This document shows positions 1-28,544 of a stretch of 28,544 nt of DNA, one piece after another. A program made the position numbers and the translations under genes. The stretch covers positions 1-28,544 of the forward strand of contig DATMYJ010000225.1 in NCBI GenBank assembly GCA_035561015.1, in the 5' to 3' direction. The notes under the pieces are model-generated. The model saw only the letters and a list, made by a program, of their open reading frames with translations, made no database searches and was not told the DNA's origin. This stretch comes from Desulfitobacteriaceae bacterium (GTDB lineage Bacteria > Bacillota > Desulfitobacteriia > Desulfitobacteriales > Desulfitobacteriaceae). Position 1 is the first letter of the stretch; the number at the start of each line of letters is the position of its first letter.

Positions 1-19
1 GTATTTTTACTTTACAATG

Positions 20-48
20 AGTTTAAACGATTATTAATGCCTTGTCAA
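20..48 (-). promoter_or_regulatory. sigmaA-type promoter reading out of the window (left end)
   Basis: Minus strand TTGACA (48-43), 17-nt spacer, TAAACT (25-20), directly after the deaminase stop. Confidence 0.7.
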
Positions 49-62
49 GTTTTGTTCTTATC

Positions 63-1397
63 TCAGTTATTGGAATACTCGACTTTAACCGGTGTCTGAC
101 TGCTCAGCTCAGCAGCTATACTTTTAGCTCTGGTCTCGACCTCATAACAGATCTTCTGCTCATCCAAGGTAAGAAGATTTCTTTCTTCCATAATAATTTT
201 GCCATTGACAATTACAGTCCGGACATCGCCGGCATGAGCTGAGTAAACTAAATGACCAGGGATAGAAAAACGGGGATAAAAATGCGGCTGATCCAGATTG
301 ATACTGATCAAATCGGCCTTATAACCCGGAAGAAGCTGGCCGACCTTATCCAATCCCAATACTTTAGCTCCGCCGGCTGTGGCCATTTCCAAAACCTGAT
401 AAGCCGGAAGTGCTGTACTCTCAACCTGCAGCTTTTGCAGCAGCGAGGCAGTACGCATTTCCCCGAACATATCCATATTATTATTGCTGGAAACACCGTC
501 AGTACCCAAACCGACTGTAACTCCCTGAGCTAATAAAGCCGAAACCGGGGCTATCCCACAATTCAGCTTCATGTTACTTTCCGGATTGTGACTTACACAA
601 ACATTTTTGCGGGCCATTATTTCCATGTCTTCCGGAGTTAAATGAACACAATGGGCTGCTGCTACATGTCTGTCAAAAAGCCCCAGACTATCCAGCCACT
701 GAACAGGTGTCAAACCCAACTTTTGCTGGATATTATTCACTTCATCTCTGGTTTCGGCCACATGAATATTAATACCCACGCCATAACGATCGGCCTCCGC
801 TTTCACCTGTTGCAGAAACTCTCCGGAACAGGTATAGGGGGCATGGGGCCCAAACATCACCGTGATCCTCTTGTCTCCAAGCTGATGATAGTTCTTAATC
901 AGTTCAATATTCTCCTGGAGGGCTTTCTGGCCATTAGGAGCATTGCCGATCATCCCCCGCGCCAGGACTGCCCTGGTCCCAGCTCCCAGCACAGCCTCGG
1001 CAACCTGCTCCATAAACATGTACATATCCAGCATTGCCGTCGTTCCTGATCGAATCATTTCGCAAAGGCCCAGAGCTGTTCCCCAGTAAATATCCTGAGC
1101 AGACATTTTATTTTCAAATGGCCAGATCTTTGTCTCCAACCAGGGCATCAAGGGCAGGTCATCAGCATAACTCCGCAGTAAAGTCATAGCAGCATGGGTA
1201 TGGGAGTTAATAAGACCCGGTAAAAAAACATCATTTGGGTAAGCCAAAATCCGGTCAGGAACAAATCCAGCCGGAGCAGAACCTCTCTCGCCAATTGTAA
1301 GAATATTTTCGCCGTCCAGGGCAATTTCACCTTCAGGGTAAAAATCATCAGGTCCGGTCATAGGTAAGACCATAGCCCTTATCAATATTTTTGCCAT
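63..1397 (-). CDS. mtaD: Amidohydrolase, 5'-methylthioadenosine/S-adenosylhomocysteine/5'-deoxyadenosine deaminase family
   Basis: Metal-binding HxH (NSHTHAAM), GPHAPY, HVAET and GTDG motifs; next to mtnA and the phosphorylase. Start moved to ATG 1397 (AAGGAGGT upstream, long 14-nt spacer); the ORF track uses GTG 1427. Confidence 0.85.
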   Translation of the reverse strand: MAKILIRAMVLPMTGPDDFYPEGEIALDGENILTIGERGSAPAGFVPDRILAYPNDVFLPGLINSHTHAAMTLLRSYADDLPLMPWLETKIWPFENKMSAQDIYWGTALGLCEMIRSGTTAMLDMYMFMEQVAEAVLGAGTRAVLARGMIGNAPNGQKALQENIELIKNYHQLGDKRITVMFGPHAPYTCSGEFLQQVKAEADRYGVGINIHVAETRDEVNNIQQKLGLTPVQWLDSLGLFDRHVAAAHCVHLTPEDMEIMARKNVCVSHNPESNMKLNCGIAPVSALLAQGVTVGLGTDGVSSNNNMDMFGEMRTASLLQKLQVESTALPAYQVLEMATAGGAKVLGLDKVGQLLPGYKADLISINLDQPHFYPRFSIPGHLVYSAHAGDVRTVIVNGKIIMEERNLLTLDEQKICYEVETRAKSIAAELSSQTPVKVEYSNN

Positions 1398-1407
1398 ATC
1401 TGAAGTT

Positions 1408-2064
1408 TCAGACCTCCTTCCCAGCACTGCCTTGTCCGTAGTTTTCCAAATATCCCTTTCTCATCTGTTCCATATCTTCGCTGCTTAAAGATACCGGGGT
1501 TCCCAGCATACGAGAAAAGGCGTGGATCTGAGCGGTTTTTTCTGTTATCTGACAGACCTTTAAGGCTTCCGCCAAGCCCTGCCCCACTCCCACTACACCA
1601 TGATTAGCCAAAAGCACGGCATTTTTTGCAGCCAAAGCAAGAGCAACGGCTTCAGCCAATTCCTGTGTCCCTGTCAAATGATAAGGCGCTACTTCCACTG
1701 CTCCGCCAATAATTTGAACCATATCCTCAACTATACCGGGAATGGCTAACCGGGCCACAGCATGGGCGCTGGCATAAACTGAATGGGTATGTATGATAGC
1801 TGCAATATCCGGACGCCGGGAATAGGTATGTAAGTGCATCAGAAATTCCGTTGAGGGCTTACGGAAACCTTTCATAATCTGACCTTGGCTGTTGATCAGC
1901 ACCAGATCTTTTGTTTTCAGGGAAGAATAATCAATGCCGCTGGGTGTGATCCAGAATCCGGAGCGCCCGGCATCCCAAGCTGAGATATTTCCCAAGGTCC
2001 CCACAACCAAACCGCTGGCCGCCAGATTTTGGCCAATATTGATTATTTCTCTCTTCAATCTCAT
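1408..2064 (-). CDS. Class II aldolase (FucA-like; candidate methylthio-/5-deoxy-ribulose-1-phosphate aldolase)
   Basis: GNIS, ITPSG, PSTE (catalytic Glu), HTH and NHG Zn ligands; ATGA overlap with the mtnA stop. Confidence 0.85.
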   Translation of the reverse strand: MRLKREIINIGQNLAASGLVVGTLGNISAWDAGRSGFWITPSGIDYSSLKTKDLVLINSQGQIMKGFRKPSTEFLMHLHTYSRRPDIAAIIHTHSVYASAHAVARLAIPGIVEDMVQIIGGAVEVAPYHLTGTQELAEAVALALAAKNAVLLANHGVVGVGQGLAEALKVCQITEKTAQIHAFSRMLGTPVSLSSEDMEQMRKGYLENYGQGSAGKEV

Positions 2065-3104
2065 AATCTGACCAGCATTTTAAGCAGATTCACAGCATAA
2101 GGCTGGCCAATAATCCCATTTTCCGTAATAATTCCGGTAATATATTTGGCTGGTGTGACGTCAAAAGCCGGATTATAAACATCAACTTCGGAGGGAGCAA
2201 TCTGGACTCCGCCTATTTCCCGTATTTCCCTGGCAGGACGCTGTTCAATAGGGATCTCCAGGCCGCTGCGCATCTTTAAATCTATGGTGGAGGTTGGAGC
2301 CGCAACATAGAAGGGAATTCCGTGAGCCTGGGCCAAAACCGCCAAAGAGTATGTACCGATCTTATTGGCAGTATCCCCGTTAGCAGCTATACGGTCTGCC
2401 CCTACTATTACCAGGTCAATTTTATCCAAGTGCATTAACCAGCCGGCCATATTATCGGCAATTAAAGTCACAGGGATACCATCCTGCAAAAGTTCCCAGG
2501 AAGTTAGGCGGGCACCTTGCAAAAGCGGCCGGGTCTCATCAGCATAAACATGAATCGTTTTTCCGGCAGTAAAGGCCGTACGGATGACTCCCAGAGCTGT
2601 GCCATACTCTACAGTAGCCAATGCACCGGCGTTACAATGGGTCAGAATGCTTGCTTTATCCGGAACAACCGTATTGCCGTATTCTCCGATAAGCCTGTTC
2701 ATCCTGCGGTCATCCTCAGCAATAGAATTGGCTTCATCGACAAGAGCCACACAGATCAGAGACAGATCTTCCGCCTCACGCATTTCCCGCAAACGATCTT
2801 CCATACGCCGCAAGGCCCAGAAAAGATTAACGGCCGTGGGGCGTGTTGCTTCTAAGCGGGCTTGAACATTTTCCAGATGGGTAAAGAAGTCTTCCTGGGA
2901 GCCTTGAAATTCCAAAGCTCCCAGAGCATAGCCGTAAGCAGCAACAGCTCCTATAGCCGGCGCCCCTCTTACCACCATATTCTCAATCAATTCCGCAACT
3001 TCCAGATAAGACTTTACTTCGCAGTATACTTCTTCTAAAGGTAATTTAGTCTGATCTAAAACCCGCAAAGAACGTCCTAACCATTCAATTGTCTTCACAT
3101 CCAA
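2061..3104 (-). CDS. mtnA: S-methyl-5-thioribose-1-phosphate isomerase
   Basis: VRGAPAIG, RPTAVNL, THCNAG, ETRPLLQGARLT and GADRIAANGDTANKIG motifs; TTG start after AAAGGCGG. Confidence 0.95.
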   Translation of the reverse strand: MDVKTIEWLGRSLRVLDQTKLPLEEVYCEVKSYLEVAELIENMVVRGAPAIGAVAAYGYALGALEFQGSQEDFFTHLENVQARLEATRPTAVNLFWALRRMEDRLREMREAEDLSLICVALVDEANSIAEDDRRMNRLIGEYGNTVVPDKASILTHCNAGALATVEYGTALGVIRTAFTAGKTIHVYADETRPLLQGARLTSWELLQDGIPVTLIADNMAGWLMHLDKIDLVIVGADRIAANGDTANKIGTYSLAVLAQAHGIPFYVAAPTSTIDLKMRSGLEIPIEQRPAREIREIGGVQIAPSEVDVYNPAFDVTPAKYITGIITENGIIGQPYAVNLLKMLVRL

Positions 3105-3113
3105 ACCGCCTTT

Positions 3114-3899
3114 CTAAAACTTACCAAGCTCTACATTGGCTAAGGGGCATGTACAATTCTGTTCTGGTGTCAACATCCTCATCGTCTTCTCGATCAGCTC
3201 AAAAACTGATTGCTCGCTTTGCCGGATTCTTTCCACTACCTCAGCATGGGTCAGTCGGCAAGAGGCAATGCCCGCTGCCTCATTGGTAACTATGCCAATA
3301 GCAGCATAACAGATACCAAGTTCCCTAGCCAAAACAACTTCCGGCACGCTTGTCATGCCAACCACTTCCCCGCCCAGTTTCTGAAACATTCTGATTTCCG
3401 CCGGAGTCTCAAAACGCGGTCCCTCAGTACAGACATATGTCGCTCCGTTCTTGAGGTTCAGGTCAAGCTCCCGGCCTGCCTGCAGGATTACCTGCCGCAA
3501 CTGACTGCAATAGGGATCAGTCAAATCCACATGCAGAACACCCTGATCCCCACCCTCATAAAAAGTCGAGGGTCTGCTTTTGGTGAAATCAAGAAATTGA
3601 TCAATCAAAACCAGATCTTGCAACTTAAAATTCAGGGATAAAGATCCCATGGCCGCTGTGGCCAGGATCTTCCTGACGCCCAGTTCTCTTAATGCCCAAA
3701 GATTGGCCCTGTAGTTGATCAGATGGGGCGGGAAAACATGATTATAGCCATGACGGTTCATAAATACAACATCCAGTGGGCCCAGATAACCCTTCACAAC
3801 CTGAGCACTGCCATAAGGAGTTTCCAGAGTTATCATCTGCTTGTCAGAAAAAGGCAGCGATTCTAAACCCGTCCCCCCGATAAGTGCAAAATCGCTCAA
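3114..3899 (-). CDS. mtnP: MTAP/PNP-family nucleoside phosphorylase, predicted 6-oxopurine (methylthioinosine) type
   Basis: IGGTG, RHG..H..PPH..NYRAN, EGPRFETPAE, VVGMT and C-terminal VTNEAAG; TTG start overlaps the ftsY TGA, RBS GAGGAGG. Confidence 0.88.
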   Translation of the reverse strand: MSDFALIGGTGLESLPFSDKQMITLETPYGSAQVVKGYLGPLDVVFMNRHGYNHVFPPHLINYRANLWALRELGVRKILATAAMGSLSLNFKLQDLVLIDQFLDFTKSRPSTFYEGGDQGVLHVDLTDPYCSQLRQVILQAGRELDLNLKNGATYVCTEGPRFETPAEIRMFQKLGGEVVGMTSVPEVVLARELGICYAAIGIVTNEAAGIASCRLTHAEVVERIRQSEQSVFELIEKTMRMLTPEQNCTCPLANVELGKF

Positions 3900-4828
3900 G
3901 TCGTTCCCTCCTCAGGGCGATTAAAAAGAGCTGCGGCAAAATCCCGGGGTACAAAAGGTCGTAAATCATCCATACCTTCGCCGATGCCAATCCATTTGAC
4001 CGGGATTTTGGTTTCCCCTTGTATTCCCAGCACTACACCCCCTTTGGCAGTGCCGTCAAGTTTAGTTAAAACTATCCCGGTAACGTCGGCAACTTCTTTA
4101 AAGAGCTTAGCCTGCTGTAAGGCATTTTGGCCGGTAGTAGCATCTAAAACCAGCAGGACTTCGTGGGGCGCTCCCGGAATTTCTTTTTCAATAACTCTTC
4201 TCACCTTACGCAATTCTTCCATCAGATTTACTTTATTGTGCAGGCGCCCTGCCGTATCGATCAGAACAACATCAATTCCGCGAGATCTGGCAGCATTGAC
4301 AGCATCATAGGCAACAGCAGCAGGATCGGCCCCTTCTTTTTGTTTGATTACCTCAGCACCGGCCCGCTGCCCCCAGATTTCCAGCTGATCAATAGCCGCA
4401 GCCCGAAATGTGTCAGCAGCAGCCAAAATAACCCGTTTACCGTCCTGTTTTAGTCTGCCGGCTAATTTCCCTATTGTTGTGGTTTTACCAACACCATTGA
4501 CCCCAACCACCAGAAAAACACTGGGGCCGGCAGACGAGAATGACAACGGTTTTTCTTCCCCCAACAAGGAGATTATTTTTTCCATAAGTATCCCGGTTAA
4601 CTGGTCGGCCTCAGATATTTTCCGGACTTTAACTTCCTGACGCAGCTGGTCAACCAACTCCATAGAGGTGTTAAAACCTACATCAGCACCGATTAAAACT
4701 TCCTCCAACTGCTCATATAATTCTTCGTCTATTTTTCTGCGCCCAGTCAGCAGTTCTTCGACACGTTCCACCAGATTCTGGCGAGTCTTGCTTAAACCCG
4801 CTTTAAGTTGCGAAAAAAAGCCTGCCAC
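3896..4828 (-). CDS. ftsY: Signal recognition particle receptor FtsY (short NG type)
   Basis: GVNGVGKTTTIGK, DTFRAAA, DTAGR and TKLDGTAKGG motifs; GTG start with AGGAG; follows smc. Confidence 0.97.
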   Translation of the reverse strand: MAGFFSQLKAGLSKTRQNLVERVEELLTGRRKIDEELYEQLEEVLIGADVGFNTSMELVDQLRQEVKVRKISEADQLTGILMEKIISLLGEEKPLSFSSAGPSVFLVVGVNGVGKTTTIGKLAGRLKQDGKRVILAAADTFRAAAIDQLEIWGQRAGAEVIKQKEGADPAAVAYDAVNAARSRGIDVVLIDTAGRLHNKVNLMEELRKVRRVIEKEIPGAPHEVLLVLDATTGQNALQQAKLFKEVADVTGIVLTKLDGTAKGGVVLGIQGETKIPVKWIGIGEGMDDLRPFVPRDFAAALFNRPEEGTT

Positions 4829-4885
4829 CTTATATTCTCTCCTTTTACTTCTATTTCGTCATTTTATCACAAACAAACCCACCAG

Positions 4886-4948
4886 CTCAATTCCTAATTG
4901 GCACTTCCTGCTTATCCATGGCAAATTGAAACCAGGAACTCGGAATCA
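4886..4948. repeat. Degenerate heptamer array in two opposite orientations (smc-ftsY gap)
   Basis: Plus strand ctcaatt-cctaatt-ggcactt-cctgctt, then gaaacca-ggaactc-ggaatca (reverse orientation). Confidence 0.45.
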
Positions 4949-7900
4949 GGCCTCATCATCCAGGCGCACTGATAATAATCTGGAGACCCCGGATTCTTCC
5001 ATGGTTATCCCATAGAGCACATCAGCAGTTTCCATTGTTCCTTTGCGATGCGAAATGATTACAAATTGAGTTAAATCAGCGAGGCGTCTGAGATAACTCG
5101 CAAACCGCTGAATGTTGGTATCATCCAGAGAGGCCTCAATTTCATCCAGAATGCAAAACGGACTGGGTTTCACCCGCAATAAAGCAAAAAGCAAGGCGAT
5201 GGCTGTCAGCGCTCTTTCTCCTCCGGAGAGGAGAGACAAAGTCTGAGGCTTTTTCCAGGGAGGCTGGGCTATTATTTCTACACCCGAGTTCAACAAATCA
5301 TCAGGCTCAACAAGTCTGAGTTCAGCCTGCCCGCCCACGAACAATTCCCGGAAAACCTCCTGGAAAGATTCATTTACGGCCTTAAATCCTTCCCGAAAGC
5401 GCAGACTCATCGTCTTGTCCAACTCAGCAATAAGTTCTCGGAGAGACTGGTTAGCCTCAGCCAGATCCTGATGCTGGGAACTTAGAAAATCGCGTCTTTG
5501 CAGCATTTTGGGATACTCTTCAATAGCCGCCTGATTGACCGGACCCAAGTCTTCAAGCTGTTTTTTGATTTCCTGTATTTTAGGCCGCAGCAAGTGTTTA
5601 TCTGAAAGAGGCAGATAGGCGGATGTTTCCTGCCAGGATAAGGAATATTCTTCCCATAAATGCCTCGTGCCTGTCTCCCATTCCGCCTGCCAGCGCGCCA
5701 GGCCTAATTCCAGCACGTGGATTTTTTGTTCTAATGCTTTGGTTGCCGGCCTCTGTCTTTGGGCAATCTGCTCCCAGTCATTTAAAGCAAGAGTCAGGTT
5801 TTCCCTTTCCTGGCGCAGCAAGGCCGCAGCCAGCAGGTTCTCCTCCTGCAGCCCTGTCTTTTCTTCAAGATTTTTGAGCAGAATCTCAATCTCCCCATCC
5901 AGCCGGGCACAGTCCGCCTGCGCCTTATTATATTCCGTTTTTTTGTGTTCGATTACTTTTTCTTTTTCCTGCCAGGCAAACTTTTCCTGCAACAATATTG
6001 CAGAGGATAGTTCATATTCTTGTTCCCATTTTGCTGCCTGTATTTTTGAGCTGGTTAGTCTTTCGCTTTGGGCTTCGATTGCCAGCGCACTTTCTTTAAG
6101 CTCGTGTTCCTGCTTGGCAAGTTCGCTGCGAGCAGTGCGGATTTTTTGTTCTATAATTTCCAGCCGCGCGGAAGATATTTTTAGTTTTCCTTCCATTTCC
6201 GCCCGCTCGGAAACTACTTCTCTGTATCTGAGATCGCTTAAAGCAGCTTCTTTCTGCCGGCGTTTACTTTCTTTTTCCAGATTTTCGGTACTGATTTTGC
6301 AATGCAATAATTTTTCCCTTAATTCTTTTTTTTCTTGCCCCACTCTGGCCAGTTCCTCACTCAGTTCCTGCTTGTCGGCCGCTAAGGCAGCACCTGTAAC
6401 CTTCAGATCCTGCAGCTGCAGTTCCAGCAGATCCAATTCCTGACGCAGCCGGCCAATTTCCCGGGAACGCCCCAAGAGATTTTCTCCCCGGCGCTGGTAA
6501 CTCCCCCCGGTCAGGGAACCACCGGGATGAACCTGATCACCCTCCAAAGTCACAATCCGCATGCGATGATGAGTAACAGCCGCTGCTCTGGCAGCCGCCG
6601 GCATATCTTTAACGATTATAATTTTTCCTAACAAAAACTCCAGGGCCGGCCGGAAAATATTATCAAAACGTACCAGATCCAGGGCTATTCCCACAAAGCC
6701 CGGATCAGCACTGATCTCTGCAGGCATATGCTGCCTGTTGGGCTGAATAACATCAAGGGGGAGAAAAGTAGCCCTCCCCAAGCGCCCGGCTTTCAAAAAG
6801 GCAATCGCTTCGTTGGCCTCAGCCATTGTCCGGGCAATAATATTCTGCAAGCTGCCGCCTAAAGAAACCTCCAGCGCCAACTCCAGCTCTTCCTCAACTT
6901 CCAGAAGCTCTGCTACTGTACCGTAAAGAGGAGTGCAAGCAGGAATACCCTGTTTTTTAGCCAGCATGATTTCCTTTACACCCCGCTGATACCCTTCCCG
7001 GGAATCTTCCAAGGTCCGCAGGGCTTGCCAGCGGGCACCTGCTAAGTCAGCTTTTCTGGACAAAACTCGGAAATTACTGCTGTTTTCCTGTAATAATTTT
7101 TCTGTTTGTTCATGCTTGCTCCGCAGAGCAGCTTCTTGCTCCTGCCTGGCTCTGGCCTGTTGCCGGAGAGCAGTCAATTCCAGAGACTGCCTGGCCAGAA
7201 GCCTGCTGTTTGCTTCCAGTTCCTGAGCAGTTTGCCGGCACTCTTGTTCCAGGGAAATACCCTGGTTGTTTAAATTGGCAATTGTCTGACCAAAATTATT
7301 GATCTCATTGCTGCAATTAGCTTTTTGCGTCAGAATCTCAAAAAGCTCAGTTTTAAGGCCTTCCAGTTGTTTGCTTTCATTAGCCATTCGGGCTAACTTA
7401 AGCCTCTGCTCATCTTCAGCCAACTTGCCGGCAGCTTCAGCCAGCCTGCTTTCAAGAACAGCCTGTTTATCTGCCAGGTCTTTGAGCCGGGCGCTCAGAG
7501 CTGTCAGTCTTCTATCTTCAGCACTGATTTCCTGAACCAGTTCAGCGCTTCTTTCCTCCAAATAATTTCGGCGTTCCCGGCGGAGACCGAGCTCCTGAGT
7601 CAGAGAATTGACAGTTTGTTGGGAAAGCTGAACTTTGTTTTCCTGTTCCTGTAAGTTTTGCTCACAGTGATTTAAAGCAACCTTGTGGTGCAGGCAGTTA
7701 TTTTCGGCAGCTGCCAATTCACTTACAACCTGGGCTAAACCGCTTTTCAGTTCATTGGCATCCTCCAGACCAACTGCAAGTTTTTTTTGTACCTCAGCCA
7801 GATCCCGCACGGCCAGTTGAATTTCCAAACGACGTTTTTCCGCCTCAAGGGCCAGACTTTGTTCAGCAATCTTAGCCTGGGCAGCTAATGGTGAAAGCCC

Positions 7901-8524
7901 GGTATCTATTTCCCTCAAAATATCTTCAACCCGCTCCAAGTTGTGTTCAGAATCATCTAACCGTTTTAAGGCCTCCTTTTTACGAACCCGAAATTTCGTA
8001 ATTCCGGCTGCCTCTTCTATAATAAAACGTCTTTCTTCCGTTCTGGAGTTGAGAACTTCATCAACCCTTCCCTGACCAATAATCGAGAATCCCTCTTTAC
8101 CCGCACCGGTATCCATGAAAAGTTCCTGAATATCCCTGAGCCGACAAGGAACGCGATTAATAAAAAACTGTCCTTCTCCATTACGATAAAGACGCCGAGT
8201 GATGGTCACTTCCTGAAATTCCAAAGGGAAAATTCCGGTGATATTATCAAAAACCAGAGAAACTTCAGCCATACCGACCGGACGGCGCTGCAGCGTACCG
8301 GTAAAAATAAAATCTTCCATCTTGCTGCCCCGCAGACTCCTGACACTTTGTTCGCCTAAAACCCAACGAACTGCATCAGCAACATTACTTTTACCACTGC
8401 CGTTTGGTCCGACAACTATATTTAGGCCCGGGCCCAATTCCAATCTGACCCGGTCAGCAAATGACTTAAAGCCCTGGATTATTATCGACTTCAAAAAAAC
8501 AGGGAGATTATTGGCTTCAGCCAT
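4946..8524 (-). CDS. smc: Chromosome segregation protein SMC
   Basis: Walker A GPNGSGKSN, long coiled coils, hinge (GRATFLPL), LSGGE signature, Walker B/D-loop LDEIEASLD. Start set at ATG 8524 behind GGGGGAGGGAG (1192 aa). Confidence 0.97.
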   Translation of the reverse strand: MAEANNLPVFLKSIIIQGFKSFADRVRLELGPGLNIVVGPNGSGKSNVADAVRWVLGEQSVRSLRGSKMEDFIFTGTLQRRPVGMAEVSLVFDNITGIFPLEFQEVTITRRLYRNGEGQFFINRVPCRLRDIQELFMDTGAGKEGFSIIGQGRVDEVLNSRTEERRFIIEEAAGITKFRVRKKEALKRLDDSEHNLERVEDILREIDTGLSPLAAQAKIAEQSLALEAEKRRLEIQLAVRDLAEVQKKLAVGLEDANELKSGLAQVVSELAAAENNCLHHKVALNHCEQNLQEQENKVQLSQQTVNSLTQELGLRRERRNYLEERSAELVQEISAEDRRLTALSARLKDLADKQAVLESRLAEAAGKLAEDEQRLKLARMANESKQLEGLKTELFEILTQKANCSNEINNFGQTIANLNNQGISLEQECRQTAQELEANSRLLARQSLELTALRQQARARQEQEAALRSKHEQTEKLLQENSSNFRVLSRKADLAGARWQALRTLEDSREGYQRGVKEIMLAKKQGIPACTPLYGTVAELLEVEEELELALEVSLGGSLQNIIARTMAEANEAIAFLKAGRLGRATFLPLDVIQPNRQHMPAEISADPGFVGIALDLVRFDNIFRPALEFLLGKIIIVKDMPAAARAAAVTHHRMRIVTLEGDQVHPGGSLTGGSYQRRGENLLGRSREIGRLRQELDLLELQLQDLKVTGAALAADKQELSEELARVGQEKKELREKLLHCKISTENLEKESKRRQKEAALSDLRYREVVSERAEMEGKLKISSARLEIIEQKIRTARSELAKQEHELKESALAIEAQSERLTSSKIQAAKWEQEYELSSAILLQEKFAWQEKEKVIEHKKTEYNKAQADCARLDGEIEILLKNLEEKTGLQEENLLAAALLRQERENLTLALNDWEQIAQRQRPATKALEQKIHVLELGLARWQAEWETGTRHLWEEYSLSWQETSAYLPLSDKHLLRPKIQEIKKQLEDLGPVNQAAIEEYPKMLQRRDFLSSQHQDLAEANQSLRELIAELDKTMSLRFREGFKAVNESFQEVFRELFVGGQAELRLVEPDDLLNSGVEIIAQPPWKKPQTLSLLSGGERALTAIALLFALLRVKPSPFCILDEIEASLDDTNIQRFASYLRRLADLTQFVIISHRKGTMETADVLYGITMEESGVSRLLSVRLDDEA

Positions 8525-9305
8525 CTCTCTCCCTCCCCCATTTATCCAATACCTCTTTAGCGGCAAGCTGTTCTGCTTCCTTCTTCGTACGGCCACAGCC
8601 CTTAGCCCTCAGCTTTCCGTCCAGAAAAACTCCCGCCGTAAAAAGCTTGCTGTGATCAGGACCCTCTTCCAATAAGATACGATAATTGACTTCACTTTCC
8701 TGCCGCTGAGCTTTCTCCTGCAGCATGGTCTTATAGTCGCCATAGTTACCCCGGGCTACTTCCTCTATCACAGGCTTTAATAAATCCAGAACAACCCGGC
8801 GGACTGCTTCCAGGCCGTATTGCAGATAGATAGCTCCCATGACAGCTTCCCAGGCATCAGCAAGGATAGAAGGCCGTTCCCTGCCCCCGGACACCTGTTC
8901 TCCCCGCCCTAACAAGAGCTCGTTTCCCAACTCTATTTCCTGAGCTATACGAGCCAATGTTGTTTCATTAACCACAGATGCCCGCATCTTGGTAAGCTCC
9001 CCTTCAGGACGGTCCGGATAACTCAAATATAAATACTCGGCAACAATAAAATCAAGGACGGCATCTCCCAGAAACTCCAGACGCTGATTGTTTTCCCGTC
9101 CTATCTGAGGGTTCTCGAACAAGTAAGAAGGATGGGTCAAGGCAACAGTCAGCAGTTCATTAGGTACTCCACCCAGCTCCAGTCGTTCTGCAAGACGAAA
9201 TCCGACTTTCTTCTTATGTCCGGAAGGCATGTTTTCCTTCGGCTTTTTATCTGAACTTTTTTTATTCGCTTTAACAGTACTTTTCCGGCGCTGATTCATC
9301 ACCAA
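8517..9305 (-). CDS. rnc: Ribonuclease III
   Basis: NQRLEFLGDAVL signature, ADAWEA and dsRBD (DYKTMLQE...GPDH...KKEAEQLAA). Start uncertain: TTG 9305, GTG 9302 or ATG 9299 after GAGGGAG. Confidence 0.93.
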   Translation of the reverse strand: MVMNQRRKSTVKANKKSSDKKPKENMPSGHKKKVGFRLAERLELGGVPNELLTVALTHPSYLFENPQIGRENNQRLEFLGDAVLDFIVAEYLYLSYPDRPEGELTKMRASVVNETTLARIAQEIELGNELLLGRGEQVSGGRERPSILADAWEAVMGAIYLQYGLEAVRRVVLDLLKPVIEEVARGNYGDYKTMLQEKAQRQESEVNYRILLEEGPDHSKLFTAGVFLDGKLRAKGCGRTKKEAEQLAAKEVLDKWGRERDG

Positions 9306-9324
9306 GACTTCTACTCCCTCATTT

Positions 9325-10563
9325 TCAGGCAAATTCCTGTATGATCAGGGTAGCATTGTGTCCGCCAAAACCGAGATTATTGGATAAAGCTACCTTAACC
9401 TGCTGCTTGCGAGCCTCATTGGGGACATAATCTAAATCACACTCAGGATCTGGTTCCTCGTAATTTATCGTCGGAGGTATAATACCCCGTTTAATAGCCA
9501 AGGTGCAGATGATTGCTTCTATCGCTCCGGCTGCCCCCATCAGATGACCTGTCATAGATTTGGTGGAACTGACAGGAATATTTTTGGCCCCTTCCCCAAA
9601 AACTAATTTAATCGCTGCCGTCTCCAGGGCATCATTGGCCTCGGTACCGGTCCCATGGGCATTGATATAAGAGACATCCTGCGGACTCAGATTAGCGTCC
9701 GCCAGAGCTTTGCGCATGGCCGAGGCTGCTCCGACTCCCCCTGGTGCCGGCATTGTAATATGGTAAGCATCCGAGGAACTCCCGTAGCCAACGAGTTCAG
9801 CATAAATATGGGCTCCCCGGGCCTGGGCATGTTCCAAAGATTCCAAAACCAAAATCCCGGCCCCTTCACTCATAACAAAACCGCTCCGGCGTTTGTCAAA
9901 AGGCCGGCAGGCCTGAGAATATTTTTCTTTTTCAGTCGACATGGCTTTGATGGCGCAGAAACCGGCAAAAGCCAATTCTGTTAAAGGCGCTTCTGTCCCC
10001 CCGCTGAGAACAAGATCAGTTTCCCCGCTCTGAATCAGGCGCATAGCTTCACCAACAGCATTGGCTGATGAAGCACAGGCCGTAACTATGGTTAAACTCG
10101 GCCCTTTCAGGCCAAAGGTAATAGACAGATAGCCTGCAGCCATATTACTGATCAGGTTAGTGATAAAAAACGGACTGATTCTGTTGGGGCCCTTATTGAT
10201 TAAAACCTCTTTTTGTTCTTCAAAAGTGATTACCCCGCCGATTCCGCAGCCCATGACCACACCCGCCCGTTCCTGATCTATTTTTTCCAGATCAAGCCCG
10301 GCATCCTGAACTGCCATTTTTGCGGCAGCAATGGCCAGCTGTACAAATCTGTCCATCCGCCGGCTCTCCTTTTTATCGATCCATTTCCCGGGATCAAAAT
10401 CGTTAATCTCGCCGGCTACTTTTGACGGCAGCGTACTGACATCAAAGCGGGTTACAGCGCCATAGCCTGCCTTGCCCCCGACAATATTATCCCATAAGAC
10501 ATCTATCTCATTGCCAACTGGAGAAACAGCTCCTAATCCGGTTATAACTACACGTTTTTTCAT
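9325..10563 (-). CDS. fabF: 3-oxoacyl-ACP synthase II
   Basis: RVVITGLG N-terminus, catalytic TACAS Cys, NAHGTGT, GHLMGAAG and NNLGFGGHN; ATG 10563 after GGGGGGAAG. Confidence 0.96.
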   Translation of the reverse strand: MKKRVVITGLGAVSPVGNEIDVLWDNIVGGKAGYGAVTRFDVSTLPSKVAGEINDFDPGKWIDKKESRRMDRFVQLAIAAAKMAVQDAGLDLEKIDQERAGVVMGCGIGGVITFEEQKEVLINKGPNRISPFFITNLISNMAAGYLSITFGLKGPSLTIVTACASSANAVGEAMRLIQSGETDLVLSGGTEAPLTELAFAGFCAIKAMSTEKEKYSQACRPFDKRRSGFVMSEGAGILVLESLEHAQARGAHIYAELVGYGSSSDAYHITMPAPGGVGAASAMRKALADANLSPQDVSYINAHGTGTEANDALETAAIKLVFGEGAKNIPVSSTKSMTGHLMGAAGAIEAIICTLAIKRGIIPPTINYEEPDPECDLDYVPNEARKQQVKVALSNNLGFGGHNATLIIQEFA

Positions 10564-10582
10564 GGATAAATCTTCCCCCCTT

Positions 10583-11536
10583 TTATGATTGGAGTATTCC
10601 TGTTTTAATATTTTCAAAAATTTGATGTACCGAAAGAATTTCCTTCACTTTATAAAACTTGGAACCTATAAAAATCAAGCCGTTTTGAACATCTCCCTGC
10701 TGCGCCATGAGTAAACGCGAAATAATACAAAAGTTTTCTTTGCAATTTTTCAAACATTTGATACAGCGTGTCGGTTTGATAGCTTCATTATTTTCGTTAT
10801 TTTCCAGCGTACGTGTGAAGTCGTTCACAATCGCCCGGCCGGGCATCCCCACCGGGCTGTGCACAAAAACAGTATTTTCTTCCCTGGCATCCAGTAAATA
10901 CTGTTTAAAAGCCCGGGCAGCATTACATTCTTCACTCAGGGCAAAGCGGGTTCCCATCTGAACTCCGGCAGCCCCCATTTTTAGAATCTCAGCCACATCA
11001 AAACCATCTATTACTCCGCCCGCTCCGATCACAGGAATACTGACCGCTGCCAAAACCTCCGGCAATATCTCTTTCATGGGCCGGTCTGTACCCAAATGCC
11101 CGCCGGCTTCACACCCCTCAACAATAATCGCCGCTGCCCCCAGTTTTTCCGAAAGCCTGGCTAATTTTGCGGTGGAAACAATGGGCACAACCGGGGTATT
11201 TGCTTCCTTGCCCCAAGTGAACATATCCCTGGAAAATCCGGCTCCCGATATCAAAAGATCGATCTTCTCTTCGAAGGAAGCTCGAGCCAATTGCGCGAAT
11301 TCCCGCACAGCAAACATAATATTGACTCCGATAATCCCTTTAGTGCGTCTACGCGCTTCCTGAATTTCGGCTCTCAATTCAGCAACAGTCAAGCCGCTGC
11401 CCGCGATAATTCCAATACCACCTTCTTCAGCTACAGCCGCCGCTAAAGAAGCAGTGGAAACTTTTACAGCCATTCCACCTTGAATAACCGGAATTTTAGC
11501 TACCAAATTCCCAATATGGAGCTCGGGTATTTTCAC
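10583..11536 (-). CDS. FabK/nitronate-monooxygenase-fold flavoprotein with C-terminal 4-Cys motif (FabX/UfaA-like)
   Basis: IQGGMAV, VEGCEAGGHLG, AGGV.DG, GVQMGTRF, SPVGMPGRAI, CIKCLKNCKENFC; GTG start with GGAGG. Confidence 0.85.
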   Translation of the reverse strand: MKIPELHIGNLVAKIPVIQGGMAVKVSTASLAAAVAEEGGIGIIAGSGLTVAELRAEIQEARRRTKGIIGVNIMFAVREFAQLARASFEEKIDLLISGAGFSRDMFTWGKEANTPVVPIVSTAKLARLSEKLGAAAIIVEGCEAGGHLGTDRPMKEILPEVLAAVSIPVIGAGGVIDGFDVAEILKMGAAGVQMGTRFALSEECNAARAFKQYLLDAREENTVFVHSPVGMPGRAIVNDFTRTLENNENNEAIKPTRCIKCLKNCKENFCIISRLLMAQQGDVQNGLIFIGSKFYKVKEILSVHQIFENIKTGILQS

Positions 11537-11556
11537 TATTTTTCCTCCTGACTAGT

Positions 11557-11598
11557 TCAGAAATCAAAGACCAGAGGCCCAATGCCAGAGATCAGATA
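11557..11598. repeat. Six degenerate heptamer units upstream of the FabX-like gene
   Basis: Plus strand tcagaaa-tcaaaga-ccagagg-cccaatg-ccagaga-tcagata. Confidence 0.55.
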
Positions 11599-11679
11599 TT
11601 TTTTAATTCAGAGTATTTTCCCATCTTGCTTATATAAACTCTCTCCCGCTCCTCAGAGCGACAGAGCCGGTTATGTTCT

Positions 11680-11712
11680 TAAAAGAAAGCCCCGCAGAAG
11701 ACTACGGGACCT
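11680..11712 (-). terminator. Intrinsic terminator after acpP
   Basis: Minus strand GGTCCCGTAG-TCTT-CTGCGGGGCT stem (with G-U pairs) followed by TTCTTTT. Confidence 0.75.
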
Positions 11713-11727
11713 TGCGCGAATTGAAAA

Positions 11728-11955
11728 CTACTTGTTCTCTTTAATATAGCTTACTGCATCACCAACAGTCCGAATTTTCTCAGCTTCCTCATCCGGAATA
11801 TCCAAATCAAATTCCTCTTCTAAAGCCATAATAAGTTCGACAATATCCAATGAATCAGCATTTAACTCTTCAAAAGTTGTCTCAAGGGTTACATCCCCTT
11901 CATCCACCCCAAGTTGATCAATAACAATGGACTTCACTTTGTCAAAAACTACCAT
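11728..11955 (-). CDS. acpP: Acyl carrier protein
   Basis: 75 aa, acidic, [11 protein letters not shown] phosphopantetheine Ser motif; RBS AGGAGGTG. Confidence 0.97.
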
Positions 11956-12002
11956 GTTGCAGCTTCACCTCCTCTCACCAACAGTATGCATCTTCCACAG
12001 TT

Positions 12003-12746
12003 TTACATCGCCATGCCTCCATCAACTGACAAGGTTTGTCCGGTCATATAAGATGCCGCTGGAGAAACCAGGAAAAGAACTGCCTTGGCCACATCTTCTG
12101 CACTGCCTATTCGTCCCAAAGGAATTCCCTTGATGAATTCCTTTTTTACTTCCTCAGGTAACTTTGCTGTCATATCGGTGGCAATATACCCCGGAGCAAC
12201 AGCATTGACCCGAACTCCTCTGGAAGCCAGCTCCTTAGCCATTGATTTTGTAAAGCCGATAATACCCGCTTTGGCAGCAGCATAATTGGCTTGTCCTGCA
12301 TTACCCATGATACCCACAACTGAAGCAATATTGACGATCGCCCCGGAGCGCTGTTTCAGCATTCCTTTGCTTACTGCTTTAGTACAAAGAAATACACTTT
12401 TAAGATTGATATTCATAACAGTATCCCAGTCTGCTTCCTTCATCCGCATAAGCAGATTATCCCTGGCGATACCGGCATTATTCACTAAGATATCGATTTT
12501 CCCGTACTCCTGAATCACAGTACTGACAAGTCTATCGACTTCACTGGCCTGACTGATATCAGCCTGAACAACCATCGCCCTGCCGCCGGCTGCTGTAATC
12601 TCCTGGACAGTTTCTTCGGCTTTGTCCAGATTGCCGATATCATTGATAACCACTGTGGCTCCAGCAGCTGCTAACTCCAAGACAATAGCTTTACCGATTC
12701 CCCGCGCAGCACCGGTTACTACTGCAACTCTTCCATCAAGCATCAT
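12003..12746 (-). CDS. fabG: 3-oxoacyl-ACP reductase
   Basis: TGAARGIG, NNAGI, YAAAK and NAVAPG SDR motifs; located between fabD and acpP. Confidence 0.96.
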   Translation of the reverse strand: MMLDGRVAVVTGAARGIGKAIVLELAAAGATVVINDIGNLDKAEETVQEITAAGGRAMVVQADISQASEVDRLVSTVIQEYGKIDILVNNAGIARDNLLMRMKEADWDTVMNINLKSVFLCTKAVSKGMLKQRSGAIVNIASVVGIMGNAGQANYAAAKAGIIGFTKSMAKELASRGVRVNAVAPGYIATDMTAKLPEEVKKEFIKGIPLGRIGSAEDVAKAVLFLVSPAASYMTGQTLSVDGGMAM

Positions 12747-12747
12747 T

Positions 12748-13686
12748 TTAACTACTCTCCTTTAAATATGCAAGTGACTTTTCCAGAGAGGCAAAATCCC
12801 CAACCTGCAGGATTGCAGCCTCCGGAACTATTTTCTTGATCAATCCGCTTAAAGCCTTCCCCGGACCACATTCCACAAAAATATCAACACCCTGGGCTGC
12901 CAAATAACGAATCGATTGTTCCCAGAGCACAGCTCCGCTTACCTGCTGCACCAAAGATTCAATGGCCCTTTCCGGATCCAGGACTTCCCGAGCATCGATA
13001 TTAGCTATCACCGGACAAGATGGCTTCTGCCAAGCTGCTTCATGCAAAACCTTACTCAGCTCCTGGGCAGCACTCCTCATCAGGACAGAGTGAAAAGGTC
13101 CGCTGACAGATAAAGCCACAGCACGCTTAGCACCCAGCTTTTTGGCCTCCTCCATGGCTTTGGCCACAGCCTCTGTCTGGCCGGAAATAACGATTTGACC
13201 AGGACAGTTATAATTTGCCGGCTCTACTGCACCGCTCGCCGCAGCCCGGCCGCAGGCTTCTTCAACCTTGACTGCTTCCAAACCCAGGATTGCGGCCATG
13301 CTTCCCTGACCGACCGGAACAGCCACCTGCATTAGTTCCCCCCGACGGCGTACCACCCTCAGGGCATCCTCAAGTCCAAGACTTCCTGCCGCAACATGGG
13401 CCGAATACTCTCCCAAGCTATGACCGGCATGGTAATCGGCTTTAATACCGGCTGCCTGCAGCTGACACCAGGCAGCAATACTCACCAGCAAGATTGCCGG
13501 CTGAGTATTGGCTGTAAGCTGCAGCTCTTCCTCGGGGCCATATTCTATAACCTTTAAAAAATCTTCTCCCAGAACTTTCCGCCCTGCAGCATAAACATTC
13601 TGTCCGCAATCTGTTGTGAAAAGCTCCTTGCCCATTCCCACATACTGGGATCCCTGACCAGGGAATACAAACGCTAATTTGCCCAT
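12748..13686 (-). CDS. fabD: Malonyl-CoA:ACP transacylase
   Basis: FPGQGSQ, TQPA, GHSLGE, ANYNCPGQ and SGPFHS motifs. Confidence 0.97.
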   Translation of the reverse strand: MGKLAFVFPGQGSQYVGMGKELFTTDCGQNVYAAGRKVLGEDFLKVIEYGPEEELQLTANTQPAILLVSIAAWCQLQAAGIKADYHAGHSLGEYSAHVAAGSLGLEDALRVVRRRGELMQVAVPVGQGSMAAILGLEAVKVEEACGRAAASGAVEPANYNCPGQIVISGQTEAVAKAMEEAKKLGAKRAVALSVSGPFHSVLMRSAAQELSKVLHEAAWQKPSCPVIANIDAREVLDPERAIESLVQQVSGAVLWEQSIRYLAAQGVDIFVECGPGKALSGLIKKIVPEAAILQVGDFASLEKSLAYLKESS

Positions 13687-13871
13687 TCAGTAATTCCTCA
13701 CTTTCTAAGGCTTGATTATCATTCTCCGGTTGAGCCGGTTTAATCTGTCCTAAAAATACCATTACGGCAGATATAGTGTTCGTTCATTAATTGCCATTAT
13801 TTTTTTTTGCTAACGCATCAGCAACTATTCAGGTCTGTTTCTCACTACAAAAGCTCTTAAAGGAACGGTGA

Positions 13872-14825
13872 TCAGCATTGATCCTGAAAATAAGCGGATA
13901 GCCTGATCCATTCCAATTCAGCCGTTTCCATTACATTCCGCAAAATATCGGCAGCAGGTTCGATGCGTTTAACAGCACCGGCAATCTGACCTGCCATAAC
14001 AGAGCCATTGGTAATGTCACCTTCCACCATAGCCAACTGTAATCTGCCGACACCCATTTTTTCCAATTCAGCTGCCCCTGCCCCTTCACGTTCACAACGG
14101 GAAAATTCCCGTATAAAACGATTATCCAGACAGCGCACCGGGTGTCCTGTGGTATAACCGGTGACCACCGTATCACGATCTTTAGCCTTCAGAATGGCTT
14201 CTTTAACCACCAGGGGAATTTTACACTCGGCGGCACACATGAAACGTGTTCCCATCTGGACACCTGTGGCTCCCAGGGAAAGAGCCGCAATCAGACCACG
14301 CCCGTCAAAAATTCCTCCGGCAGCAATCACTGGTATTTTAACAGCATCAACAACCTGGGGTACCAAAGGAAAGGTGCTGATTTCGCCTACATGCCCTCCT
14401 GATTCCATCCCCTCGGCTATCAGGGCATCTACCCCGGCTTTCTCCAAACGCTTGGCCAACGCTACCGAGGCTACAACAGGAATTACTTTCGTGCCGACAT
14501 CTTTTAACCTTGGCACATATTTACCCGGGTTGCCGGCACCTGTTGTAATTACCGGCACCTTTTCTCTGATGATTATGCTCATGATTTCCTCGAGATAAGG
14601 CGACAATAACATAATATTGACCCCGAAAGGTTTGCGGGTTACTTCTTTCAGCTTGTAAATTTCGTTCTCCAACCAATCTGGCGGTGCCTGGCCGGCAGCG
14701 ATAATTCCCAACCCTCCGCCTTCAGATACTGCTGCTGCCAATTCACCGGTTGCTACCCAGGCCATTCCACCTTGAAAAATTGGATATTCAATCCCTAAGA
14801 GATCGCAAATTTCCGTTTTAATCAT
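13872..14825 (-). CDS. fabK: Enoyl-ACP reductase II (FMN)
   Basis: IFQGGMAWVA, GVNIMLLSP, TGAGNPG, EGMESGGHVG, TGHPVR and MAGQIAG; ATG 14825 overlaps the fabH TGA; no C-terminal Cys cluster. Confidence 0.92.
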   Translation of the reverse strand: MIKTEICDLLGIEYPIFQGGMAWVATGELAAAVSEGGGLGIIAAGQAPPDWLENEIYKLKEVTRKPFGVNIMLLSPYLEEIMSIIIREKVPVITTGAGNPGKYVPRLKDVGTKVIPVVASVALAKRLEKAGVDALIAEGMESGGHVGEISTFPLVPQVVDAVKIPVIAAGGIFDGRGLIAALSLGATGVQMGTRFMCAAECKIPLVVKEAILKAKDRDTVVTGYTTGHPVRCLDNRFIREFSRCEREGAGAAELEKMGVGRLQLAMVEGDITNGSVMAGQIAGAVKRIEPAADILRNVMETAELEWIRLSAYFQDQC

Positions 14826-15823
14826 TCCAGCGCTCCTCTCACTGCCCATTTCAGGACGGCAGCACCCCAGGTTAAACCTGCCCCAAAACCTACCATAACC
14901 AATATATCTCCCTGGGCAATTCTTCCGGTCTTAACCGCTTCATCCAAAGCCACAGGAATAGAAGCTGCCGACATATTACCATAGCGATCCAAATTTAGTA
15001 CAACTTTATCCGGAGATATCCCCAAACGTCTTATGGCAGCATCTACAATCCGAAGGTTAGCCTGATGCGGTATCAATAAATCAATGTCTTTTTTTGTTAA
15101 ACCCGCTCGTTCCAGAGCTCTTATTGCGGTTTCCCCCATAATTTTCACAGCAAATTTGAAGACCTCTCTCCCCACCATATGAATGGTATTCAATTTTTGG
15201 GTCAAAGTCTCAACCGTAGCCGGCGTTTTTAAACCGCCGGCCGGCACATATAACAATTCAGCTCCGGAACCGTCGGAACCCAATTCAAAGCTCAAAAAAC
15301 CGTAACCTTCCTCAACCGGCTGCAGAACAGCAGCCCCGGCACCGTCTCCGAAAAGAACACTGGTGTTGCGATCTTCCCAGTTAACTAATTTTGTCAAAGC
15401 ATCTGCGCCGATAACCAAAACATTGTGGTATAAACCAGTAGCAATAAATTGGCTGGCGACAGTCAGCCCGTAAATAAACCCGGTACATCCGGCTCCCAAA
15501 TCAAAGGCTGCAGCCTTTTTAGCCCCTAAACGATTAGCTACCAGACAAGCAGTGGCGGGAAAAATATAGTCCGGAGTAATAGTCGCCACAATTACCAAAT
15601 CCAGTTCTGCCGGAGTAATCCGGGCAGCATCCAGAGCCAGAACTGCAGCCTGGTAACACAGTTCGGAGACAGGGGTATCCTGGCCGGCAATACGGCGCTC
15701 CCTGATCCCTGTACGATTAACTATCCATTCATCGCTGGTATCAACGATTTTTTCCAAATCCGTATTAGTTAACACGTCCTCTGGAACATAAGAACCGGTA
15801 CCGACAATTCCGACTTGGTACAT
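14822..15823 (-). CDS. fabH: 3-oxoacyl-ACP synthase III
   Basis: Cys-His-Asn triad in AGCTGF, PHQAN and YGNMSAAS; RTGIRERR; GFGAGLTWG. Confidence 0.96.
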   Translation of the reverse strand: MYQVGIVGTGSYVPEDVLTNTDLEKIVDTSDEWIVNRTGIRERRIAGQDTPVSELCYQAAVLALDAARITPAELDLVIVATITPDYIFPATACLVANRLGAKKAAAFDLGAGCTGFIYGLTVASQFIATGLYHNVLVIGADALTKLVNWEDRNTSVLFGDGAGAAVLQPVEEGYGFLSFELGSDGSGAELLYVPAGGLKTPATVETLTQKLNTIHMVGREVFKFAVKIMGETAIRALERAGLTKKDIDLLIPHQANLRIVDAAIRRLGISPDKVVLNLDRYGNMSAASIPVALDEAVKTGRIAQGDILVMVGFGAGLTWGAAVLKWAVRGALE

Positions 15824-15870
15824 AATTCATAAACCTCTTTCTGCCTCAACTCTTTGTATTCGTGCCGTAT

Positions 15871-15963
15871 CGGAAATCAGAAATCCAGGGACAGAGTTCT
15901 AAAGCAAGTGCTGTTTGTCTAAGCCTTGATAATCAGATCCTGACTTTCAGTTTCTGTCTCCGC
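15871..15963. repeat. Two inverted degenerate heptamer arrays (plsX-fabH gap)
   Basis: Plus strand cggaaat-cagaaat-ccaggga-cagagtt; minus strand gcggaga-cagaaac-tgaaagt-caggatc-tgattat-caaggct. Confidence 0.55.
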
Positions 15964-16953
15964 TCACTGGTTTGTAAAATCCATTCCCAATTGTTCAGTT
16001 ATTCGAACAGAGATACATTCCTTGGCCACACGAATAGCATTTATTATGGCCTTTTCCTTGGAACTCCCGTGACAAACAATGCTGATGCCATTCACCCCCA
16101 GCAGAGGTGCCCCGCCGGTTTCGGCGTAATCTATGGTCTGTACTATTTCCTTCATAGCAGGTTTGACTAATAAGGCCCCTAATCTGCGCAGTTTAGTAGC
16201 AGTCATTTTTTCCTTGATCAATTCCATTATTAATACTGCTACTCCTTCCGCTGTTTTTAGCAATACATTACCGGCAAATCCGTCACACACAATTACATCG
16301 GCCCGTCCGAAGGGAATATCCCGGCCTTCAATATTTCCGATAAAATTCAGCGGCGTTTCTTTCAGGTACTTGTAACTTGTCTGAGTGAGTTCATTGCCTT
16401 TTCCTTCTTCGCTGCCAACGTTCAGAAGTCCTACTTTGGGTTGATAAATTCCTAAAATTTTCTCGGCATAGATACTGCCCATATAGGCGTATTGTATTAA
16501 ATGTTCCGGTTTGGCATCCAGATTGGCTCCCACATCAAGAATAAGTTTTCCCCCTTCCAGAGTGGGCATAATCGCCGCTATAGCCGGACGCTCAATCCCC
16601 TTGAGCCGGCCCAGCCCTAATAAAGCTGCCGCCATCTGAGCTCCAGTGCTGCCTGCGCTTACCACTGCGTCAGCCAAACCCTCTTTAACCAGACGAGTGG
16701 CAACAACAATCGAGGCATCCTTTTTTTTACGAACTGCCTGCGCGGGAAACTCATCCATAGTTATCATCTCACTGGCTTCATGAAAAGATATTGAAGCAGG
16801 AAGCCGGACATTTGACAAATAAGGTTGTAAAAGTTCTTTTTTCCCAATAAGGATTAATTCCAGCTGGGGATAAGCAGCTGCGGCCTTTAGTGTGCCCTTG
16901 ACAATTTCTGCCGGAGCATAATCTCCCCCCATTGCATCTATCGCAATTTTCAT
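15964..16953 (-). CDS. plsX: Phosphate acyltransferase PlsX
   Basis: MKIAIDAMGGD start, SAGSTGA, LDVGAN, VGLLNVGSEEGKG, CDGFAGNVLLK and GGAPLLG; 329 aa from ATG 16953. The longer ORF-track start runs across the promoter. Confidence 0.96.
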   Translation of the reverse strand: MKIAIDAMGGDYAPAEIVKGTLKAAAAYPQLELILIGKKELLQPYLSNVRLPASISFHEASEMITMDEFPAQAVRKKKDASIVVATRLVKEGLADAVVSAGSTGAQMAAALLGLGRLKGIERPAIAAIMPTLEGGKLILDVGANLDAKPEHLIQYAYMGSIYAEKILGIYQPKVGLLNVGSEEGKGNELTQTSYKYLKETPLNFIGNIEGRDIPFGRADVIVCDGFAGNVLLKTAEGVAVLIMELIKEKMTATKLRRLGALLVKPAMKEIVQTIDYAETGGAPLLGVNGISIVCHGSSKEKAIINAIRVAKECISVRITEQLGMDFTNQ

Positions 16954-17012
16954 GGTAGCTGATTTTCCTCTCCCTTCACCCTTATCGGAGTATCTGGTAC
17001 ATCTAAATCCAC
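16950..17012 (-). CDS. Candidate 20-aa upstream ORF in the plsX leader (MDLDVPDTPIRVKGEENQLP)
   Basis: AGGAGGT at 17030-17024, 11 nt before GTG 17012; its TGA overlaps the plsX ATG (ATGA). No homology evidence. Confidence 0.35.
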   Translation of the reverse strand: MDLDVPDTPIRVKGEENQLP

Positions 17013-17112
17013 TAGACCGTAATACCTCCTTCCGGCTTACGGCTGAAATAATCTTGATCTGAAAGACAAAACAAACAATAAATTTCCATTTCTTTCTTGC
17101 AACTTGGTCACA

Positions 17113-17141
17113 ATTATAAGTCAAGCAACTTTCTTTTTCAA
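17113..17141 (-). promoter_or_regulatory. sigmaA promoter of the plsX-fab operon
   Basis: TTGAAA (17141-17136), 17-nt spacer, TATAAT (17118-17113), just after the rpmF terminator. Confidence 0.75.
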
Positions 17142-17170
17142 GCTGTATTCTGATCAAAACAGCCTTATGT

Positions 17171-17208
17171 AAATAAAACGGAACCCTCGTCAGAGGATTC
17201 CGTTTTTT
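17171..17208 (-). terminator. Intrinsic terminator after rpmF
   Basis: Minus strand AAAACGGAATCCTC-TGAC-GAGGGTTCCGTTTT followed by ATTT; T-tract also on the plus strand (possibly bidirectional). Confidence 0.85.
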
Positions 17209-17219
17209 GAAAATTGCAA

Positions 17220-17399
17220 CTATTTACTGCTTTCGATTACTTGTCTGGTCTTATAATATCCGCAAGACGGGCAAATAAAGTGCTGTAATTTTGGCTGATG
17301 ACATTGGGGGCATTCAATGTGGTTAGGAGCAGTTATTTTCCACATAGCCCTACGTTTACGTACTCTGGACTTGGATTGTCGATGTTGAGCAACACCCAT
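17220..17399 (-). CDS. rpmF: 50S ribosomal protein L32 (Zn-ribbon form); not in the ORF track (59 aa)
   Basis: Hand translation MGVAQHRQSKSRVRKRRAMWKITAPNHIECPQCHQPKLQHFICPSCGYYKTRQVIESSK; RBS AGGGGGTG; follows yceD. Confidence 0.95.
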   Translation of the reverse strand: MGVAQHRQSKSRVRKRRAMWKITAPNHIECPQCHQPKLQHFICPSCGYYKTRQVIESSK

Positions 17400-17427
17400 G
17401 GCTTACACCCCCTTTAATACCTCACAA

Positions 17428-17937
17428 TTAATTCTCTGAGCGCCATTCAATTAAAGCCGCTAAGCGCGGATCCACTTTCTTGTCCTGACATTCACATTTG
17501 GCCATGTTCCGGTTAACTCCGCAATAGGGACAGAGTCCCCGGCAATCTGGAGAACAAAGGAATTTCATCGGCAAAGCCATTACAATTTGTTCCAGAATCC
17601 GATCCCCTATTTCAATTACATCCTTATCAAAAAGCAGCGCTGTTTCTCTCTGATCTTCGGATGCCAGATCACGCGCAACCCATTCATCTTCATATAGCAA
17701 ATCCAGAGGATAAATGAATTCTTCCAGACAACGAGCACAGGTTGCAACAAGTTCTGTCCGGATAGTTCCTTTAACTGATAAGAACTTTCCGGTATTTTGG
17801 ATCTTGAGCTGAATGTGAAGTGGCGTCTTAAAGGATAAGTTATCCGTTCCAAATAGAAATCCGGGAATTTGCTCGCTGACTTCGAAGCAAACAACAGATC
17901 CCGCCTCCCGCCGAACCTGACCTATATCTAATTCCAT
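17428..17937 (-). CDS. yceD: YceD/DUF177 family protein
   Basis: CARCL and CSPDCRGLCPYCG..C..C motifs, DPRLAAL C-terminus; conserved position before rpmF. Confidence 0.92.
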   Translation of the reverse strand: MELDIGQVRREAGSVVCFEVSEQIPGFLFGTDNLSFKTPLHIQLKIQNTGKFLSVKGTIRTELVATCARCLEEFIYPLDLLYEDEWVARDLASEDQRETALLFDKDVIEIGDRILEQIVMALPMKFLCSPDCRGLCPYCGVNRNMAKCECQDKKVDPRLAALIEWRSEN

Positions 17938-17962
17938 GTTACCACCTCAATACACATAAACC

Positions 17963-17991
17963 ATTATAGTGGGCACTATTTTCTTTGTCAA
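17963..17991 (-). promoter_or_regulatory. Consensus sigmaA promoter for yceD-rpmF
   Basis: Perfect TTGACA (17991-17986), 17-nt spacer, TATAAT (17968-17963). Confidence 0.85.
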
Positions 17992-18131
17992 GCAAATAGC
18001 CGTATTCTCCCCATCTTCCCTGTCTCAATTTAAACCTGCCAATCTTTACTGCTGAGTGCGCATGTTCAGCGGGATTCGCCTCAGCGAACGGTCAACAGCA
18101 GTGCTGTACGCAAAACGAAAGAGCGAGTTGA

Positions 18132-18623
18132 TTACTCACTCTTTTCCTCTGTTTCCCCACTTTTTTCCTGGAAGGAGGTTATCTTCAGCTCCTCACGGTT
18201 CCGCCTGATGGCCTGCGTTATCTCCTGAATCCTGGTTTCAACGCTTTCCAGTAATTCGTCAGCATAATGTACAGCCCCATATTTAACTTCGCGGGCGTAG
18301 GTTTGCGCCTGTTGAACAACATCTTCGGCATAACCCTGGGCTTGTTTGACTATTTCGTTGTCTTCGGCCATTTTTTCCACATAAGATTTGCCGCGATCCA
18401 TCAATTTCTGAGCCTCTGCCTGAGCCTCATTAATTATTCTTTGGCGCTCATTCAATACCCACTTCGCATTGCGTATTTCCTCGGGCATAAGGGAACGTAC
18501 GCGGTCCAGCAATTCAAATAGCACAGAATCATCCACCATAACTTTCCCTGTCAAAGGAATCTTGACCCCCCGGTCAACAATTTCCTCTAATTCATCCAGC
18601 AAACTTAAAACATCACTATCCAA
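18132..18623 (-). CDS. Conserved coiled-coil protein (often annotated 'ATPase' or ATP synthase subunit-like) normally found after rsmD-coaD
   Basis: LDELEEIV...KIPLTGKVMVD...PEEIRNAKWVL pattern with heptad repeats; TTG start 7 nt after GGGGAGG. Confidence 0.8.
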   Translation of the reverse strand: MDSDVLSLLDELEEIVDRGVKIPLTGKVMVDDSVLFELLDRVRSLMPEEIRNAKWVLNERQRIINEAQAEAQKLMDRGKSYVEKMAEDNEIVKQAQGYAEDVVQQAQTYAREVKYGAVHYADELLESVETRIQEITQAIRRNREELKITSFQEKSGETEEKSE

Positions 18624-18641
18624 AATCCAACCTCCCCACTC

Positions 18642-19190
18642 TTATAGATCCACGCGTTGATAATACCAAACCTTAGTATCTCCGTATTTATCCACTTTAC
18701 GTATTTCAAAAGGATATAATTCATCAGCCAAATCTTCATTTTTATCCGTCTCCGCCACAATTACACCATTTGGACTCAGGCGGCAGGGATTTGCCAGTAC
18801 GGCCAAAACACGAGCCGTTAATCCCCGGCGATAGGGAGGATCAAGAAAAATGAGATCGAACACCTCTTGACTACTATTTAAATACTGTAAAGCTTCCTGA
18901 AGTATAAGTCTAGTGCGGTCCTTTACCCCGGTTATTTCGATATTTTCCCTGATTACTTTCCAAGCAGCAGAACTTTTCTCAACCAAAACCGCCTCCCTGG
19001 CACCCCGTGACAGAGCCTCAAGAGCCAGATTCCCGGTACCGGCAAAAAGGTCTAATACCCTGGCATCCGCCACCTTATCCCTCAGGACATTAAATATGGC
19101 ACCTTTCACTTTGTCCGAAGTGGGACGGGTTGACAGACCCTGGACAGTTTTAAGCTTGCGTCCGCGCATAGTTCCAGCAATAATCCGCAT
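18642..19190 (-). CDS. rsmD: 16S rRNA m2G966 methyltransferase
   Basis: MRIIAG, RPTSDKVKGAIFN, LDLFAGTG, EALSRGA and FLDPPY; ATG 19190 after AGGGGGAG. Confidence 0.95.
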   Translation of the reverse strand: MRIIAGTMRGRKLKTVQGLSTRPTSDKVKGAIFNVLRDKVADARVLDLFAGTGNLALEALSRGAREAVLVEKSSAAWKVIRENIEITGVKDRTRLILQEALQYLNSSQEVFDLIFLDPPYRRGLTARVLAVLANPCRLSPNGVIVAETDKNEDLADELYPFEIRKVDKYGDTKVWYYQRVDL

Positions 19191-19205
19191 TAAACTCCCC
19201 CTAGT

Positions 19206-19214
19206 ATTATAACA
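19206..19214 (-). promoter_or_regulatory. Extended -10 element upstream of rsmD
   Basis: TGtTATAAT, 15 nt before the ATG; no clear -35. A second TGtTAAAAT lies about 35 nt upstream. Confidence 0.45.
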
Positions 19215-19367
19215 ATCCTGGACCTGAGAAAACCAGACCATTTTAACAAAATTTTTCATTCGCTTTTCCGACGCCATACGGCCGCTTAAGACCTGCTCCA
19301 GTATAGCTGTTTTGCAGCCGATACGGCGACAGCCATGTTCCGGAGCAGATGGTCTGCTTCTGCCGCT

Positions 19368-21737
19368 TCAGTGCAGTCCGATTTTTTCGGCAGAAAAGAA
19401 CTGTTCCACCTCCCGCAGCAAGGCGGCATATTTGTGCGGATTTTGCATAACTTTGCCGGTCATAAGATTGGCTTTCTCAAAAATGGCGGCATCCAGGAGG
19501 GGATCTGCAAGACGCAATTCGGGCAGACCGTGCTGACGGGTACCCAAAATTTCTCCCGGTCCCCGCAGCCGCAAATCTTCTTCGGCAATTTTAAAGCCAT
19601 CGTTAGTCCGGCAGAGAATATTCAGACGCTGACTGTCTTTGGTTTCTGTCATAAGAATGCAAATAGACTTTTCCCTGCCCCGCCCTACCCTTCCGCGCAG
19701 CTGATGAATCTGAGCCAGGCCAAAACGTTCGGCTCCCTCTATCACCATAACTGTGGCATTAGGTATATTGATCCCAACTTCGATTACAGTCGTCGCCACC
19801 AAAATATCGGCCTTATGAGCCAGAAAATCCAGCATGATAGATTCCTTATCCTGACCTTTCATCTTGCCGTGTAACAGTAAAACACGACGCTGCGGGAAAC
19901 GTTTCTGCAAGCAGAGGGCTCTTTCGTTCGCTGAGGCAATATCCATGAATTCCGATTCTTGCAGCAGAGGACAAACAACAAATATCTGGCGGCCCAGAAC
20001 CATTTGTTCTTCCATAAATGCTTCGAGCTCAGGTCGCCCCTGTCCGGACAATATTTTTGTTATCACCGGTTGGCGGCCGGCCGGCAATTCATCCAGAACG
20101 GAGAGTTGCAAATCCCCATATATGGTAAGAGCCAGGGTGCGGGGTATGGGGGTGGCAGTAAGAACCAGAACATGGGGATTTTCTCCTTTATACTGTAACT
20201 GGGTCCGCTGGCGTACCCCAAAACGATGCTGTTCATCCGTAATTGTCAGACCCAAGGCCTTAAATTTAATATTTTCCTGGATCAAAGAGTGCGTGCCCAC
20301 GATCACCTGAGCACGGCCTTCAGCAATCTCCTCCTGATTGGCTGCCCTCTCAGCCCGTTTTTGACTGCCCAGCAAAATAGCAGTCCTGATACCCAGAGGT
20401 TCAAACTGTTCTGAAAGCAGATGGTAATGCTGCCAGGCCAGAATCTCAGTCGGAGCCATCAGTGCTCCCTGATATCCCGATTCAACCGCACGCAATAAGG
20501 CGGTCATAGCTACAACTGTTTTGCCTGAACCCACATCACCCTGCACCAAGCGGGCCATTCCCCTGCAGCCCTTCATATCCCGAAAAATTTCCGCAATAAC
20601 CCTTTCCTGGGCTGAAGTCAAACGGAAAGGCAACCCAGCCCGAAAACGCCTAACCAGATCACCGCCTCCTGGCAGCGGAGGGCTATCCTGCCGTTCTATC
20701 CCCAGACGCATCCGGGCCACAGCTAATTGCAGAAAAGTAATTTCTTCCCAGACCAAGCGTTCCCGCGCTTTCTGCAGACTGTCCCAAGATGTGGGGAAAT
20801 GGATCTCCCTATGGGCCAAAGCCCGCTCCATCCACTCCGGCTGATCTTCTTTTTCCAGAAATTCCGGAAAATACTGATCTGTATAAAACAGCACCCCTTT
20901 GATGACAGTCCGCAATACCCGGGAAGATAAACCGGCGCTTTCGGGATAAAGCGGGACAATCTCTGTCTCTGCCAGAGGTGTCCTGGCCTGGGAAGCAGCA
21001 TAATTTTCCTCCCAGGCAAATTTATTGATCTCACTGGCTAATATTTCCGGAGTCCTTTGAAAAAAACGAACTTTTCCTGTTACTGAAACAAGAGTTCCCG
21101 GCAGATACTGTTTGATGATATAGGACTGGTTAAACCAGACCGCATAGGCCCGGCATCCATCCTGTTCCAGAGCAAGCTTAATTACTTTGATTTTTCCCCC
21201 GGAAACCTGACTGCCTATAATCCGGGCAGTAATAGTGACACATTCGCCATCTTTAAGCTGAGCGATGTTAACCTGACGTCGCTCTTCATAACGGCGGGGA
21301 TAATACAGAAGCAGGTCCTCAATGGTATCAATTCCAGCTTTCTGTAACTGTTTAAACCTTTGAGGACCTATTCCTTTAAGATATTGCAGCTCACTTTTTT
21401 CGGTCTGCCTGGCAGCAACAGGTTTTTGGGCCGGCTTTATCTCAGGCTTTATTTCGGGCTTCTTTTCGGGTCCTGTTTCGAGCCGGTCCAGAAAACCGGC
21501 CAAAGCGCTTAAACCCTGCCGCCTTGAAAGTGAATCCCAAACCTGATACTCAGCAGCAATTTGTTTGACAGAGGCAAAGTCAGCCCCGGGAAAAAGCTGT
21601 TTCAGCCTCGGTATCATCCCTAATATAAAAACATGAAAGCCCCCAACCGCTCCTGTATTGACATATCCTTGCCTTTCTTCAGTCTGAAAGGCCCTTCTGA
21701 GATTATTTAACACAACCTGTTGTTGCCTATCGAGCAT
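19368..21737 (-). CDS. recG: ATP-dependent DNA helicase RecG
   Basis: LKGIGP, LLLYYPRRYE wedge region, QGDVGSGKT, MAPTEILA, DEQH, TATPIPRTLA, QLRGRVGRG and EEDLRLRGPGE; 789 aa with an N-terminal extension. Confidence 0.96.
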   Translation of the reverse strand: MLDRQQQVVLNNLRRAFQTEERQGYVNTGAVGGFHVFILGMIPRLKQLFPGADFASVKQIAAEYQVWDSLSRRQGLSALAGFLDRLETGPEKKPEIKPEIKPAQKPVAARQTEKSELQYLKGIGPQRFKQLQKAGIDTIEDLLLYYPRRYEERRQVNIAQLKDGECVTITARIIGSQVSGGKIKVIKLALEQDGCRAYAVWFNQSYIIKQYLPGTLVSVTGKVRFFQRTPEILASEINKFAWEENYAASQARTPLAETEIVPLYPESAGLSSRVLRTVIKGVLFYTDQYFPEFLEKEDQPEWMERALAHREIHFPTSWDSLQKARERLVWEEITFLQLAVARMRLGIERQDSPPLPGGGDLVRRFRAGLPFRLTSAQERVIAEIFRDMKGCRGMARLVQGDVGSGKTVVAMTALLRAVESGYQGALMAPTEILAWQHYHLLSEQFEPLGIRTAILLGSQKRAERAANQEEIAEGRAQVIVGTHSLIQENIKFKALGLTITDEQHRFGVRQRTQLQYKGENPHVLVLTATPIPRTLALTIYGDLQLSVLDELPAGRQPVITKILSGQGRPELEAFMEEQMVLGRQIFVVCPLLQESEFMDIASANERALCLQKRFPQRRVLLLHGKMKGQDKESIMLDFLAHKADILVATTVIEVGINIPNATVMVIEGAERFGLAQIHQLRGRVGRGREKSICILMTETKDSQRLNILCRTNDGFKIAEEDLRLRGPGEILGTRQHGLPELRLADPLLDAAIFEKANLMTGKVMQNPHKYAALLREVEQFFSAEKIGLH
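21423..21470 (-). repeat. 12-nt coding tandem repeat in recG (PEKK-PEIK-PEIK-PAQK)
   Basis: cccgaaaagaag cccgaaataaag cctgagataaag ccggcccaaaaa on the minus strand. Confidence 0.7.
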
Positions 21738-21759
21738 AAATATCAGTTCTAATCCTTTC

Positions 21760-22161
21760 TCATTGCGTAAGTGCCGCCTTTTCTATTTTGTCCGGTTTTT
21801 CTTCTTTTTCCAAAATCCGGACACCCTGCACATAGACATTTACTTTATTTACGGAAAATCCGGTATACTTCTCAATGGCCCGACGAACTCGGTCCATGAC
21901 AGCGGCAGCTGTCTCCGAAATATTAATGCCGTAACAAACAATAATATAAAGATCGATACTGGCCTCATTCTCCTCAATAGTTACGACAACGCCCCGCGCC
22001 AAATTCTCACGACGCAGCAGGTCAGCAAAACCGTCCTTTATTTTGCGCGAAGCCATTCCTACCAGGCCCTGACATTCCAGAGCTGCTCCGCCTGCTATGG
22101 TAGCAATAACTTCTTCCGATATATTGATTTTTCCCAAGTTGTTCTTGATTTCTTTTCCCAT
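21760..22161 (-). CDS. Asp23/Gls24 family protein (YloU-like)
   Basis: GKINISEEVIATIAGGAALEC.GLVGM, GINISE and VNVYVQGV; ATG 22161 after GGAAGGGGG; divergent from rpmB. Confidence 0.92.
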   Translation of the reverse strand: MGKEIKNNLGKINISEEVIATIAGGAALECQGLVGMASRKIKDGFADLLRRENLARGVVVTIEENEASIDLYIIVCYGINISETAAAVMDRVRRAIEKYTGFSVNKVNVYVQGVRILEKEEKPDKIEKAALTQ

Positions 22162-22186
22162 TGACAAATGCCCCCTTCCGGCATCC

Positions 22187-22215
22187 TTTATAATTATAAT
22201 TTTAGTATCTGTCAT
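22187..22215 (-). promoter_or_regulatory. Possible sigmaA promoter for asp23-recG
   Basis: ATGACA, 17-nt spacer, TATAAA, with an overlapping TATAAT. Confidence 0.45.
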
Positions 22216-22253
22216 ATTAAGCTACTCGCGGATAATGAAATTATTATTCTGTC

Positions 22254-22282
22254 TTGCCAAGCTACAATATTTTTGTTAAACT
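22254..22282 (+). promoter_or_regulatory. sigmaA promoter for rpmB
   Basis: TTGCCA (22254-22259), 17-nt spacer, TAAACT (22277-22282), with extended TG. Confidence 0.7.
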
Positions 22283-22319
22283 TAAAAAGTGTCATTTCGT
22301 GTGCAAGGAGGTAAAAGAC

Positions 22320-22511
22320 ATGGCTAACACATGTGCTGTATGTGGCAAAGGAGTTCGTACCGGAATGCAGGTAAGCCATTCTCATATTCGAACAAAAAGG
22401 ACCTGGAAACCAAATTTACAACGGGTTCATGCCTTGGTTAACGGTACACCTGTCCGACTCAGAGTATGCACCAGATGTCTGCGTTCCGGTAAGGTCCAGC
22501 GTGCCGTCTGA
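22320..22511 (+). CDS. rpmB: 50S ribosomal protein L28 (Zn-ribbon form)
   Basis: [10 protein letters not shown]...[16 protein letters not shown]...CTRCLRSG, 63 aa; AAGGAGGT RBS before ATG 22320. Confidence 0.97.
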
Positions 22512-22582
22512 ACATACCCTCAATTTAATTTAACTTAACTTAAGTTATTAATCAATTTTTCCAAATTAATTTTCCCTAAGTC

Positions 22583-22611
22583 AAAGAGTCCGATCCGTTC
22601 GGGCTTTTTTT
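22583..22611 (+). terminator. Intrinsic terminator for rpmB, possibly bidirectional with thiN
   Basis: AGTCCGA-TCCGT-TCGGGCT stem followed by a T-tract; A-rich on the left; between convergent genes. Confidence 0.8.
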
Positions 22612-22626
22612 CATTATTGCTCAGAA

Positions 22627-23286
22627 TTACATCTCAGCAGTGTATGCATTGGTTAATATTGCCAGCACCCAGCCTTCATCGACCTGAACAAATCCTTGTG
22701 TTTCCATAAAAATATTACTTATGCCCCTGGTGGAATCCTGAAATAAATTTTCGTATTTTAAAGGATAATAGAAGCCTTCGGTTGTCACAACTGCTTTTTC
22801 AGTCAGGGGTATGAGAGATATTTCCTGGCCAATATTTCCGGAAATACTTTCCTGCTTCTGAATAATCCAGATAAGGTGTTCCGGATCCTTGAGTATAATT
22901 TTCCAACCCCGCTGAGCATAGTTTAATAAGAGAGCAATATTCCCCAAAAGATGGTCAATTCTTCCGCCTGTGGCACCATAGAGCCAGACTTCACTTTCCA
23001 GATACTCCGCCGGAGCCTGAAAACGGGTATAATCCAAAGCAAGCTCCAAATCAGTCTGGTCTTTTTCTTTCGGATAGCGAATGATCTTCGTTCCGCCTTC
23101 TATACATTTTATCAAATTCTCGGGTGTTATCGAATCCAAATCTCCTATCAGAACATCAGGCAGACGACCGGAAAGCAGGGCTGAGTTACCGCCGCCGTCA
23201 GCACATACCAGAAAGCCGACCTCGACCAATTCCTGCCTGCCCCATTCGCTGTCCCATACACCATTAACTAACACCGCAATTTTCAA
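22627..23286 (-). CDS. thiN: Thiamine pyrophosphokinase
   Basis: CADGG, IGDLDS, KDQTDLELAL, GATGGRIDHLLGN and RGISN; TTG start at 23286 or 23292 behind GAGGAG. Confidence 0.93.
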   Translation of the reverse strand: MKIAVLVNGVWDSEWGRQELVEVGFLVCADGGGNSALLSGRLPDVLIGDLDSITPENLIKCIEGGTKIIRYPKEKDQTDLELALDYTRFQAPAEYLESEVWLYGATGGRIDHLLGNIALLLNYAQRGWKIILKDPEHLIWIIQKQESISGNIGQEISLIPLTEKAVVTTEGFYYPLKYENLFQDSTRGISNIFMETQGFVQVDEGWVLAILTNAYTAEM

Positions 23287-23363
23287 CTTCAACCTGCTCC
23301 TCAAAAAGTGGATTAATCTCCCTGCTCCACAATGATAGATTCATGCTTATTTTTATTTTACCC

Positions 23364-24026
23364 TTATCCCCTCTGATTGATTGCCGTTAGCAGTTCCCGC
23401 AAAGCCAGGGCTGGATCAGGCGCGGAAAAAATTGCTGCTCCCGCCACTAATATCTCGGCCCCGGCCTGGACGACAGCAGCAGCGGTTCCGGCATGTATCC
23501 CGCCATCAACCTCGATCTGACAAGGTAATTGCAGTTCTCTCAGATAACGATGCAGGGATTCGATTTTGGGCAAAACATTGGGAATAAATTCCTGACCGCC
23601 AAAGCCGGGATTAACAGTCATAAACAAGACCATATCTAAATCTTCCAGAATATACCGCAAACCATCCCAGGGGGTAGCCGGATTAAGAGCTACTCCTGCT
23701 GTGATTCCCAGACCTTTTATCTGCTGGATCACCCTGTGTATATGGGGAGTAGCCTCCAAATGAACAGTAATATGATCCGCTCCTGCTGCCGCGAATTGTT
23801 CGACAAAGCTCTCGGGTTTTTCAATCATGAGATGAACATCAAAGCGAAGTTTGCTGCAGCCCCGCAGGGATTTTACCAGAGACGGTCCCAAAGTAAGATT
23901 GGGCACAAAATGTCCATCCATAACGTCTATGTGGAGCAGTTCCGCACCGGCCTGTTCCACTGTCTTTATTTCTTCTCCCAGCCGGGAAAAATCGGCTGAT
24001 AATATAGAAGGCGCCACCCTGATCAC
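23364..24026 (-). CDS. rpe: Ribulose-phosphate 3-epimerase
   Basis: APSILSADF, HIDVMDGHFVPNLT, DVHLMI, MTVNPGFGGQ and EVDGG. Confidence 0.97.
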   Translation of the reverse strand: MIRVAPSILSADFSRLGEEIKTVEQAGAELLHIDVMDGHFVPNLTLGPSLVKSLRGCSKLRFDVHLMIEKPESFVEQFAAAGADHITVHLEATPHIHRVIQQIKGLGITAGVALNPATPWDGLRYILEDLDMVLFMTVNPGFGGQEFIPNVLPKIESLHRYLRELQLPCQIEVDGGIHAGTAAAVVQAGAEILVAGAAIFSAPDPALALRELLTAINQRG

Positions 24027-24027
24027 A

Positions 24028-24906
24028 TTAATAACTCCTCTCGCTTACCATTAATTCCTGTAAAAATATTAAGTAATGTTCATATCGCAGAGCCAGGATG
24101 TCCCGACTTTTAACTGCTTCCTTAACCGCACAATCAGGTTCTTTGTTATGAAGACAGCTTTTGAAGCGGCAGCGGCCAAGATAAGACATAAATTCCGGGA
24201 AAAGCCCTGCCAACTCCTCTTTTTTCATTTTAGGTAAATCAAGGGAAGAAAAACCGGGCGTGTCAGCGACCAAACCACCGGCACAGACCATCAGCTCAAC
24301 ATGTCTGGTGGTATGACGTCCGCGGGCAATTTTACGGCTGACCCTACTGGTTTTGAGCTCCAGGCCAGGACACAGCGCATTCAGCAAACTGGATTTACCA
24401 ACGCCGGACTGTCCGGCCAGTACGCTGATTTTCCCCTCCAGACAATGCCGGACTTTCTCTAGTCCCTGGCCGCTAACACTGGAAATCCGGTAAACCTCAT
24501 AGCCGATTTTTTCGTAATAAGCAAACAGGTCTTCGGCCTTCTGGTTAGTACTATCCCCCAAGTCTGTCTTGGTCACAACCAACACAGGTTTGATATCAGC
24601 CTCACTTACCTGAATTAACAGACGATCCAGAAAATTGTAATCCGGGTTGGGCGAGGTCTGGGCAAATATCAGCAAGGCCTGGTCCACATTGACTATCGGG
24701 GGACGAGTCAGAACATTATGCCGTTTCTCCACCTCTTCGATGGACGCCTTACCCGGGCCCGAAGGCAAAATCTTTACCCGGTCACCGGGGAAAAAATCCT
24801 GATCCTTAATACGAAAGCGACCGCGCAGGGAGCATTCCCATACCCGGTCTTGGGCAAAAACATAGTAGAAACCGCTGTAGCCTTTGAGTATGATACCTTG
24901 TATCAT
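24028..24906 (-). CDS. rsgA: Ribosome small subunit-dependent GTPase A
   Basis: OB-fold N-terminus, TKTD, GQSGVGKSSL, GRHTTR, DTPG and Zn finger CRFKSCLHNKEPDC. Confidence 0.97.
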   Translation of the reverse strand: MIQGIILKGYSGFYYVFAQDRVWECSLRGRFRIKDQDFFPGDRVKILPSGPGKASIEEVEKRHNVLTRPPIVNVDQALLIFAQTSPNPDYNFLDRLLIQVSEADIKPVLVVTKTDLGDSTNQKAEDLFAYYEKIGYEVYRISSVSGQGLEKVRHCLEGKISVLAGQSGVGKSSLLNALCPGLELKTSRVSRKIARGRHTTRHVELMVCAGGLVADTPGFSSLDLPKMKKEELAGLFPEFMSYLGRCRFKSCLHNKEPDCAVKEAVKSRDILALRYEHYLIFLQELMVSERSY

Positions 24907-24925
24907 TCTTTACCTCGTTTTCCCA

Positions 24926-26881
24926 TCAAGTAAGTTTCTTTTCTGATTCAACTTTGCCATCTATGAGAACCTGCAGGGTAGCAGGAGCATAATAACGAGT
25001 TTCGTCAGGTATATCCGTCTTATCCCCTACCTTATAAGTTTTATGCCAAACTTCTACCCAGCCGCGATAATCTTTGATTTTCACGACAACATCATGTGTT
25101 TTGTTATCATCAGGTACCAGATCAATCACATACGCCAAGATAACGTTTTTGGAAATATCTTTGGCAACAGGTCCCGGGCCCTGGGAAACATACACAGTCA
25201 CCTGAATGCCTTGTCTGACAGTGGTCCCAGGCTGAGGGATAGTTCTGGTAACCAAATCTTTCGGATATTCGTTAGAACTCTCCGTGTCTGTGACAACTAC
25301 CAGCTTATTCTGTTCCAGCAAGGATTTAGCTTCAGCAGAAGTCTTGCCAATTGCATTTGGCATAGTAGTATCAACAAATTCCGGGCCTTTACTGATGGTT
25401 AATTTGATCGGGCTGGACTTGGGATAGGAGGTCTGAGGAAGAGGATCCTGATTTGCCACTACTCCCTTGGGAACAGTGTTACTAAATACTTCCTCGCTGG
25501 TTATATCTCCGGTAAATCCGAGATGTTGGATCAGGTTGCGGGCATTTTCCTCAGTCATATTGTCTCTTTTCAGATCCGGAAATTCCAGCATTTCTTTCCC
25601 TTTGCTAACAATTACATAGACAACCTTGCCCACCTTGACTCTGGCATTAGGCTCGGGATCCTGGCTCATAATCAGATCTTTTTCCACACTATCACTATAT
25701 TCAGTGACTAACTGCGTATCCAGATTCAGATTATTCTGTTCCAACAGGATTGTGGCCACCTTAGTGCTAAGTCCTGTCAGATCAGGTACCACAGTCTCCT
25801 TAACTGTCACGTAGCTGCGCAGCCAAAAACCGCCTAAACCCAAAAGGAGCAGACAAATCGCTCCGAGAACAAGCAGCCAGCGTTTGCGTTTGGAAAAGGG
25901 TTTGGGTGATGACTTCTCAGCCGCTGCCGCTGAAACTTCAGAACCAGCTATGGGAGCAACCGCAGAAGAGACTGCAACTGCAGAACTAACCTCCTGGGCC
26001 AGGGATTTATGGATCATGGTAGCATCATTGTCATTGAAAACCTGATCAGCCACATGACTGACCTTATGACCTGCCTGAACTTTTTGCAGATCTTCCAGCA
26101 GTTCCTGGACATTAGCATAACGGGTCTGGGGTGACTTGGCTATAGCCCTCATTATCACGGCCTCTAACTCAGGTTCAATGCGCGGATTTATCCTGCTGGG
26201 CGGCAAAGGCTGTTCCTGTAAATGTTTCAGGGCAATGGCGATAGGTGTTTCACCATCATAGGGAACCTTACCTGTCAAAAGTTCATAGATAATGATACCT
26301 AAAGAATAAATATCGGATTGTTCATTGCTTAAAAGGCCCTTGGCCTGTTCCGGTGACAAATAATGGACTGAACCAATTATATCGCTTGTATGTGTCAGCG
26401 TAGCCGAAGAAACAGCTCGTGCTATGCCAAAATCAGTAACCTTAGCCCGGCCGTCTTCAGTTATCAGAATATTTTGGGGTTTTATATCCCTGTGGATGAT
26501 GTTATGCTCGTGAGCATGTCTGAGAGCTTCCCCCAGCTGTTTGGCCAAGTGGAGTGTATTTTCTGTAGACAAAGGCGCATATTCCCGGATAATCTCCTTG
26601 AGATTACGGCCTTCGATATACTCCATTACAATATATTCCTGATCACCATCTTTGCCTACATCATATATAGATACGATATTGGGGTGTGATAAACTGGCAG
26701 CAGATTGTGCCTCCCGCCGAAAACGCCGGATAAAATCCTCATCAGTTACAAATTGATCACGCAGTACTTTAATCGTAACAATTCTGTTCAGCAACTGATC
26801 CTTGGCTTTATAGACAATTGCCATCCCACCGGCGCCAATTTTGGCAATAACCTCATAGCGTCCACCAAAAATTTTGCTCAT
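24926..26881 (-). CDS. pknB: PASTA-domain Ser/Thr kinase (PknB/PrkC/Stk1)
   Basis: GAGGMAIV, HRDIKPQN, DFGIARA, GSVHYLSPEQ; transmembrane helix WLLVLGAICLLLLGLGGFWL; about three PASTA repeats (VPDL, FPDL, MPNA). Confidence 0.95.
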   Translation of the reverse strand: MSKIFGGRYEVIAKIGAGGMAIVYKAKDQLLNRIVTIKVLRDQFVTDEDFIRRFRREAQSAASLSHPNIVSIYDVGKDGDQEYIVMEYIEGRNLKEIIREYAPLSTENTLHLAKQLGEALRHAHEHNIIHRDIKPQNILITEDGRAKVTDFGIARAVSSATLTHTSDIIGSVHYLSPEQAKGLLSNEQSDIYSLGIIIYELLTGKVPYDGETPIAIALKHLQEQPLPPSRINPRIEPELEAVIMRAIAKSPQTRYANVQELLEDLQKVQAGHKVSHVADQVFNDNDATMIHKSLAQEVSSAVAVSSAVAPIAGSEVSAAAAEKSSPKPFSKRKRWLLVLGAICLLLLGLGGFWLRSYVTVKETVVPDLTGLSTKVATILLEQNNLNLDTQLVTEYSDSVEKDLIMSQDPEPNARVKVGKVVYVIVSKGKEMLEFPDLKRDNMTEENARNLIQHLGFTGDITSEEVFSNTVPKGVVANQDPLPQTSYPKSSPIKLTISKGPEFVDTTMPNAIGKTSAEAKSLLEQNKLVVVTDTESSNEYPKDLVTRTIPQPGTTVRQGIQVTVYVSQGPGPVAKDISKNVILAYVIDLVPDDNKTHDVVVKIKDYRGWVEVWHKTYKVGDKTDIPDETRYYAPATLQVLIDGKVESEKKLT

Positions 26882-28290
26882 TTATTGTTTCCTACTTTCC
26901 GACTAAGAGCTTTATCGATAAGATCCCGGGCAAGAGGAGCCGCAGCTTCGCCTCCGAAACCACCATTTTCTATTATAACCGCAACCGCAATTTGCGGGTC
27001 ATCTGCCGGGGCAAAAGCTATATACCAGGCATGGGTCATCATCTTGCCTCCTGGTTCTGCCGAACCCGTTTTCGCTGCTACCTGTACCTGGGGCAAAGCA
27101 CCCCGAGCAGCAGTGCCGGAAGTAACCGCGGCAACCATAGCCTCCGTAATCGTCTCAGCTTCCTGCGCTGACAAAGCAGTCAGCCAAGGCTTGACCTGAG
27201 CCTGATACAAAAGGTTCTCTTTCGAATCCCTCACTCGCTGCACAAGGTGCGGAGCCATTATAACTCCGTCATTAGCTATAGCCGCTGTAATCAGAGCCAT
27301 ATGCAAAGGACTTGTCAGGACCTGACCCTGGCCAAAAGCACTTGCCGCCAAAAGATTGGCATCCAGACGCCTGGGATCAGGCTCATTATTGACAATGGTA
27401 CTGGGAAGAACAGGTAATTCCAGAGGAATTGCCTCGCCAAAACCAAAGGCCTTGGCAGCAGTCAAAAAACTTTGATCTCCAGCCCGGACAGCATAAGTTG
27501 CGAAATAAGTGTTGCAGGATTGGGCTAATGCAGTCTTATAATTAACCAAACCGTGACTGTTGTTATCAACAACAGTCTGACCATTGATTACAGCTGATCC
27601 TGTACATTCATAAAGTTCCTCCGTATCGACACCTGCACGCAGCAAGGCTAGGGAGGTCACCACCTTCATAACAGATCCCGGCGGATATAAGGAAAGAGCA
27701 CGGTTGACAAGCGGACTGCTGGGTCGTCCTGCCACCTCATTCCAATTATCGGTAATCTCAGCCGGGTCAAAACTCGGCTGGCTGACCATAGCCAGAACCT
27801 CTCCGGTTTTGGGATTTAAGGCAACCACGGCCCCGGTTTTACCCTTGAGATCCTCATAAGCAGACTGTTGGATGGCGGCGTCAATAGTAAGCGTGACATC
27901 ATCGCCCTGGCGGGGAAGTTCCAGAAATTGCTGGACAGCCTGGACTGGACCAGGATTTCTAACACCCAAAAGCCAGTCAGCCAAACTTCCTTCCAGCCCT
28001 GCCGAGCCATGCTGAAGAGTGGCGTAACCGAGCAAGGGCTCCAGCATCTCACCCATAGGATAAACACGGGTTTTCTTGCCGGACTCAGTTATTGTCCGAG
28101 CTAATACTTCGCCATTACGGTCAAAAATTCCTCCCCTAAGCACGCGCTCTTCCAATCTGAGCAGACGTTGATTTGCCGGATTCTTTTGCAGATTCTCAGC
28201 AGCAATCACCTGCCAATAGAGCAGACCCAGACTCAGGAGAAAAAAGCAGGCGGCAAACCCCAAAGCAACTTGACGCAAGCCACGGTTCAT
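26878..28290 (-). CDS. Class B penicillin-binding protein (PbpA-like transpeptidase)
   Basis: N-terminal TM, RGGIFDRNG, SxxK (PPGSVMK), SCN, KTG(S). Start ATG 28290 (AAGGAG; ATGA overlap with the ftsW stop), 470 aa. Confidence 0.92.
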   Translation of the reverse strand: MNRGLRQVALGFAACFFLLSLGLLYWQVIAAENLQKNPANQRLLRLEERVLRGGIFDRNGEVLARTITESGKKTRVYPMGEMLEPLLGYATLQHGSAGLEGSLADWLLGVRNPGPVQAVQQFLELPRQGDDVTLTIDAAIQQSAYEDLKGKTGAVVALNPKTGEVLAMVSQPSFDPAEITDNWNEVAGRPSSPLVNRALSLYPPGSVMKVVTSLALLRAGVDTEELYECTGSAVINGQTVVDNNSHGLVNYKTALAQSCNTYFATYAVRAGDQSFLTAAKAFGFGEAIPLELPVLPSTIVNNEPDPRRLDANLLAASAFGQGQVLTSPLHMALITAAIANDGVIMAPHLVQRVRDSKENLLYQAQVKPWLTALSAQEAETITEAMVAAVTSGTAARGALPQVQVAAKTGSAEPGGKMMTHAWYIAFAPADDPQIAVAVIIENGGFGGEAAAPLARDLIDKALSRKVGNNK

Positions 28291-28544
28291 GCTGCATACT
28301 CCTTTCCGCTGCTTCCGAAAACACCTTTTTCCGCTGCCTGCGAGATATTGGCCAGTAAACCAAGCAGGAAAAAATGCACCACCAGGGAACTGCCGCCATA
28401 ACTGACCCAAGGCAAAGGAATTCCGGTTAAAGGCAATAATTTGGTGACACCGGCAAGAATAATCATGGTTTCAGATCCCAGCAAAATACCAATACCAGCA
28501 GCAATAATCTGGCCAAACCTGTCCGCAGTATTATTACTTATTAC
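28287..28544 (-). CDS. FtsW/RodA/SpoVE SEDS protein, 3' fragment (5' end outside the window)
   Basis: Open frame from the window edge: ...RFGQIIAAGIG...LLPLTGIPLPWVSYGGSS, the SEDS C-terminal signature. Confidence 0.92.
   Translation of the reverse strand, partial: VISNNTADRFGQIIAAGIGILLGSETMIILAGVTKLLPLTGIPLPWVSYGGSSLVVHFFLLGLLANISQAAEKGVFGSSGKEYAA

Follow-up and report, generated by a model that had tools for sequence, protein, structure and literature searches.

A conserved four-gene cluster behind ftsY predicted to encode a deaminate-first DHAP shunt in a Desulfitobacteriaceae bacterium

The stretch of DNA analyzed here (28,544 nt in full, hereafter the window) contains, directly after ftsY, a cluster of four genes that are all co-directional, on the minus strand and coupled:

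3896..4828, minus strand: ftsY (SRP receptor); TIGR00064, 365 bits, cut-off 261
3114..3899, minus strand: MTAP-family nucleoside phosphorylase with a 6-oxopurine signature, 261 aa; PNP_UDP_1 (MTAP/MTIP type)
2061..3098, minus strand: MtnA; IF-2B/MtnA, TIGR00512
1408..2064, minus strand: class II (metal-dependent) aldolase of the FucA/DrdA/Ald2 type, 218 aa; Aldolase_II, PF00596
63..1397, minus strand: MtaD/DadD-type amidohydrolase, predicted to deaminate the adenine ring of 5'-substituted adenosines, 444 aa from ATG 1397; Amidohydro_1, PF01979

The minus-strand open reading frames of the cluster span 3899-3114, 3104-2061 (likely start at 3098), 2064-1408 and 1427-63 (likely start at 1397), and this confirmed the four tightly linked genes, with the expected families, that the first-pass annotation had placed at 63-3899. 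The TTG start of the phosphorylase gene, with GGAGG upstream, shares 4 nt (TTGA) with the TGA stop of ftsY; because of this overlap, transcription probably runs from smc and ftsY, which lie ahead of it in that order, into the cluster. The most likely mtnA start is GTG 3098, 15 nt past the phosphorylase stop, and the ATG of the aldolase gene overlaps the mtnA stop (ATGA). For the deaminase, the most likely start is ATG 1397, 10 nt past the aldolase stop and behind GGAAGGAGG, and the protein is therefore of 444 aa, compared with 454 aa for the longest reading frame. The contig ends 62 nt beyond the deaminase stop. No convincing terminator was found within the cluster, and a search of the window found no riboswitch. 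The cluster contains no transporter or regulator gene, and the remaining genes of the window are housekeeping ones, including smc, rnc, the fab operon, plsX, recG and prkC. The claimed absence of mtnB, mtnW, mtnX, mtnD and mtnK from the cluster also held, and none of them was found anywhere in the window.

The phosphorylase passed the MTIP model NF006599 (247 bits, cut-off 223) and barely passed the MTAP model TIGR01694 (276 bits, cut-off 274.85), and its best overall PDB matches were archaeal MTAPs. Its VTNEAAG segment aligned to VVNPAAG of Pseudomonas aeruginosa MTIP (3OZB), whereas archaeal MTAPs have VTDYD, and its GPRFET aligned to GPRLET in MTIP and GPRFST in MTAPs. Thus, Glu and Asn occupy the positions where MTAPs have Ser and Asp-x-Asp, and both residues, along with L[ST]HxEV, were kept in all 80 orthologues examined. 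The signature and the MTIP match support a base pocket of the 6-oxopurine (hypoxanthine) type, in agreement with the identity first proposed. The base loop aligned without gaps to a PNP-I that passes TIGR01700, and it contains a PNP-like His, invariant across the 80 orthologues of this clade, where P. aeruginosa MTIP has Met. In PNPs, this His contacts the 5'-OH, and any preference of the phosphorylase for a particular 5' group is therefore tentative. The predicted reaction is the phosphorolysis of 5'-deoxyinosine or 5'-methylthioinosine to hypoxanthine and 5-deoxy- or 5-methylthio-ribose-1-phosphate.

The next gene product, the sole MtnA found in the genome, passed the curated equivalog TIGR00512 (453 bits, cut-off 279) and NF004326 (475 bits, cut-off 271), and failed the ribose-1,5-bisphosphate isomerase model (207 bits, cut-off 314). 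The aldolase matched PF00596 with 165 bits and aligned over its full length to its best solved relatives, Streptococcus pneumoniae FucA (4C24) and Bacillus thuringiensis DrdA (6BTD), with the catalytic set Glu73, His92, His94 and His155 conserved. It failed as MtnB (74 bits, cut-off 137, with coverage of the N-terminal half only), and its match to the haloarchaeal ribulose-1-phosphate aldolase model was weak (134 bits, cut-off 300). The assignment to class II aldolases was thus upheld; within them, the FucA and DrdA types are indistinguishable by sequence, given that DrdA and a true FucA share 53% identity. The aldolase is predicted to cleave 5-deoxy- or 5-methylthio-ribulose-1-phosphate to DHAP and acetaldehyde or 2-(methylthio)acetaldehyde.

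The deaminase matched PF01979 with 265 bits, and its best solved relatives were the MTA/SAH deaminase 4F0R, 4GBD and Tm0936 (1P1M/2PLM). The depositor's name for 4GBD is uninformative; we assume that it is P. aeruginosa PA3170. In the alignment with Tm0936, H55, H57, W75, E84, R136, H173, H200, E203, H228 and D279 were conserved and R148 was Ala, and the catalytic and ribose-binding residues of the solved MTA/SAH deaminases were kept, which bears out the proposed identity. No NCBIfam equivalog cut-off was reached, the best score being 504 bits against 609. A second DadD-type deaminase, encoded on another contig, passed the '5'-deoxyadenosine deaminase' model, and such a gene was present in 8 of the 20 cluster-bearing relatives surveyed for co-occurrence.

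Synteny was surveyed in 80 loci of phosphorylase orthologues, and the arrangement proved to be conserved across many anaerobic Bacillota. The deaminase gene lay next to or downstream of the Asn-type phosphorylase gene in 68 loci, and the ftsY-phosphorylase junction was common to most of the 80. The exact four-gene order was found in 26/80 loci, and in 5 further ones it was interrupted by an S-inosylhomocysteine (SIH) hydrolase gene, which was inside the cluster in 10 loci altogether. The aldolase gene was placed between mtnA and the deaminase gene in 31 loci, and 28 had phosphorylase, MtnA and deaminase genes without a clustered aldolase. In five Desulfosporosinus genomes, the aldolase orthologue is relocated beside the SIH-hydrolase gene, so that two independent arrangements connect the aldolase with the pathway. 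Only distant aldolase homologues (25-36% identity) turned up in Dehalobacter and in two Peptococcaceae/Desulfitobacteriia genomes.

Elsewhere in the genome, the sole "adenosylhomocysteinase" carries HLEAK, an HxExK motif, and this motif was also found in the AdoHcyase of 18 of 19 relatives; it has been linked to S-inosylhomocysteine preference (Koeppl et al. 2024, PMC10978960). Neither Pfs nucleosidase nor MtnB was found above cut-off in the 20 cluster-bearing relatives, and ARD was limited to one weak cupin match (1/20). The source MAG is incomplete, and the absences of MtnK and spermidine synthase from it are weak evidence; spermidine synthase, an MTA source, was present in 20/20 relatives. 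For ordinary inosine and ribose-1-phosphate there are other genes, namely DeoD or PNP-I together with DeoB (phosphopentomutase). The genome also encodes a DeepYkr-like RuBisCO-like protein, which could divert methylthioribulose-1-phosphate elsewhere; its gene adjoins a split transketolase, and it was found in only 3 of the 20 relatives, all close ones. Its best solved match was 3QFW, presumably the DeepYkr-type protein of Rhodopseudomonas palustris. The search for mar-type (methylthio-alkane reductase) genes that had been advised came out empty, and any methylthioethanol would therefore escape recycling by the known route.

The observations show how the genes are ordered and coupled, to which families their products belong and which diagnostic residues these have, how far the cluster is conserved and what it co-occurs with. 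From them, we infer the substrates, the products, the shared use of the deaminase and the aldehyde fate for what is likely a constitutive housekeeping operon that disposes of S-adenosylmethionine by-products via a deaminate-first DHAP shunt, the general logic of which is known (Beaudoin et al. 2018, PMC6079011). The amidohydrolase would convert 5'-deoxyadenosine and 5'-methylthioadenosine to 5'-deoxyinosine and 5'-methylthioinosine, and very probably S-adenosylhomocysteine to S-inosylhomocysteine. The phosphorylase would then free hypoxanthine, MtnA would convert the resulting ribose-1-phosphates to ribulose-1-phosphates, and the aldolase would split these to DHAP and the aldehyde, while the separately encoded HxExK-type hydrolase would turn S-inosylhomocysteine into inosine and homocysteine. 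The deaminase probably serves SAH, MTA and 5'-deoxyadenosine alike, because of the HxExK hydrolase, the absence of Pfs, MtnB and, with one weak exception, ARD from the relatives, and the Desulfosporosinus aldolase beside the hydrolase gene; the deaminate-first route would substitute for the Pfs nucleosidase in this lineage. The inosine-route reading of the first-pass annotation was therefore supported, as all its testable sequence-level predictions held. Its description of the route as self-contained was too narrow, since the deaminase probably also feeds the hydrolase encoded elsewhere, and the second DadD-type deaminase and the RuBisCO-like protein are in the genome too.

Other readings were weighed against this one. 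It is very improbable that an ordinary adenine-type MTAP works here in a standard MtnP-MtnA-Ald2 shunt, with an independent deaminase acting on SAH only or on another substrate: the marginal MTAP equivalog score and the archaeal PDB matches would fit, but the MTAP Asp-x-Asp and Ser are missing, with Asn and Glu invariant in their place, the MTIP model was passed too, and the deaminase gene neighbors that of the phosphorylase in most loci. We also regard as unlikely a general purine-nucleoside catabolism, in which adenosine would pass through inosine, ribose-1-phosphate and ribulose-1-phosphate to DHAP and glycolaldehyde. The MtnA equivalog match and the failed ribose-bisphosphate isomerase model argue against it, as do the DeoD or PNP-I genes next to phosphopentomutase that already cover inosine and ribose-1-phosphate, the housekeeping neighborhood with no transporter or regulator in the cluster, and the co-occurrence with Pfs loss and SIH-type hydrolases; in its favor are the full PNP-I-type loop with its His, the weak likeness to the haloarchaeal aldolase model and the promiscuity of this deaminase family toward the 5' group (review PMC6302742).

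About equally improbable is that the first three steps run as proposed and the ribulose-1-phosphates are mainly biosynthetic, going through the DeepYkr-like protein to xylulose-5-phosphate analogues or DXP, or into a counterpart of the deoxy-ketofructose-phosphate pathway that has been proposed for Methanocaldococcus jannaschii; in that case, the aldolase of the cluster would serve as a side outlet or use a different sugar phosphate. The RuBisCO-like gene beside the split transketolase, the loci without an aldolase, the genomes with distant homologues only and the archaeal biosynthetic proposal, as summarized in PMC6079011 and PMC6302742, point that way. Nonetheless, the RuBisCO-like protein is confined to three relatives, compared with two independent linkages of the aldolase, and the mtnA and aldolase genes overlap at ATGA.

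Like the known DHAP shunts or 5-deoxyribose salvage routes, namely MtnP-MtnA-Ald2 of Rhodospirillum rubrum, DrdK-DrdI-DrdA of B. thuringiensis, and Pfs with MtnK-MtnA-Ald2 of extraintestinal Escherichia coli (PMC6079011, PMC10986504), the proposed deaminate-first shunt has isomerase and class II aldolase steps, the same predicted end products, clustering of three genes and no need for oxygen, and its aldolase aligns with DrdA. The entry differs: an adenine-type MTAP, or a nucleosidase with a kinase, is replaced by a deaminase and a hypoxanthine-type phosphorylase, so that hypoxanthine, not adenine, would be released, and the route is tied to S-inosylhomocysteine hydrolase, with Pfs absent. PMC6302742 and PMC10978960 summarize for M. 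jannaschii the deaminase DadD, the phosphorylase MtiP, the isomerase MJ0454 and an S-inosylhomocysteine hydrolase with the HxExK motif. There, too, deamination precedes the action of a broad 6-oxopurine phosphorylase from the MTAP family and of an isomerase of the MtnA type, but the genes are reported to be dispersed and to encode promiscuous enzymes, and the proposed fate of 5-deoxyribulose-1-phosphate is the synthesis of aromatic amino acid precursors, with aldol cleavage suggested by reviewers only; here, one bacterial operon includes the aldolase. The MTA deaminase and MTI phosphorylase of P. aeruginosa (Guan et al. 2011, 2012, as cited in PMC6302742) likewise take MTA through MTI to hypoxanthine and MTR-1-phosphate, with the same Asn and Glu base-binding signature, but the phosphorylase has Met in place of the invariant His, and the route leads into classical methionine salvage, a pathway missing here. 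Thermotoga maritima combines the MTA/SAH deaminase Tm0936 with an SIH-preferring SAH hydrolase, a bacterial route from SAH through SIH to inosine and homocysteine, and in contrast also encodes an MTA nucleosidase homologue (PMC10978960); no operon in which its deaminase gene is joined by genes for MtnA and an aldolase was described in the literature searched.

Every enzyme type in the cluster is known, and no description of this widely conserved bacterial four-enzyme combination was found in the literature searched. If the deaminate-first reading is true, these four genes are most likely the means by which a strict anaerobe clears the toxic leftovers of S-adenosylmethionine reactions.

The large genes of the window are all encoded on the minus strand and follow the housekeeping order that is conserved in Firmicutes: prkC, rsgA, recG, plsX, fab genes, rnc, smc and ftsY. 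This series is followed by the four-gene cluster. The first-pass annotation had proposed here a cluster of a deaminase, a 6-oxopurine phosphorylase, MtnA and an aldolase, and its gene content was borne out by the gene calls, with two start codons slightly corrected:

3899-3114, minus strand: PNP_UDP_1 phosphorylase by profile match, directly after ftsY
3098-2061, minus strand: MtnA by TIGR00512, between the phosphorylase and aldolase genes
2064-1408, minus strand: class II aldolase by profile match, between mtnA and the deaminase gene
1397-63, minus strand: Amidohydro_1 deaminase by profile match, last gene of the cluster

As read from the sequence, the ftsY stop is overlapped by the TTG start of the phosphorylase gene, and the mtnA stop and the aldolase ATG overlap as ATGA. 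The deaminase ATG is placed 10 nt past the aldolase stop and is preceded by GGAAGGAGG. No riboswitch was found at the cluster, and the terminator and promoter scans returned nothing convincing inside it. A promoter-like TTGACA-17-TAAACT element was observed at positions 20-48 (minus strand), just downstream of the deaminase stop, where the contig ends; it presumably serves the gene that follows, ylxM/ffh in relatives. The source genome is a MAG of 1.82 Mb in 341 contigs with an estimated completeness of 91%, and its nearest relatives are uncultured Desulfitobacteriaceae, followed by Desulfosporosinus and Desulfitobacterium.

A survey of cluster conservation across relatives, also suggested by the first-pass annotation, was carried out with one genome per species; it gave at least 550 phosphorylase relatives, and the best 80 loci were analyzed. 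The exact order phosphorylase-MtnA-aldolase-deaminase was shared by 26 of these loci, and the deaminase gene was found at most 6.5 kb downstream of the phosphorylase gene in 68. In five further loci, an AdoHcyase-family gene was inserted into the four-gene order, and phosphorylase-MtnA-deaminase with no aldolase was observed in 28, mostly from Desulfosporosinus and Dehalobacter. Most of the 80 loci are positioned between ftsY and ffh. Among the taxa represented are Desulfitobacteriaceae, Peptococcaceae, Syntrophomonadaceae, Syntrophaceticus, Desulfovirgula, Carboxydothermus and Negativicutes, and Hadarchaeota had phosphorylase-only or phosphorylase-MtnA loci.

The phosphorylase scored above the curated methylthioinosine (MTI) phosphorylase model NF006599 (EC 2.4.2.44; 247.1 bits, cut-off 223) and marginally passed the methylthioadenosine (MTA) phosphorylase (MTAP) model TIGR01694 (276 bits, cut-off 274.85), and its best solved relatives overall were archaeal MTAPs and the Pseudomonas aeruginosa MTI phosphorylase (MTIP) 3OZB. 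In the alignment, its VTNEAAG corresponded to VVNPAAG of 3OZB and to VTDYD of the solved archaeal MTAPs, and its GPRFET to GPRLET and GPRFST, respectively. The base pocket thus contains Asn and Glu, as in P. aeruginosa MTIP and PNPs, and both the Asp-x-Asp adenine-binding motif and the Ser of the GPRFS segment seen in the solved archaeal MTAPs are absent. Moreover, the stretch VTNEAAGIASCRLTHAEV aligned free of gaps with VTNMAAGILSQRLSHAEV, from a protein scoring above the cut-off of the curated model 'inosine and guanosine-specific PNP-I', and the Glu, the Asn and the subsequent His were kept in 80/80 orthologues (the best 80 of at least 550). Structural work on PNPs and MTAPs indicates that Asn and Glu select 6-oxopurines, and Asp-x-Asp selects adenine. 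Taken together, the residue-level alignments and this conservation point to a predicted preference for 6-oxopurine bases, which we regard as well supported. At the C-terminal-helix position that faces the 5'-group, His (L[ST]HxEV) is invariant across the phosphorylase clade and also present in a curated PNP-I, and P. aeruginosa MTIP has Met; as this position holds no hydrophobic residue here, the 5'-group preference may be broad. A broad 5'-group preference is described for the Methanocaldococcus jannaschii phosphorylase (review PMC6302742). The own genome also encodes a divergent second MTAP-like phosphorylase of 294 aa (L013:8135-9019, contig C131), 28% identical, likewise of the Asn/Glu type (VVNYAEG, HFES) and adjoining a family 4 glycosyltransferase gene.

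For the clustered deaminase, the closest solved relative was 4F0R/4F0S, deposited as MTA/SAH (S-adenosylhomocysteine) deaminase, followed by several chains with uninformative names and Thermotoga Tm0936 (1P1M/2PLM). One of these chains, 4GBD, we take to be P. aeruginosa PA3170. The alignment showed that Tm0936 residues H55, H57, H173, H200, E203, H228, D279, W75, E84 and R136 are kept, and that Arg148 is replaced by Ala; among the kept positions are the metal-binding residues, the ribose-binding Glu, and the Glu, His and Asp of the catalytic site. The best NCBIfam models were NF004701 (504 bits, cut-off 609), NF005557 (388, cut-off 522) and NF012037 (311, cut-off 779), and since no equivalog cut-off was reached, the protein was placed by sequence in the MtaD/DadD group, as a predicted MTA/SAH/5'-deoxyadenosine deaminase, with no equivalog name attached. 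Elsewhere, the own genome encodes a second amidohydrolase of the MtaD/DadD-like kind (L094:1810-3144, contig C75), which shares 37% identity with the clustered deaminase and passes NF005557, '5'-deoxyadenosine deaminase', with 653 bits (cut-off 522). This type of paralogue was present in 8/20 cluster-bearing relatives, and the clustered deaminase in 20/20.

MtnA passed the equivalog TIGR00512 with 453 bits (cut-off 279) and failed the ribose-1,5-bisphosphate isomerase model. The aldolase aligned over its full length with Streptococcus pneumoniae FucA (4C24) and Bacillus thuringiensis DrdA (6BTD), and it keeps the catalytic Glu73 and the metal-binding His92, His94 and His155. Three other assignments were rejected: MtnB, as TIGR03328 gave 74 bits (cut-off 137) over the N-terminal half only; FucA, as TIGR01086 gave 113 bits (cut-off 400) and NF005302 gave 181 (cut-off 264), and no fucose genes lie beside the aldolase gene, which adjoins mtnA and the deaminase gene instead; and AraD, as the curated model failed. 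Gene context was also against MtnB and AraD. DrdA is 53% identical to 4C24 (Beaudoin et al.), so that sequence alone cannot separate a 5-deoxyribulose-1-phosphate aldolase from a fuculose aldolase, and the predicted DrdA-type function therefore rests on gene context. In Desulfosporosinus, the ftsY-linked cluster has no aldolase orthologue; five genomes (G013-G017; loci L117, L116, L118, L119 and L120) carry one, with 47-50% identity, directly upstream of an HxExK-type hydrolase gene on the same strand, which is a second, independent link of the aldolase to the metabolism of SAM by-products. Another class II aldolase family protein, 33% identical, is encoded in the own genome (L010:21-3340, contig C188), preceded by a D-2-hydroxyacid dehydrogenase and an FGGY kinase, whose best model was autoinducer-2 kinase, under its cut-off; this locus looks like a separate sugar-phosphate route.

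The only AdoHcyase homologue of the own genome (L012:194-1441, contig C33), named adenosylhomocysteinase by NCBIfam, contains HLEAK, an HxExK motif. Enzymes with this motif prefer S-inosylhomocysteine (SIH), and HxTxE/Q enzymes prefer SAH (Koeppl et al. 2024, PMC10978960). The best solved relatives of the C33 protein include 7R3A, deposited as 'S-inosyl-L-homocysteine hydrolase', and the HxExK motif was found in 18/19 AdoHcyase homologues of cluster-bearing genomes. An AdoHcyase-family gene lies inside the cluster in 10/80 loci. One Peptococcaceae locus (L081:9686-10918 and 13279-14034) is an exception to the HxExK rule, with an HxTxE-type (SAH-type) hydrolase within the cluster and a second phosphorylase paralogue downstream.

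The wider gene complement was analyzed in 20 cluster-bearing genomes, complete genomes among them. Neither Pfs nucleosidase nor MtnB was detected above cut-off in any of the 20, and a short ARD-like cupin was found in one. Spermidine synthase was present in all 20, indicating that MTA is made in cluster-bearing genomes. When the own genome was included, HGPRT, for recapture of hypoxanthine, was found in 19/21 genomes, and a separate true PNP-I beside phosphopentomutase (DeoB) in 11/21; in the own genome, DeoD adjoins DeoB. A search of the 341 contigs of the own MAG found no gene for Pfs, MtnK or ARD and none of the nitrogenase-like (mar) type. These absences are weak evidence, because neither spermidine synthase nor HGPRT was detected there, versus 20/20 and 19/20 relatives. 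Statements on absence therefore rest on the relatives, including the complete genomes, and the 91% completeness estimate probably overstates the assembled share.

Read from these gene-level findings, with every substrate and product as we infer it, the cluster likely encodes a deaminate-first DHAP shunt. The deaminase would convert 5'-deoxyadenosine, MTA and probably SAH to their inosine forms, from which the phosphorylase would release hypoxanthine and 5-substituted ribose-1-phosphates; MtnA would isomerize the latter to ribulose-1-phosphates, and the aldolase would cleave these to DHAP and acetaldehyde or 2-(methylthio)acetaldehyde. SIH would be split by the HxExK hydrolase.

Other explanations were weighed against this mechanism. 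On contig C163 of the own genome (L011:8591-11825), a 416-aa RuBisCO-like protein is encoded after a transketolase split into N- and C-terminal halves in separate genes. This protein might offer methylthio- or 5-deoxy-ribulose-1-phosphate another exit. Its best solved match was 3QFW (236 bits), it fell under the MtnW cut-offs, and such a protein turned up in just three close relatives among the 20; diversion of the ribulose-1-phosphates to it, or to another biosynthetic fate, seems unlikely. General nucleoside catabolism appears similarly improbable as the role of the cluster: DeoB was detected in 19/21 genomes, so that ribose-1-phosphate derived from inosine does not need the cluster, and the idea that it does was rejected. 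As for an ordinary adenine-type MTAP next to an unrelated deaminase, the marginal TIGR01694 match stands beside the Asn/Glu pocket and the recurrent deaminase linkage, and we consider this very unlikely, the least probable of the explanations.

The deaminate-first mechanism was also compared with known systems. In the established DHAP shunt and 5-deoxyribose salvage, the entry enzymes are of the adenine type (PMC6079011, PMC10986504). The locus resembles them in clustering an MtnA-type isomerase with a FucA/DrdA-type aldolase whose catalytic Glu and metal-binding His residues, three in number, are kept. However, the known entry is through an adenine-type MTAP or through Pfs plus MtnK, whereas the phosphorylase described here has neither the Asp-x-Asp nor the Ser of MTAPs; with an entry enzyme that is not MTAP-type, and Pfs and MtnK not found, the locus is a variant of the DHAP shunt rather than a plain member. 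An MTA deaminase and an MTI phosphorylase are established in P. aeruginosa (PMC6302742), and a network of DadD, MtiP, isomerase and SIH hydrolase in M. jannaschii (PMC6302742, PMC10978960), where an aldolase has been suggested as a possible next step (PMC6302742). In the full-text literature, whose coverage is incomplete and so gives no proof of novelty, we found no description of a bacterial deaminase-phosphorylase-MtnA-aldolase operon, nor any paper that contains MtaD alongside an aldolase and either MtnA or MtnP.

A broader interpretation, to which we give about even weight, is that one 'hypoxanthine-route' hub replaces Pfs across a large set of Bacillota that are strict anaerobes, and in some archaea. 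A single deaminase would commit SAH, MTA and 5'-deoxyadenosine. Hypoxanthine, homocysteine and DHAP would then be recovered through MtnA, an SIH hydrolase, an aldolase resembling DrdA, and a phosphorylase built on the MTAP scaffold and carrying a base and 5' loop of the PNP type, with the methylthio sulfur discarded. The irreversible deamination would pull the unfavorable hydrolase equilibrium and relieve radical-SAM enzymes of product inhibition. The bacteria that share the hub would include Desulfitobacteriaceae, Syntrophomonadaceae, Thermacetogeniaceae and Negativicutes.

5'-Deoxyadenosine, MTA and SAH inhibit radical-SAM enzymes, polyamine synthases and methyltransferases, and anaerobes rich in radical-SAM enzymes must clear them; the textbook bacterial solution is the Pfs nucleosidase. 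Collectively, our analysis suggests that anaerobic Firmicutes over a broad range, including organohalide respirers, sulfate reducers and syntrophs, use instead an archaeal-style deaminate-first route joined to the DHAP shunt. If this is true, many database entries with names like 'chlorohydrolase', 'fuculose aldolase' or 'adenosylhomocysteinase' would be renamed correctly, a natural enzyme set would become available for SAM-regeneration cascades via inosine derivatives, and a gap would be closed in the metabolic reconstructions of these anaerobes.
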